A DNA stretch of 64,000 nt from Ruminiclostridium sp. (GTDB lineage: Bacteria > Bacillota > Clostridia > Oscillospirales > Ruminococcaceae). The stretch is taken from positions 25,697 through 89,696 of the forward strand of contig JAGBHT010000033.1 of NCBI GenBank assembly GCA_017935365.1. Reading direction: 5' to 3'. The translations under genes and the position numbers were made by a program. A model generated the notes under the pieces. It was not told the origin of the DNA, made no database searches, and saw only the letters and a program-made list of their open reading frames with translations. Position 1 is the first letter of the stretch. Every line of letters begins with the position of its first letter. Positions 1 through 64,000 of the stretch are shown piece after piece.

Positions 1-1
1 C

Positions 2-268
2 TGCGTACACGGTCATGAGCATCATGTACACCAGGGACTTGATACGCTTATCTCTGTTGCAAAGCAGAACGGTTGCAAGATTGCGCTTTACGGTCATACG
101 CACCTTTATCGCACCGAGCTTATCGACGGTATTTATGTCATGAATCCCGGCAGTATAGATTCTCCGAGAGATAAACGTCCGCCGTCATACGGTATCATCA
201 CTATTGATGACAACAAGAAGATCACAATGAATATAGTAGCGCTTGATTACCATGCAGACAAACAGTAA
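2..268 (+). CDS. YfcE/MJ0936-family metallophosphoesterase, 5'-partial (runs off window edge)
   Basis: Not in ORF track. Frame 2 reads CVHGHEHH...ALYGHTH...VMNPGS...SYGII to TAA at 266-268; HGH, GHTH and NPGS are calcineurin-like phosphoesterase motifs. Confidence 0.85.
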   Translation, partial: CVHGHEHHVHQGLDTLISVAKQNGCKIALYGHTHLYRTELIDGIYVMNPGSIDSPRDKRPPSYGIITIDDNKKITMNIVALDYHADKQ

Positions 269-1013
269 TATAAGCGGCTGTCCTTTGATCACATTCGATA
301 CTATACCGTCAACGAATACTTATATAAAGGAACACGCCGATGAACTTCCTGACAGGACGGTAGTAATAGCCGATTTACAGAGCAACGGAAAGGGCAGGAT
401 AGGAAACACCTGGCTTGCTACCCGAGGAATGCTCCCTATTTCGGTACTGATAAAAGCTCCGCAGCACGGTCATGATCTTACGGTTATATGTGCCGTTGCC
501 GTATGCCGTGCGGTTGAACGCCTGAGCGGTATCAAAGCAGGCATAAAATGGACAAACGACATAATCTGCTCTGAGCACAAGGTATGTGGTATTTTATGCG
601 AAAGCTCCGTGAAATGTTCCTCAGACGGAGCAATATACAACAATGTTGTCTGCGGAATGGGGCTTAATGTAAATCAGGACGAAGAATTCTTTGAGAAGAG
701 CGGTCTTGCAAACGGAGCATCGCTCTACACGCTGACAGGTAAAAAATACGATAAAATGCTTGCGGCGGAATATATCGTCGAAGAGCTGACACGGCTTATT
801 GACACTGACTTTTCGGAAGTTATAAGCGAATATTCCGACAGATGTGTAACGCTCGGTAAAACAGTGAAACTGGTGCAGAACAATATAGAAACAACGGCAT
901 TTGCAAAGGCGATCGCCCCTGATGGTTGTCTTATCTGCGAGAACGAAAACGGTGAATTTACCGTAAATTCCGGTCTTGTCAGAGTGAGAGGGGTCGGCGG
1001 CGAATACGTCTGA
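252..1013 (+). CDS. birA: Biotin--[acetyl-CoA-carboxylase] ligase without N-terminal HTH
   Basis: STNTY, QSNGKGRIG..W, IKWTND, KVCGIL motifs and C-terminal SH3-like end. Start uncertain (TTG 243 or ATG 252). Confidence 0.9.
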   Translation: MQTNSNISGCPLITFDTIPSTNTYIKEHADELPDRTVVIADLQSNGKGRIGNTWLATRGMLPISVLIKAPQHGHDLTVICAVAVCRAVERLSGIKAGIKWTNDIICSEHKVCGILCESSVKCSSDGAIYNNVVCGMGLNVNQDEEFFEKSGLANGASLYTLTGKKYDKMLAAEYIVEELTRLIDTDFSEVISEYSDRCVTLGKTVKLVQNNIETTAFAKAIAPDGCLICENENGEFTVNSGLVRVRGVGGEYV

Positions 1014-1036
1014 TGTATAACCGAAAGGAGATTGTA

Positions 1037-1717
1037 ATGGCAGAGAATGTGTACATACCGGAAATAAGCGGACCGCTCAGAAGCTTTATGCTGAAAGTTC
1101 CCGAAGAAATTCAGCAGGCAAGCGGTATCAGAGTAATGGGTAAACTGATCAAATCCATAGTATTTACAACAGATATCTGTATTATAAGAAATGTAAACGC
1201 TGACGCGGTAATTGCAGTATATCCGTTTACACCTCAGCCTATAATCACCCAGGCCATAATGAGCGCCGCAGATATACCTGTATTTACCGGTGTAGGCGGC
1301 GGACTGACGCAGGGCAAGAGGGTAGTAAATCTCTCAATGCACGCAGAGTTCCAGGGGGCTATAGGTGTTGTCGTCAATGCGCCGACATCAAACGATGTTG
1401 TACGTCAGGTATGCGATACGATAGACATTCCTGTTGTTGTTACAGTTATATCCGAACACGAGGACATTGAGAGCAGGCTTGAAGCCGGAGCCAAGATATT
1501 CAACGTATCTGCGGCAGGCAAGACAACAAATGTGGTAAGAGAAATACGCAAGCGCCATCCCGACATACCGATAATCGCAACGGGCGGACCTACAAGAGAA
1601 TCTATTCTTGCGACTATAGAAGCAGGCGCAAACGCTATCACCTGGACGCCGCCGACAAATGGCGAAGTGTTCCGTGATATAATGAACGCCTACAGAGAAG
1701 GCAAACCCCACCCCTAA
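1037..1717 (+). CDS. Uncharacterised TIM-barrel protein (clostridial 'hydrolase' family)
   Basis: Alternating beta/alpha pattern, GVGGGLTQG and IIATGG loops; AAAGGAG RBS before ATG 1037 (track start 1013). Confidence 0.65.
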   Translation: MAENVYIPEISGPLRSFMLKVPEEIQQASGIRVMGKLIKSIVFTTDICIIRNVNADAVIAVYPFTPQPIITQAIMSAADIPVFTGVGGGLTQGKRVVNLSMHAEFQGAIGVVVNAPTSNDVVRQVCDTIDIPVVVTVISEHEDIESRLEAGAKIFNVSAAGKTTNVVREIRKRHPDIPIIATGGPTRESILATIEAGANAITWTPPTNGEVFRDIMNAYREGKPHP

Positions 1718-2063
1718 GGTGCCGATGCGGCACCGCAAATTCCGCCTTTAATACTGTTGAAGCATAGCTAAGGATAGCAAAACGGCGGGGTTACACAAAG
1801 CAATAATTTATAGAAAGCGGGTACGGCATAGACTGTCATCGCTTTTGCTTATATGTTCAGAAGGGCTTGCCCCTCCCGAGAAATGCCGGCGGCAATGCGC
1901 CGTTTCAGAATTGCCGAACAGCATCACTGCTTACACAGCCAAGAGTTTAAAGGCAAAAATACTTCATACAAGTTCCGAATAAGAGGTTATAAAACAATCG
2001 GCAAGGCTATATAGTACAGTGTTTATTTAGCAATAATAACCGCAAAGACACAGAAGTAAATAT

Positions 2064-2097
2064 TGAAACGAGCATCGGCCACCCGATGCTCGTTTCA
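2064..2097. terminator. Perfect 15-bp hairpin downstream of the DUF2079 gene
   Basis: TGAAACGAGCATCGG-ccac-CCGATGCTCGTTTCA, 7 bp beyond the stop of 2105..3925. Confidence 0.75.
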
Positions 2098-2104
2098 TAT
2101 TCTA

Positions 2105-3925
2105 TCAACTTTTTATCTCAAGCCTTACAACTCTCTTTGCGACAAGCTCATTATCTATTTTGGTTTCTTTCATGCCGAGGGATGTGAAGTATTTATAATT
2201 CACATCGAACTTCGCATTGTTTTTGTCAAGCAGTACAATATCGGCAAGCGGTGCGGATTCGTTTGTAGGCTCGTCACGGTCGTTTATCGTATACAGTTCT
2301 TTCTGCTTATAAAGTGCAGGAATAAAGAATGTATTCGCTGTTATGCTCTCGTTTTCGTTATCGGGGAGCAGTTCAAGATATTCAATCACAGCCGCCTTTG
2401 TTTCCTTATCAGGAATATTAAAGTTGTTTGACAGCCCCGACATGGTTGACGCAAACATTACTGCACAGGCAATAAGAGAGAACACGGTAAAGCATCTTGC
2501 CTTGTTATATGAAAGCTCCGACAGGTTCATTATAAACAACCATATCAGAAGCGTGCACGAGCCGAATACATATTGGAAGAATATTGAGTGCTGATATGCG
2601 TACATCGGCATCAGATTGACAAGCACAAACGGTATCAGCAATATGTAACGTGCAAACTTCTTGCTTACAAGCGGGATAAATCCGATTACGCCGAGCGTCT
2701 GTACGGTAAAGCCGAGTTTTTCATCGGTAAACAGGTTTGACAGTATATATCCCGGATTTGTGAACGCAGTTACTATTACAGGTATGAGCGTAGAGCCTCC
2801 GCTGTAGATATACTCCTTATAACGCCAGTCCATAATTCCGAGACCGTTGCTGTTCAGATACAGACAGGCACACAGAAAGTATACTATTGCTCCTGCCAGA
2901 ATAAAAACGGATAATTTTCTGATTTTCTTACTGCGGTCGGATAAAAGCAGATACAACGCGATAACTGCCACATACACCGCCGCGTCTTCTTTTACCGTGA
3001 GCGTCAGCAGTGCAAAGACAAATATCGGTATAATCTTTTCCCGTTCAATTGCCCATATCAGCCACAGAATAAATACGGGGAGCATACAGTTTTCGTGCAT
3101 ATCATATGTACAACCGCCTGCAAATGCAGGATAAAGAGCGTATATCGCAGATATAAGCGCAGAATGCATATTGGAAAAACCATATTTCCTTGCGATGAGG
3201 AACACGGGAATTATTCCGCTTGTGATGAACAGCCCCTGTAATATCTGAAGTGTGACGGGGTGCGGGAAAATCATATAGAACGGCAACATAAGATAATATG
3301 CAGGAGAGAAGTGCACGGCAAAGTGCGACAGCTCATAGTTACGCTCCACGGTGGTGACCGGTCCGAACCCGTCTTTCATATTCTCGAACATCTGAGTGAA
3401 TATACCAAAATCAAAGCACGGCGTATACAGGTTGAAGTATCTCATAGCCATTGCGCCCGCGGTGAATGTCAGCATAAATATTACCGAAAGTATCAGCACT
3501 GCCGGAAAGAACTTTTTTGAAAAAGCGGGAAGCCTGAGCCGGAACTTTCCGAGAGTATACCATACGGCAAGTGCGATAAACGGTGCAAACCCCAGAAATA
3601 TTACGGTGTTTTTACCGTTATCGTTAAAATACATCAACGCCTGCGTCACGGCAAAAACCGTTGATGATACAAGCAGTGCCGCCGCATCAGTCTTTTGACT
3701 TTTTAGCGGCTTTACGGCACGCATAAGAGTAAATATCGCTAAGAATACAAGAAAAAATATTATAATCGCCGGTATAGAAATGTTGCCTGCGTATTCTTTA
3801 TCAAATACCTTTACGGTACTGAAAAGCGGCATTACAACAAGAGCGCACAGCCACGCGGAAATAAACCGCATAAGATACTCACTGCCGTGTTCGCTTGCCT
3901 TGAAGCATGTCAGAAATTTATTCAT
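2105..3925 (-). CDS. DUF2079-family multi-pass membrane protein (GT-C glycosyltransferase-like)
   Basis: Many TM segments; DFGIFTQ, SHFAVHFSP, HEN and KED motifs. Confidence 0.75.
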   Translation of the reverse strand: MNKFLTCFKASEHGSEYLMRFISAWLCALVVMPLFSTVKVFDKEYAGNISIPAIIIFFLVFLAIFTLMRAVKPLKSQKTDAAALLVSSTVFAVTQALMYFNDNGKNTVIFLGFAPFIALAVWYTLGKFRLRLPAFSKKFFPAVLILSVIFMLTFTAGAMAMRYFNLYTPCFDFGIFTQMFENMKDGFGPVTTVERNYELSHFAVHFSPAYYLMLPFYMIFPHPVTLQILQGLFITSGIIPVFLIARKYGFSNMHSALISAIYALYPAFAGGCTYDMHENCMLPVFILWLIWAIEREKIIPIFVFALLTLTVKEDAAVYVAVIALYLLLSDRSKKIRKLSVFILAGAIVYFLCACLYLNSNGLGIMDWRYKEYIYSGGSTLIPVIVTAFTNPGYILSNLFTDEKLGFTVQTLGVIGFIPLVSKKFARYILLIPFVLVNLMPMYAYQHSIFFQYVFGSCTLLIWLFIMNLSELSYNKARCFTVFSLIACAVMFASTMSGLSNNFNIPDKETKAAVIEYLELLPDNENESITANTFFIPALYKQKELYTINDRDEPTNESAPLADIVLLDKNNAKFDVNYKYFTSLGMKETKIDNELVAKRVVRLEIKS

Positions 3926-3939
3926 ATTAACCTCGTTTG

Positions 3940-4461
3940 TCAGTCGCCTGCAAGAAATTTATTGTCATGTTGCTGAGAGCAGAGTTTTGCGCCCTGTTTT
4001 TTCAGAATATCGACTTTAAGTGCAACAATATTGCGGTCTGTGCCTAGCGCACAAGCGGTCTTTTCGATATCGTAACCGCAGTTTATACAGTCGTACAGCT
4101 CTTCATCGGATATAAGAAACTGCGCCGCAAAAACATTAGCCTCGTATTCCATTGAATGGTCGAGCATATCGAATATGTCGTATTCGGCAAATCCGCCGCA
4201 GTCGTCTGCCTTGTTCCTGTGAAGTCTGTCGTGCCCGATTTCGTGCATAAGGACGATTTTTTTCATACTGTCGCTAAGGTCACGCTTTATAAAGATGAAC
4301 GGATTTTTCAGTATCAGCTTGTATGCGCCTTTCTGTTTTGAAAAGTCCCTTTCGAGAATTTCAATATCAAGCTCACGGGCAAGCCTCTTCGGAGAGCATC
4401 TGCCGTAAAGCTCTATCAATTCATCTGCCTTGGCGACTGCCTCGTTAAAACAGCTGAGCAT
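3940..4461 (-). CDS. ImmA/IrrE-family metallo-endopeptidase
   Basis: HEIGH (HExxH) motif and downstream EYEANVFAAQFL; adjacent to an XRE regulator. Confidence 0.88.
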   Translation of the reverse strand: MLSCFNEAVAKADELIELYGRCSPKRLARELDIEILERDFSKQKGAYKLILKNPFIFIKRDLSDSMKKIVLMHEIGHDRLHRNKADDCGGFAEYDIFDMLDHSMEYEANVFAAQFLISDEELYDCINCGYDIEKTACALGTDRNIVALKVDILKKQGAKLCSQQHDNKFLAGD

Positions 4462-4469
4462 TCTGCGCT

Positions 4470-4865
4470 TTACCTCTTTGATGCGTATTTCTTGTTTTTC
4501 TCTTTTGCTATCCAGTAGGCGTCCTGAATGGCTTTCATCATTTCATCCATATCATCGGGGTCAAGCTCGCCGCCTGCGAAAAGTCCCGTTACCTCCTGCA
4601 TAAGCGCCTTTGCCTGCTGTGCACCGGTCGCACCGTATCTTTCGTTTGCGTTTATGTAGAACTCTTCGTTTTCGGTAAGAAGATAGTTTATGTCAACACC
4701 GAGTATCTCAGCCATTTTGCCGTATATCTCACGCTGTTTGGGGTAGCTTTCACCCTTTTCATAGTTTGTTATTGTTCTCAGCGATACACCGAGCATATCC
4801 GCAAACTGCTGTTGTGTAAGACCTTTCGCGCGTCGTTCTTTCTTTACTTTATCACAGAATTTCAT
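4470..4865 (-). CDS. XRE-family HTH transcriptional regulator
   Basis: N-terminal HTH (RRAKGLTQQQFADMLGVSLRTITNYEKG) plus helical C-terminal domain. Confidence 0.9.
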   Translation of the reverse strand: MKFCDKVKKERRAKGLTQQQFADMLGVSLRTITNYEKGESYPKQREIYGKMAEILGVDINYLLTENEEFYINANERYGATGAQQAKALMQEVTGLFAGGELDPDDMDEMMKAIQDAYWIAKEKNKKYASKR

Positions 4866-4875
4866 AATTGCTCCT

Positions 4876-5235
4876 TTACTTGCAGTATGCTACTGCGTCT
4901 GCCTGAAATTTAAGACCGTTTTCTCCGCCGATATGGGCAAACTCGGTCTGTATGGATTTACGGACGGGGTATTTACCGTTAAAGCGTTCCTTTATCACCT
5001 TTTCCATAACGGGAATATCCCATATATCCCTGAAAAGGCAGTCCATCTGTACTACATTTTCAAGTGTAAGTCCGACAAGCGCAAGGCGCTTTTCCATCTC
5101 GTCAAATGCGCCGTTTACCTGCTGTTCGATACTTCCGCCTACATTTCCGACGCAGTAATTGAGAAAGCAGAAATCGCCTGCTTTGATAATACCGCTGTGT
5201 GCCCATTCTTCATTTACATCATAACGTTCGATCAT
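4876..5235 (-). CDS. Rid (YjgF/YER057c/UK114) family protein
   Basis: 119 aa; LTLENVV and YPVRKSI (conserved Arg retained); terminal QADAVAY. Confidence 0.8.
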   Translation of the reverse strand: MIERYDVNEEWAHSGIIKAGDFCFLNYCVGNVGGSIEQQVNGAFDEMEKRLALVGLTLENVVQMDCLFRDIWDIPVMEKVIKERFNGKYPVRKSIQTEFAHIGGENGLKFQADAVAYCK

Positions 5236-5286
5236 AATCGTATCCTCCGTAAATTTAAAAAATGTGCAAATATACTGCTTTTTCTC

Positions 5287-5315
5287 TTGACAAGCGCAAT
5301 ATATTTGCGTATAAT
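5287..5315 (+). promoter_or_regulatory. sigmaA promoter for dinB with a palindrome in its spacer
   Basis: TTGACA(5287-5292)-17 bp-TATAAT(5310-5315); spacer contains CGCAA-TATAT-TTGCG (5295-5309). Confidence 0.8.
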
Positions 5316-5342
5316 CTTAATTGGAAATTAAACTGCGTATTT

Positions 5343-5371
5343 ATGATACCATAAATTGCGTATTTTGTCAA
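5343..5371 (-). promoter_or_regulatory. sigmaA promoter for the rid-xre-immA operon
   Basis: Minus strand TTGACA(5371-5366)-17 bp-TATCAT(5348-5343) with TG extended -10. Confidence 0.65.
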
Positions 5372-5394
5372 GTGGACAGGTAAGAGGTGACATA

Positions 5395-6633
5395 ATGGAA
5401 CGTGATATTCTGCACTGCGATATGAACAATTTCTTTGCGTCAGTGGAATGTAAACTGCGCCCCGAGCTGAAAGGCTATCCGGTTGCGGTATGCGGATCGG
5501 TGGAAGAACGGCACGGCATTGTGCTTGCAAAAAACGAGCTTGCAAAGGCAAAGGGTGTAAAGACAGCCGAAACCATAGCGTCGGCGCAGTCAAAGTGCAG
5601 TGGGCTTGTCATAGTACCGCCGCACTTTGAGGAATATTCAAAATACAGCAAGCTGGCACATAAGATATATGAACGTTATACCGACCTTATAGAGCCGTTC
5701 GGCATGGACGAATGCTGGCTTGATATCAGCGGAACAAGAAGATTGTTCGGTCCGCCCGAAAAGGTGGCAGACGAGATAAGATGTGCTATGAAAAAGGAGC
5801 TGGGGCTTACTATATCGGTCGGGGTATCGTTCAACAAGGTATTTGCAAAGCTTGGGAGCGATATGAAGAAGCCCGATGCGGTAACGGTGATACCCAGGGC
5901 GTCTTTCCGTGAAAAGATATGGGGTTTACCGCTCAGCGATATGATAGGTGCGGGCAGAGCGACCACGGCAAAACTCAGGGAATACGGGGTGATTACCTTA
6001 GGTCAGCTTGCGCAGAGCAATCCCGACTGGATATTGAAACTGCTCGGTAAAAACGGATATATGCTATGGTGCTATGCAAACGGAAACGATAACTCTCCCG
6101 TGTTACCGTCCGATTTTTCAATGCCTGCAAAAAGTGTAGGACACGGGGTCACCACCACAGCAGATATAACCTGTTGTGAAGAAGCAAAACCAATACTTCT
6201 TGAACTGGCGCAGGATATAGGCAGAAGACTTACATCACAGAAAAAATATGCGTTGAAAGTATCGGTCAACGCAAGGTCGAGCAAGCTCAGAAATGTCGAT
6301 TGGCAGACAGATCTTCCAATAGCAACACGTTCGCCTATGATAATTGCGGATACCGCATACAGGCTGTTCTGCGACAACTACGACTGGACAAATCCGGTAA
6401 GGTCGCTTACCGTGACTGCATTTTCACTGGTGGATAGCGGAACGGTATGTCAGAATGATTTATTCACCGATACCGTAAGGCTTGACAAAATGGAAAAAGC
6501 CGACCGTTGCATACTTGACATAAGAAACCGTTTCGGCAACGAAATGATAAAGAACGCCGTGCTGATGTCGGGCATTGCTGTGCCAAAGTCAAAAGCCGTT
6601 GTGTCGCTACCGGGCAATATGTCGTTACGTTAA
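5395..6633 (+). CDS. dinB: DNA polymerase IV (Y-family)
   Basis: ILHCDMNNFFASVE, GMDECWLD and FAKLGSDMKKPD motifs; GAGGTG RBS before ATG 5395. Confidence 0.92.
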   Translation: MERDILHCDMNNFFASVECKLRPELKGYPVAVCGSVEERHGIVLAKNELAKAKGVKTAETIASAQSKCSGLVIVPPHFEEYSKYSKLAHKIYERYTDLIEPFGMDECWLDISGTRRLFGPPEKVADEIRCAMKKELGLTISVGVSFNKVFAKLGSDMKKPDAVTVIPRASFREKIWGLPLSDMIGAGRATTAKLREYGVITLGQLAQSNPDWILKLLGKNGYMLWCYANGNDNSPVLPSDFSMPAKSVGHGVTTTADITCCEEAKPILLELAQDIGRRLTSQKKYALKVSVNARSSKLRNVDWQTDLPIATRSPMIIADTAYRLFCDNYDWTNPVRSLTVTAFSLVDSGTVCQNDLFTDTVRLDKMEKADRCILDIRNRFGNEMIKNAVLMSGIAVPKSKAVVSLPGNMSLR

Positions 6634-6701
6634 AAAACTGCCGTCTGAAAATTGATACGCACCCGGAATTGCGGGTGCGTATCACATCAGACGGCAGTTT
6701 T
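6634..6701. terminator. Nested double hairpin between convergent genes (bidirectional terminator)
   Basis: Outer arms AAAACTGCCGTCTGA/TCAGACGGCAGTTTT; inner arms TGATACGCACCCG/CGGGTGCGTATCA. Confidence 0.75.
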
Positions 6702-8676
6702 ATATTTTGTCTTTTCTTCCTGAAGCGGTATCATCAAAAACATTATCTGCAAATACTTCGGTAAGGTATCTGCTGTCGGATATTGCGGCGGAAAACGGTG
6801 CATACGCGTCACTGCCACTGATATTTATGAGATATGGTGCTGTTTTGCATACCTCAAGATAATCGTTTATAAACTCACACTCGCCACGATGAATTTCTTT
6901 GACCGTTTCCGCATTCTCACATTCGCTGTCAAAGTTCAGGCCGCCGTCTGCGCCGAATCCTGCAAACGATGGCTCAGGAGCGCCGAATAACAGTTCAAAG
7001 TAAATATTGTGTTTCATATCGGGGTGATGATTTTCATAGTACCTGCGGTTAAGCGATGATGAGAAGCAGTATGGGATAAGTCTGCCGTCGGCAAAATATG
7101 TTTCGCTGAAATCACTGTCAATCTGAGATCTGGTGTTGGTACCGGCAAGTAAACCTGTCACGGTTATGTCCATACCGAATTTTCGGTTAAGGAGAGCATC
7201 GAGCATTATACTTCCGCTTCCTGCCCAGCCGCAGTCTACTGTCAGAATGTTTTTACATCTGTCTGTTTTTCCGGTAAGGTATGCCTTTGCGCTGTCAGTC
7301 ATAGCGGAGTAGCTATCCGCTATACCTTTGATATTGTTATAAACAATTTCTTTCACACGCTTGCGGTTGGCGTTTGTAAGTATTTCGTCCGGCATAAGCG
7401 AGTAATCTGTGCAAGAAAGCTCCATTGCCGAAAAAATTTCTTTCAAGGTATAATCCCTGCCGGTTTTCTGACTTACAAAACGTCTTACATAGTCGAATGG
7501 GAATATGTCGGCGCAAAGTTTGGTTGCAGCGGTCCTGGACCAGTATATATATTCTGTTTCGATATCGGGGTAAAGACGGTCGAAAATCTGCTTAATAATA
7601 TAACCGTCGCGGGCAAAGAAAAAGACTTTGTCCGCTTTTTTCTCCTTTGCAGTTTTATATATGAAATTACAATATCCGAGTATAAGTAAACCGCCGCATT
7701 TATATCCGTATTCATAAGCCTCAGAGCAACGAGCGCCGCAGTAAAGTCTTGCATTTACAAGCCCTGAGTAGACAGAACCGACAAGGTATGACATATTGTG
7801 CGGACGGTAGTCTTTGGCGTAATTATTGATGTTGGGATAATAAATCGTTTCAAATCCTGCTTTCGAGGCGTTTTTGATATCCGAATGCCGGTTGTCGCCG
7901 ATATGTATATAACGTTTATTCCCGTATTGCTTTTTTATTATATCGTATATCTTACCGTCGCTCTTTCCGCAACCGTGAGAACACGAAAGAAAAATTCTGT
8001 CGTATCCGTCAAATCCGTTCTTATGAAGAAGCTCTTCAAAAAATTCTTCGGTCATATACATATCGGTAGTGATTATAACTGTCTTGCCCTCTGAAAGCAC
8101 TTTTTTATATACTTCAAGCATAAACGGATCGGCACGGCAAAGTGACAATTCCGTTTCACATTCAGTCCTGATACCGAGCTCTGGCGCTATACCCGTTTTC
8201 TTTGACACAAGTTCGTATATGTCTTTTATAGTTACTTCCGCAGTACCGTCTGCCGCTGTTTTCTGTTTTCTCGCGTCGCTTTCGCACTTTTTGCGCAGTG
8301 TGCGGAAATCCGGTATTCCGAGTTTTTCTCCGACAATATAGAACAGGTCGGCAGGTGCGGAAAAAGGCCGCAGTATCAGCGTATCAAAAACGTCGAATGA
8401 TATTATGTCAGCTTCGCAAAGCGCTTTTGCGGTTTGATCGGCAGTCAGCGTAAAAGCCGAACAGCTTTCGTTTGCCGCTTTCTGCTTATATTTCAGTTCT
8501 TTGTCCTGAATATGGAGAAGCGGATATTTTATATTGAGCCATACGGCATATCCCCACGAAACAAACGGCGCTTTTGCGTGTATGTTATCGTGTGTCAGAA
8601 CGAAATGCTCATAGTGATGTTTTACTATGCGGTTACGGTTTATAAGAAAATTGTACAGTTTCAGTTTTGCACCCAT
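6700..8676 (-). CDS. HAD phosphatase + phosphoribosyltransferase-like protein (probable glycan ribofuranosyltransferase)
   Basis: ISFDVFDTL and HIGDN..SD (HAD motifs), FFARDGY, LTVDCGWAGS (PRPP-loop-like). Confidence 0.65.
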   Translation of the reverse strand: MGAKLKLYNFLINRNRIVKHHYEHFVLTHDNIHAKAPFVSWGYAVWLNIKYPLLHIQDKELKYKQKAANESCSAFTLTADQTAKALCEADIISFDVFDTLILRPFSAPADLFYIVGEKLGIPDFRTLRKKCESDARKQKTAADGTAEVTIKDIYELVSKKTGIAPELGIRTECETELSLCRADPFMLEVYKKVLSEGKTVIITTDMYMTEEFFEELLHKNGFDGYDRIFLSCSHGCGKSDGKIYDIIKKQYGNKRYIHIGDNRHSDIKNASKAGFETIYYPNINNYAKDYRPHNMSYLVGSVYSGLVNARLYCGARCSEAYEYGYKCGGLLILGYCNFIYKTAKEKKADKVFFFARDGYIIKQIFDRLYPDIETEYIYWSRTAATKLCADIFPFDYVRRFVSQKTGRDYTLKEIFSAMELSCTDYSLMPDEILTNANRKRVKEIVYNNIKGIADSYSAMTDSAKAYLTGKTDRCKNILTVDCGWAGSGSIMLDALLNRKFGMDITVTGLLAGTNTRSQIDSDFSETYFADGRLIPYCFSSSLNRRYYENHHPDMKHNIYFELLFGAPEPSFAGFGADGGLNFDSECENAETVKEIHRGECEFINDYLEVCKTAPYLINISGSDAYAPFSAAISDSRYLTEVFADNVFDDTASGRKDKI

Positions 8677-8942
8677 ATGTAATACCGCCTTTCTTAAATT
8701 TCAACACTTAGAATATAATAGCATAAAAATAACCGAAATACAATATACGGCAACTGTAAAAAATGATTATATGAACTGTAGGGCGGAAATTTTCTTAAAA
8801 GTAGTGCAATTCGGGGGCGGTTGTGGTATAATAACATAAGATATATCATTTTGTCGATGTCAAAAGGCAGTGTAACGATGAATGTATTCACGGTACTATA
8901 TTACACTACAAAACAGGACAATAAAAAGAAAACGGAGCAATT

Positions 8943-9962
8943 ATGAATTATATGATCAATCTCGGCAGCTGGGGCAGTGTGTTTGCAGTGCCTTCGGATG
9001 TCGTTGACAAATACATAAAAATAGCAAGCGGAAGCAGTATCAAAGTACTGTTATACTTTCTGCGACACTGCGGAGAACAGCTCAGTGACGTGGAGATATC
9101 TGCGGCGCTTTCAATGAATGCGGAAGATGTAAAGGACGCACTTTCATTCTGGGAACAGGTAGGACTTTTGTCACAGAATCAGGGTATATATGCGCCGAAA
9201 CAGGGTGTGCCTGATCCAAAACCGCAAGCGAAAGAACCTGTTATGTCTGCTGTATCGGCAGGCGCAACGGCTTCATCGGAAGTTACGGCACAACAGGCTG
9301 AATTTGCCGCAGTAAAAGCGGCGGCTTTACGCTCTCCCGAATTTTCTCCGGCAGAGATCGCGGACACGATAAAGAAAGACGATAAGGTCGATTTTCTTTT
9401 CAAGACCTGCGAAACTCTTTACGGCAGACCTCTCAAGCATACCGAGCAGAATGCTCTTATCACAATTACGGAGCATATAGGACTTCCGACCGAGGTTGCA
9501 CTTATGATGGTCGACTACTGCTTTTCAATAAACAAATCATCGCCTGCATATCTTAAGGAAACAGCGATGAACTGGATGGAAAACGGCATAAATGACCTTG
9601 CCGCGGCGGAAAGACAAATATCAATGTTGCAATCAAAAAACGTTGCTGAAAGTTCTGTCAAGTCTATGTTCGGTATAAACAGGGCATTGACACAGAGGGA
9701 AAAGGACTTTGTAGATTTATGGTATAACGTATGGAATTTCAATTCCGATATGGTAAGACTGGCTTATGAGATCAATGTAAACGCAAAGGGTCAGTTTGCT
9801 TTTCCGTATATCAGCAAGATACTCGAAAACTGGCACTCAAAGGGTATTACGACCGAACAGCAGGTAAATGACGAAAAGAACAGCAGACCGATTTCCACCG
9901 AGAACAACTCATCATTTGACGCAGAAAAAATTGATGATATGTTGCTTGAAGATTATACATAA
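8943..9962 (+). CDS. dnaD: DnaD-domain primosomal protein
   Basis: N-terminal winged helix and two DnaD-like repeats (AYLKETAMNW, FPYISKILENW). Confidence 0.85.
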   Translation: MNYMINLGSWGSVFAVPSDVVDKYIKIASGSSIKVLLYFLRHCGEQLSDVEISAALSMNAEDVKDALSFWEQVGLLSQNQGIYAPKQGVPDPKPQAKEPVMSAVSAGATASSEVTAQQAEFAAVKAAALRSPEFSPAEIADTIKKDDKVDFLFKTCETLYGRPLKHTEQNALITITEHIGLPTEVALMMVDYCFSINKSSPAYLKETAMNWMENGINDLAAAERQISMLQSKNVAESSVKSMFGINRALTQREKDFVDLWYNVWNFNSDMVRLAYEINVNAKGQFAFPYISKILENWHSKGITTEQQVNDEKNSRPISTENNSSFDAEKIDDMLLEDYT

Positions 9963-9971
9963 GGAGTAAAT

Positions 9972-10961
9972 ATGGCTTATCCGTCAAATTATTATACAAA
10001 AGCGCAGGAGATAATCGACAAACGCCGTTTTGACAACAGCGTCACGATTGAGCGGCGCACAAGAGAGCTCCACAGGGAAATTCCCGAAATCGGGGATATC
10101 GACAGAAAGCTCAGCAGTACGATAGATGTACTGGCAAAAATTATACTGTCAAACAGCACTGACACTGCACAGAAGATTGAAAACCTCAAGAATGAAAATC
10201 TTGAACTTCAGAGGAAAATGAGAGAGCTTCTCAGAAGTCACGGATATCCCGAGGATTATCTTGATCCTATATATAATTGCAAAAAGTGTCATGACACAGG
10301 TATGGGTGAGAACGGCAGATGCTCCTGCTATAACGATGCGCTCAAGACGATTGCTTCAAATGAGCTCAGCAAAAGCCTGCCTATGGGGCTTACCTGTTTT
10401 GAAAGTTTCGATCTCAGTCTTTACAGCGATCAGCCCAAAGCGGAGCTAAAAAACAAGTCGCCGAGAGATATAATGAAGCAAAACTACGACTTCTGTGTTT
10501 CGTATGCGGAGGATTTTCTTATACCCGGCGACAGTATATTCATGACCGGCGGAACGGGGCTCGGAAAGACACATCTTTCATTGTCGGTCGCCAAAAAGGT
10601 TATCGAAAAGAACTATTCTGTGGTGTATGGTTCTGTACCCGATCTTCTCAGAAAGATCGAGAACGCCCACTTCAACAAGACAGAGGACGACGCAGAAGTG
10701 ATGAACACACTCAAGGAATGTGATCTGTTGCTCCTTGACGATCTCGGCGCAGAGTTTGAATCACAGTTCTATGTTTCGTGTCTGTATGAACTTATCAATA
10801 CAAGACTGAATTACGGCAGACCTACAATAGTCAATACGAATCTGACAGGTACGGAGCTTAAAAAGCGTTACTCGGACAGAATAGTGTCTAGGCTTTATTC
10901 GATGAAAACGCTTGTGTTCAGCGGCGATGATATAAGAATGAAACTTAAAAGCAGAAGATAA
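9972..10961 (+). CDS. dnaC: DnaC/DnaI-like helicase loader AAA+ ATPase
   Basis: Zn ribbon CKKCHDTG...CSC, Walker A GGTGLGKT, Walker B LLLLDDLG; follows dnaD. Confidence 0.85.
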   Translation: MAYPSNYYTKAQEIIDKRRFDNSVTIERRTRELHREIPEIGDIDRKLSSTIDVLAKIILSNSTDTAQKIENLKNENLELQRKMRELLRSHGYPEDYLDPIYNCKKCHDTGMGENGRCSCYNDALKTIASNELSKSLPMGLTCFESFDLSLYSDQPKAELKNKSPRDIMKQNYDFCVSYAEDFLIPGDSIFMTGGTGLGKTHLSLSVAKKVIEKNYSVVYGSVPDLLRKIENAHFNKTEDDAEVMNTLKECDLLLLDDLGAEFESQFYVSCLYELINTRLNYGRPTIVNTNLTGTELKKRYSDRIVSRLYSMKTLVFSGDDIRMKLKSRR

Positions 10962-10985
10962 CTTTATTTTATAAGGGGTGTATAT

Positions 10986-12275
10986 ATGAGCAGAGGCTTC
11001 GCGGTATTTATTATTTTAGCATTGATTTCAATTGTCGTTTCCTATGTTATCCCGGATAATTCAGGCAGACACGTTGCAAGTGCCCTTTCATCGTATGCGA
11101 TAGCAGATGAAGAAGATAAATTAAGCTATGATGATGTAAGGGAACATATAAGAATGCCTGTCGAGCTTCCGTTTACATATTCTTTCGATGAAAAGGAGTT
11201 TGACAACGGGTTTGAGTATGAGTTCAGTCCGAACGTTAAATCAGGATATTATTACAAGCCTCAGACATTGAAATTTGATTGCAGTGATAAAATATGGTAC
11301 ACAACCGACGGCAGACTGCCCGAAAAGGATAAAAACGCTTATCTTTACGATCAGGAGAAGGGTATCCGATTGGAAACCGGAGTAACAAACATATGCGTAA
11401 GAGCGGAAAAGGACGGTAAAATGAGCCGTGTGTATGTCGTTTCTTACGTCATACTCGGTACGACCGAGGATGCATTTTACGGTTACGGCTACAATTCGCT
11501 TGACAAATACGACAGATATATCTACGATTGTCTTTATAACGCAATGAGTAATTTTGAAACGAGATTTGATGTACCGTTTATGAATGTGTCTTATCAGAGA
11601 TTGTACAGAATATTCATGTGTATAAACTACGACAACCCTCTTATGTTCCAGGCTCCGCTTTCTTTCGGAAGCTGGAGCGGCAATAAAAAAGACGTAAGGT
11701 CGATAAAGCTGAATTACGATTTTACGCAGGCAGAATGTGAGTATTATATTGATCAGACCGAGAAGAGGGCAGAAGAGATACTGAAAAAGGCTGAAGGCTC
11801 TGAATCGCTTATCGACTATCTTATTGCTATCCACGATGAGATACTGTTAAACGCCGAGTATGATTATACGCTCGAGGGCGACGGCGCATATGAAGCGTTC
11901 GGTGTGCTTGATACGGGAAGCGGCGTATGCGAATCATATTCAAGAGCGTATCAGTATCTGTGCCAGTGCATAGGTGTTGATAATATACTGGTGGTCGGAA
12001 TGAGTGACAATGAGCCGCATATGTGGAATATGGTAAGGCTTGGCGACGACTGGTATCATGCTGACCTTACGTGGGACGACGGCGACAGCGGCGAGATCGA
12101 TTATTACTATTTCTCGTTCAACGATGCCAATCTGAAAACATACGGCGAGCGCACCGTTTCGCCCGAACTTTCGGATAACAGCGCTATACTTGATATGTAC
12201 AGCGATTCCAACTACTATCCGATACCGGAGGCACGGGGAACAAAATATACCGTAACCAATATGTTCATGAACTGA
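10986..12275 (+). CDS. Secreted/membrane-anchored transglutaminase-like protein
   Basis: N-terminal hydrophobic helix; Fn3-associated-like segment (WYTTDGRLP); triad GVCESY / HMWN / HADLTWDD. Confidence 0.8.
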   Translation: MSRGFAVFIILALISIVVSYVIPDNSGRHVASALSSYAIADEEDKLSYDDVREHIRMPVELPFTYSFDEKEFDNGFEYEFSPNVKSGYYYKPQTLKFDCSDKIWYTTDGRLPEKDKNAYLYDQEKGIRLETGVTNICVRAEKDGKMSRVYVVSYVILGTTEDAFYGYGYNSLDKYDRYIYDCLYNAMSNFETRFDVPFMNVSYQRLYRIFMCINYDNPLMFQAPLSFGSWSGNKKDVRSIKLNYDFTQAECEYYIDQTEKRAEEILKKAEGSESLIDYLIAIHDEILLNAEYDYTLEGDGAYEAFGVLDTGSGVCESYSRAYQYLCQCIGVDNILVVGMSDNEPHMWNMVRLGDDWYHADLTWDDGDSGEIDYYYFSFNDANLKTYGERTVSPELSDNSAILDMYSDSNYYPIPEARGTKYTVTNMFMN

Positions 12276-12303
12276 CAATGTGATACTCAAAGGACGTGAT
12301 CGT

Positions 12304-14871
12304 TTGAAAAAAATAATACTGAAAGCATTCGCAGTCATAACCGCACTGGCAGTGCTTGCGTCTTCATTCAGCGCCTGCTCAGGTACCGATACGGGAAATG
12401 ACAGTGATAAAACAAGTTTCGCCGAAATGAAGTCTGACGGCGAGCTTGCGTACAACACCAAAGGTGAGTTTTCCGTTAACCTGTCGGTTGACAATATTAC
12501 GCTTGACAAGGAAATGAAGGCTGACAATGTAAAGGTTTTCTATTCATACATCGACAGCGACAAACTGCCTGATATTGACGCTTCTCAGCCGGTAAGGCTG
12601 AATAACGGCGAATATTCCGCCGTATATGCAAAAGTCACGTCGCTGACGGTCAATTCCGAGCACTCGGCGACAGTTGTTTTCAGTGACGGTAAATTCAGTG
12701 AGAATAAACCGGACTGCTTCTTTGTATTATTCGACAATAACAGCAATGCTTCGGGACGATATCTTGTTTCGATGATACCGGTGAAATACCCGTCATATTC
12801 CCTTGTCAGCGATACTACGCAGATACGTTCCGAAAGTACGACGAACAGATTTAAGCTGACGCTTGACAAAAGCAGTTTTGCGGGTGATATTTCCGCCGAT
12901 GATATTGTGCTTTCCGGCGGATTTGAAAACTGTAGCATCAGCAATATCGAAAAGATCGGTGAAAACACATTATCGTTTACAATTAGTGCGGATAACGGCT
13001 ATAAATCCGGAGATGACGGTTGTATAACCGTAAAACGCAGAGCTGTCACAGATGCGGCAGTTGATGTATCGACAACTGTTGATATTGTATCACCGACGGT
13101 TGAGTTTCAGTCAAACAGTTTTGAAGCGTCGACGAATTATGCAAGGATACCCGTTTCGCTTATCGACTGTTCTTTCAGTGACAGTACTTCTGCCGGTATG
13201 TTCGGTTGTGATGATGACAGTATTGAAATAACGCGTTTTGACAGAGTATCGGCAAACGAGGGCGTATTGTATCTTTCGTTCGATGTGGATACGCCGTCAA
13301 AGGCTATATCATTGATATCCGATTGCACATTCAGCATAAAGGACAATGCGCTGAACATAAATTATCCGCTGTATTTCAGCGTATCGCCGAAATCACCCGA
13401 TGTAAGCGCAGTGATAACAAAGGTTGAAGAAGACGGCTCTGATTTCAGGGTAACGGCACAGTTCAGCGTTGTGGACGGAACATTCAATGTAATAAGCAAG
13501 AACAGCTTTATATTCAGCGGAGATTATTCCAAAGCGGTGATAACTTCGATCACTGCGCAGGATGATATGGCAACGGTCTGCTTCGATATACCGAAAACTT
13601 CGTCGGTAGAAAACGCCGAACTGTACGGTACTGTAGGAATACGCTCAGGTGCAGTTATGAGCCGCTGGGGAATACAGACAAATATCTCGGCATTTCCGCT
13701 TTATTACAGTGCCGCCGAGCAGGCAGAAAGTACTCCTGATGTAACGGATAACGATACATTGCTTGATATGCTTTCGGCTATGACTGCATATTTCGGCAGT
13801 GTGGCTATCGGCGATGAACTTTCACCGGGAAGTATTTTTGCAGGCAACGACAAGGTCGATTATACAGATCTCAGCGATAAGTACGGCAATATATATGCAA
13901 CAATTAACAGAACAAATAAATTACCGGGTTCGGAAAATGTGTCGTCGGGAGCGAAAACGGCGGAAGATATTTATACTGTCAGAAGATATATGAACGATCT
14001 TATGGCAATGCACGCACTTACAAGACCTGTCAGTGAAAGTACTGCAAAGCTATTTGCCGTTTACGACAGTATGAATGCGACCGACGATGCGCAGGAGCTT
14101 GAAACACTCGGTTCTGAGGCAAAAGAGCTGACGGCAAAGATCACATCTGTCTATTCGGCTAATATCAAAGGTATGTCATACAGTGAACTGTTAAACAGAA
14201 TTGTTTCGGAATATATGGGCGGTGCAACAGATTCTTTTGACGCTCTGTGCGACAATATCTATAACTGGTATCCTCAGGGAACAGACGATAAAAAAATGTT
14301 CAGAAGTATGTCACTGAGCGTAATTATAAATGCGGCTGTTATCGAATATATCTCTGCTTCGGGAAATGAAGACAATGCCGCCGATTTCGGTTCTGTATGC
14401 AGGAGCCTCGCCGCACTGGAAGAATATCAGGAAAAGCACAAGGTAAGCGAGGGCGACAGCGGTAAAATATTCTGCACTACACTCGGCAGAACATTCAGTC
14501 TGCAAAGGGTGAATTCAGTGCTACACGATCCGGTAAATGAAATAACGCTTTCTGAAATTTCACAGCTTGAAAATCTTATGAACAAGGACAGCTCAATGGA
14601 AAAAGAGCTTGAAAGCGTCGGCTTCGGGGTTTCATCGGTCAGATATATAGTGTGCGCCGACAGTAATATTACCGGCAGGTCGCAGACAGAACAGGGACGT
14701 CATATATATTCGTTTGTACGGCGTGCAACATTGTATGATCTGACTGTTTCTCAGACAGCGAGCGAAATGGAATACTGCAATTATTATTACAGCATAGAAA
14801 TCGACAATGACGGAAAGCCTTCTGCCGTGCCGTATGTAAATGTTTATTACAGACTTTATACATTAAAGTAA
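12304..14871 (+). CDS. Large lipoprotein of unknown function with repeated beta-rich modules
   Basis: Signal peptide with lipobox FSAC; likely TTG start at 12304 after an AAGGA RBS (track start 12280). Confidence 0.7.
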   Translation: MKKIILKAFAVITALAVLASSFSACSGTDTGNDSDKTSFAEMKSDGELAYNTKGEFSVNLSVDNITLDKEMKADNVKVFYSYIDSDKLPDIDASQPVRLNNGEYSAVYAKVTSLTVNSEHSATVVFSDGKFSENKPDCFFVLFDNNSNASGRYLVSMIPVKYPSYSLVSDTTQIRSESTTNRFKLTLDKSSFAGDISADDIVLSGGFENCSISNIEKIGENTLSFTISADNGYKSGDDGCITVKRRAVTDAAVDVSTTVDIVSPTVEFQSNSFEASTNYARIPVSLIDCSFSDSTSAGMFGCDDDSIEITRFDRVSANEGVLYLSFDVDTPSKAISLISDCTFSIKDNALNINYPLYFSVSPKSPDVSAVITKVEEDGSDFRVTAQFSVVDGTFNVISKNSFIFSGDYSKAVITSITAQDDMATVCFDIPKTSSVENAELYGTVGIRSGAVMSRWGIQTNISAFPLYYSAAEQAESTPDVTDNDTLLDMLSAMTAYFGSVAIGDELSPGSIFAGNDKVDYTDLSDKYGNIYATINRTNKLPGSENVSSGAKTAEDIYTVRRYMNDLMAMHALTRPVSESTAKLFAVYDSMNATDDAQELETLGSEAKELTAKITSVYSANIKGMSYSELLNRIVSEYMGGATDSFDALCDNIYNWYPQGTDDKKMFRSMSLSVIINAAVIEYISASGNEDNAADFGSVCRSLAALEEYQEKHKVSEGDSGKIFCTTLGRTFSLQRVNSVLHDPVNEITLSEISQLENLMNKDSSMEKELESVGFGVSSVRYIVCADSNITGRSQTEQGRHIYSFVRRATLYDLTVSQTASEMEYCNYYYSIEIDNDGKPSAVPYVNVYYRLYTLK

Positions 14872-14889
14872 TTTGCTATCACAGGTGAT

Positions 14890-15635
14890 ATTATTATTAT
14901 ATTTTTTTCGGCCACAGGAAACTGTAAGTATGTTGCAAAGCGCATTTCCGATGCACTCGGGCAGAAAGACGTTTCTGTCACGGACTGCATACAACGTAAC
15001 ATATATGAGTTTACGGACGACATCACAGTAATTATATCTCCGACATATTTCTGGGGATTGCCGAGCATTGTAGCGGATTTTTTGAAAAGTCAAAGTTCAG
15101 AGCGAAATATCTCTGCTTATTGCAACATACGGGACAACTCCGGGTGCGTCCAGACGTATTGCAGACAGACTTATAAAGGACAGAAATATTGACGCTTTTT
15201 ATTCAGTCAGAATGGCGGATACATGGACCCCTGTGTTCGATCTTTCAACGCCTGAGAAAGTTGGTAAGTTCACTAAAACGACGGAAAGTGATATAGACGA
15301 TATTATCACAAAAATACAGTTGGAATATCATAACAGGAAAATGAAGCGTTCAGTGCCTGTGTTTATGGCAGATTTATTTGCTCAGCCGATATATAATAAC
15401 TCGGCACGGAAAACCGAGAAATTTTCTGTAAATGAACAAGTGCATCGGGTGTGGGCTGTGCAGTATGAAATGTCCTGTGAAAGCAATTGAAATGAAGAAT
15501 AAAAAACCTGTATGGGTAGCGGATAAATGCGTTATGTGCCTTGGGTGTCTGCACAGGTGTCCGGTATTTGCCATAAATTACGGGAATAAGACACAGAAGC
15601 ACGGTCAGTATACAAATCCGAATGTAAAGGTGTGA
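14890..15635 (+). pseudogene. EFR1-family flavodoxin-ferredoxin, frameshifted
   Basis: Pieces in three frames: FFSATGNCKYVAKRI...SPTYFWGLP, then IATYGTTPG...MADTW, then KCIGCGLC..CP...CVMCLGCLHRCP. Shifts near 15088-15118 and 15432-15437; no ATG/GTG/TTG start in frame. Confidence 0.85.
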
Positions 15636-15640
15636 AATTA

Positions 15641-15724
15641 TTGAATTACATTGAAGATAACACAATCGTTACCGAAAGACTTGTTACAATAAGAGGCTCT
15701 TGGTTTCCCCAACATTTATTATAG
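15641..15724 (+). pseudogene. Possible 5' remnant of a GNAT acetyltransferase gene
   Basis: AGGTG RBS then TTG; NYIEDNTIVTERLVTIR resembles the IETERLILR start of Acetyltransf_3 proteins, then an early stop. Confidence 0.3.
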
Positions 15725-15763
15725 AACCTTTAACTTATCAGTAGTTTAAAAAGATATAATAAA

Positions 15764-15789
15764 AACGGGGCTGTGTGAACAGTCCCGTT
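15764..15789. terminator. Hairpin between convergent units
   Basis: AACGGGGCTGT-gtga-ACAGTCCCGTT (one G-U pair). Confidence 0.6.
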
Positions 15790-15810
15790 AAATATTAATT
15801 ACTCTTTTGA

Positions 15811-16083
15811 TTATTCCTGAGTTTCAGCTTCAGGCTCTTTTTCTTCTGATGTTTCAGCTTCAGCCTTTTCTTCTTCAGGTTTGTTCATAACCTCGGAAGG
15901 ATCAAGAACTTCATCGTCATCATCGAAGAATTCATTGTCGAAATCTTCATCGCTGTCCATTATATCATCGAACTGATCGTATTCGATCTCCTTTTCTGTC
16001 TTCTTCTTGAGATATATAAAGACAGCTGCAACAGCACCGAGTACTGCGAGAGTGCCAACGGCAAAACCAGTAAATGCTTTCAT
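15811..16083 (-). CDS. Small membrane-anchored protein with highly acidic tail
   Basis: N-terminal hydrophobic helix, KKK stop-transfer, 30 of the last 61 residues are D/E; own promoter and GAAAGAGG RBS. Confidence 0.85.
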   Translation of the reverse strand: MKAFTGFAVGTLAVLGAVAAVFIYLKKKTEKEIEYDQFDDIMDSDEDFDNEFFDDDDEVLDPSEVMNKPEEEKAEAETSEEKEPEAETQE

Positions 16084-16127
16084 TTTAAACCTCTTTCCGG
16101 TGCTTTCACACCAACTTTATTGTAATT

Positions 16128-16156
16128 ATTATACTATACTCACTGTCGGATTTCAA
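16128..16156 (-). promoter_or_regulatory. sigmaA promoter of the acidic small-protein gene
   Basis: TTGAAA-17 bp-TATAAT on the minus strand. Confidence 0.7.
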
Positions 16157-16193
16157 GTGTTTTTTATCAATATGAGCAGTTTTAACAAAATTC

Positions 16194-16949
16194 TTACAGG
16201 TTTCCTGTTAAATTCATCAATACGGCAAGCGCGGCAACAGGCGCGGTTTCACATCTCAAAATGCGTTCGCCGAGGTGAACTGCGGTAAATCCCTTTGAAA
16301 GAGCGTAATCGACTTCTTCTTTTTCAAAGCCGCCCTCACTGCCGATGAACACTGCGATTTTCTTATAGGAAAGGTCAAGCTCTGACAGCTTTTTGCCACC
16401 GCATTCATAGAAAATTATCGGAAGTGTGTCGCTGCCAATGCTGTTGACGGCGGTTTTAAAATCCGTAAATGGCATAACTTCGGGGATTTTTCCGCGTCCG
16501 CATTGCTTTGACGCTTCATATGCTATACGCTGTAAGCGCTGTACTTTTCTATCGGCACTTTTGGCATCGGGACGGGAAACACAGCGCTTTGACAGGAAAG
16601 GTACCACACGCACCGCACCGAGCTCGGTCGCTTTCTGTACTATGAAATCCAGCTTATCGTTCTTCGGAATAGCCTGATAGAGCGTTATTTCCACGTCCGG
16701 CTCTGCCGAGTTATCCTTTTTGTCGAGAATTGCAAACTCAACGGAATTCTTGTTTTCGGCAGAGGACAGTTCACAAAGATAATCGTGACCGTTTTTGTCG
16801 CAGATTATCGCCTTGTCGCCGCTTCTCATTCTGAGAACCTGCACGATATGCTTTGAATCTTCGTCATTCATATATATTGTTTTGCCGTCTTCATCTATTG
16901 TATCCGAGAAAAATCTTGGATAACGCCATTTTTCAAGTTCTTCTTCCAT
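16194..16949 (-). CDS. rsmE: 16S rRNA m3U1498 methyltransferase
   Basis: HIVQVLRM, QKATELG, EASKQCGR, FIGSEGGF, LGERILRCETA. Confidence 0.93.
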   Translation of the reverse strand: MEEELEKWRYPRFFSDTIDEDGKTIYMNDEDSKHIVQVLRMRSGDKAIICDKNGHDYLCELSSAENKNSVEFAILDKKDNSAEPDVEITLYQAIPKNDKLDFIVQKATELGAVRVVPFLSKRCVSRPDAKSADRKVQRLQRIAYEASKQCGRGKIPEVMPFTDFKTAVNSIGSDTLPIIFYECGGKKLSELDLSYKKIAVFIGSEGGFEKEEVDYALSKGFTAVHLGERILRCETAPVAALAVLMNLTGNL

Positions 16950-16958
16950 ATATCTCCT

Positions 16959-18992
16959 TTACGCATTCGGCGCATTTTCAAATAATTTGTTTATCATTTT
17001 CATATAACAACTGTTTTCGGGTTTTTCAAGGTGGCTGTCGTCACGCAGAATTTCATCTGCCGCTTCGCCTGTGATTTTCAGTATATCAAGGTCGGCATAA
17101 ATGTCCGCTATCTTAAGTTGGGGCAGACCGTGTTGCTTACTTCCGAAAAAGTCACCTGGACCGCGGAGCTTGAGGTCTTCGTTAGCTATTTCAAAGCCGT
17201 CCGCGGTTCGTACCATTGTATCCATACGCTGTTTTGTATATTCGCTCTTGTTGTCGGTGACAAGGATACAGTGGGATTGCTCTGTACCTCTGCCTACTCT
17301 GCCTCTCAGCTGATGGAGCTGTGACAGTCCGAACTGCTCGGCGTTTTCGATTACCATAACAACTGCGTTCGGAACATCGACACCGACTTCTATTACCGAT
17401 GTCGCAACAAGAACTTTCAGTTTGTTATCCTTGAAGTCCTGCATTACTGCGTCCTTGTCGGCTTGCTTCATCTTGCCGTGAAGAAGACCTGTAGGGACGT
17501 TTGCAAGGCAAGTGTTTTGCAGAGAGTTGATATAATTCGTTGCCGCAGCCTTTTCCGACACACCCTCTTCGATAAGCGGACAGACAATGTAAGCCTGAAA
17601 GCCGTTGTTTACGTATTTCAGAATGAATTTATACAGTCGTTCACGGTAGCTTGTATCTACGGCGTATGTCCTTACAGGCAGTCTGCCTTTGGGCATTTCA
17701 TCAAGTATTGAAATATCAAGGTCGCCGTATATTATCATGCCGAGGGTACGAGGGATAGGAGTAGCTGACATTACAAGAACGTGTGGTTCGTTGCCCTTTG
17801 AGCCGAGCGCCGCACGTTGTTCCACACCGAAACGGTGCTGTTCGTCCGTAATAACAAGACCGAGTGCGTTGAACTTTGTGCTTTTCTGTATAAGCGCCTG
17901 AGTACCGACGGCAATGTCAATCTGACCGTCTGCGATAAGCTGTCTTATCTGCTTTTTCTGAGCAGGTGTCTGTGAGCCTGTAAGCAAAGCAATGTTCACC
18001 CCGAGAGGAGCTAAGAACTTGTAAAGCGTGTTGTAATGCTGTTTTGCAAGTATCTCGGTAGGTGCCATAAGTGTTGACTGGTAGCCGTTAAGATAGGCAA
18101 AATATGCCGCTCCTGCCGCTACGGCAGTCTTACCGGAACCTACATCACCCTGTAGCAGTCTGTTCATAGGCACAGACTGCTGCATATCGGTGCAACAGTC
18201 CGAAATGGCGCGTTTCTGCGCTCCCGTCAGTTCAAACGGCAGAGAAGAGTAGTAAGGTTCTACGCTTTTTTCCTGCATTGTCGCACCTGCAAGCCGTTTG
18301 TTGCGGTTCTTCATGGATTTCAGTCCGAGCTGTAAAAGAAACAGTTCTTCAAATGTAAGGCGGTATTTAGCTTTGTCGTACTGTTCTTTATTTTCCGGGA
18401 AATGAATCCACCTGAGAGCGTTATCATAGGAAATAAGATTGTATTTTTCTCTCAGCTTATCCGAGAGATAATCCTCATAGGTGAAGTCATTCAGTACGTT
18501 TTTTATGCAGTTTGACATTATGCCCTGCGATATTCCTGTTGTCAGGCTGTAGCGTGGCATAAGCTTGTTTGGTTCTGACGAATCGATAAAAACAGGCGAG
18601 TTCATTTCTTTTCTGAGAAAATCACCCGCCACTTTGCCATAAAAGCAATATTCATTGTCGAGCTTAAGCCTTGTGAAAGAATAGTCGCTGTTGAAGAACG
18701 TTATAAGCATATCGCCTGTGCCGTCACTGACTAATACTTTGAATATATTTATCTTGCCGTAATACGGTGGGAATTTCTTTGTAACGAATGCTTTAACAAC
18801 GTGGTTGTCACCGTCGTTCATAAGTTCGGATATAGCAGTCGTTTCATTGAAATCAATATATCCTCTCGGATAATGCCCGGCAAGCTGTAACGCTGTTGTA
18901 ATGCCGAGCTTTCCGAGAAGCTTTGCTCGTTTTTCACCGACGCCCTTGATATAGCAGACAGGGCAGTCGGGGCTTTTTTTTATTTCGTTCAT
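16959..18992 (-). CDS. recG: ATP-dependent DNA helicase RecG
   Basis: [38 protein letters not shown]. Confidence 0.97.
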
Positions 18993-18996
18993 AAAA

Positions 18997-20631
18997 TTAT
19001 TCTACTGATACGAGGTAGTAATATACGGGCTGTCCGCCGTTTACAAGCACGATCTCGATATCGTCGCTTATCTTGGCTCTGAGCGCTTCAAAAGCTGTCT
19101 GAGCGGTTTCATCGGTCACATCACTGCCGTAAATTACCGTTATATAGGAAGAGCCTGAACGGATAAGCTTCTTTGTAATCTTGATGAGCGCCTTTGTAAC
19201 GTCCTTTTCTACAAATGCGAGCTTGCCGTTTTCCATAGCGAGTATTTCGCCCTTCTTTATCTGCTTGCCCTCAAAGTCACTGTCGCGTACTGCAAAGGTG
19301 ATCGAGCCTGAACCTACGTTATCAAGCGCCTTTGTCATATTCGCACCGTTTGTTCTGAAATCGTTGCTTTCATCAAAGGCGAGCATAGCGGTTATACCCT
19401 GGGGGATCGTCCTTGTCTGTAAAACGATAACGTTTCTGTCGGTAAGTTTTACAGCCTGTTCAGCCGCCATTATTATGTTCTTGTTGTTGGGAAGAACGAA
19501 GATATTTCTTGCGGGGGTTGCGTTGATAGCTTCAAGAATATCTTCGGTAGAGGGGTTCATAGTCTGACCGCCTCTTACTATAACGTCAACGCCGAGATCC
19601 TTGAACAGGTCTTCAAGTCCTGCGCCCGATGTAACAGATACAAAGCCGAAATCCTTTGTAGGCTCTGCGGGAGCAAGCTTCTGCTTCTTCTGCATTTCAG
19701 CCTTTGCCGCCGCACCTTTATGCTGTTCTTTCATATTCTCTATCTTGAGATTTATGAGTGAGCCGTAAAGTATACCCTCTTCAAGCGCCTTACCGGGGTG
19801 CTCTGTATGAACGTGAACCTTTATGATCGTATCGTCGTCAACTACAACAACGCAGTCGCCGATAGATTCAAGAAATGCGCGGAGCTTTGTTGCGTCTTTG
19901 TTCACGTCGCTCTTTACAACAATGAACTCGGTGCAGTATGTGAACTGGATATCTGTTTCATAAGTACCTGCGGCATTTGTAACTACTGCCTTTTCGGTTT
20001 TGGTTTCTTCGTTTGTTTCGATCATTACGCCGCCGCAGATAACGGAAGCCATACCTTTAAGTATAGTGTAATAACCCATACCGCCTGCGTCTACAACGCC
20101 TGCTTTTTTCAGTACAGGGAGCATTTCGGGTGTTTGATCGAGTGTTTCCTTTGCGGCTGTTGTCAGAACTTCAAACAGCTCGGGGAAATCCTTGCACTGA
20201 GCGTCATTTGCCTTTTCGCTTGCTACTCTTGCAACTGTGAGGATCGTACCCTCGGTGGGCTTCATTACTGATTTATAAGCCGCCTCTGCACCTAATTTAA
20301 GTGCGTTGCAGTAATCTTCAACGGTTGCCTCGTGCTTTCCTGCAAGACCTTTTGAAAGTCCTCTGAATAAAAGCGACAGGATAACGCCTGAGTTACCTCT
20401 TGCGCCTCTGAGCATAGCAGAAGCCGCCGTCTGTGCTACTGTTTCGACAGTTGCGCTGTCGCTCAGCATATTAAGTTCTGCAACGGCATTTCTTATGGTC
20501 ATAGACATATTGGTGCCGGTGTCGCCGTCGGGAACGGGGAATACGTTCAGCTCGTCAACGCTTTCTTTATTATTGATTATATTGTTTGCACCCGAGATGA
20601 TCGCATCTCTGAGAATTTTTCCGCTTAGCAT
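18997..20631 (-). CDS. DAK2-domain protein (fatty acid kinase FakA/YloV-like)
   Basis: [45 protein letters not shown]. Confidence 0.93.
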
Positions 20632-20653
20632 TAGTCAGATACTCTCCTTGATA

Positions 20654-21031
20654 TTATACTTTGACAGAATCAACGAAAACATTGACCTTATCTACCGTAA
20701 AGCCTGTTTCGTCTTCTACCGCAAATCTTACCTTATGAATGATGCTCTTTACTATCGTGGACACATTTACACCGTACATAACGGAAATGTGCAGGTCAAT
20801 GTAAAGCTTATCGTTCTTATATTTTACCGTGACACCTTTTTCTGAAAGAATAGTCTTGTCGGCAAATTTCTTTATGAATTTCAGAGGTACTTTTTCAATG
20901 AATGTCTGTTTTGCATCTACGGCATTCATTCCCACTATGCCAAAGCAATTGGTAACAGTTCCGCCGATAAGGGTGTAGAAGAACTGCTTTGAATAGGTGA
21001 TCGTTCCTAAGTGGTTGTTTATCGTGATCAT
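20654..21031 (-). CDS. Asp23/Gls24-family protein (YloU-like)
   Basis: NCFGIVGM, IDLHISVMYGVN, VNVFVDSV; canonical position upstream of DAK2. Confidence 0.9.
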   Translation of the reverse strand: MITINNHLGTITYSKQFFYTLIGGTVTNCFGIVGMNAVDAKQTFIEKVPLKFIKKFADKTILSEKGVTVKYKNDKLYIDLHISVMYGVNVSTIVKSIIHKVRFAVEDETGFTVDKVNVFVDSVKV

Positions 21032-21106
21032 TTGTATAACCTCCTTATAAATCGGACTATATCATTATACTATATTTCACGGCGAATTTCAAGCATTTAT
21101 GCCAAA

Positions 21107-21982
21107 TTACCGTTCAGATACAGAAACTCCGCAGTCTGTAGGACGGGCAATAAAAACGCTTTTGTATTTTTCCGACAGTGTGTTTTTTGCTTCAACAGCC
21201 TTGTCTTCATTTTCAAACACGCCGAATACCACGCTTCCGCTACCTGTCATTTCAGCAGAAATCGCGCCTGCCGACAGAATATCGTTTTTGATTTTTTCAA
21301 TACGATTGTCACGGTAAATCTCTGTGAATACGTTGCTTATGTACTTCGTACCGTCCGAAAGTCTGCCGCAGACAATACTGCTTACAAAGTCGGCATAATG
21401 AGTATTAACGGCGGTGGGGTTTTCATCATACTTTGCATAAGCTTCGGCAGTACTCAGCGTAAAACCGGGGTAAATGCAAAGGAACACGCAGTCGCACTCA
21501 CATTCGGCGGTCATCATATCGCCGCTTGTTATGCTGTACTGTGTTCCTCCTTTTATGCAGATAGGAACATCTGCGCCGATCTTATCGCCGACAGCGCACA
21601 ATGTTTCGGTATCAAGCTTTCTGCCGAACAGCTCATTGAGCGCCACAAGCGTACCTGCGCCGTCAACCGATGAACCGCCCATTCCGCCCATAAGAGGAAC
21701 GTGCTTTTCTATATCTACCGAAATTTCCGCATTCATATCCGTTGCCTCAAAGAATGCTCTTGCGGCTTTCCATACGATATTTCTTTCATCGCACGGAATG
21801 TCGGGGTTATCGCAGGTTATTCTGCACCCAAAATTATCGGTGCTGAGAACACTTACGGTTATGTCATCGTAAACATCTACGCTCTGCGTTGCAATATTGA
21901 GCGAGTGTCTGCCACTCGGCAGTCTGCCCGTTATGTCAAGAAACAAATTCAGCTTTGCATACGCTCTTACCTGAATTTTCAT
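21107..21982 (-). CDS. ispE: 4-diphosphocytidyl-2-C-methyl-D-erythritol kinase
   Basis: AKLNLFL, GGMGGSSVD, GADVP, MTGSGS (GHMP kinase motifs). Confidence 0.9.
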   Translation of the reverse strand: MKIQVRAYAKLNLFLDITGRLPSGRHSLNIATQSVDVYDDITVSVLSTDNFGCRITCDNPDIPCDERNIVWKAARAFFEATDMNAEISVDIEKHVPLMGGMGGSSVDGAGTLVALNELFGRKLDTETLCAVGDKIGADVPICIKGGTQYSITSGDMMTAECECDCVFLCIYPGFTLSTAEAYAKYDENPTAVNTHYADFVSSIVCGRLSDGTKYISNVFTEIYRDNRIEKIKNDILSAGAISAEMTGSGSVVFGVFENEDKAVEAKNTLSEKYKSVFIARPTDCGVSVSER

Positions 21983-23160
21983 TACAGTACACCGAGATCT
22001 TCAAGGAACAGTCTTATGCGTTCAAGTGCCGTCTTGATATGCTGGAGCGAATACGCGTAGGAAACACGGATGTAACCCTCTCCGCACTTGCCGAAAGCAT
22101 CGCCGGGAACTACCGCAACTCTGTGCTTTTCGATCAGCTGTTCGCAGAATTCCTGAGATGTAAGACCTGTTTTCTTTATCGACGGGAAGATGTAGAATGC
22201 GCCTTCAGGCTCAAAGCAGTCAAGACCCATTTCATTGAAGCCCTTGACGATAAGACGTCTTCTCATATCGTATTCGTTACGCATATATTCAATGTCTTTC
22301 TTACACTCTTTAAGGGCAACTACAGCGGCGTACTGGCTCATTGTGGGTGAGCACATTATACCGTACTGGTGAATTTTAAGCATCTGTGTAACGATAGGAG
22401 CGGGAGCTGCGGCAAAGCCAAGTCGCCAGCCTGTCATTGAGAACGCCTTTGAGAAACCGTTGATAAGAACGGTGCGTTCTTTCATACCGTCTATATCGAC
22501 TATTGAGCAGTGCTCTTCATCACCGTAGGTAAGCTCGGAATATATCTCATCGGAAATAACGATAATATCGGTATCTCTCAGAACCTCTGCGATAGCTTCA
22601 AGGTCGGCTCTTCTCATAACCGCACCTGTCGGGTTGTTGGGATAGGGAAGTACGAGAGCCTTTGTTTTCGGGGTAATGTGCGCTCTGAGCGCCTCTGCTG
22701 TCAGCTTGAAACCGTTTTCAACGCTTGTTTCTATTGCAACGGGCGTACCGTTTGCAAGTGTTACTATAGGTCCGTAACAGACAAAGCTTGGCTGAGGGAT
22801 AAGTACCTCGTCGCCCGTGTCAACAAGCGCTCTTACCGCAAGGTCAATAGCTTCGGATCCGCCGACTGTCACGAGAATTTCATGCAGAGGGTCGTAGGAA
22901 ACGTGTATTCTGTCGTTTATATAATCATTTATAGCAACGCGAAGATTGGCAAGTCCGGCATTCGCCGTGTAGTTTGTACGACCTTTTTCGAGTACTCTTA
23001 TAGCTTCTTTTCTTATTGCCCAGGGGGTCTTGAAGTCGGGTTCGCCGACTGAAAGGGAAATTACATCATCGTAACTTGCTGCTATATCAAAGAACTTTCT
23101 TATACCCGAAAACTGCAGATCCTGCACTTTTCGGGAGAGTATATTTTCATAATCCATCAC
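21982..23160 (-). CDS. Class I/II PLP-dependent aminotransferase
   Basis: GEPDF, PNNPTG, SDEIY, GFSKAFSMTGWRLG. Confidence 0.92.
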   Translation of the reverse strand: MMDYENILSRKVQDLQFSGIRKFFDIAASYDDVISLSVGEPDFKTPWAIRKEAIRVLEKGRTNYTANAGLANLRVAINDYINDRIHVSYDPLHEILVTVGGSEAIDLAVRALVDTGDEVLIPQPSFVCYGPIVTLANGTPVAIETSVENGFKLTAEALRAHITPKTKALVLPYPNNPTGAVMRRADLEAIAEVLRDTDIIVISDEIYSELTYGDEEHCSIVDIDGMKERTVLINGFSKAFSMTGWRLGFAAAPAPIVTQMLKIHQYGIMCSPTMSQYAAVVALKECKKDIEYMRNEYDMRRRLIVKGFNEMGLDCFEPEGAFYIFPSIKKTGLTSQEFCEQLIEKHRVAVVPGDAFGKCGEGYIRVSYAYSLQHIKTALERIRLFLEDLGVL

Positions 23161-23642
23161 GGAGATACTAAACTCCTTTCATCCGTGTTCTTAAGGAACA
23201 TCTTGTCTTTTTCTTTATATCTGTGCAGAATGAAGTGTGTTGTTGTGCTGAGGACACCGCCGAGAGGAGCTAATCTGTCTGTTACAAACATAGCAACATC
23301 ACGCAGATTTGTACCCTTTATCGTTACGGCAAGGTCGTATCCGCCGCTCATCAGGTAAACAGAGGATACCTCATCGTACTGTGCTATAACTGCGGCAACA
23401 TCATCGTAACCACACTGTATCTCGGGAGAAACCCTGACTTCGATAAAAGCGCAGACTGAGTTTCTGTCAAATTCTTCTTCATTTATAATTGCGGTATAAC
23501 CGATTATCATTCCGCTCTTTTCGAGTTCCGCTATCATCGCCGCGACATCATCGGCTGAGGTATCAAGCATCGCCGCCAACTGTTCATTTGAAAGTCTGGC
23601 GTCCTGTCTTAAAAGGTTAACAAGCTTTTCTTTCTTTGTCAT
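23157..23642 (-). CDS. Lrp/AsnC-family transcriptional regulator
   Basis: N-terminal HTH and YLMSGGYD RAM domain; overlaps the aminotransferase start. Confidence 0.9.
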   Translation of the reverse strand: MTKKEKLVNLLRQDARLSNEQLAAMLDTSADDVAAMIAELEKSGMIIGYTAIINEEEFDRNSVCAFIEVRVSPEIQCGYDDVAAVIAQYDEVSSVYLMSGGYDLAVTIKGTNLRDVAMFVTDRLAPLGGVLSTTTHFILHRYKEKDKMFLKNTDERSLVSP

Positions 23643-23658
23643 CGTCTTATCCTCCGAA

Positions 23659-24480
23659 TTATTTTATACTGATAAATGTAGGATTGCGCTTCTTGAAAAA
23701 TGCAAGTTCTGTAAATCCCACACTTTTTGCGAGTGCTATTGCCTCGGGAATGCCCTTTCCGAGGTCTTCTGTGCAATGTGCGTCGGAGCCTACAGTAAGT
23801 ATCTTACCGCCGAGCTCCTTATAAAGTCTTACATAATATTCATCGGGCAGAGTAAGTCCTATCTTCTGCCTTAGTCCGCTTGAGTTGATCTCAATTCCGA
23901 TATCGTTCTTGATAAGTGTAGAGAATATCTCCTTGATTATCGGAAGATAACGGCTCATATCTATATAAAGTTCCGATTCGCCTACAATATAGCGCAGGGG
24001 ATATGTAAGGTGACCGAGTACGTCAAATTCGCCCCAGCGAGCCATTTCGAGCATTTCTTCAAAGTACAGCTTCATGATCATTTCGGGCTGTACCTCGTTA
24101 TAATCAAGAAGATAGAAATCTTCCCAACCGTTGCACATATGAAGTGAGCCGATTATGAAGTCGTATTTGTAGCTAGACAGCATTCTTTTTGTAAGCTCCA
24201 TATCCTGCAGCGGCTGTCCGAGCTCTACTCCGTATGCCATATTTATTTTATCCGCATACTTCGCAATAAGAGCGGGAGAGATCTCAGACGCACGTTTTAC
24301 CGGTTCTTCATAGAGGTATTCTTCATCATAGAATTTATTTATTTCAAGATGGTCTGTCAGCGAATAGTACTTTATTCCGAGTTCTATCGCTCGCTTTACC
24401 ATATCTTCGGGTTCGTTACTTCCGTCGGGTGACAGGTTGGAGTGATTGTGCACATCCATCAGAATTTCTGATTCGTTCAT
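23659..24480 (-). CDS. PHP-family histidinol-phosphatase (HisJ/HisK-like)
   Basis: DVHNHS, TDH, GVELG, GSLH, GHL, EINSSG, GSDAH. Confidence 0.85.
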   Translation of the reverse strand: MNESEILMDVHNHSNLSPDGSNEPEDMVKRAIELGIKYYSLTDHLEINKFYDEEYLYEEPVKRASEISPALIAKYADKINMAYGVELGQPLQDMELTKRMLSSYKYDFIIGSLHMCNGWEDFYLLDYNEVQPEMIMKLYFEEMLEMARWGEFDVLGHLTYPLRYIVGESELYIDMSRYLPIIKEIFSTLIKNDIGIEINSSGLRQKIGLTLPDEYYVRLYKELGGKILTVGSDAHCTEDLGKGIPEAIALAKSVGFTELAFFKKRNPTFISIK

Positions 24481-24625
24481 TTTTGCTACCTTCCTTTTGC
24501 GGTGGTTTTATATCTATACATTATCTATTTTACCACAAATAAAGCCGTTTGTCTATCGCAATATTCAAATTAATCGGAAGTTTGCAAAAAAATACCGAGG
24601 AAATTTATTCCCCGGTAGATCATAT

Positions 24626-25273
24626 TTACTTGTCATTGTCAAGATTGTTGTTGACACCGTATGAAAGCGTCAGCAGGCTGTCGCCGAGGTGAACGTTTTC
24701 AACGATTATGTTTTTATGCTCAACGTTTATGTCATAATGGGAGAAGTTCCAGAATGACCTTACGCCGAGTTCTGTAAGTCGGTCAACTATCTCTTTGGTA
24801 ACCGATTTCGGTATACAGAGAACAGCAACTTCGGGCTTGTTTTCGCGGCAGAAGCTTTCAAGCTCGTCTATATCGGTTATAGTAAGTTTTCCGAGAGGAT
24901 TTCCGACTATCTTTTTATTTGAATCAAATATGCCGATAAGACTGCATCCGCTTTTTTCAAAGTTTATATGCACGGCAAGCGCCGTACCGAGATTGCCGGC
25001 ACCGATAAGAATGGTCTTTCTGTGCTTGTCAACACCGAGAATACGACCGATCTCTTTTCGCAGTTCCGAAACATTGTAGCCGTAGCCCTGCTGTCCGAAA
25101 CCGCCGAAGCAATTCAGGTCCTGTCTTATCTGTGACGCGGTAAGGTGCATTCTTTCAGAAAGCTCCCTTGATGATATCTTTGAAATCTGCTGATCCTCAA
25201 GCTCGCCGAGAAAGCGATAGTAGCGGGGAAGTCTGCGTATAACTGAGTTTGATATATTAATGCTTTTCGACAA
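24626..25273 (-). CDS. rex: Redox-sensing transcriptional repressor Rex
   Basis: IRRLPRYYR, QIRQDL..FGGFGQQGYGY, IGAGNLG, FWNFS. Confidence 0.95.
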   Translation of the reverse strand: MSKSINISNSVIRRLPRYYRFLGELEDQQISKISSRELSERMHLTASQIRQDLNCFGGFGQQGYGYNVSELRKEIGRILGVDKHRKTILIGAGNLGTALAVHINFEKSGCSLIGIFDSNKKIVGNPLGKLTITDIDELESFCRENKPEVAVLCIPKSVTKEIVDRLTELGVRSFWNFSHYDINVEHKNIIVENVHLGDSLLTLSYGVNNNLDNDK

Positions 25274-25304
25274 GATACTGCCTCCTTACAGTCCGGTATT
25301 CCGA

Positions 25305-26516
25305 TTAAAGCGATTCTTTCAGTCTGTTGTTGATTTCGAGCAGGAAGTCTTCTGTGTTTACCTTTCTCTTGTTTTCAAGATTTGAAAGAACATAGAGGTC
25401 GCCTGTCATAACACCGTCTTCGATCGTCTTTATAGTAGCCTTTTCAAGCTTGTCTGCAAAGTCGGAAAGTTCCTTGTTGCCGTCCAGTTCGCCGCGCTTT
25501 CTTAAAGCGCCTGTCCATGCAAACAGAGTAGCTACCGAGTTTGTAGATGTTTCTTCGCCCTTTAAGTGCTTGTAGTAGTGGCGTGTTACTGTACCGTGAG
25601 CGGCTTCGTACTCGTAAACGCCTGTAGGTGAAACGAGGACTGATGTCATCATACCAAGACTGCCGAACGCTGTTGCAACCATGTCTGACATAACGTCGCC
25701 GTCATAGTTCTTGCAAGCCCAGATATATCCGCCTTCAGAACGTACAACTCTTGCTACGGCGTCGTCGATAAGTGTGTAGAAGTATGTGATGCCTGCGGCT
25801 TCAAACTTTTCTTTATACTCATTATCGAATATTTCCTGGAAAATATCCTTGAATGTGTGGTCGTACTTCTTTGAGATGGTGTCCTTTGTTGCAAACCAGA
25901 TATCCTGCTTTGTATCAAGAGCAAAGTTGAAGCATGCTCTTGCAAAGCTTGCAATACTTGCGTTTATATTGTGAAGTCCCTGAATGATACCGTCAGAGCC
26001 GTTGAACTTGTGTATAAGCTGTCTTGTTTCGTTTCCGTCCTTATCGGTTACAACAAGTTCGGCTGTGCTTCCGTCTGCAACCTTCATTTCGGAGTTCTTG
26101 TAAACATCGCCGTAAGCGTGACGGGCGATAGTTATAGGCTTCTTCCAGCCGGGGAGCAGAGGAGTGATACCCTTTACAATAATGGGCGCTCTGAATACTG
26201 TACCGTCAAGGATCGCACGGATAGTACCGTTAGGTGACTTCCACATTTCCTTTAAGTTGTACTCTGTCATCCTCTGTGCGTTGGGAGTGATAGTAGCGCA
26301 CTTGACTGCTACGCCGTATTTCTTTGTAGCATTTGCGGAGTCAATTGTAACCTGGTCGTTGGTTTCGTTTCTGTGAACAAGACCGAGATCGTAATAATCT
26401 GTCTTTAAGTCAACATAAGGGCAGATAAGTATATCCTTGATCATCTTCCAGATAATTCTGGTCATTTCGTCGCCGTCCATCTCAACGATGGGGGTGGTCA
26501 TCTGAATTTTTGCCAT
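25305..26516 (-). CDS. icd: NADP-dependent isocitrate dehydrogenase
   Basis: [38 protein letters not shown]. Confidence 0.96.
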
Positions 26517-26538
26517 GTTATAGCCTTTCCTTTCGGTA

Positions 26539-28488
26539 TTACTTGTTGTGCTTGGTGTAGTTAAGCAGACCGCCTGCGAGCATCATACCCTTGCCGCGCT
26601 CGGATAATTCGCAGGTAACTTCATACTCTGTACCCTTTGTTATATTCTTTACGGTTATCTTTGTACCGTTTTCTATTGCATTTCTGATACCGGGAAGTTC
26701 AAGAACATCGTCACGGTCGATCTTGTCGTAATCAGCTTCGTTTACAAAGCACAGGGGGAGAATACCGTTGTTGATAAGGTTCTGTCTGTGGATACGGGCA
26801 AACGACTTGCATATAATAGCCTTTACGCCGAGGTAGAGGGGAGCGAGTGCGGCGTGTTCTCTTGATGAACCCTGTCCGTAGTTTGCACCGCCGACGATAA
26901 TGCTCTTGCCGAGTTCCTTTGCTCTTGTCGGGAATGTTTCATCGCATACTGTGAAGCAGTACTGTGAAATTGCGGGGATATTTGAACGCAGGGGTAATAT
27001 CTTTGCGCCGGCAGGCATAATATGGTCTGTAGTGATATTGTCGCCGACCTTGAGAGAAACCTCAGCCTTGATGTCTTCTGCAAGAGGAACGTTTACGGGG
27101 AAGGGCTTTATGTTGGGTCCTCTGAGGACTTCTACATTCGGAGCTTCCTCAGGTGTAGCGGGAGGAACTACCATATTGTCGTTTATAAGGAACTTTTCAG
27201 GCATTACATAAGGAGGCATATCGCCTGCAAGTCTGGGATCTGTGAATACGCCTGTGAGCGCTGAGATAGCGGCTGTTTCGGGAGAAACAAGGTAGATCTG
27301 ACCGTCTTTTGTTCCGCTTCTTCCTAAGAAGTTTCTGTTGAAGGTACGCAGTGAGATACCCTTTGAGTTAGGTGACTGACCCATACCTATGCACGGACCG
27401 CATGCACTTTCCAGGATTCTTGCACCGGCGCTTATGAGGATCGATAATGCGCCACAGTCAGCGAGCATATTGAATACCTGCTTTGAACCGGGAGCGATCG
27501 AAAGGCTGACATCAGGGTGAACTGTCTTACCCTTTAATATATGAGCAACCTTCAGCATATCCTGTAATGAAGAGTTGGTACATGAACCGATACATACCTG
27601 ATCTATCTTTATAGGACCGATTTCCTTTACGGTCTTTACGTTGTCGGGGCTGTGAGGACAAGCCGCCATGGGAACAAGCTCAGAGAGGTCGATATCGATC
27701 TCTTCGTCATATACGGCATCGGGATCCGCACTGAGAGCTACGAAGTCTTCTTCACGGTCCTGCGCCTTGAGGAAAGCAAGTGTTGTTTCGTCTGAGGGGA
27801 AGATCGATGTTGTCGCACCGAGTTCTGCGCCCATATTTGTGATAGTTGCACGCTCGGGAACGCTGAGGCTCTTTACGCCTTCGCCACAGTATTCAATGAC
27901 CTTACCGACACCGCCCTTAACGGACATTATCTGAAGCACCTTTAAGATTACATCCTTTGCGGAAACCCAGTCGTTGAGCTTGCCTGTGAGGTTTACCTTT
28001 ACGACCTTGGGCATTGTGATATAATATGCGCCGCCGCCCATTGCAACTGCAACGTCAAGTCCGCCTGCACCCATAGCAAGCATACCGATACCGCCGCCTG
28101 TGGGAGTATGGCTGTCAGAGCCGATAAGCGTCTTACCGGGCTTACCGAAACGCTCAAGGTGTACCTGGTGGCAGATACCGTTACCGGGACGTGAGAAGTA
28201 AATTCCGTGCTTCTTTGCAACACTGCCTATGTATCTGTGGTCGTCGGCGTTTTCAAAGCCTGACTGGAGTGTATTGTGGTCGATATAAGCGAGTGAACGC
28301 TCTGTCTTTACTCTGTCTATGCCCATAGCCTCAAACTGAAGATATGCCATAGTACCTGTAGCGTCCTGTGTCAGAGTCTGGTCGATACGGAGACCGATTT
28401 CTGTGCCTTTTATCATCTCACCGTCAATTATGTGGTTTTTGATGATTTTTTCGGTAAGGGTAAGTCCCTTGCTTTCGTTGTTTCCCAT
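26539..28488 (-). CDS. acn: Aconitate hydratase
   Basis: [45 protein letters not shown]; upstream of icd. Confidence 0.92.
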
Positions 28489-28519
28489 TTTTGTCCTCCT
28501 GAAAAAAAGATTACAGTTA

Positions 28520-28548
28520 ATTATACATTACATTAATGTAAAAGTCAA
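28520..28548 (-). promoter_or_regulatory. sigmaA promoter of acn-icd-rex with a perfect palindrome in the spacer
   Basis: TTGACT-17 bp-TATAAT on the minus strand; TTACATTAATGTAA (28528-28541) is self-complementary. Confidence 0.75.
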
Positions 28549-28816
28549 GAATTTGTACTTGATTATGAAAGAATGAAACGGTAAAATTGCAGAATTTATT
28601 TGTTGATGTTGCACAAGCGACAGGACGGTTTATTATCGGATTTATAGAAATTCGTTCCCGAAAGTGCAAATCAGGTGAAAACTGAGAAAATAAACCCGTT
28701 GCGGTTGACTTCATACATAGAGATATTGTATAATCTACTATGTATCCCGTGTTTTACGGGAAATTTTACGAGGCGTATCAGATGCGAACCAAACAAATTA
28801 CCCGAAAGGAAAATAT

Positions 28817-30388
28817 ATGTCCGTAAAAAAGAAAGTTGCATTTACTGCATTTGCTGTAGCTGTTTCGCTGATCGCAAGCGGCTGCGGTAAAGCACTGGTG
28901 CTTGAAAACGAACCGTCCGGCACAGACCGGAATGATAATATAATAAGCGGCGCACCTGTCAGCAGAACTGTTATAAAGCCTGCCGAAAGCATTCCTGAGC
29001 AGACAGGCTCGCATAAGACAGACACTACAACCCAAAAAACGGAAGTTTCTGCCACCGACGAAACACCGGCGTCATCAACAGAGGGGTTTTCGGATGTTCC
29101 CGATGATGATGTTCCTGAGGATACGTATCAGCCGGTATCAACGGATGATACCGAACCTCCCGAAACGGTTATTACTTCGGCTGTGGCAACTACCACTAAA
29201 AAAAGCGGTACTTCCACACCGAAGCCGGATAACAATTATTCTCCGACACGCACAGATGATCTGCCTGTTAATAACTACACCGCACTGAATTATAATGAGG
29301 TAAAAGGCGTGTGGATCTCTTACTTTGAGCTGTACCCGATACTCACGGGAAAAAGCAGTTCTCAGTTCAGGAGCGGGATAGGCGAGTATTACGATAATTG
29401 TCTGTCGCTGGGCATAAATACTGTTTATGTTCATGTCAGACCTTACGGTGATGCAATCTATAAATCGGATTATTATCCGTGGTCGAAATACTGTACGGGA
29501 TATATCGGGGAAGATCCGGGCTATGATCCTCTTGAAATTATGACGGAAGAGGCGCACGCACGCGGAATTTCATTTCAGGCGTGGATCAATCCCTTGCGTT
29601 GCTATCAGGAAGACGACGCACCCAAGGTAAGCACTTCATATAAAACGGGTCAGTGGTATGACACTAAAGACGGAGATTATATAGTCAAGGTAAATTCGTA
29701 CTGGTGGCTCAATCCCGCATATAAAGAGGTAACCGACCTGATTGCAAACGGTGTTGCGGAGCTTGTGTCAAAATATGATGTTGACGGTGTTCATATAGAC
29801 GATTATTTCTATCCCACTACCGAATCATACTTTGACAGTATTGCGTTCAACGCTTCATCATACAGCAGTCTGTCACAGTTCAGACTTGACAATTGCAGTC
29901 GTATGGTGTCGGGAATGTATAATGCCGTCAAGTCACACAATCCGACAGCATTGTTCGGCGTAAGCGCTCAGGGAAACGTTACAAACAACGAAACTCAGCT
30001 TTATGCCGATGTGGAGAAATGGTCAAAAGAGGACGGCTATGTCGATTATATGGCACCTCAGATATATTACGGTTTTGATAACGGCGGTCAACCGTTTGAA
30101 CAGGTGGTCGAGCAGTGGGATAAAATGCTCGCCGGTACCGGAAAATCGCTTATACCCGGTCTTGCGGTGTACAAGATAGGCACAGAGGATGAATGGGCAG
30201 GAAGTGGAAGATACGAATGGAAAAATGATAAAGAAATAATAAAAAGGCAGATTGTAAAATCGCAGGGAACGTCAAATTACGGTGGCGTTATACTTTACAG
30301 CTATCAGTTCATTTTTGAGCCGGACAGTGATGTAAAGCAGGCGGTAAACAAGGAGATCTCGGCATTTAAACCGCTCCTTACGCAATAA
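28817..30388 (+). CDS. Lipoprotein with GHL10 (DUF187/YddW-like) glycoside hydrolase domain
   Basis: Lipobox ASGC, S/T/P linker, GVWISY, VHVRPYGD, AWINP, DGVHIDDYFY, APQIY. Confidence 0.85.
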   Translation: MSVKKKVAFTAFAVAVSLIASGCGKALVLENEPSGTDRNDNIISGAPVSRTVIKPAESIPEQTGSHKTDTTTQKTEVSATDETPASSTEGFSDVPDDDVPEDTYQPVSTDDTEPPETVITSAVATTTKKSGTSTPKPDNNYSPTRTDDLPVNNYTALNYNEVKGVWISYFELYPILTGKSSSQFRSGIGEYYDNCLSLGINTVYVHVRPYGDAIYKSDYYPWSKYCTGYIGEDPGYDPLEIMTEEAHARGISFQAWINPLRCYQEDDAPKVSTSYKTGQWYDTKDGDYIVKVNSYWWLNPAYKEVTDLIANGVAELVSKYDVDGVHIDDYFYPTTESYFDSIAFNASSYSSLSQFRLDNCSRMVSGMYNAVKSHNPTALFGVSAQGNVTNNETQLYADVEKWSKEDGYVDYMAPQIYYGFDNGGQPFEQVVEQWDKMLAGTGKSLIPGLAVYKIGTEDEWAGSGRYEWKNDKEIIKRQIVKSQGTSNYGGVILYSYQFIFEPDSDVKQAVNKEISAFKPLLTQ

Positions 30389-30418
30389 TTGCCGTGATAT
30401 CGGAAGGAAGAACAGAAG

Positions 30419-33391
30419 ATGAGAAATAAAGGGATCAGAATAATGGCGGGTGTGCTGTCGGCATTTATGCTTTTGTCACAGTTCAGCGCCGTTGCTGAGG
30501 AAAGTGCAAGTGACAATACGGCTTCATCGGCTGAAACATCGGAGCAGTCAAAGGAAACCACTCCGCAGGTAGCCGAATCAAAATTCACATTGTCGGATGC
30601 GCTCAAGGCAACCGTGGTAAACCTCGGGGATTTCGAGGCTGAGAAGTTCAGCGAGAATTTTTCGGCCAAACTTGATACGCTTATCAGCTATGGAATGAAC
30701 GGAATATACATAAACCCATATACAAAAGATGTTTCGTATTATTCTACAAATATGAACAAAGGCGGTGACAGGCTGGAAAAAGCGCTTGATATTGCCACTA
30801 AAAAGGGTATGCAGAGATTTGTGTACTTTGATGTGAACAGAACAATGACGGCTTGTCCCGATGGTGAGGACAAGTATGATTTTCTTGTCAGCGAAGCTCA
30901 CAAATTTGCGCTGAGATACAGATGCAACGGCATAATTCTTACCGGCTTTTACGGCTCAAACACCAATACCGTTTATGACGAATACATGAAAAACGGCTCA
31001 GGTATCGGATATAAGAACTGGCTTTATGACAGCGTGGAATACAAGTTCACGACAGTAAGCGATGTTATTCATCTGTCAGATAATTCCATAGCGGTAGGTC
31101 TTGACGCAAAGGATATATGGGCAAATTCGTCAAAGAACAAAAACGGAAGCGATACTTCTGCAAAATATTCTGCTTATTATAACGGCTATGCTGATACAAA
31201 GGCGTTTGCCGAAAAAGGGCTTGCGGACTTTATCGTAGTCAATGCGTCCGGTTCTCTTGATGATGAAACGCTGGCGTTTGATAATGTCTGCTCATGGTGG
31301 AGCGATGTTGCAAAAAAAGCCGATATACCGTTTTATGTTGTTCATCATAACGAAAAAATAGGTACAGATGAAACAGGATGGAGCGTTGAGGATCAGCTTC
31401 TAAAACAGCTTGCCAAAGCAGATGAGCTTGATAATTATTCGGGCAGTGTTTTCTATTCTGAAAAATCGCTTGAAGAAAACCCGATGGGTACGACCGACAC
31501 TCTTACAAAGTACTTTAACGAGCAGATAAACGTTGACAGCCTTTTTGAAGACCTTGAAATGACTTCACCGTACTATACAAGCTATTCTACCGATGATACT
31601 TCCGTTGCGTTCATGGGTACTTTTGACGAGAACTTTGACGTATATTTCGACGGTGAAAAGCTTTCACTCAACGAAGCGGGTAACTTCTACTTTGAAAAAC
31701 AGCTTGAAGTCGGAATGAACACGTTTGTGATAACTCACAAGGGAAAGACGATATATTATAACATTGAGAGAACCATCAATGTGCTCAAATCTATCGGAAG
31801 CTCGATTTCAGAAGGGAAGACGCTGAATGTAGACGGCGGTATGTCGGTATCTGTACTTGCGGTTGCGTACAAGGGGTCATATGCCACAGCAACTCTCGGC
31901 GGTACGACTGTCGAACTTACCGAGAATGCAAAGTCGGATGCAGTTGACATAAACTCTTCCTATGCGGCTTTCACCGGTAAGATTACTGTACCCGAAGGTA
32001 TTGTCGATGAAGAACAGTATCTCGGAAACATAGAGATATCCGCTTCTTATGCGGGCTATTCACGAACATACATAGGTGCGGAAGTGATAGTCAATGCTGT
32101 CAAACTGCCGGATAAGAATGTAGAAGTTATCGATGAGATCCCTGCGGATCAGAGTTCTTTCGGAAACGGAGAAGTTGTCGGAAAGCTCTCCGCGGCGGTT
32201 TCAGACGATACGGAAGTTACATATGTAAAGCTCAACAAGAATTTTGCATATATCTATGACGGAACTAACACCGACTCTGTAAACCCTCCGAATGTAGGAC
32301 AGTTACCGGAAGGCACTCTTGACTATTATAAGAGTGAATGGGACGAATACTATGTTACCGATTCCGGCAAGCGTTTTCTTAAAGAAGACGCGGATCTTGT
32401 CAGAGGTTACGGAATGGGTTCAAATCCGCTTGTTGTCAATGCAATAGGTAATGTCGGCGGTGATTCGTTCATTCAGATGTCACTTGAAGACCGTGCGTCG
32501 TTCACGGTAACTCCTGTAGGAAACGACTATTATACAGGCGTAGACGGCGATTTCAACCTTGATGATTTTACGGCAGACTATATATACATAACATTTGATA
32601 ATATCACCTCGGTAACAGCTCTGCCTGATTTCAACAACTGTACTGTGTTCAGTGCGGGCGAGTGGAAACAGGTCGAAGTAGACGGCGTAATGAAATTCAG
32701 ACTGATACTGAAACTCCGTCAGCCCGGTGTATATGCCGGAAACAGCGCTACTTACGACAGCGACGGTAATCTTATGTTCAAGTTTGAAATTCTCACAAAC
32801 GACATAACAAATATGACGATAGTGATCGATCCGGGTCACGGCGTATCGGAATACGGCTACGATGATCCCGGTGCGATAGGTCATATTGAAGAAGCGGGCG
32901 CAAATCTTGCTGTTGCAAAACTTGTAGAATCAAAGCTCAAGGCACTTGGTGTAAACGTTGTAAGACTGAAAACAGAGAGCGAGTTCTATGATACAAAGCG
33001 CAGACCTTACTATGCCCGTGATTACGGTTGCGATCTTTATATTGCGATCCATTCAAACAAGGCGGGTTCCGAAAGTCCGCGCGGAACAGAGTGCTACTAT
33101 TATACGTCGTACTCTCAGCCGCTCGCAGAGGCGCTTACAAATCATGTATCGTCGTATTTCAGCAACAATGTATATTCTGACGGAGCAAACTGCAACAGAG
33201 GCGCTCAGTACAGTTATATGTGGACGACAAAACAGCAGGACTTCCCGTCGGTACTTATAGAAATGGGATTTGTAAGTAACTATGAAGACGCTATGGCTCT
33301 TGCAAGCAGCTCGCATCAGGATGGCATAGCACAGAGCATAGTTGACGGTATAAAGGAATACGTAACAAGAAGCGGAGTTTCTTCGTATTGA
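30419..33391 (+). CDS. Multidomain N-acetylmuramoyl-L-alanine amidase (C-terminal Amidase_3)
   Basis: Signal peptide; IDPGHG, E..ANL, IAIHSN, LIEMGF Zn-amidase motifs; N-terminal degenerate GHL10-like barrel. Confidence 0.85.
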   Translation: MRNKGIRIMAGVLSAFMLLSQFSAVAEESASDNTASSAETSEQSKETTPQVAESKFTLSDALKATVVNLGDFEAEKFSENFSAKLDTLISYGMNGIYINPYTKDVSYYSTNMNKGGDRLEKALDIATKKGMQRFVYFDVNRTMTACPDGEDKYDFLVSEAHKFALRYRCNGIILTGFYGSNTNTVYDEYMKNGSGIGYKNWLYDSVEYKFTTVSDVIHLSDNSIAVGLDAKDIWANSSKNKNGSDTSAKYSAYYNGYADTKAFAEKGLADFIVVNASGSLDDETLAFDNVCSWWSDVAKKADIPFYVVHHNEKIGTDETGWSVEDQLLKQLAKADELDNYSGSVFYSEKSLEENPMGTTDTLTKYFNEQINVDSLFEDLEMTSPYYTSYSTDDTSVAFMGTFDENFDVYFDGEKLSLNEAGNFYFEKQLEVGMNTFVITHKGKTIYYNIERTINVLKSIGSSISEGKTLNVDGGMSVSVLAVAYKGSYATATLGGTTVELTENAKSDAVDINSSYAAFTGKITVPEGIVDEEQYLGNIEISASYAGYSRTYIGAEVIVNAVKLPDKNVEVIDEIPADQSSFGNGEVVGKLSAAVSDDTEVTYVKLNKNFAYIYDGTNTDSVNPPNVGQLPEGTLDYYKSEWDEYYVTDSGKRFLKEDADLVRGYGMGSNPLVVNAIGNVGGDSFIQMSLEDRASFTVTPVGNDYYTGVDGDFNLDDFTADYIYITFDNITSVTALPDFNNCTVFSAGEWKQVEVDGVMKFRLILKLRQPGVYAGNSATYDSDGNLMFKFEILTNDITNMTIVIDPGHGVSEYGYDDPGAIGHIEEAGANLAVAKLVESKLKALGVNVVRLKTESEFYDTKRRPYYARDYGCDLYIAIHSNKAGSESPRGTECYYYTSYSQPLAEALTNHVSSYFSNNVYSDGANCNRGAQYSYMWTTKQQDFPSVLIEMGFVSNYEDAMALASSSHQDGIAQSIVDGIKEYVTRSGVSSY

Positions 33392-33398
33392 CAATTGT

Positions 33399-33429
33399 AA
33401 ATGCGGCAGGCTGTGTGCCTGCCGCATTT
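33399..33429 (+). terminator. Intrinsic terminator after the amidase gene
   Basis: AAATGCGGCAGGC-tgtgt-GCCTGCCGCATTT. Confidence 0.8.
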
Positions 33430-33472
33430 TATGTTATGTGTTTTCTTTTTTATGAAAGAAGCAAAAAAATAC

Positions 33473-33501
33473 TTGCAATTTACGCGCGTCTTTGATATAA
33501 T
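33473..33501 (+). promoter_or_regulatory. sigmaA promoter of purA
   Basis: TTGCAA-17 bp-TATAAT with TG extended -10. Confidence 0.7.
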
Positions 33502-33552
33502 ATTAATGTACTATGCAAAGGGCTGTGTTGCCCGGTGCAAATCTAATATTAA

Positions 33553-34848
<1,296 letters not shown>

Positions 34849-34870
34849 CAAAACTGTAGGACGTGTTTGA

Positions 34871-35635
34871 TTGAATATCCTTTTTATCGGAGATGTTGTA
34901 GGGCAGAAGTCATGTGCAAATCTCAGAGAAAAATTACCTTTGCTCAAAAGAGAGTATAATATAGATACTGTGATCGTAAACGGAGAAAACTCCGCCGACG
35001 GAAACGGCATAACACCTGTAACGGCAAAATACCTGCTTGACAGCGGTGCCGACTGTATAACTACCGGCAATCATTGTTTCAGACGGAAAGAAATGGACGC
35101 CTTTTACGAAACATCTGATATAGTGATCCGTCCCGCAAATTTTCCCGATGAAGTAGTCGGAAAAGGGTACACGATACTTGACCGCGGCAGATACTCAATA
35201 TGTGTAATAAATCTTATGGGTGTTGTGTTCATGCAGAATCTTGAAAATCCTTTTCACTGCATTGACAGAATATTGAATGAGGTTAAATCAAAGGTAATAA
35301 TCGTTGACTTCCATGCGGAGGCAACATCAGAGAAAAGGGCGCTGGGTCACTATCTTACCGGTAGGGTTTCAGCCGTACTCGGCACTCACACTCACGTTCA
35401 GACAGCCGATGAAGAGATCCTCGGCGGTCATACAGGATACATCACTGATGTCGGTATGACCGGTGTTACCGATTCGGTTCTCGGCATTAAAAAAGAGATT
35501 ATTATTAATAATATGATAACGGGATATCCGCAGAGATATGAATATGCAGAAGGCAGATATTATATCTGCGGTGCGGTTATTTCGGTTGATGAGAAAACAG
35601 GTATCTGTACCTCTATAAAGAGGATCAGATACTGA
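34871..35635 (+). CDS. ymdB: YmdB/TIGR00282 metallophosphoesterase
   Basis: FIGDVVG, NGEN, TTGNH, DFHAEATSEK, GTHTHVQT, TDVGMTG. Confidence 0.92.
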   Translation: MNILFIGDVVGQKSCANLREKLPLLKREYNIDTVIVNGENSADGNGITPVTAKYLLDSGADCITTGNHCFRRKEMDAFYETSDIVIRPANFPDEVVGKGYTILDRGRYSICVINLMGVVFMQNLENPFHCIDRILNEVKSKVIIVDFHAEATSEKRALGHYLTGRVSAVLGTHTHVQTADEEILGGHTGYITDVGMTGVTDSVLGIKKEIIINNMITGYPQRYEYAEGRYYICGAVISVDEKTGICTSIKRIRY

Positions 35636-35659
35636 ATATAAATTACCGGGAGGTTTAAA

Positions 35660-35920
35660 ATGGAAGTAGTAAAAGTTTCAGCAAAATCCGTTCCTAAGTC
35701 GGTTGCAGGCGCAATAGCAGCAGTTATCCGTGAAAACGGCGAAGTTGAAGTTCAGGCTGTTGGCGCAGGCGCTTCTAATCAGGCAGTAAAAGCTATAGCA
35801 ATTTCAAGAAGCTACATGGCACTGTCCGGTGTGGATCTTGTGTGCATTCCTGCTTTCACTACCGTAAGCATTGACGGCGAGGAGCGCACAGCAATGAAGT
35901 TTATCGTTGAATGCCGATAA
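35660..35920 (+). CDS. spoVS: Stage V sporulation protein S
   Basis: KVSAKS.PKSVAGAIA, QAVGAGA.NQAVKAIA, CIPAF. Confidence 0.95.
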   Translation: MEVVKVSAKSVPKSVAGAIAAVIRENGEVEVQAVGAGASNQAVKAIAISRSYMALSGVDLVCIPAFTTVSIDGEERTAMKFIVECR

Positions 35921-35970
35921 GCTTGTATTTATGGTAATTTAAGAGGAGAATTGTTCCGGCAGTTCCGGCA

Positions 35971-36006
35971 CCGCTCTGACGTTTTGTTGTCAGGGCGGAT
36001 TTTTTT
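35971..36006 (+). terminator. Intrinsic terminator after spoVS
   Basis: CCGCTCTGAC-8 nt-GTCAGGGCGG followed by a T run. Confidence 0.7.
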
Positions 36007-36057
36007 GTATATATACTTCTTACGGGCAGATTATATAATTATAAAACGGAGGTATAT

Positions 36058-36573
36058 ATGACAGATATTATAATAATCGACCGTCACGAATCTTTATCAC
36101 TGCTTGCGGCTGAAATTCTGTCGCATTCGTTTGAAATACGTTATTGCAGCGACAAGTCGCTTTACAAAACCGGAAAAGGGCAGATATTGAATATATGGCG
36201 GACTGACAGACTCAACGGACTTGCGTCGGAGAAGTGTATAATAGTGCTTGGTGAAACCTGTGTTTCAGTGCCGCGGATAATACCGGACAGTGCCGTTATT
36301 ATCGCAAATGCAATGAATAAAGAGCAGATGTCGGCATTGACAAATGCCACAGGTAATGTAATCACCTGCGGAAATCTCTTAATGGACACAGTGTCATATA
36401 CAAGTGTTACAGATGATACTGTAACGGTTTCATTCGGCAGGACTTTTTCGACATTATCCGGCAGAGAAATCCAACCGTTTGAAAAACCTGTTTACCGCTA
36501 TAATGATGAAAGCGTATATTCCGTGCTTGCTGTCACAGCTCTGCGTGTGTTACTCGATGACTGCGGATTCTGA
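36058..36573 (+). CDS. Hypothetical protein
   Basis: 171 aa with GGAGG RBS; ITCG...DTV...GRTFSTLSG..IQPFE weakly recalls Mur-ligase central-domain fragments. Confidence 0.7.
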   Translation: MTDIIIIDRHESLSLLAAEILSHSFEIRYCSDKSLYKTGKGQILNIWRTDRLNGLASEKCIIVLGETCVSVPRIIPDSAVIIANAMNKEQMSALTNATGNVITCGNLLMDTVSYTSVTDDTVTVSFGRTFSTLSGREIQPFEKPVYRYNDESVYSVLAVTALRVLLDDCGF

Positions 36574-36743
36574 ACCGTGACTTTTAAGGACGATATAAAA
36601 TATACACGATATACTTGTATTTTTTTTGCGTCTGGTGTATAATGTATATAATAGCATTATAGTAGTGTAGTGTGCCCTTTGGTACATTTGTGATCATAAC
36701 TTGTAACGCGGCACTTGTTTGCTTGCGGGAAAGGTGTATTATT

Positions 36744-37115
36744 ATGGATAAAAAAGCAAATCGTACAGTTGCAAGCCTGAGAATATCAAACGACGTTCTT
36801 ACAAAAATAGCGGAAGTTGCCGCTACCGAAATCAGGGGTGTAGCGTCTGAAGGCGAACATCTTGTTGTAAGCGACAAGAATATTGCACAGATCACCGGTA
36901 AGATCATGACCCCTTCTCCGGTAAAGGCAGTACTCAAGAATGACGCTGTTGAAGTAACGGTCAATATCGTTGTGCTGCAGGGCTTTAAAGCTGAAAATGT
37001 AGCACAGTCGGTCCAGGAGAGTATAAAGTCTGCCATACAGAATATGGCAGGTATCTCCGTATCTAAGGTCAATGTAAAAATTGCTGATATTATGCTTTCC
37101 AAATCAGCTGAATAA
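36744..37115 (+). CDS. Asp23/Gls24-family protein (YqhY-like)
   Basis: LRISNDVLTKIA..AA.EIRGV, VQESIKSAIQNM.G..VSKVNV; upstream of nusB; AAGGTG RBS before ATG 36744. Confidence 0.88.
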   Translation: MDKKANRTVASLRISNDVLTKIAEVAATEIRGVASEGEHLVVSDKNIAQITGKIMTPSPVKAVLKNDAVEVTVNIVVLQGFKAENVAQSVQESIKSAIQNMAGISVSKVNVKIADIMLSKSAE

Positions 37116-37134
37116 ATAAAGGAATTTTAATTAA

Positions 37135-37569
37135 ATGGCAGAAAGAAAACTTACACGTCACGAAATGAGAGAAGCGGCACTGCTGATTCTCTTCCAGAGA
37201 AAACTTAACCCCGAAACTCTTGATGAGCTTCTTGAAGACTGCAAGGAATCGTTTGAGTTTGAATATAACTCTCAGTCGGTAAAGCTTGCAAACGGAGTAG
37301 AAGAACACGAGGATGAGCTGAATAAAATAATCGAGAGCTATTCGCCTTCCAGAAAACTCGACAGAATTTCCTACATAAACCTTGCTATTATGAAGATAGC
37401 TATTTATGAGATGAAGTACTGTCCGTCAGTTCCCGATAAAGTAGCTATAAATGAGGCAATAGAATTTGCTAAGGAATATACAGACAAGGCAGATGTGCGT
37501 TTTATAAACGGCGTGCTCAATTCTTACTATAAGGACAGCCTTAACAATAAGGAACAGCCTGATGCCTGA
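37135..37569 (+). CDS. nusB: Transcription antitermination factor NusB
   Basis: TRHEMRE, INEAIEFAKEY, FINGVL. Confidence 0.93.
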   Translation: MAERKLTRHEMREAALLILFQRKLNPETLDELLEDCKESFEFEYNSQSVKLANGVEEHEDELNKIIESYSPSRKLDRISYINLAIMKIAIYEMKYCPSVPDKVAINEAIEFAKEYTDKADVRFINGVLNSYYKDSLNNKEQPDA

Positions 37570-38782
37570 TTTTTTTACCGTAACCGTATCGCAGGTCACA
37601 AGGCGGCTTTCGATGTTAGTAAAAGGCGACAAGGCGCTTTCTGATATCTATGTTGCAGGGGAAATATCAAATTTTACTTTGCACAGAGCGTCAGGTCATA
37701 TGTATTTTACGTTGAAAGATGAAACATCGTCAATAAAGTGCGTTATGTTCGCCGGCAAAGCCGCAGGGCTTACATTTATGCCTTACAGTGGTCAGAGCGT
37801 GATCGTCCGCGGCGGCGTGAATGTATACGAGCGTGACGGCGCAAATCAGATATATGTAAGCGAGATCATCGAAAAGGGTCAGGGTGAGCTTGCGCTTGCC
37901 TTTGAAAAGGCAAAACGTGAGCTTGAAGCAGGAGGATACTTTGACAAGAAGCGTCCGATCCCGAAACAGCCGAAAAAAGTCTGTCTTATAACAGCCGAAA
38001 AAGGTGCGGCATTACAGGATATGCTGAATATCATCGCAAGGCGCAGACCGATACTTGAGGTCGTGCTTATTCCTGTTACCGTGCAGGGTGCATACGCACC
38101 TGCAACACTTATAAACGGCATTGCGGCGGCACAGACGACAGATGCCGATCTGATTATAATAGGCAGGGGCGGCGGTTCAGAGGAGGATCTGTCGTGCTTT
38201 AACGACATCGGATACGCAAAGGCGTTGTATAACAGTGAAATACCGACAATATCGGCGGTAGGACACGAAACGGATTTTACAATATCGGACTTTGTTGCGG
38301 ATTTGCGTGCGCCTACTCCATCGGCGGCGGCAGAAATTGCCACGTCGGTTACCTGTGACGATCTGAGCGAACATATAGAACTGACTTATGACAAGTTAAG
38401 CGATATAGTACACTCTCAGATAGAAGGGTACGAACAGCTTATTGACGGTTATCAGAGACACATAGCGGCATATAGCCCAATAAACCGACTTGAAAGATCA
38501 CAAAGAGAGCTTGAATTGCTTGACAGCAGAGTCAAGGTGGCTGTAACAGGTCATATCCGCAGTAACGAGGCGCTTGTTGAAAGCTATACGGACAAGATAG
38601 AGGCACTTAGCCCCGTAAATGTGCTCAGGCGCGGTTACAGCGCTGTTACCGTAAACGGCAGGACCGCAGGCAGTATCAATGATATATCCGTCGGCGACAA
38701 AGCGGAAATACTTATGTCTGACGGCATAGCAAAGGCAACAATAACAGAAATTGAAAAGAGCAGCGAGGTGCGTTTTAAATGA
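37562..38782 (+). CDS. xseA: Exodeoxyribonuclease VII large subunit
   Basis: GEISNF..H.ASGHMYFTLKD, GRGGGSEEDL, SAVGHETD, RAPTPSAAAE. Confidence 0.95.
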   Translation: MPDFFTVTVSQVTRRLSMLVKGDKALSDIYVAGEISNFTLHRASGHMYFTLKDETSSIKCVMFAGKAAGLTFMPYSGQSVIVRGGVNVYERDGANQIYVSEIIEKGQGELALAFEKAKRELEAGGYFDKKRPIPKQPKKVCLITAEKGAALQDMLNIIARRRPILEVVLIPVTVQGAYAPATLINGIAAAQTTDADLIIIGRGGGSEEDLSCFNDIGYAKALYNSEIPTISAVGHETDFTISDFVADLRAPTPSAAAEIATSVTCDDLSEHIELTYDKLSDIVHSQIEGYEQLIDGYQRHIAAYSPINRLERSQRELELLDSRVKVAVTGHIRSNEALVESYTDKIEALSPVNVLRRGYSAVTVNGRTAGSINDISVGDKAEILMSDGIAKATITEIEKSSEVRFK

Positions 38783-38955
38783 GCTTTGAAACAGCTATGA
38801 AAAGACTTGATGAGATATCGGTTCAGATGGAACAGCCGGATATCACGCTTGACAACTCGATGAAATGCTATAAAGAAGCGGTTGAGCTTATAGCGTTCTG
38901 CCGCAAGTATATTGATGAAGCCAAGCTTACGGTACAGAAGCTGGAAGAGGCGTAA
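38779..38955 (+). CDS. xseB: Exodeoxyribonuclease VII small subunit (58 aa, missing from ORF track)
   Basis: MSFETAMKRLDEISVQMEQPDITLDNSMKCYKEAVELIAFCRKYIDEAKLTVQKLEEA; ATGA overlap with xseA. Confidence 0.92.
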   Translation: MSFETAMKRLDEISVQMEQPDITLDNSMKCYKEAVELIAFCRKYIDEAKLTVQKLEEA

Positions 38956-38956
38956 T

Positions 38957-39865
38957 ATGCAGATGAACCTGATCGGCACTCCAAAAAATAAAGAAGAGTT
39001 TGACACTATGTTCAAGGCATATCGCATATATTTTGAGGAACAGCTGAAAGCTGTCTGCGATTCGTTCTTCGACAGCGGCGCAAAATACAGGGCTCTTTAT
39101 GATGCGGCGGCATACAGCCTGGAGGCAGGCGGCAAGCGGATAAGACCCGTGCTTGCGTTCGAGATGTGCCGTGTATGCGGGGGAGATCCGTCCGATGCAC
39201 TCCCTGCGGCGATCGCTATTGAGATGATACACACGTTTTCTCTTATACACGATGATCTACCTTGTATGGATAACGATGATATGAGAAGAGGCAGACCGAG
39301 CTGTCACAAGGCACACGGCGAGGCAGTAGCCCTTCTTGCGGGCGACGCACTTACGGCATATGCGGGAAAGGTCATATGCGACAGCAGTCTTTCTGCCGAC
39401 AAAAAAGCCGCTATGATACAGGTGCTTTACGACAGGACCATCGGTATGATAGAGGGTCAGACAATTGATATAGACGGCAACTTTGGTACGCTGGACGGAC
39501 TTTTTTCAATGTACGAGATGAAAACGTCGGAACTGCTGACAGCCGCCTGTGTTATGGGTTGTATAGCGGCGGGAGCAGATAAGGACAAGATATCTGCCGC
39601 AACGGCGTATGCTCACGATCTGGGACTTGCATTTCAGATAGTGGACGACATACTTGATGTAACGTCTACTTCAGAAGAACTGGGAAAGCCTGTCGGAAGC
39701 GATGAAGAGCAGAACAAGACGACAAGCGTTACATTGCTCGGACTTGAAAAGGCAAAGGAACTTGCGAAAAAGTATACCTGCGGTGCAGAAAAAGCGCTTA
39801 CTGCGTTTGATGATACCGTATTTCTGAACAAACTGACGGATCTGCTTTTAAGCAGAAAAAAATGA
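38957..39865 (+). CDS. ispA: Polyprenyl (farnesyl/geranylgeranyl) diphosphate synthase
   Basis: GGKRIRP, SLIHDDLPCMDNDDMRRGRPS, FQIVDDILD. Confidence 0.93.
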   Translation: MQMNLIGTPKNKEEFDTMFKAYRIYFEEQLKAVCDSFFDSGAKYRALYDAAAYSLEAGGKRIRPVLAFEMCRVCGGDPSDALPAAIAIEMIHTFSLIHDDLPCMDNDDMRRGRPSCHKAHGEAVALLAGDALTAYAGKVICDSSLSADKKAAMIQVLYDRTIGMIEGQTIDIDGNFGTLDGLFSMYEMKTSELLTAACVMGCIAAGADKDKISAATAYAHDLGLAFQIVDDILDVTSTSEELGKPVGSDEEQNKTTSVTLLGLEKAKELAKKYTCGAEKALTAFDDTVFLNKLTDLLLSRKK

Positions 39866-39899
39866 CGAGGGTAGTTATACCCTGAGGAGTTCAATATAA

Positions 39900-40403
39900 A
39901 TGAGAACTGATCAGATAAATGTAATTTTACTTATTGCGCTGATAAGCTGGGGTACGGCACAGATAATAAAGACATTCATACATTTTATCAAGACGAAAAG
40001 CTTCAAGGCTGAACGTCTTACAGGTGCGGGCGGTATGCCGTCTGCGCATTCGGCTACTGTCTGTGCGACTGCAATAACCACCTGCAGAGTATGCGGAATA
40101 TGCTCGCCTGAGTTTGCGCTTGCGATGATACTTGCAATGGTCGTAATGTATGACGCTATGGGCGTCAGACGCTCGGCAGGTCTTCAGGCAAAGGAAATCA
40201 ACCGCTTAAGACGTGTGGTAAACGAGCTTGATGAAGAGTTTATGGATAAATTCGACGATAAGGTCGATGAGATAGAAGAAAAGAAGCCCGAAGAGATACA
40301 CGAGCTCAAGGAGTTCCTTGGCCATACTCCTCTTGAGGTGCTTTGCGGAGCTTTGCTCGGAATACTTATAGCTATGGCTGTACCGATACAGGTAGTCGGC
40401 TGA
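39900..40403 (+). CDS. Divergent PAP2-family (DUF212) membrane protein
   Basis: GGMPSAHSA, VVMYDAMGVRR, GHTPLEV. Confidence 0.9.
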   Translation: MRTDQINVILLIALISWGTAQIIKTFIHFIKTKSFKAERLTGAGGMPSAHSATVCATAITTCRVCGICSPEFALAMILAMVVMYDAMGVRRSAGLQAKEINRLRRVVNELDEEFMDKFDDKVDEIEEKKPEEIHELKEFLGHTPLEVLCGALLGILIAMAVPIQVVG

Positions 40404-40428
40404 TAATACATCAATCAGGTGAATAAAA

Positions 40429-42225
40429 TTGATATTGAAAAACGATATGTCCGCCGAGTACCTGAAGTCGCTTACCCCCGAACAGCGTAAAAAACTATGT
40501 ACGGAGATAAGGCAGCTTCTCGTAAAAACGGTAACGGTAAACGGCGGTCATCTTGCGTCAAATCTCGGAACGGTCGAGCTTACGGTGGCAATGCACACTG
40601 TCTTTGACTCTCCGAAGGATAAATTTGTTTTTGATGTAGGGCACCAGTCCTACACACATAAGATAATAACAGGCAGAGCAGGGAAAATGAATACACTGCG
40701 CTGTGAAGGCGGATTGTCCGGCTTTCCGAAATCCGAAGAGTCAGAGCACGACGCTTTTATCGGCGGTCACAGCAGTATTTCTATTTCTGCGGCGCTCGGT
40801 ATTGCAAAAGGTATGCAGCTTAACGGCGACGACCACAGCGTAGTCGCGGTTATCGGTGACGGTGCGTTTACCGGCGGCGAAGCATACGAGGGTATGAACA
40901 ATGCAGGTAAGAGCGACTGTAATCTTATAGTTGTGCTCAACGACAATGAGATGTCGATATCCAAAAATACCGGAGCGCTGGCATTATATCTTGCGCAGAT
41001 ACGGTCAACAAGGAAGTATTACAGCACAAAGACTTCCGTCAAGAATGTACTTGACAAAACCCCCATAATAGGCAAGGGGCTTGGTAAGGCGGCAAAAGGT
41101 ACAAAGCAGTTGCTTAAATTCGCCATCTACCACTCAAATCTGTTTGAGAATTTCGGCTTCAAATATCTTGGTCCTATTGACGGGCATAATCTTGATGAGC
41201 TTACAGAGGCACTGATGGTTGCGAAAATGATGCACAAGCCGTGCCTTGTTCATATTTACACAAAAAAAGGAAAAGGCTATGCGCCTGCCGAAGACAATTC
41301 GGGCGAATATCACGGATTACCGCCTAAAAATCAATGCGGTAATGACGGCGAGTGCTTTACCGAAGTATTTGGAAAGACCCTTCTTTCGTTTGCCGAAAAG
41401 GACAATAATATATGCGCCGTGACTGCGGCGATGAAATACGGTACGGGACTTCAGTATATTTCAAAGGCTTTTCCCGAACGCTTTTTTGATGTCGGAATTG
41501 CGGAACAGCACGCTGTGACTTTCTGTGCAGGACTTGCAAGTCAGGGAAAACTACCTGTTTTCGCTGTATATTCGTCATTCTTACAGCGTTCATATGACCA
41601 GCTTATACACGACTGTGCGATAGAAAACCGTCATATTGTGCTTGGAATTGACAGAGCGGGGTTTGTCGGCGAGGACGGAGAAACACACCACGGTTTGTTT
41701 GATGTGGCTATGTTGTCAACCGTTCCGACCGCAACGATTTATTCGCCGTGCGATACAGCGGAACTTTCTGTCTGTCTCGAACACGCACTGTACAGCGATA
41801 CAGGTATATCTGCGGTAAGATATCCGCGCGGTTGTGAGCTTTCGCATTCGGATACCGATAAATACTGTGATTACAGATATATTTCAAGCGGAAACAAAAA
41901 GCTTATCTTCACATACGGCAGAATAACCGCATATGCAAAAGAGCTCAGCGACACTGCCGATATATTACAAGCGATAAAAATTTATCCCATATCCGATGAA
42001 ATCATAAATATATGCCTTAACTATGATGAGATATACGCTTTTGAAGAGGGCGAAAAAGAGGGCGGAATAGCGCAGAAGCTTTGCACCGCCTTAGTTCTTG
42101 CAGGATACAAGGGTAAATTTTCTATAACTGCCGTTGACGGATTTATCCGCCACGCAAGCGTTGCTACACAACTTCACAATGCAAAGCTTGACGCTGACGG
42201 TATGAGAGAGATCATAGGAGGATAA
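40429..42225 (+). CDS. dxs: 1-deoxy-D-xylulose-5-phosphate synthase
   Basis: GGHLASNLG, DVGHQSY, GDGA..GG.AYEGMN, DVGIAEQHA, GEDGETH. Confidence 0.95.
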   Translation: MILKNDMSAEYLKSLTPEQRKKLCTEIRQLLVKTVTVNGGHLASNLGTVELTVAMHTVFDSPKDKFVFDVGHQSYTHKIITGRAGKMNTLRCEGGLSGFPKSEESEHDAFIGGHSSISISAALGIAKGMQLNGDDHSVVAVIGDGAFTGGEAYEGMNNAGKSDCNLIVVLNDNEMSISKNTGALALYLAQIRSTRKYYSTKTSVKNVLDKTPIIGKGLGKAAKGTKQLLKFAIYHSNLFENFGFKYLGPIDGHNLDELTEALMVAKMMHKPCLVHIYTKKGKGYAPAEDNSGEYHGLPPKNQCGNDGECFTEVFGKTLLSFAEKDNNICAVTAAMKYGTGLQYISKAFPERFFDVGIAEQHAVTFCAGLASQGKLPVFAVYSSFLQRSYDQLIHDCAIENRHIVLGIDRAGFVGEDGETHHGLFDVAMLSTVPTATIYSPCDTAELSVCLEHALYSDTGISAVRYPRGCELSHSDTDKYCDYRYISSGNKKLIFTYGRITAYAKELSDTADILQAIKIYPISDEIINICLNYDEIYAFEEGEKEGGIAQKLCTALVLAGYKGKFSITAVDGFIRHASVATQLHNAKLDADGMREIIGG

Positions 42226-42226
42226 T

Positions 42227-42970
42227 ATGCCAAAAAGACTGGATGTTTATCTTTCCGATAACAATATTGTAAAAAGCCGCAGTCTTGCCGCTACTCTGAT
42301 AAAACAGGGAAGCGTTGAGGTAAACGGCAGGGTATGCACCAAGCCTTCGTTTACGGTTGGTGACGATGATACCGTAAAAATAATCGGAGAACTGCCTAAA
42401 TATGTCGGCAGAGGCGGACTTAAACTTGAAAAGGCATTGGCTCACTACAGACTGCATCTTGACGGCGCTGTCTGCATTGATATCGGCGCTTCTACAGGCG
42501 GATTTACCGATTGTATGCTCCAGAACGGCGCAGAAAAGGTGTATTCTGTAGATGTCGGTACTGACCAGCTTGATGAAAAGCTCAGAAACGACAGCAGAGT
42601 AATTTCTATGGAAAAAACCGATATAAGAAACTGCGTCGGCACATTGCCGCAGGTTGACTTTATCAGCATAGATGTATCATTCATATCGCTGAAACTGGTA
42701 CTTCCGTCCGCGTTTGCACTTCTTAAAGACGGCGGCGAGTGCGTGGCACTTATAAAACCGCAGTTTGAAGCGGGAAAAGCGCACCTGAGCAAAAACGGCA
42801 TAGTGCGTGACACCAAGGTACTTAAAAAAGTCTGTGAAGAAATTGCGGAATTTGCATCAGCCGTGGGTTTTGAACGCGGAGAGATCATACCCTCCCCGAT
42901 AACGGGCGGTGACGGCAATACCGAATATCTTATATATTTAAAACGACCGAAAGCAGGTGACAAGCTTTGA
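42227..42970 (+). CDS. tlyA: TlyA-family rRNA 2'-O-methyltransferase
   Basis: S4 domain, YVGRGGLKL, DIGASTGGFTD, DVSFISL, IKPQFE. Confidence 0.93.
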   Translation: MPKRLDVYLSDNNIVKSRSLAATLIKQGSVEVNGRVCTKPSFTVGDDDTVKIIGELPKYVGRGGLKLEKALAHYRLHLDGAVCIDIGASTGGFTDCMLQNGAEKVYSVDVGTDQLDEKLRNDSRVISMEKTDIRNCVGTLPQVDFISIDVSFISLKLVLPSAFALLKDGGECVALIKPQFEAGKAHLSKNGIVRDTKVLKKVCEEIAEFASAVGFERGEIIPSPITGGDGNTEYLIYLKRPKAGDKL

Positions 42971-43812
42971 AAGTAATGATATGCGCCAACCTTGATAAGG
43001 AGAGAAGCCGCAAGGCGGCTCTTGATGTCTGCTCAAAGCTTATTGATATAGGTTTTCAGCCGCTTATTGAAAAGCAATACGAAAGTGCTATAAAAGTAGA
43101 CAAAGCGTTCTATTCCGAAACGGACAAGCTTGTAAACGAGTGCGATATGTTTATGACTATCGGCGGTGACGGAACTATTCTCAAGTGGGGACAGAAAGCG
43201 GCAGTGTGTGGTAAACCACTGCTCGGAATAAATACCGGACGGCTCGGCTTTATGACTTCTATTGAAAGCGATGAGCTTGAAACGCTTGAACGGCTCAGAA
43301 CAGGCGACTACAGTATCAGCAGAAGAATGCTCCTTGACATTGAGTATGAGGGTAAAGGTAATTTCAGCGCGATAAATGATGTCGTGTTCAATAAGTGTCG
43401 TTACTCAAAGCTCCCTGAGTTCATCGTATCGGTAGAAGAGTACGAGGTCACAAAGATAAGGGCAGACGGTATAATTTTCAGCACACCGGCAGGCTCAACC
43501 GCCTATTCGCTGTCGGCAGGCGGTCCTATTATATCACCGGACGCGCAGTGCATTGAGTTCACTCCGCTGTGTGCGCATTCTCTTTTCGGCAGACCTATGA
43601 TATTTTCATCGGATTCAGAGATAACGGTACGTTTTTCCGCATACGAAAACAGCGGCGTATCGCTGAGTATTGACGGAAACGATGATATGGACTTCAACGA
43701 GGGAGAAACGATAAAGATAAGACGTTCAAAGCAGGAGCTTTCACTTATCGATATAAACGGAAGCAGTTTCTATAAGGCTGTACACAATAAGCTAATGCGT
43801 CCGCTGAAATGA
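42967..43812 (+). CDS. nadK: NAD kinase
   Basis: IGGDGT, GRLGF, INDV, STPAGSTAYSLSAGGP. Confidence 0.94.
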   Translation: MKVMICANLDKERSRKAALDVCSKLIDIGFQPLIEKQYESAIKVDKAFYSETDKLVNECDMFMTIGGDGTILKWGQKAAVCGKPLLGINTGRLGFMTSIESDELETLERLRTGDYSISRRMLLDIEYEGKGNFSAINDVVFNKCRYSKLPEFIVSVEEYEVTKIRADGIIFSTPAGSTAYSLSAGGPIISPDAQCIEFTPLCAHSLFGRPMIFSSDSEITVRFSAYENSGVSLSIDGNDDMDFNEGETIKIRRSKQELSLIDINGSSFYKAVHNKLMRPLK

Positions 43813-43831
43813 TTAACTAAGGGGTGATATT

Positions 43832-44269
43832 GTGAAAAAGAAAAGACAGGCTGAGATATTGAGGATAATATCCACCAATGAGGTTGAAACGCAGGAGATG
43901 CTTCTTAATCTTCTTCGTGAACGCGGTTATGACGTAACGCAGGCTACAGTTTCCCGTGACATCAACGAGATGAACATTGAGAAAACCGTGTCGGCAAACG
44001 GCGTAAACTGTTATGCAAAAGCCGAAAAGGTACATACAGTCAAGTTTCACAATATCATTTCGGAAGCTGTCGTCAGTATTGATTATGCTATGAATATTGT
44101 TTCGATAAAATGTCACAGCGGACTTGCAAATGCGGCGTGTGCAGGGCTTGATATGATGAATTTGTCATATGTTGTCGGCACTATCGCAGGCGATGATACT
44201 ATTTTCGTACTTACGCGCACAGAGAGTGACGCAAGAATGCTGACGCGTCATCTGAAAGAATTGCTTTAA
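43832..44269 (+). CDS. argR: Arginine repressor
   Basis: TQATVSRDI, GTIAGDDT. Confidence 0.94.
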   Translation: MKKKRQAEILRIISTNEVETQEMLLNLLRERGYDVTQATVSRDINEMNIEKTVSANGVNCYAKAEKVHTVKFHNIISEAVVSIDYAMNIVSIKCHSGLANAACAGLDMMNLSYVVGTIAGDDTIFVLTRTESDARMLTRHLKELL

Positions 44270-44286
44270 GTAAGGAGGTCGGCGTT

Positions 44287-45957
44287 TTGCTAAGAGAATT
44301 GTCTATTGAAAATCTTGCGGTCATAGAAAAGGCGTCGATTGCCTTTGATAATAAGCTGAACGTATTCACAGGTGAAACGGGTGCAGGTAAGAGCATACTT
44401 ATCGGCGGCATAAATGCGATACTCGGCGGCAGAGTAAGCAAGGATATAGTAAGAGCGGGAGCTGATAAGGCGGTTGTGACGGGACTTTTTGACGACCTGC
44501 CGCAGACTGTTGTCGATAAGCTTACCGAAAACGGTTTTACTGCTGAGGACGAACTTTTATTACAGCGTGATATACATTCGGACGGAAAGAGCACAGCCAG
44601 AATAAACGGTAGGGCAACAACCGTTTCGATACTGCGCGATATTGCCGCAGAGCTTATAGATATACACGGTCAACATGACAACCGCCTGCTTATGGACGGC
44701 GATAATCAGCGGGAAATTCTCGATAATTACGGCAGAAACGGCGAACTGCTCAGGGAGTACGGTGTGGCATTCAAGGAGTTTTCCGCACTGTCGCGCAAGA
44801 TAAAGGAAGTCAGCCGCAAAAAGACCGAATCGCTTGAAAAGGCAGAACTGCTCAGAGAACGGCTTGAGGAACTGGACAGATACAATTTTTCTGCTGATGA
44901 AGAAGAAACTATCAAGCAGAAGCTGGAGGAACTGCGTAATGCTGAGTATATAAGCGAAAATCTGTATAATGCGCAGACGGCGATTTCGGGTGACGATGAT
45001 ACAGACGGTGCATATTCACTGCTTGAACGTTGCCGTGACAGTGTTTCATCGCTCAGCGATACTATGCCTGAGCTTGAAAAGCTGTCGGAAAGAATATCGG
45101 ATATGCTTGTGGAGCTTGAAGATATAAGAGAGGAAATAGCGCAGCGCATACCCGACGATGATGAAGATACAGCCGGCATGCTGAGCGTTTATGAAGAACG
45201 GCTGAGCGTGATATTAAGGCTTCGCAGAAAGTACGGCGTAGAGCTTCCCGAAATACTTGAAAATTCGGAAAAATGGCGCACGGAGCTGTATGAAATAGAT
45301 AACGGCGACGATATTATTGAAGAACTTACAGAAAAGAAAAAAGAAGCGGGCGAAAAGGTAAAGCAACTTGCCGCAGAGCTTACAAAAAGCCGGAAAAAGG
45401 CGGCGGACGAGCTTGCAAAACGTATTTCTTCCGAACTTGCATTCCTTGATATGCCTGATATAAGGCTTGTATTTGATATATCGCAGGACAAGGTCACGCT
45501 GAGCGGTATGGATAAGGTTGAAATGCTTATATCCGTAAATAAGGGCGAAGAGCTTAAGCCGATGAGTAAAATAGCATCGGGCGGAGAGCTGTCAAGAATA
45601 ATGCTTGCTATAAAGAATGTCCTTGCAGATACCGATAAACTGCACACAATGATATTTGACGAGATAGATACGGGTATCAGCGGCAGAGCGGCTACCAAGG
45701 TAGGAATAAAGCTTCACGAAGCGGCTAAGAACAGGCAGATACTCTGCGTCACACACCTTGCGCAGATAGCGGCTATGGCAGATACACAGCTTCTTATCAA
45801 GAAGACAAGTGATGACAAGCGTACATATACGGCGGTCACAAAGCTTGACTTTGACGGCAGGAAAAGGGAGATTGCAAGGATCATTTCGGGTGATGAAAAC
45901 GACCCCATATCGCTTGAAAATGCGGAAATGCTGCTCACAAGAAAGAACGAAGTATAA
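44287..45957 (+). CDS. recN: DNA repair protein RecN
   Basis: TGETGAGKS, IHGQHD, coiled coil, ASGGELSR, FDEIDTG, THLAQIA. Confidence 0.96.
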   Translation: MLRELSIENLAVIEKASIAFDNKLNVFTGETGAGKSILIGGINAILGGRVSKDIVRAGADKAVVTGLFDDLPQTVVDKLTENGFTAEDELLLQRDIHSDGKSTARINGRATTVSILRDIAAELIDIHGQHDNRLLMDGDNQREILDNYGRNGELLREYGVAFKEFSALSRKIKEVSRKKTESLEKAELLRERLEELDRYNFSADEEETIKQKLEELRNAEYISENLYNAQTAISGDDDTDGAYSLLERCRDSVSSLSDTMPELEKLSERISDMLVELEDIREEIAQRIPDDDEDTAGMLSVYEERLSVILRLRRKYGVELPEILENSEKWRTELYEIDNGDDIIEELTEKKKEAGEKVKQLAAELTKSRKKAADELAKRISSELAFLDMPDIRLVFDISQDKVTLSGMDKVEMLISVNKGEELKPMSKIASGGELSRIMLAIKNVLADTDKLHTMIFDEIDTGISGRAATKVGIKLHEAAKNRQILCVTHLAQIAAMADTQLLIKKTSDDKRTYTAVTKLDFDGRKREIARIISGDENDPISLENAEMLLTRKNEV

Positions 45958-45969
45958 AATTATAATACG

Positions 45970-46005
45970 CAGTCCGGGAAGAACGAAACTTCCCGGACTG
46001 TTTTT
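45970..46005 (+). terminator. Intrinsic terminator after recN
   Basis: CAGTCCGGGAAG-7 nt-CTTCCCGGACTG-TTTTT. Confidence 0.85.
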
Positions 46006-46065
46006 ATATTCCTATCACAAACCGACACTTTTTTCTTTCTCTTTGTCCTATAATAAACGAGGGGC

Positions 46066-46926
46066 TTGGAAATGGTGATCTATATTGATGTGCTTATACT
46101 GATTAACCTGTACGTTACATATTTTCAGATACTTGCGGTATCTGTGCTTACTCACCGCAAGGTTATATGGTACAGAAAACTGATATCTGCGGGGATAGGC
46201 GGAGCGGCATCTCTTTGCATATTCATATCGCAGGATATGGTTATAACGCTTACAATGCTTAAAATAGCGCTGTGTTTCATTATAGCGTTTACAGCGTTCG
46301 GGTACGGCGGATTTTTGACGTATATGAAGAGCGTTTTGTTTTTGCTGTTTGTGAATTTTCTGTTTTCGGGACTTATGCTTTGCGTTTGGCTGTTTGCCAC
46401 TCCGATGAAAATGCTCTTTATAAATGGTACGGTGTATTTCGGAATAGACACTATGACGGTGATTTTATGCACCTGTGCCGCCTATACGGTAATGAGGATA
46501 ATAAGACTGATACTTGACAGAAACGGCAGAACCGACAGAAAATATACAGTCGAGATCCACAACAACGGAAAGCAGTGCAGGCTGTCCGCACTTGCCGACA
46601 GCGGAAACGGACTTGTCGACTGCTTCAGCGGGTTACCCGTCATAGTGTGCAGGCGCGATATATGCGCTGATATTTCACCGCCTGCAATTATGGCGATAGA
46701 CGGCAGTAAAGACCTGTCACAGCTGTGCACGGAAATGATAAAGGGTGTGCGCATTATGCCGTTTTCAACGGTCGGTAAGGACGGGCTTATTTGCACGTTC
46801 AGAGCCGACAGTGTTGTAATAAATGACGAAAGGCAACAAAGATATCCCGTGAACGCCCTTATCGGTGTGGTGATTGGCGGTAAACAGGAATATGAAGCGA
46901 TATTCAACCCGAAAATACTTGTGTGA
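46066..46926 (+). CDS. spoIIGA: Pro-sigmaE processing aspartic protease
   Basis: IYIDVLILIN start, TM helices, catalytic LADSGN; directly upstream of sigE. Confidence 0.9.
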   Translation: MEMVIYIDVLILINLYVTYFQILAVSVLTHRKVIWYRKLISAGIGGAASLCIFISQDMVITLTMLKIALCFIIAFTAFGYGGFLTYMKSVLFLLFVNFLFSGLMLCVWLFATPMKMLFINGTVYFGIDTMTVILCTCAAYTVMRIIRLILDRNGRTDRKYTVEIHNNGKQCRLSALADSGNGLVDCFSGLPVIVCRRDICADISPPAIMAIDGSKDLSQLCTEMIKGVRIMPFSTVGKDGLICTFRADSVVINDERQQRYPVNALIGVVIGGKQEYEAIFNPKILV

Positions 46927-46936
46927 GGTGTAAAAT

Positions 46937-47656
46937 ATGCTGAAAGTAATAGAAATTATCAGCGGACTGATACAAAAACTGCGTATGTCCGCCAACGGAA
47001 AATGCGAAATAGATTACATAAACGGTGCAGAAACCTTACCTCCTCCGCTTTCAAAGGAAGATGAAGCAAAAACGCTTGCAATGCTTGACACTGATTTTGA
47101 GAAAGCGAGAGAAACGCTTATTGTTCATAATCTGCGGCTTGTTGTGTACATTGCCAAGAAATTTGAGAGCACGGGTATAGGAATAGAGGATCTTATTTCA
47201 ATCGGAACTATCGGACTTATCAAGGCGGTAAATACATTCAGCGTGGAGAAGAATATAAAACTTGCAACCTATGCTTCACGCTGTATCGAAAACGAAATAC
47301 TGATGTATCTGAGAAAGACCAATCAGCAGAAAATGGAGGTTTCTATAGACGAACCGCTCAATGTTGACTGGGACGGAAACGAACTGCTTTTGTCGGATAT
47401 TCTCGGTACGGATGATGATACCGTAAGCGTCAATATCGAAAATGAAGCGGAAAAGCGTGTTTTACTTGAAGCGGTAGAAAAGCTTGACGAAAGGGAAAAG
47501 CTGATAATGGAACTGCGTTTCGGGCTCAACAACCGTCCCGAAAAAACACAAAAGGAGGTCGCCGATATGCTCGGGATCTCCCAGAGTTATATTTCACGCC
47601 TTGAAAAGCGCATTATAAAACGGCTCAAAAAGGATATGGAAAGCCTGTGCAGTTAG
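46937..47656 (+). CDS. sigE: Sporulation sigma factor E
   Basis: Pro-sequence, [46 protein letters not shown]. Confidence 0.93.
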
Positions 47657-49257
47657 CGCTTTGCAAAATCTCTGCCGAGCACAGCTATAGCGCACCTCAG
47701 TCCGTCCATTGCGGCAGTTACGATACCGCCTGCATAGCCTGCACCCTCACCGCAAGGATATAAGCCTTTGACGCTGACAGACGAAAGGTTTTCGTCCCTT
47801 ACTATTCTCACAGGTGAAGAACTTCTTGTTTCCGGTCCTGTCATAACTGCATCAGTAGAGCCGAAACAGCTGATTTTTTTAGCAAACTGCGGCAGTGCAA
47901 ATCTCAGTGCGTCGCATACAAAATCGGGTAAGTATTCATCGGGCAATACAAATGTTGTGCCGATCGGATAGGAAGGGGCTACATTGCCGAATTTTTCGGA
48001 AGTACGTTTACTGAGAAAGTCGCCGACTAATGCAACAGGCGCTTTATAATTGCCGCCTGCCGCTTTGTAGGCGGCTTTTTCTATTTTCCTTTGCAGCTCA
48101 ACGCCTGCCATAATATCGTCCTTATCAAAATCATCAGGGGTAATTCCGACAAGAACGGCGCTGTTTGCATTTTCACCGTTTCTCGCATAGTAGCTCATAC
48201 CGTTGGTGACTATCGTGTTTTCTTCGGAAGAAGAAGCCGTGACTACGCCGCCCGGACACATACAGAATGTATAAATACCTCTGCCTGTTTCATCGTGTAC
48301 GGAAAGCTTATAGTCGGCAGGCGGTAGCGCAGGGTGTCTGCTCATATCGCCGTACATACTGCGGTCAAGATCAGATTGTCTGTGTTCTATTCTGACACCG
48401 ACCGAGAAGTTTTTTGCCTGCATAGTAACGTTGCGGTTTTTCAGCATATAGAACACATCTCTTGCGCTGTGGCCTATGGCAAGTATCACGTTATCTGTTT
48501 CGATAGTGTGTTCCGTTCCGTCTTTTTCATACGTTACCGATCCTATTGAGCCGTTTTCGGTATCATATTCTGTAAACTTAGCACCGAATATAACCTCGCC
48601 GCCGAGTGAGATAATATCGTTGCGGATATTTTTCACCGTAACAGACAGCTTATCCGTGCCTATATGAGGTTTGGCGTCATACATAATTTCTTCGGGTGCA
48701 CCGTGACGGACGAACTCTTCAAAGACTATCCGTGACAGTGGGTCGTTTACGCCTGTGTTGAGCTTGCCGTCCGAAAAAGTACCTGCACCGCCCTCGCCGA
48801 ACTGCACGTTACACTCTGTATCGAGGATTCCCTTTTCCCAGAATAAGCGAACTTTTTCCTTGCGGCTGTCAACGTCAAGACCGCGTTCAAGAACTATCGG
48901 TCGTACTCCGCACTGCGCAAGATACAGTGCCGCAAACATACCCGCAGGACCGAAGCCGATTATCACTGGACGATTTGAAAGCTGTGCTTTTCGGGGAAGA
49001 GAATACGGTATTTCTTTATATAAAGAAACGCTTTTATTTCCCGCGTTCTTTCTGATTATACTGTTTTCGTTGTCACACCGGAAAGCAACCGTATAGACAA
49101 AATGTATATCGTCCTTGTGACGGGCGTCAACAGAACGTCTGATTATTTTAATGTCAGTCGGTTTAAGCTCTTCAAGCTTTAATTTTTTGCTTATAAATGC
49201 CGCTATGTCGTCTGTTGTATGCTCAAGCGGCATTTTTATATTGCTGTATTTTATCAT
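47653..49257 (-). CDS. Uncharacterised FAD-dependent oxidoreductase
   Basis: [42 protein letters not shown]. Confidence 0.85.
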
Positions 49258-49260
49258 TTC

Positions 49261-50502
49261 TTACTCCGATAAAGAAAGGCTTGCGTTCATACCGGCTGTA
49301 TAACCGCTTTTCCATGCCCAGTCGAGATTATATCCGCCGCATTTTCCCTGAATGTTGAGTATCTCACCGCAAAGGTATACTCCGCTTGATTTCAACGATT
49401 CAAGTTTATCCGAAACTTCACTTGCGGGAATACCGCCGCAGGTGATCTGTGCAAGGCTCCAGTCGGATACACCTTTTATCGGATAGCGGCTGTCTTTTGC
49501 GGCAGTGCAAATCAGAGATATTTCCTTTGACGTTATTTCACCGCAGGTCTTTGAAAAGGCTATACCTGCCTTTTTCAGCATAGCCTGACCTATGCGCTTA
49601 TGATATATTCCTGTCAGAAGCTCTTCACAAGGGAGCGTTGCTCTTATCTCCGCTGAGCTTTTGATTATACCGTATAATTCTTCTTTACTGAGCGTCGGCG
49701 CTGTATCAAGTGATATTTCGCCTTTGCCAACATATTTTGCGGCTTTTGCCGACAGATTGAATATGCAGATACCCGAAAGAGCGCCGTCTGTAAACTGGAC
49801 TTCTCCCGACTGCCTGTCAATGATTTTGCCGTCTGCAAGAAGTGAAACATCGGCGGCAACACGCAGTCCTTTTAACGATTTTACAAGTCCGACATCTGTT
49901 CTTATCGGGGCTAACGCAGGGTATAGTTTAGTCAGCGAGTGTCCGAGTTTTTTGCTCAGTTCATATCCTTCACCGGTCGTTCCGAGCGAAGGAGCGGCTT
50001 TTCCGCCGGTGGCGATTATAACTCGTTTTGCTCTGACTTCTGTTTCTCCGTTAGTTATAATATAGCAGTTTTTTGCTTTCTTTATATCCGTGACAGAATA
50101 TTCACAGATCGTATCGATACCTGCAAAATCAGCGGCAAACCGCAGTGCGTCGAGTACCGATGTAGCCGCATTGCTGAAAGGGTACACTCTGCCTGTGTCA
50201 TCGGCTTTGCAGATAAGTCCGAGGGAAGAGAAGAACTCTTCCGGATTTTCTATATCACCGCTTATATATGATAACAGTTCGGTATCACCGTCATAGTCGT
50301 CTGTCGAGATTGAGCTGTTTGTAAGGTTGCATCTTCCGTTACCGGTAGATAATATTTTTTTGCCGACCCTCGGCAGTTTTTCGAGAATGGTTATATTATT
50401 ACAGCCGTATCGCGCGGCGGCAATGCCTGCAACAAGTCCAGATGCGCCTCCGCCGATAATTGCTATATCGGTATCAATTATTTTCATTTCTGCTCCGTTC
50501 AA
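49261..50502 (-). CDS. HI0933/BaiN/YhiN-family flavoprotein
   Basis: IGGGASG, GKKILSTGNGRCNLTN, GRVYP, ATGG, GKCGGYNL. Confidence 0.88.
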   Translation of the reverse strand: MNGAEMKIIDTDIAIIGGGASGLVAGIAAARYGCNNITILEKLPRVGKKILSTGNGRCNLTNSSISTDDYDGDTELLSYISGDIENPEEFFSSLGLICKADDTGRVYPFSNAATSVLDALRFAADFAGIDTICEYSVTDIKKAKNCYIITNGETEVRAKRVIIATGGKAAPSLGTTGEGYELSKKLGHSLTKLYPALAPIRTDVGLVKSLKGLRVAADVSLLADGKIIDRQSGEVQFTDGALSGICIFNLSAKAAKYVGKGEISLDTAPTLSKEELYGIIKSSAEIRATLPCEELLTGIYHKRIGQAMLKKAGIAFSKTCGEITSKEISLICTAAKDSRYPIKGVSDWSLAQITCGGIPASEVSDKLESLKSSGVYLCGEILNIQGKCGGYNLDWAWKSGYTAGMNASLSLSE

Positions 50503-50627
50503 AGAAGTTAATTAAATTTATAATCCGTTAACATAAGAAGTATAACATATTATCATACGGTAAGCAAGAGGTTTGCTTTAAATGCAGATTGTATGGGAAA
50601 ATCTGCGGAGTACAGGAGGATAACAAA

Positions 50628-51083
50628 ATGGACGACAGAATAATGAGACTTATAATTGCGCTCGGTAAGTTTTCGGCTCAGCCAAGACAATACAGAATAA
50701 TGGAGGGGCTTAACGCAAGTGAGACAGGCGTGTTCTGGGCGATGACACAGATAGTCGCCGAAAAGCCGGAAACAGAACTGTTCGGACTGAGCGAGCTCAA
50801 CAGTTATCTCAATTTCACCAGACCTAATCTTTCTCAGACAATAAATAAGCTTGAGGACAAGGGTTATGTTGAGCGTGTCGTATTAAAGGACGACAGAAGG
50901 GTAACATATATCAGGCTTACCGAAAACGGCAGAGCAACAGCTAAAGCAAAATATGACGAGATATTCACACGACTTGAAAATATAGCAAAGATACTCGGCG
51001 AAGAAGATACAGATAAGCTTATCGAGCTTATTCTGCGTTTTGCCGACGCTTATGAAAAGTCGGGCGAAATAAAGACAAAGTGA
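50628..51083 (+). CDS. MarR-family transcriptional regulator
   Basis: LSQTINKLEDKGYVER...DDRRVTYIRLTENG; AGGAGG RBS before ATG 50628. Confidence 0.88.
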   Translation: MDDRIMRLIIALGKFSAQPRQYRIMEGLNASETGVFWAMTQIVAEKPETELFGLSELNSYLNFTRPNLSQTINKLEDKGYVERVVLKDDRRVTYIRLTENGRATAKAKYDEIFTRLENIAKILGEEDTDKLIELILRFADAYEKSGEIKTK

Positions 51084-51098
51084 AAGGAAGCATAAGGT

Positions 51099-53411
51099 TT
51101 GTTTAAAATATTCGGGTATCTGAAAAACAGCATACCACAGATTTTACTTATTATCGTCCTGCTTGTAATACAGGCCTGGGGCGATCTTACTTTGCCACAA
51201 TATACATCGGATATAGTGGATATCGGTATCCAGAACGGCGGCGTAGAAGATGCGGCGGCAGGCGCACTGACAGTTGACGGTTATAATGCTCTCAAAACAT
51301 TTATGAACGATGAACAGAAAAGCGTGCTTGAAAATAGTTATACGCTTGTAAGCGCAGGCAACGGTACAGATGAGCAGAAAGACACTTATCCTGCGTCAAA
51401 AGACAATAATGTGTATTTTCTGAATGATATTTCAGCCGACGAAAAGACACAACTTATTGACGCTGTAGGAATACCTATGATTGCGGCTGAAATGATGAGA
51501 GAACTTTCTTTTGAAGATTTTTCGGTTATGGCTGAAAAGCAGGGAGTAACTCTGCCGTTCACATCGTTCGAACAGGCAGGACAGGCTCTCGGAATAGAAG
51601 AAGGCAAAGCAAATGCGCTGACGATCCTTACCGCTCTCGCAGATACGGGTGCTATGGGCGATACGGATATATCGGCATCTCTCGATAAAATATCCGATAT
51701 GCCCGGAACTATTACCGAGCAGTCGGCAGTACTTTTTGTAAAGAACGAATATTCATCTCTCGGCGTTGATATGAATGCCTTACAGCAGAATTATCTGCTT
51801 TCAACCGGCGGAAAAATGTTGCTTATTGCTCTTCTTATGATGGCAGTATCAGTGACAGTCGGTTTCTTTGCGGCTACAACAGCGGCAAGGGTCGGCAGAG
51901 ATTTACGAGCTAAGGTATTCAAGAATGTTGTCGGTTTCTCAAGTGCCGAAATCGACAAGTTCTCCACAGCCAGCCTTATTACAAGAAGCACAAACGATAT
52001 TCAGCAGATACAGATGGTTATCGTAATGCTTCTGAGAATGGTCATTTATGCTCCTATACTCGGTATAGGCGGTGTATTCATGGTACTGACTACCGGTACG
52101 GGTATGGCGTGGATCATAGCGCTTGCGGTAATAGTTATCCTTGCCGTTGTAATGGTGCTGATGAAGGTTGCCATGCCTAAGTTCAAGCTTATGCAGAAGC
52201 TTGTTGATAAGCTGAACCTTGTAGCAAGGGAAATTCTTACAGGTCTTCCTGTAATCCGTGCTTTCAGCCGTGAAAAGTATGAAGAGGATCGCTTTGATAA
52301 GGCAAACAAGGATCTTACGTCAACAATGCTGTTCACCAACCGCACAATGACATTTATGATGCCTCTTATGATGATGATAATGAACCTTATCACTGTTCTT
52401 ATCATATGGGTAGGCGCAGGTCAGATATCGGACGGCTCATTGCAGGTCGGCGATATGATGGCATTTATTACTTACACAATGCAGATAGTAATGTCGTTCC
52501 TCATGCTGACTATGATATCAATAATGCTTCCGAGAGCCGCGGTTTCGGCAGACAGAATAAACGAAGTCATAACGGCAAAGAAGAGCATCGAGGACAAGCC
52601 CGGTGCAGGAACTTTCGATAAATCCACACTCAGAGGCAATGTTACATTTGATCATGTTTCGTTCCGCTATCCGGATGCGGATGAAGATGTGCTGACGGAT
52701 ATAGATTTTACTGCAAATGCAGGTGAAACTACCGCTATTATAGGCAGTACAGGCAGTGGTAAATCCACGCTTATCAACCTTATCCCCAGATCCTTTGATG
52801 TTACCGCCGGTAGAATAACTATTGACGGTACGGATATAAGAGATGTTACACAGCATTCTCTCCACGATATAATCGGTTTTGTACCGCAGAAAGGTGTATT
52901 GTTCTCAGGTACTATCGACAGCAATATAAAGTTCGGCGCAGAGAACGCAAGCAAAGAAACGGTAAAGCTTGCCGCCGATGTTTCACAGTCGTCCGAATTT
53001 ATTGACAGCAAGCCGCAGAAATACAACGAACCTGTTTCTCAGGGAGGTACAAATGTATCGGGCGGGCAGAAACAGCGTTTGTCAATTGCCCGTGCAATAG
53101 CAAAAGAGCCGAAAATATACCTGTTCGACGACAGCTTCTCGGCGCTTGATTTCAAGACAGATATAAAGCTCAGAAAGGCGCTTGCAGACAACATTCACGA
53201 CTGCACGATAATCATTGTTGCACAGCGTATCAGCACAATACTTAACGCCGACAAGATAGTCGTGCTTGATGAGGGCAAGATAGCAGGTATAGGAACTCAT
53301 GCACAGCTTATGCAGAGCTGTGAGGTTTACAGACAGATAGCTCACTCGCAGTTATCGCAGAAAGACCTTGCCGCAATAGACAACGCAAAGGGGGTTACTG
53401 ATAATGCGTAA
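51099..53411 (+). CDS. Type IV ABC exporter subunit (TMD+NBD, degenerate site) with enlarged extracellular loop
   Basis: GSTGSGKST, VSGGQKQR, YLFDDSFSALD (Asp replaces the catalytic Glu). Confidence 0.92.
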   Translation: MFKIFGYLKNSIPQILLIIVLLVIQAWGDLTLPQYTSDIVDIGIQNGGVEDAAAGALTVDGYNALKTFMNDEQKSVLENSYTLVSAGNGTDEQKDTYPASKDNNVYFLNDISADEKTQLIDAVGIPMIAAEMMRELSFEDFSVMAEKQGVTLPFTSFEQAGQALGIEEGKANALTILTALADTGAMGDTDISASLDKISDMPGTITEQSAVLFVKNEYSSLGVDMNALQQNYLLSTGGKMLLIALLMMAVSVTVGFFAATTAARVGRDLRAKVFKNVVGFSSAEIDKFSTASLITRSTNDIQQIQMVIVMLLRMVIYAPILGIGGVFMVLTTGTGMAWIIALAVIVILAVVMVLMKVAMPKFKLMQKLVDKLNLVAREILTGLPVIRAFSREKYEEDRFDKANKDLTSTMLFTNRTMTFMMPLMMMIMNLITVLIIWVGAGQISDGSLQVGDMMAFITYTMQIVMSFLMLTMISIMLPRAAVSADRINEVITAKKSIEDKPGAGTFDKSTLRGNVTFDHVSFRYPDADEDVLTDIDFTANAGETTAIIGSTGSGKSTLINLIPRSFDVTAGRITIDGTDIRDVTQHSLHDIIGFVPQKGVLFSGTIDSNIKFGAENASKETVKLAADVSQSSEFIDSKPQKYNEPVSQGGTNVSGGQKQRLSIARAIAKEPKIYLFDDSFSALDFKTDIKLRKALADNIHDCTIIIVAQRISTILNADKIVVLDEGKIAGIGTHAQLMQSCEVYRQIAHSQLSQKDLAAIDNAKGVTDNA

Positions 53412-55248
53412 TTCTCCGAGAAGAGGACCCGGTGCACCCGTGGAAAAGGCAAAGGATTTCAAGGGCAGTATCGGAAAACTCGCAAAATATATGAGCGAAT
53501 ATAAGCTCTCACTTATCTTTGTTGTGATATTTGCAATAACATCAACTGTTTTCAATATAATCGGTCCTAAACTTATGGGTAATGCCACAACCGAAATATT
53601 CAACGGCATTATCGCTAAGGTAAACGGCACGGGTGATGTGAATTTTGACGCACTTGGTTCAATATTGCTTCTGCTTATAGGCTTCTATCTTATCAGCAGT
53701 ATCTGTTCGTTCATACAGGGCTGGCTGATGACGGGCGTTTCTCAGAAGGTCAGCTACAGACTGCGTAAGGAGCTTATCGCCAAGATAAACCGTCTGCCGA
53801 TGAATTATTTTGACCGCAGTACAAACGGTGAAGCTCTTTCGAGAGTTACAAACGATGTGGATACTCTTGCACAGAACCTGAACCAGAGCATAACACAGCT
53901 CGTCACATCGATAACGACTATTATCGGCGTGGTTGTTATGATGTTGTCTATAAGCCCTCTTATGACGCTTGTGGCACTTCTTATATTACCGGTATCGCTG
54001 GCACTTGTACTTATAGTTGTAAAGATTTCACAGAAATACTTCAAGTCACAGCAGGAATATCTCGGTCATATAAACGGACAGGTTGAAGAGGTATACGGCG
54101 GTCACAATATCATAAAGGCTTTCAACAGGGAAGAACGTGTTATAAAAGACTTTGATGAAGCAAACGATGTTTTATATAAATCGGCTTGGAAATCACAGTT
54201 CTTCTCAGGCATAATGATGCCGGTCATGACTTTTGTCGGAAACCTCGGTTATGTCGGAGTTGCCGTACTCGGCGGTTTTCTTGCCGCAAACGGAACAATC
54301 ATGGTGGGGGATATACTGTCATTTATCCAGTATGTAAAGAACTTCACACAGCCGATAAACCAGCTTGCACAGGTATCAAGTATGCTCCAGTCAACAGTGG
54401 CTGCCGCTGAACGTGTATTTGAATTCCTTGCAGAAGGCGAAGAAGTTCAGACTGCAAAGGAACACGCTATGCTTACCGATACATCGGGTAATACAAGAAA
54501 TGTGACAACTCTCGATATAACAGGCGATGTGACATTTGAACACGTCCGTTTCGGCTACAATCCCGAAAAGATAATCATTAATGATTTCAGTGCAGAAGTA
54601 AAGCAGGGACAGAAGATAGCGATAGTCGGTCCTACCGGTGCGGGAAAAACCACTATAGTCAAGCTCCTTATGCGTTTTTATGAACTTAACGGCGGAAGAA
54701 TACTTGTTGACGGTTATGACATTGCCGACTTTGACAGGAGCGAGCTGAGAGAACTGTTCGGAATGGTACTCCAGGATACCTGGCTGTTCAAGGGCAGTAT
54801 TATGGAGAATATCAGATACGGTAAGCTTGACGCTACTGATGAAGAGGTTATCGCCGCCGCCAAAGCCGCACATGTTGACCATTTTATAAGAACGCTTCCG
54901 GGCGGTTATGATATGGAGCTCAACGAGGAAGCGTCCAATGTATCGCAGGGTCAGAAACAGCTTCTGACTATTGCAAGAGCAATTCTTGCAAATAACAAGA
55001 TACTCATTCTGGATGAGGCTACAAGCTCGGTCGATACCCGTACAGAGATACAGATACAAAAAGCTATGGACAACCTTATGAAGGGCAGAACAAGCTTTAT
55101 TATCGCACACCGCTTGTCTACTATAAAAGACGCCGACCTGATACTGGTACTGAAAGACGGCGATATAATAGAGCAGGGCAGTCACGAGGAGCTTTTAGAG
55201 AAAAACGGCTTCTATGCAGAGCTTTATAATTCTCAGTTTGATAGCTGA
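53404..55248 (+). CDS. Type IV ABC exporter subunit (TMD+NBD, consensus site)
   Basis: GPTGAGKTT, VSQGQKQL, ILDEATSSVD; overlaps its partner (TM287/288-like heterodimer). Confidence 0.93.
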   Translation: MRNSPRRGPGAPVEKAKDFKGSIGKLAKYMSEYKLSLIFVVIFAITSTVFNIIGPKLMGNATTEIFNGIIAKVNGTGDVNFDALGSILLLLIGFYLISSICSFIQGWLMTGVSQKVSYRLRKELIAKINRLPMNYFDRSTNGEALSRVTNDVDTLAQNLNQSITQLVTSITTIIGVVVMMLSISPLMTLVALLILPVSLALVLIVVKISQKYFKSQQEYLGHINGQVEEVYGGHNIIKAFNREERVIKDFDEANDVLYKSAWKSQFFSGIMMPVMTFVGNLGYVGVAVLGGFLAANGTIMVGDILSFIQYVKNFTQPINQLAQVSSMLQSTVAAAERVFEFLAEGEEVQTAKEHAMLTDTSGNTRNVTTLDITGDVTFEHVRFGYNPEKIIINDFSAEVKQGQKIAIVGPTGAGKTTIVKLLMRFYELNGGRILVDGYDIADFDRSELRELFGMVLQDTWLFKGSIMENIRYGKLDATDEEVIAAAKAAHVDHFIRTLPGGYDMELNEEASNVSQGQKQLLTIARAILANNKILILDEATSSVDTRTEIQIQKAMDNLMKGRTSFIIAHRLSTIKDADLILVLKDGDIIEQGSHEELLEKNGFYAELYNSQFDS

Positions 55249-55306
55249 TACACCGCACTTTTTGCATAGTTTATAAGTGAAACTTGCAGATTTAGCGTAC
55301 ATACTA

Positions 55307-55335
55307 TTGACAACCACTGAAAAAAGCTGTATAAT
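55307..55335 (+). promoter_or_regulatory. Consensus sigmaA promoter
   Basis: TTGACA(55307-55312)-17 bp-TATAAT(55330-55335). Confidence 0.75.
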
Positions 55336-55344
55336 AATATCAGC

Positions 55345-55379
55345 AAAGGCGCAAAGCAGAAATGTTTTGCGCCTTTTTT
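55345..55379 (+). terminator. Intrinsic terminator with GAAA tetraloop, immediately after that promoter
   Basis: AAAGGCGCAAAGCA-gaaa-TGTTTTGCGCCTTT (one G-U pair) ending in six T. Confidence 0.8.
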
Positions 55380-55409
55380 ATATTGTGTGGACAGCAGGAA
55401 GGTGTAAAT

Positions 55410-56093
55410 ATGGACAAGAAAGTATTTAAGGACAGACTTGCAGAAAACGAATATGAAAATATAAATGTACTACAGCTTTTCGGATTGCAGGATGATGTGT
55501 ATGTCGGCGGCAGTATAGAGATTTATCACAAGCCGTGCGGACATACCGATACCGTGATATTCAGGCAAGGAATTTACGAGAACACCGTCAACGACTGCAT
55601 AAACGACTATTGCAGTGAATGCAGACGCAAAATGAATAACACCGTTGAATTTGTTAAAAGCTATATTGAGTGGCTGTATGTTGATGTGATTACCGATATT
55701 CACGGCAGAAAGTCAATACTTGAAGACGGAGATTACAGGGAATTTTTCAAGAGTGATATCAATCTTGATAAATTTGTAAAACAGAATTATACCGATTCTC
55801 CGATTGAACTTATGACTGCCATTGACAGATTTATTTCAGATAACCCACGCTCGTTTACCGATGAAAGCGGCAGAAATGTTTCTACCGTCAAGATAGACAC
55901 GATCAAGAACCGTATAACTCATTTCAGAAACAAGTGCGGTATTTCCAGAAAAGAACTTTCAGACAAGACAGGAATAGCTTTCAAGACAGTAGAAAATTAT
56001 GAACTCGGACGGACAAAGCTTACCTCAATTGCGGTCGACAATGCTTTCAGAATAGCGCAGGTACTTGGAATAAGCGCAGAATATCTTATATAG
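55410..56093 (+). CDS. Protein with putative N-terminal Zn-binding motif and C-terminal XRE HTH
   Basis: HKPCGH...YCSEC; C-terminal FRNKCGISRKELSDKTGIAFKTVENYELG; GGAAGGTG RBS before ATG 55410. Confidence 0.75.
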   Translation: MDKKVFKDRLAENEYENINVLQLFGLQDDVYVGGSIEIYHKPCGHTDTVIFRQGIYENTVNDCINDYCSECRRKMNNTVEFVKSYIEWLYVDVITDIHGRKSILEDGDYREFFKSDINLDKFVKQNYTDSPIELMTAIDRFISDNPRSFTDESGRNVSTVKIDTIKNRITHFRNKCGISRKELSDKTGIAFKTVENYELGRTKLTSIAVDNAFRIAQVLGISAEYLI

Positions 56094-56099
56094 CGAATC

Positions 56100-56128
56100 T
56101 TGACAATACGCCCAAAAGCGAATATACT
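56100..56128 (+). promoter_or_regulatory. sigmaA promoter for the M14 pair
   Basis: TTGACA-17 bp-TATACT. Confidence 0.7.
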
Positions 56129-56160
56129 TATATCAACACCAGATTTGCAGAGGTAATCAT

Positions 56161-57093
56161 TTGTTACAGGATGTTGTATCTGTTTCGCTCCCTGTAAACG
56201 AGCGGATGAGAATAAAAAAGAATCATTTTGAACCGTATAACCTGACCGGTAATGAAAAACGTATCTGCATAGTTACGGGTATACACGGTGATGAGCTGGA
56301 AGGGCAGTATGTTTGCTATGAACTTATAAGAAGACTCAGCGAGAACGGTCATCTTCTGAACGGTATTGTTGACATCTATCCGTCTATGAATCCGCTTGGA
56401 ATGGATTCGATAAAACGTGAAATGCCGATATTTGACCTTGATATGAATATGATATTCCCCGGTTCGGAAACCGGTGCGGTAGCAGAACATATAGCCGCCG
56501 CTATTATGAACGATATCAAGGGCGCAGATATATGTATCGATATCCACGCAAGCAATATATTCCTGCGTGAAATACCGCAGGTGCGCATTTCGAAAGAAAC
56601 TGCGCCTAAGCTTTTGCCTTATGCAAAAATGCTGAATGTAGACTTTATATGGGTACATTCAAGCGTTACCGTTATGGAGGCGACGCTTTCCCACAGCCTT
56701 AATAAGGCGGGAACTCCGACACTTGTTGCAGAGATGGGAGTTGGTATGCGCATTACAAAGTCATACGGCGACCAGCTTCTTGACGGTATTTTCAATCTGA
56801 TGTCAAAGATGGGCATATGGGCAGGAGAAACAAGAAACGTATCTCACCCGATAGTGTCCACGGACGGTAATGTTTCATTGATCTATTCAGATACATCGGG
56901 TATTTTTATGCCGACAATAAAGCACTGGGCAGGAATATCAAAGGGCGACCATATAGGCGATATACTTGACCCTCTTACAGGAACTGTCGAGCAGGAAATA
57001 TTTGCTCCGTGCAGCGGAATCGTATTCACACTGCGCGAGTATCCTGTGGTTTACGAAGGCTCACTTCTTGCGAGAATACTGGGAGGGTGCTGA
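56161..57093 (+). CDS. Succinylglutamate desuccinylase/aspartoacylase (M14-like) protein
   Basis: GIHGDE (HxxE), DIHAS, AEMG; C-terminal lipoyl-like domain. Confidence 0.85.
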   Translation: MLQDVVSVSLPVNERMRIKKNHFEPYNLTGNEKRICIVTGIHGDELEGQYVCYELIRRLSENGHLLNGIVDIYPSMNPLGMDSIKREMPIFDLDMNMIFPGSETGAVAEHIAAAIMNDIKGADICIDIHASNIFLREIPQVRISKETAPKLLPYAKMLNVDFIWVHSSVTVMEATLSHSLNKAGTPTLVAEMGVGMRITKSYGDQLLDGIFNLMSKMGIWAGETRNVSHPIVSTDGNVSLIYSDTSGIFMPTIKHWAGISKGDHIGDILDPLTGTVEQEIFAPCSGIVFTLREYPVVYEGSLLARILGGC

Positions 57094-57095
57094 AA

Positions 57096-58031
57096 ATGAC
57101 AAAGGAAAATATAGTAACGTTGAAATCACCCTATCGTGATGATTTTGAGATAAACGGGTACAGATTCGGCAAAGGTGAGAAAACCTGCTGTATAGTCGGT
57201 GCGATGAGAGGTAACGAGGTACAACAGCTCTATGTTTGTTCGCAGATAATCAGGGCTCTGTCAAATATCGAGAAAAAAGGCGATCTGGCTCACGGTAAGC
57301 AGATCATGGTCATCCCGTCGCTGAATCCTTTTTCGATGAATATTCAGCGCCGTTTCTGGTCTGTAGACAATACCGATCTCAACAGAATGTTCCCCGGTGA
57401 CGCAAACGGTAAGACAACACAGAGAATAGCCGCCGGCATTTTTGATTTTATAAAGGAATATCAGTACGGCATTCAGTTCACGTCGTTCTATATTTCGGGC
57501 GACTTTATCCCCCATGTCAGAATGATGGATACCGAGCACAAGAATATCGGTCTTGCAAATCTGTTCGGTCTGCCGTATATACTGCTCAGAAAGCCCAAGC
57601 CGTTTGATACGGCAACGCTTAATTTCAACTGGCAGAATTCAGATACAAGTGCATTTTCGGTCTATACAAACGAAACAGAACATATTGATGAAGAATCAGC
57701 ACATATAGCTGTCGGAGCCGTACTGCGTTTTCTTTCGAGAATGGGTGTGATAAAATATCAGAGCCACGGAGGATATATGGCTACCACTCTTGAAGAAGAA
57801 CATCTGATGTCCGTTCACGCACAGAGCGGCGGAATATACCGCAGGATAAAACAGCCGGGTGATGAGGTAGAGCAGGGCGAAGCAATGGCTGAAATACTTG
57901 ATCCTTTCGAGGGCACGGTTATTGAGGAAATCAAAGCGCCCGCAAACGGCATTGTGTTCTTTGCGCATAAATCTCCTCTTGTACTCGAAAATTCGGTAGT
58001 GTACAAAATAATCAAAAGACTTCATATATGA
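57096..58031 (+). CDS. Second M14/AstE-like paralogue lacking metal ligands
   Basis: GAMRGNE, DLNRMFPG, QFTSF; ATG 57096 after a GGAGGG RBS. Confidence 0.8.
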   Translation: MTKENIVTLKSPYRDDFEINGYRFGKGEKTCCIVGAMRGNEVQQLYVCSQIIRALSNIEKKGDLAHGKQIMVIPSLNPFSMNIQRRFWSVDNTDLNRMFPGDANGKTTQRIAAGIFDFIKEYQYGIQFTSFYISGDFIPHVRMMDTEHKNIGLANLFGLPYILLRKPKPFDTATLNFNWQNSDTSAFSVYTNETEHIDEESAHIAVGAVLRFLSRMGVIKYQSHGGYMATTLEEEHLMSVHAQSGGIYRRIKQPGDEVEQGEAMAEILDPFEGTVIEEIKAPANGIVFFAHKSPLVLENSVVYKIIKRLHI

Positions 58032-58036
58032 TCAGA

Positions 58037-58114
58037 ATATCCGCGCCGTAAAGGACGCGGATATATTATTATGCAAAAAAATCAGCCGCACAGGTCAGGT
58101 ATTACCTGTGCGGC
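58037..58114 (+). terminator. Two tandem hairpins closing the M14 operon
   Basis: ATATCCGCG/CGCGGATAT (58037-58064) and GCCGCACAGGT/ACCTGTGCGGC (58085-58114) followed by GTTTT. Confidence 0.7.
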
Positions 58115-58700
58115 GTTTTAAGGTGTTGATTGACGGAAAAGCTTGGATAATGTTGTTGCTGTCATCGGTGCAGTTTCTTATGATGGGGTTAATTTTTTAG
58201 AATTTTACCGATGGTATCTGAGTATTGCGGAATGACTTTTAAAAAACACCTTCATATATATAAACGTATGAAACGCAAAAACCTGACATTAAAAATCGCC
58301 AAAATCAAAGATTTTGTATGAATGCACAAATAAATTTATATTTATTGTGCAATTAAACCAGAGCATATATGCTAAAAATGGATATAAATGATAGAAATGT
58401 TTATATTGTCAATTTTATTGATTCAGATTCAAACGATGAGCTTTTAAGCTTGTTATTTTCAATAAGCATTTGTAGCTGAGCAAACTTTATCCGAAGTAAA
58501 TGCGGTGCAGAAAAAGAAATCTACTTTATCATTGATGGGGTTATCTCGACATATATTACAATTCACGGTATAATATGAATATACATTTACTGTAATTGTG
58601 TCAAATATTCGTCTTAGTTCTCTATGCTCGTATAATGCTCCGGTTATATTTAACCCATATCAACAGATACGCCGTTATGTTATGCAGGAGGTGAATTAAT

Positions 58701-59153
58701 ATGAAGCATCTGAAAAAATTGAACTTTGTTGTGTTGCCTTTAGCTATCTGGGCGATTACGGTTATCTATGTGCTGCTTAACAAGTTTATCGGCACGTTCA
58801 CTCAAAACATGGAGCCTTCTCCCGTTATTCTGACTATTCTTGTTTTAATATTTAACTTGGGATTACAGCTTTTAATAATATGTGCAAGCACAATTTATGC
58901 GGTGAAAAAGCTTAATTTAACTCTCAAAAGGGTAGTAATATCATTGCCGATTTTGTACTTGTTGTTTGGATTGTTTTCCCCGCCGTCAATATACTTGTTT
59001 GTTTTTACAGATAAATGGAGTTTCTTTTCTGTACAACATCCTGCAATGCTATCTTGGAAAGCGTCTATTTTCATAACTGTGCAATACGGTATTGTTATGC
59101 TGATAACGACGCTGATTGCTTGCAGAAAGAAGTGTGCAAGTGATCAAAAATGA
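58701..59153 (+). CDS. Hypothetical membrane protein (about 4 TM)
   Basis: AGGAGGTG RBS; four hydrophobic segments; AT-rich. Confidence 0.75.
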   Translation: MKHLKKLNFVVLPLAIWAITVIYVLLNKFIGTFTQNMEPSPVILTILVLIFNLGLQLLIICASTIYAVKKLNLTLKRVVISLPILYLLFGLFSPPSIYLFVFTDKWSFFSVQHPAMLSWKASIFITVQYGIVMLITTLIACRKKCASDQK

Positions 59154-59228
59154 AGATTTATTTTCAATATTCGCCGTTATGACGGATACAGTTTTCGGCA
59201 AAGATTACAGAAAGGAAAAGATAACAAT

Positions 59229-59705
59229 ATGAAAAAACACCCGTTGCTTTTTAATTTCATTTTAACGGTGGCGATTCAGATAGGTGTATATCTGATTGAA
59301 ATATTTGAATTGCAAATAATTGAGCCTATGCTTCAAGCGATGGGAGTCAGAAGTGAAGGAATATTGCCGCCTACGGCAGTAGTAAGGCTCATTGTTTTCA
59401 GTGCAGTCTTGATAGCGGCGGCAATTGCGGCAGGTGTTATTCGCTCAAAGGTTTATTTCTGGATACCGTCATTCCTTTTGATATTTGTTGGATTTGCGAT
59501 TTATTATCCTGATAATCTTTCAAGAATCAAGGAAGACAACATGATCAATTTGCCGTGGATAGCGGAACATTTTGGTTATGGTAGTATAATGTATTCTGCT
59601 ATCTGCATAGCTGTAGCTAAGTTCCTTTTTCAGCTTCTGCCTTATTCAATTATCCGTATACTGTTACTTCGGAAAGACCGCAAACAAGGCGAACGCACTC
59701 ACTGA
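59229..59705 (+). CDS. Hypothetical membrane protein (about 4 TM)
   Basis: AAAGGA RBS; four hydrophobic segments; AT-rich. Confidence 0.75.
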   Translation: MKKHPLLFNFILTVAIQIGVYLIEIFELQIIEPMLQAMGVRSEGILPPTAVVRLIVFSAVLIAAAIAAGVIRSKVYFWIPSFLLIFVGFAIYYPDNLSRIKEDNMINLPWIAEHFGYGSIMYSAICIAVAKFLFQLLPYSIIRILLLRKDRKQGERTH

Positions 59706-59793
59706 TGAAAGAAACAAATACAAAATACGCTGACATCACGTCCGGGCAAATAGCGGCTGATACTTTCTGGTCATCAGCCGCATTTTTGCATAA

Positions 59794-59826
59794 AAAAAGA
59801 AGTCACAATTTTTGTGACTTCTTTTT
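59794..59826 (-). terminator. Terminator hairpin directly downstream of the tRNA 3' fragment
   Basis: AAAAAGAAGTCACAA-ttt-TTGTGACTTCTTTTT. Confidence 0.8.
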
Positions 59827-59848
59827 GGCGCAGAAAGAGGGATTTGAA
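59826..59848 (-). other. att site: 3' fragment of a tRNA (probably tRNA-Ser)
   Basis: Minus strand TTCAAATCCCTCTTTCTGCGCCA = T-loop, T-stem 3' arm, acceptor 3' arm, G discriminator and CCA; 9 bp from the integrase stop; the 5' part of the tRNA is absent. Confidence 0.8.
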
Positions 59849-59857
59849 TTTTAAAAC

Positions 59858-60409
59858 TCATAGCAAATCGTTGATAGCTTTATTAACTTTGTCAGCTACA
59901 CGGCGGTGTTCTTCGTCGAATGTATGTTGATAAATTGTTTTAAGCATATACGGTGTGCTGTGACCAAGTCTTTCCATTGCATATTTATCTGAAATGCCTA
60001 ACTGCAACATAAGACTTGCATTAGCGTGTCTGAGGGAATGCATTGTAAAGCGTCGCATACCGTACTTTTCCTGCAACTTGAAAAATCTATCTAAAATCAT
60101 ATTAGGCGTAAGATTGTTTACGATATAATCGCCCTTATGTTCGATAGAATCAAGTCTTTTTATCAAATAGTCGGGTACAGCAAGCTCTCTCGTGCTTGTA
60201 AAACTTTTATTTGTGCTTTTTTCGATTAATTTGTTATTTTCGTTTGGCACAATTGCACCCTTAACGTAAATACGGCAATTACGATAATTGCTCCACTTCA
60301 GAGCTTGAATTTCTGATTGTCGCAAGCCGAGTAATAATGCAAACAGTACAGGTATTTCAATATCTTCGCCATAAACAGATGATATAATCGTGTGCATCTC
60401 ATCAGGTGT
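59858..60409 (-). pseudogene. Tyrosine integrase, catalytic domain only (5'-truncated)
   Basis: GLRQSE, HSLRH, LGH and TIYQH catalytic motifs are present. The frame extends only a few codons (TPDE) upstream of ATG 60397 before a TGA inside a palindrome; no N-terminal DNA-binding domains. Confidence 0.85.
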
Positions 60410-60426
60410 GCGTCACTGTGACGCAC
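60408..60426. repeat. Palindrome family, copy 1
   Basis: GTGCGTCAC-t-GTGACGCAC. Confidence 0.85.
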
Positions 60427-60457
60427 CTATACATCGGAGCGTAAGCGTATACGGGTG

Positions 60458-60527
60458 CAACTCCCGTAGCTCTGAAAGTAAAAGTGTGACCGGAGCGTCC
60501 GGTGCGACACCGTGTCGCACTTGAAAT
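60458..60527 (+). repeat. Direct repeat A containing palindrome copy 2
   Basis: CAACTCCCGTAGCTCTGAAAGTAAAAGTG, an 18-nt insert, then the GTGCGACAC-c-GTGTCGCAC palindrome (60502-60520). Confidence 0.8.
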
Positions 60528-60566
60528 TGACATAAGTTAATGCAACGTGATAGAATAGGAGTAGAA

Positions 60567-60941
60567 ATGAAAAACAACTACTATTGCCGAGCGTGGTACA
60601 AAGGCAAAAAACGTAAAAATCTTGAGCAGGCAGTGTCTTTATTAAAGCAATTTGACTGGTGTGACTGCAATGAATTATCACAGGACAAGCAGAATACTGC
60701 AAGAAAAGTATTGAATAACCTCTCTGCGATTATGGCTGTTACACCGTATGATAAGAAGAAAGTGGAAGTGATCGACGAACAGCGTTACATAGAAATTCTG
60801 ATGAGAGCGTTCAAATATCTTTTGAAAAACGATTATTGGAATTGCTGTCACGAATTATCGGATTTTTTCGAGCTTGAGCCTGTTTTTCAGCCACACATAG
60901 CATACGCAACACAAAAATTACTTGAAATGGCGGTAAACTAA
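60567..60941 (+). CDS. Hypothetical helical protein (124 aa), first gene of the cassette
   Basis: AGGAG RBS; stop overlaps the next ATG (TAATG). Confidence 0.75.
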   Translation: MKNNYYCRAWYKGKKRKNLEQAVSLLKQFDWCDCNELSQDKQNTARKVLNNLSAIMAVTPYDKKKVEVIDEQRYIEILMRAFKYLLKNDYWNCCHELSDFFELEPVFQPHIAYATQKLLEMAVN

Positions 60942-61639
60942 TGTTTATAAAGAAGAAAATCAAAAAACGTTTTATTGATAATAAGCATCAATTCAATTGT
61001 GTCTATGAATATGTCAGAAATACTGCTGATGAAGTTGACAAAAAGACAGCAATAAAGTTTTGCGATTATGTTATCGACATTCTGTGCAAAAACATAGAGA
61101 GTAATATGCAATTGAATTTTATAAATCATAATGTTGATGATTTTGTTCTCCCATTTCACGAAAATGAATACGAAAATGAAAATCCATATTCTTCATTCAT
61201 TTGGTTTCCTGTCAGCGTAACAGTAAAAGGGAAACCTATTAATATTGAAACTGATTCTATGATCGACATAGATTTAGCCAAATGTCACTTATTTTGTAAT
61301 ACTCGTAAAACTAACTCGTTGTTGAAGTTATTAAAATATATAAGTGATTCCGGATTTTATTTTGATAAAGACAGTCACCGTGCTATGTATATAGAATATC
61401 TGAATGTTTGTACTTTTGTGAGCGATGGCGTGCATTCTCTCTAAATAGCACATCATCTCAAGCAGGGAAAGATAACGGCAAAATTAGTTGATATAACTAC
61501 AATATTCCCGTATGTCGATACGGACGGCGATTATTGGTATGTAAATGGCGATACTTATAATGAGTACCTTGCTGAAGATTATAGGTTTTGCTTGATTTAT
61601 GAGATAGCAAAATTCAAGTACGGACTTGAACACGAATAA
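60941..61639 (+). pseudogene. DUF6710-like protein interrupted by an in-frame TAA at 61442-61444
   Basis: After ...VSDGVHSL* the same frame continues for 64 sense codons (IAHHLKQGKI...DTDGDYW...YEIAKFKY) to TAA 61637-61639. The family call is from memory of the G-[NV]-H-S / TDG..W motifs. Confidence 0.7.
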
Positions 61640-61645
61640 AATAAT

Positions 61646-61697
61646 CAATTCCAGTAGCCCTGAAAGTAAAGGTGCGACATCGTGTCGCACCTTAAAT
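61646..61697 (+). repeat. Direct repeat B containing palindrome copy 3
   Basis: CAATTCCAGTAGCCCTGAAAGTAAAGGTG (25/29 identical to repeat A), overlapping AAGGTGCGACAT-c-GTGTCGCACCTT (61669-61693). Confidence 0.8.
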
Positions 61698-61877
61698 CAG
61701 CCGCAGAAAAAAGAAATCACGCTCCAAAAGCTGTAATCGTGTAACAATTGTCGGAAAGCAACAAAAAACAATACTATACTTTGTCAATGTTTTTCACACT
61801 TTCGGCTGGACTTTTCGCCATAAGTGTGGTACAATAAAATCAAAGGAAAAGACCTTAAATCGAAAGGAGATGCACAA

Positions 61878-62735
61878 ATGGCAAGAGATATTTTAAAGGC
61901 AAAGCTGGATATAATATTCAAGAAGTTGTTTACGGACGATGGAGATAACGAACTTCTGATAGGACTGCTCGATGCGATACTTGACTTACCGCAGGGCGAA
62001 AAAATAGCTGAAGTTCAGGTAACAAAGAATGAACTTATGCCCGACACTCCCGACGGCAAGGTAAGCAGACTTGATCTTAATGTAAAATTACAGAGCGAAA
62101 ATGACAAGGCAGAAAATAAGTACAGACTTATAAATGTAGAAATACAGCTTAATCAGAGGTCTGACTATGCGGACAGAGCATTATTCTACTGGTCAAGATT
62201 ATTCTCCGGCTCATTAAAATCGGGCGATGCGTACAGTGAACTGCCGGTAACGATTTCGCTTAACATTCTCGGATATTCGATGTTCCCGGACAGAGAAAAA
62301 TATCACTCGGTATATGTACCAAAAGAAGAAAAGTGTAACGATGTATTGACAGATAAGTTCTCATTACAGTTCTTTGAACTTGAAAAGCTCAATCACAGGA
62401 AAACCAATCTTCAGAGTAAAAAAGAACGTTGGTTAAGATTCCTGAACGCAGAAACGGAGGAGGAGCTCGATATGTTAGAAACAGCACAGGATAAAACGCT
62501 TGATAAGGCAATCACAAAGCTGAAATACTTCAGCAAAGATGAACAGCTCAGATTTGATGCAATATCAAGAGAGAAATTCATAAACGACCAGGCAAGCCTT
62601 GAGCGTTCTGCAAAGATTGCAGGAAGAGCTGAGGGAAGAGCCGAAGGCGAAAGAAGAAAAGAAGCTGAAATCCTCGCCAACCTCAAAGCAATGGGCTTAT
62701 CTGAAGAACAGATAAAGCAGGCTCTCGGCAAGTAA
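61878..62735 (+). CDS. Rpn-family recombination-promoting nuclease (PD-(D/E)XK, PDDEXK_2)
   Basis: DIIFKKLF, RLDLNV, INVEIQ, RALFYWSRLF, GRAEGRAEG tail; AAAGGAG RBS before ATG 61878. Confidence 0.88.
   Translation: MARDILKAKLDIIFKKLFTDDGDNELLIGLLDAILDLPQGEKIAEVQVTKNELMPDTPDGKVSRLDLNVKLQSENDKAENKYRLINVEIQLNQRSDYADRALFYWSRLFSGSLKSGDAYSELPVTISLNILGYSMFPDREKYHSVYVPKEEKCNDVLTDKFSLQFFELEKLNHRKTNLQSKKERWLRFLNAETEEELDMLETAQDKTLDKAITKLKYFSKDEQLRFDAISREKFINDQASLERSAKIAGRAEGRAEGERRKEAEILANLKAMGLSEEQIKQALGK
62472..62735 (+). CDS. Candidate nested in-frame small protein (RpnS-like antitoxin, 87 aa)
   Basis: AGGAGG at 62458-62463, 8 nt before an in-frame ATG at 62472. Confidence 0.5.
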   Translation: MLETAQDKTLDKAITKLKYFSKDEQLRFDAISREKFINDQASLERSAKIAGRAEGRAEGERRKEAEILANLKAMGLSEEQIKQALGK

Positions 62736-62770
62736 GAAACAGACCAAATCCCACAAAGGAGGACCCCAAA

Positions 62771-63814
62771 ATGAAACGTAAACGTACCCACACCATACTC
62801 GCAACAATAACCCTTATCAGCGTAATACTGACCAGTGCTTGCACGGCAGGCAATGCAAGCAGCACAACGTCCTCTGCACCCGAAACGGCAGTTACCACAA
62901 CTACCGCTCCGGCAGTAACGGGAACAGTAATGGATAGGATTGACGAGCCGAAAGCAGAAACAACTACTGCTCAGACCGCCGCTACCACAGCTACCACAGC
63001 AGTGACCACTACAAAGCCACAGGAAACAAAAAGTGCTGAAACTACCGCCGCTCAGACAACTACAGCGACTACAACGGCAAAGCCAAAGCCGGCAACGACA
63101 ACAACCACCGCTACAACAAAGCCTGCACCCGAATGGACCGAAAGCAAGGCAAGCGGTACTAAGTATGTCAACACCGACTGCTACAGCCGTAAAAAAGCTG
63201 TACTCGGCGCAGAAACCGTAAAGCTGTACAGCGTGAACGACAAGGTAACAGTGACAGCCAAGACCGATACAGGCTACTTCAAACTTTCTGATGGTAGCTT
63301 TATACACAGCGACTATCTGAGCGACAGCAAAGTAGCTCAGACTACAGCAACAACTACCGCAAAGAAAACGGAAACAACAAAGCCTGCGGCTACCACAAAG
63401 AAGCAGGAGAGCAAGCCTGCTGAAGATAACTGGAGATTTACAAAGCAGGACTGTGAAGATATATTAAAGGCTTGCGAAAAGTACGCAAAGGATAACGGTT
63501 ACGGTTACTGCAAGCCGTCCGACTTTGATACAGTCAAAGGCAAAGTATATCAGCATAGCAGTTGGGCACAAGTATATGCTAATTCTCCTACACCTAATTT
63601 CTTTTATGGATATACAAATACCAAAGAAGGAATGATTAATATACTATGTGGAGATATTCAGCTTAATTATGAAGAGGGTTTAGGTGCAACTTGTGTAGAC
63701 TATTGCCTTGCAAGCGAATATTGCCAATGGGCAAAAGAACACTGGGGTGTAGATATCAGCAATGATACTGCTTGTCAGGATATGACAGCTTATGTATTCT
63801 TCCCTTGCTACTGA
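62771..63814 (+). CDS. Lipoprotein with Thr/Ala-rich linkers, SH3-like domain and unknown C-terminal domain
   Basis: Lipobox TSAC; T/A/K repeats; KYVNTDCYSR...VTVTAKTDTGYFKL..GSFIHSDYL (SH3b-like). Confidence 0.75.
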   Translation: MKRKRTHTILATITLISVILTSACTAGNASSTTSSAPETAVTTTTAPAVTGTVMDRIDEPKAETTTAQTAATTATTAVTTTKPQETKSAETTAAQTTTATTTAKPKPATTTTTATTKPAPEWTESKASGTKYVNTDCYSRKKAVLGAETVKLYSVNDKVTVTAKTDTGYFKLSDGSFIHSDYLSDSKVAQTTATTTAKKTETTKPAATTKKQESKPAEDNWRFTKQDCEDILKACEKYAKDNGYGYCKPSDFDTVKGKVYQHSSWAQVYANSPTPNFFYGYTNTKEGMINILCGDIQLNYEEGLGATCVDYCLASEYCQWAKEHWGVDISNDTACQDMTAYVFFPCY

Positions 63815-63837
63815 TACCAATCACAATTTAATATGCT

Positions 63838-63869
63838 AAGAGCTTTGAAAGTATAAATTCAAGGCTCTT
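63838..63869 (+). terminator. Terminator after the lipoprotein gene
   Basis: AAGAGCTTTGAA-8 nt-TTCAAGGCTCTT followed by a T run. Confidence 0.7.
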
Positions 63870-63905
63870 TTTCTTTTTCTGACAGTCAATTGAATATGAC
63901 AATCC

Positions 63906-63937
63906 AAAGCAGTCCACACCCGTAGGACTGCTTTTTT
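63906..63937 (+). terminator. Second terminator-type hairpin in the leader of the next gene
   Basis: AAAGCAGTCC-9 nt-GGACTGCTTT-TTT, 35 nt before ATG 63973. Confidence 0.65.
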
Positions 63938-63972
63938 ATATATACAAATACAAAACAAGAAAGGAAATCAGT

Positions 63973-64000
63973 ATGAAAAACAGACTCAGAAAAATGTTGA
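63973..64000 (+). CDS. 3'-partial ORF (MKNRLRKML...)
   Basis: AAAGGA RBS and ATG; basic N-terminus compatible with a signal peptide; truncated by the window edge. Confidence 0.5.

What the first reader, a model, noticed from the sequence alone, without database searches (positions are those of the whole stretch)
61878..62735. Rpn nuclease with a strong internal RBS and in-frame ATG: probable nested antitoxin
Seen: the codons for EEELDM create GGAGGAGGAG, with AGGAGG 8 nt upstream of an in-frame ATG (62472). This would give an 87-aa C-terminal protein. Known: E. coli Rpn proteins were shown to be toxic anti-phage nucleases neutralised by separately translated C-terminal RpnS proteins made from intragenic starts. 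Inference: the same arrangement operates in this Gram-positive PDDEXK_2 gene, which pipelines would annotate as a single 'transposase'.
Basis: partly seen in the sequence, partly recalled or inferred. Interest (0 to 1): 0.62.

Follow-up and report, generated by a model that had tools for sequence, protein, structure and literature searches.

The report
Rpn nuclease gene with nested antitoxin start
This gut-Clostridia gene for a probable toxic DNA-cutting enzyme has a second ribosome start site inside it, kept by selection, that should make the enzyme's tail as a separate 87-residue protein; this "antidote inside the toxin gene" design was shown in E. coli in 2023, so it is a well-supported new example rather than a new kind of system.

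Summary
The gene at 61878-62735 (285 aa; Pfam PDDEXK_2, NCBIfam Rpn family) carries AGGAGG at 62458-62463. An in-frame ATG follows 8 nt later at 62472 (M199) and would give an 87-aa product.

This is not chance. Only 3 of 9,982 internal in-frame ATGs in this genome have such a site. Across 40 homologues the two Glu codons that form the motif are GAG in 73 of 74 cases. Ten other conserved Glu columns are 19-52% GAG. In an unbiased class-wide sample the amino acids at the site change (EE, KE, WE, ME, QE) but the GGAGG core and an ATG or GTG start remain.

Relatives have stand-alone tail genes that start at the same Met. The tail carries the four-residue repeats (GRAE) typical of Rpn proteins, and their number varies among proteins at least 90% identical.

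No expression or toxicity data could be obtained.

One difference stands out. The start lies about 50 residues before the repeats. In the tested E. coli and C. difficile genes it lies 8-20 residues before them, so the predicted antitoxin here is longer.

Verdict: new member of a known kind, moderate interest.

The parts
61807..61835 (+). Promoter-like site for the whole gene (TGGACT, 17 nt, TACAAT, with TG before the -10 hexamer)
   Evidence: consensus scan only. It lies downstream of the alternative GTG at 61824, which supports ATG 61878 as the real start.
61863..61869 (+). Shine-Dalgarno sequence of the full-length gene (AAAGGAG, 8-nt spacer)
   Evidence: Predicted pairing is -9.0 kcal/mol.
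61878..62735 (+). Full-length Rpn-family PD-(D/E)XK gene (candidate RpnL, 285 aa, stop included)
   Evidence: The homologue consensus starts MARD.... It is single copy in this genome.
61905..62393 (+). Nuclease core (residues 10-172) with invariant D66 (62073-62075), E88 (62139-62141) and Q90 (62145-62147), a D...ExQ motif
   Evidence: AlphaFold2 model with alpha/beta core. These are invariant columns in 70 homologues. E. coli RpnA has the same pattern, SYSD...IEHQ.
62456..62465 (+). Internal Shine-Dalgarno sequence GGAGGAGGAG (core AGGAGG at 62458-62463), formed by the last base of the Thr193 codon (ACG) and the codons of E194, E195 and E196
   Evidence: It is the strongest SD-like site in the gene. 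GAG is fixed at E194 and E195 in homologues. It is also the strongest SD-like 10-mer of the whole gene in 13 of 26 unbiased class-wide homologues.
62472..62735 (+). Nested reading frame from M199 (candidate RpnS, 87 aa, same frame and same stop)
   Evidence: The column is Met or GTG-Val in 116 of 116 relatives. Stand-alone genes start at this Met. The model is one long helix plus a short terminal helix.
62622..62657 (+). Four-residue repeats GRAE-GRAE-GERR (residues 249-260), the hypervariable segment of the tail
   Evidence: Repeat number differs among proteins at least 90% identical (AGRAEGERR, AGRAEGRAEGERR, and longer forms) and between paralogues (L016/L018, L027/L029, L064/L066).

Best explanation
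The gene is an Rpn-family PD-(D/E)XK nuclease that makes two proteins from one reading frame. Ribosomes starting at ATG 61878 make the 285-aa nuclease (RpnL-like, the toxin). Ribosomes binding the internal AGGAGG start at ATG 62472 and make the last 87 residues alone (RpnS-like). The short protein shares the long repeat-bearing helix with the nuclease. By analogy with E. coli RpnA/RpnAS, it pairs with that helix in the full-length protein and holds the nuclease inactive until something, probably phage infection, upsets the balance. The repeat number and the tail sequence would set which short protein matches which long one. Shown here: the internal SD and start are under purifying selection at the nucleotide level, the tail module exists as an independent gene in relatives, and the tail is hypervariable in four-residue steps. 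Inferred: actual internal initiation, binding, inhibition, toxicity and a defence role.
For: Family. Both this protein and E. coli RpnA match TIGR01784 end to end. D66, E88 and Q90 are invariant.

The site itself. AGGAGG, an 8-nt spacer and an in-frame ATG. It is one of only 3 such sites among 9,982 internal ATGs in the genome, and it is stronger than the main SD.

Selection at the nucleotide level. GAG is 40/40 and 33/34 at E194 and E195, against 0.19-0.52 at 10 other conserved Glu columns. These are the top 2 of 65 conserved columns for synonymous skew, and T193 (ACG) and D198 (GAT) are also skewed.

Unbiased samples. All 8 homologues of at least 39% identity found by Pfam HMM in 301 genomes of the order keep Met plus an SD. 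In 26 class-wide homologues of 26-39% identity, 17 have an SD-preceded ATG or GTG at columns 197-204. There the SD is encoded by different residue pairs (EE, KE, EG, KG, WE, ME, QE). The strongest SD-like 10-mer of the whole gene clusters at columns 189-197 in 13 of 26.

Start codon. Where Met is replaced it is by Val (34 of 116), and the Val codon is GTG in 3 of 3 looked up.

Independent tail genes. Copies directly downstream start at the same Met with their own SD (L004, L006). Orphan tail genes keep the SD and Met but have no nuclease remnant (L024, L031, L034, L035, L036).

Repeats. Four-residue repeats vary in number within 90%-identity clusters.

Precedent. RpnS made from internal starts neutralises RpnL in E. 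coli, and a two-product pattern was seen for one C. difficile gene expressed in E. coli (PMC10400941).
Against: No internal promoter was found by the consensus scan, whereas the E. coli genes have one. The start lies 50 residues before the repeats, outside the 8-20 residues reported for characterised RpnS proteins. The validated C. difficile site aligns with N237, not M199. There is no match to DUF4351 or to PADLOC models. The models show one long helix rather than the compact three-helix bundle of RpnAS, and the Foldseek search found nothing significant. The neighbourhood is a degraded integrated element, not a recognisable defence island. Part of the homologue set was collected using the peptide ETEEELDM or shared 5-residue words. 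This biases amino-acid conservation in those sets, though not the synonymous-site counts.
Confidence: 0.66

Rival explanations
1. The internal start is real and makes the 87-aa protein, but this protein is not an antitoxin. It would be a needed partner or regulator of the nuclease, for example a subunit that sets oligomer state, target choice or activation, like Cas11d made from an internal start in cas10d.
For: All the conservation evidence supports internal initiation only and says nothing about the sign of the effect. The predicted short protein carries about 38 more residues than the tested C. difficile one, including a conserved segment that Pfam counts as part of PDDEXK_2. It may therefore do more than dimerise. 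Zhong et al. cite Cas10d/Cas11d as a complementary case.
Against: Every Rpn pair tested so far is toxin plus inhibitor. Orphan tail genes without any nuclease, and extra downstream copies, fit spare or orphan antitoxins better than an obligate subunit. Repeat-number hypervariability matches the specificity code shown for RpnC-L/S.
Confidence: 0.17
2. No second protein is made. The conserved GGAGG is kept for another nucleotide-level reason, such as ribosome pausing at the domain boundary or mRNA structure, and Met199 is simply a conserved residue.
For: SD-like sequences inside genes have been proposed to slow elongating ribosomes (general knowledge, and disputed). The motif sits at the boundary between the nuclease core and the helical tail. 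No expression data could be obtained.
Against: A pause signal would not need a start codon 8 nt downstream, yet ATG or GTG is there in all 116 close relatives and in 17 of 26 distant ones. Val replacing Met is GTG in 3 of 3 cases. Independent genes in relatives use exactly this SD and Met as their only possible start (for example L036, L031, L004 and L006 downstream copies).
Confidence: 0.1
3. The gene is what pipelines call it, a transposase of a mobile element, and the internal site is a by-product of an old fusion of two genes.
For: Pfam names the family 'PD-(D/E)XK nuclease family transposase'. The gene sits in an integrated-element remnant next to a truncated integrase. Homologues lie beside serine recombinases. 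Distribution is patchy, 17 of 301 genomes of the order.
Against: Zhong et al. found no terminal repeats, target duplications or defined ends for rpn genes and argue they are not transposases. The gene is single copy here. A fossil ribosome-binding site would not stay fixed at synonymous sites across homologues of 26-46% identity.
Confidence: 0.04

Closest known systems
E. coli RpnA-E and plasmid RpnP2 RpnL/RpnS gene-within-gene toxin-antitoxin systems (Zhong et al. 2023, PMC10400941)
   Same: Both fall under the same NCBIfam model, TIGR01784, matched end to end. Both have the D...ExQ nuclease motif. Both have an in-frame internal SD and start that yields the C-terminal tail alone. Both carry hypervariable four-residue repeats in the shared helix. 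Relatives of both have extra stand-alone tail genes downstream (ypaA-like), and tail fusion or swapping is seen in both.
   Different: The Pfam family differs (PF12784 here, PF04754 in E. coli), and profile comparison with RpnA alone is not significant. The predicted short protein is 87 aa against 49 aa for RpnAS. The repeats begin 50 residues after the Met here, against 17 in RpnA. No internal promoter was found. There is no DUF4351 match. The tail lacks one of the three RpnAS helices by sequence comparison, and the models show one long helix.
Clostridioides difficile 630 Rpn (WP_009902002.1), the one Gram-positive gene tested by Zhong et al. (expressed in E. coli)
   Same: It belongs to the same Pfam family, PDDEXK_2 (1.9e-29). 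It has the same overall layout and the same type of GIEK/GRAE repeats in strain variants. Its internal SD and ATG were shown to give a short product.
   Different: Its validated start (M302, SD AAAGAGGTG) aligns with N237 of the window protein, 12 residues before the repeats. At the column of M199 it has a non-start Val. The window gene has no start codon at the C. difficile position. The two genes therefore use different internal starts and predict short proteins of different length.
Other two-products-from-one-frame genes (Cas10d/Cas11d, ClpB, IF2, CheA short forms)
   Same: An in-frame internal initiation site yields a C-terminal fragment that interacts with the full-length protein.
   Different: These are unrelated families. 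In those cases the short form is usually a partner or modulator rather than an inhibitor of a toxic enzyme.

Membership tests
Rpn family (NCBIfam TIGR01784 / COG5464) | Match to the family model above its curated cut-off over the full length | tested here: met
   136.2 bits against a cut-off of 52.1, residues 10-284 on profile positions 2-264. E. coli RpnA matches the same model at 160.9 bits.
Rpn family (NCBIfam TIGR01784 / COG5464) | Intact PD-(D/E)XK-type catalytic motif (D ... E-x-Q) | tested here: met
   D66, E88 and Q90 are invariant in 70 homologues. RpnA shows the same pattern, D63 and E82-H-Q84, by inspection. Catalysis itself was not tested.
E. coli-type Rpn (Pfam PF04754, Transposase_31/YhgA-like) | Match to PF04754 | tested here: not met
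   Only PF12784 is matched, while RpnA matches PF04754. An hhalign comparison with RpnA alone is not significant.
RpnL/RpnS gene-within-gene toxin-antitoxin | In-frame internal ribosome-binding site and start codon in front of the C-terminal tail, conserved in relatives | tested here: met
RpnL/RpnS gene-within-gene toxin-antitoxin | The small protein is actually translated separately | not testable with these tools
RpnL/RpnS gene-within-gene toxin-antitoxin | Hypervariable four-residue repeats (one hydrophobic residue plus charged residues or Gly) in the shared tail, varying in number among close strains | tested here: met
   GRAE units are present. One, two or more units occur among proteins at least 90% identical, and paralogues differ by one or two units.
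RpnL/RpnS gene-within-gene toxin-antitoxin | Repeats begin 8-20 residues after the initiating Met of RpnS | tested here: not met
   Repeats start at residue 51 of the predicted 87-aa protein. The distance is about 43-50 residues across this subfamily. C. difficile fits the 8-20 rule.
RpnL/RpnS gene-within-gene toxin-antitoxin | Stand-alone tail genes (RpnSs) next to or apart from rpn genes | tested here: met
   Present in relatives: L002, L003, L004, L006, L012 and L013 downstream copies, and orphans L024 (three in tandem), L031 and L034-L036. There is none in this window.
RpnL/RpnS gene-within-gene toxin-antitoxin | Internal promoter giving a short transcript | tested here: inconclusive
   No sigma-70-like site lies upstream of 62472 inside the gene. 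No synonymous constraint suggests one. No RNA data were available.
RpnL/RpnS gene-within-gene toxin-antitoxin | Full-length protein is toxic, the short protein binds it and neutralises it, and protection against phage follows | not testable with these tools
   These require experiments. There is no PADLOC match.
RpnS / DUF4351 (PF14261) | Match of the tail to PF14261, or an RpnAS-like three-helix bundle | tested here: not met
   The tail gives no Pfam match except a weak UBA hit. The models show one long helix plus a short helix (pLDDT 70-74). The Foldseek PDB search gave nothing with E <= 0.001, and the PDB sequence search found nothing.

The most novel reading that the evidence does not exclude
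Most Clostridia PDDEXK_2-type Rpn genes, including this one, use a 'distal' internal start about 48 residues before the repeats instead of the 'proximal' start characterised in E. coli and C. difficile. This would define a second, longer class of RpnS. It would carry an extra conserved helical segment (LxxTxVPxIxKAVxxLxxMSxDExxRExAxxREK) that Pfam currently counts as part of the nuclease domain, and it may contact the nuclease core directly rather than only the dimerisation helix.
Probability: 0.5. Interest if true: 0.45.

Novelty: new member of a known kind. Interest (0 to 1): 0.33.

Why it matters
Pipelines annotate this gene as one 'Rpn family nuclease/putative transposase'. If the nested start works, gut Clostridia of the [Eubacterium] siraeum group and their relatives carry a self-contained toxin-antitoxin, probably antiphage, module that annotation misses. 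The comparative data also give clean nucleotide-level evidence that the gene-within-gene design is maintained across a Pfam family (PDDEXK_2) in which only one gene has been tested, and at a different internal position. Practically, the SD here can be removed by purely synonymous changes (GAG to GAA), which makes a cleaner test than was possible for rpnA or the C. difficile gene.

Tried and rejected
1. PDB sequence search and Foldseek against the PDB with the full-length model gave no significant match, so no structural link to RpnAS could be made.

2. An hhalign comparison of the family alignment with the single RpnA sequence was not significant. The link to E. coli Rpn rests on the shared TIGR01784 model.

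3. PADLOC gave no match.

5. The promoter scan found no internal promoter.

6. The first homologue sets were seeded partly by the motif ETEEELDM or by shared 5-residue words. I therefore treated their amino-acid conservation as biased and repeated the test on HMM- or BLAST-based whole-genome samples.

7. Length differences of 16 and 53 residues inside the 90% clusters turned out to be N-terminal gene-calling truncations, not repeat changes. Only the 4-, 8- and 12-residue differences lie in the repeat region.

8. A search for the C. difficile gene in viral contigs found nothing. It was recovered from metagenome contigs.

9. An alternative internal start nearer the repeats is rejected for this gene. 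No in-frame ATG/GTG/TTG lies between residues 200 and 271.

Full report
**Observation.** The + strand ORF from ATG 61878 to TAA 62735 encodes 285 aa. A promoter-like site (61807-61835) and the SD AAAGGAG (61863-69) precede it, and the homologue consensus also starts MARD. Inside the gene, codons 193-199 read ACG GAG GAG GAG CTC GAT ATG. This gives GGAGGAGGAG at 62456-62465, with AGGAGG 8 nt before the in-frame ATG at 62472 (M199). The product from that ATG would be 87 aa.

**Family.** The protein matches Pfam PDDEXK_2 (PF12784, 4.6e-48, residues 9-241). It also matches NCBIfam TIGR01784 'Rpn family recombination-promoting nuclease/putative transposase' (1.8e-39, residues 10-284). E. coli RpnA, taken from NC_000913, matches the same NCBIfam model end to end, but it belongs to Pfam PF04754. 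D66, E88 and Q90 are invariant in 70 homologues, the same D...ExQ pattern as SYSD...IEHQ in RpnA. The AlphaFold2 model (pLDDT 74) shows an alpha/beta core at residues 10-172, short helices at 181-190 and 194-200, a 66-residue helix at 206-271 and a last helix at 276-284. M199 therefore sits at the junction between the nuclease core and the helical tail. The gene is single copy in its genome. It is patchily distributed, in 17 of 301 genomes of the order and 34 of 400 of the class.

**Is the site more than chance?**
- Within the genome, only 3 of 9,982 internal in-frame ATGs have AGGAGG at a 5-10 nt spacer (counted in ORFs of at least 200 codons, last 60% of each ORF), and this is one of them.
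- Predicted pairing with the 16S 3' end is -11.8 kcal/mol. That is beyond the 1% tail for internal ATGs (-7.5) and stronger than the gene's own SD (-9.0).
- M199 is the only in-frame ATG/GTG/TTG in the gene with an SD.

**Synonymous-site test.**
- In 40 non-identical homologues with DNA, the Glu codons at positions 194 and 195 are GAG in 40/40 and 33/34 sequences.
- Ten other conserved Glu columns, including catalytic E88, are 19-52% GAG. E196, which only has to supply a leading G, is 30% GAG.
- Among 65 conserved columns, these two show the strongest synonymous skew. T193 (ACG) and D198 (GAT) are also in the top six.
- Neighbouring Leu, Ala and Asn codons vary freely, so synonymous sites are saturated.
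- The same tree underlies all columns, so the ranking controls for relatedness. The binomial P values do not, and I do not rely on them.

**Ascertainment.** The first locus search used ETEEELDM as one of its peptide patterns, and the protein search is seeded by shared 5-residue words. Amino-acid conservation in those sets is therefore inflated. I repeated the analysis on unbiased samples.
- A Pfam-HMM search of 301 genomes of the order found that all 8 homologues of at least 39% identity keep the Met with GAG GAG or GAG GAT upstream. Among 11 more distant members, 2 have a Met there.
- A protein search of 400 genomes of the class gave 26 full-length homologues of 26-39% identity. In 17 of them the best SD-preceded in-frame ATG or GTG of the C-terminal half lies at columns 197-204.
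- In those 17 the encoded residues differ (SEEV, TKEV, SKEE, SKGV, TWEE, NMEA, KEEM, AQEV), yet the DNA keeps (A/G)GGAGG or GGAG. It is the nucleotide motif that is conserved, not the peptide.
- The strongest SD-like 10-mer of the whole gene maps to columns 189-197 in 13 of 26, and exactly to column 193 in 10.
- Among 116 closer relatives the start column is Met in 82 and Val in 34. The Val codon is GTG in 3 of 3 genes whose DNA I fetched. These three are close relatives of each other, so they count as roughly one event.

**Independent tail genes.**
- In L004 and L006, a small gene directly downstream of a full-length rpn gene begins at the homologous Met, with its own SD and a different repeat pattern.
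- In L002 and L003, the closest relatives (90% and 83% identity), a downstream copy starts 14 residues later through an ATGA stop-start overlap.
- L031, L034, L035, L036 and L024 (three in tandem) are tail-only genes. They retain WLxxINAETEEELDM with the SD and Met, and no nuclease remnant is detectable upstream.
- This parallels the E. coli rpnE-ypaA and rpnC-rpnCSs arrangement.
- DNA comparison shows the window gene lacks a roughly 197-bp duplicated unit present in L002. Its tail is the one carried by the downstream small gene in L002. This is the kind of fusion or tail exchange that Zhong et al. describe.

**Repeats.** Residues 249-260 read GRAE GRAE GERR. Homologues carry from one to more than fifteen G-x-x-x units. 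Within clusters at 90% identity, the variants are AGRAEGERR, AGRAEGRAEGERR, AGRAEGRAERDNE and longer forms. They are combined with three alternative terminal helices. This is the Rpn hallmark reported in PMC10400941.

**Comparison with what is known.** Zhong et al. [quoted passage not shown] They showed that RpnS binds and inhibits toxic RpnL, that repeat number sets specificity, and that RpnP2 protects against phage. They also saw a two-product pattern for one C. difficile gene expressed in E. coli and proposed broad conservation. The principle is therefore published, including for a Gram-positive PDDEXK_2 gene.

Using their primer sequences I recovered that C. difficile gene from metagenome contigs. 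It is also PDDEXK_2. Its validated start (M302, SD AAAGAGGTG) aligns with N237 of the window protein, 12 residues before the repeats. At the M199 column it has a non-start Val. The window gene has no start codon at the C. difficile position. The subfamily studied here therefore uses a different, more upstream internal start. It predicts a longer short protein whose first 48 or so residues are conserved and are counted by Pfam as part of the nuclease domain. This breaks the '8-20 residues' rule of the paper and is the only real departure I found.

**What is missing.**
- No expression evidence could be obtained.
- No internal promoter is apparent. I infer that the short protein is made from the full-length mRNA, with the stronger internal SD favouring an excess of the short form.
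- There is no DUF4351 or PADLOC match.
- Structure searches were uninformative. The tail models as one long helix, as expected for a dimerising helix modelled alone.
- The neighbourhood is a degraded integrated element with a truncated integrase and a DUF6710 gene, not a clear defence island.

**Verdict.** The antitoxin role rests on analogy. I put the chance that the internal start is used at about 0.85, and the chance that its product inhibits the nuclease at about 0.65-0.7. It is a new member of a known kind with a shifted internal start. Notes from this scan report many similar cases in other genomes. These are unchecked AI notes and not evidence, but they suggest such finds are common. 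Interest is moderate to low.

Noticed in passing
window 62523-62735 compared with L002:1263-1657 and L003: Compared with its closest relatives, the window gene lacks a roughly 197-bp duplicated unit. Its tail (…ILANLKAMGLSEEQIKQALGK) is the one that in L002 and L003 belongs to a separate small gene downstream, translationally coupled through an ATGA overlap. This suggests a tail-swap or fusion by recombination between the two copies.
   Followed up: partly
proteins P0001 and P0122-P0149 (clusters at 90% identity): Nearly identical nuclease parts are combined with three alternative terminal helices (…ILANLKAMGLSEEQIKQALGK, …ILAKMRKSGLSEEQIKAILNS, …IIAKMKKKGLSDDEINAIMDL) and with different repeat numbers. 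This is mosaic tail exchange within a species-level group. One source names the group [Eubacterium] siraeum.
   Followed up: partly
L024:135-1166: Three tail-only genes lie in tandem. The first keeps the SD and Met of the rpn internal start. The other two have a different N-terminal part (MDEKRTEYIDEEGNKVV…) joined to the repeat helix. No nuclease gene is detectable in the 2.4-kb locus.
   Followed up: no
genome contigs C1:194077-195096 (+) and C41:185-2536 (+): These are the only two other long ORFs in this genome with AGGAGG 5-10 nt before an internal in-frame ATG (…LGIGGTG-M… and …PQGGGKS-M…). They are possible further two-product genes or mis-joined frames.
   Followed up: no
L064, L065, L066, L067: Homologues of about 44% identity, with a GTG internal start, lie directly beside large serine recombinase genes (Resolvase/Recombinase/Zn_ribbon_recom). 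They therefore travel on integrative elements.
   Followed up: no
L098, L100, L103 (C. difficile-type rpn genes): Variants of the experimentally tested C. difficile gene differ sharply after the internal start. There is a 326-aa form with a short tail, the 363-aa form without G-x-x-x repeats, and a 369-aa form with EGIEKGIEKGIAKG repeats.
   Followed up: no
window 62736-62771: Only 35 nt and no terminator-like hairpin separate the rpn stop from the next gene, a Thr-rich lipoprotein-like ORF at 62771-63814 with its own AAAGGAGGA. The two genes may be co-transcribed.
   Followed up: no
window 59858-60394 (-) and 60941-61441 (+): There is a truncated tyrosine-integrase C-terminal fragment (Phage_integrase, 4e-13) and a DUF6710 gene (2.5e-08) just upstream. 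The rpn gene lies in a decayed integrated element.
   Followed up: partly
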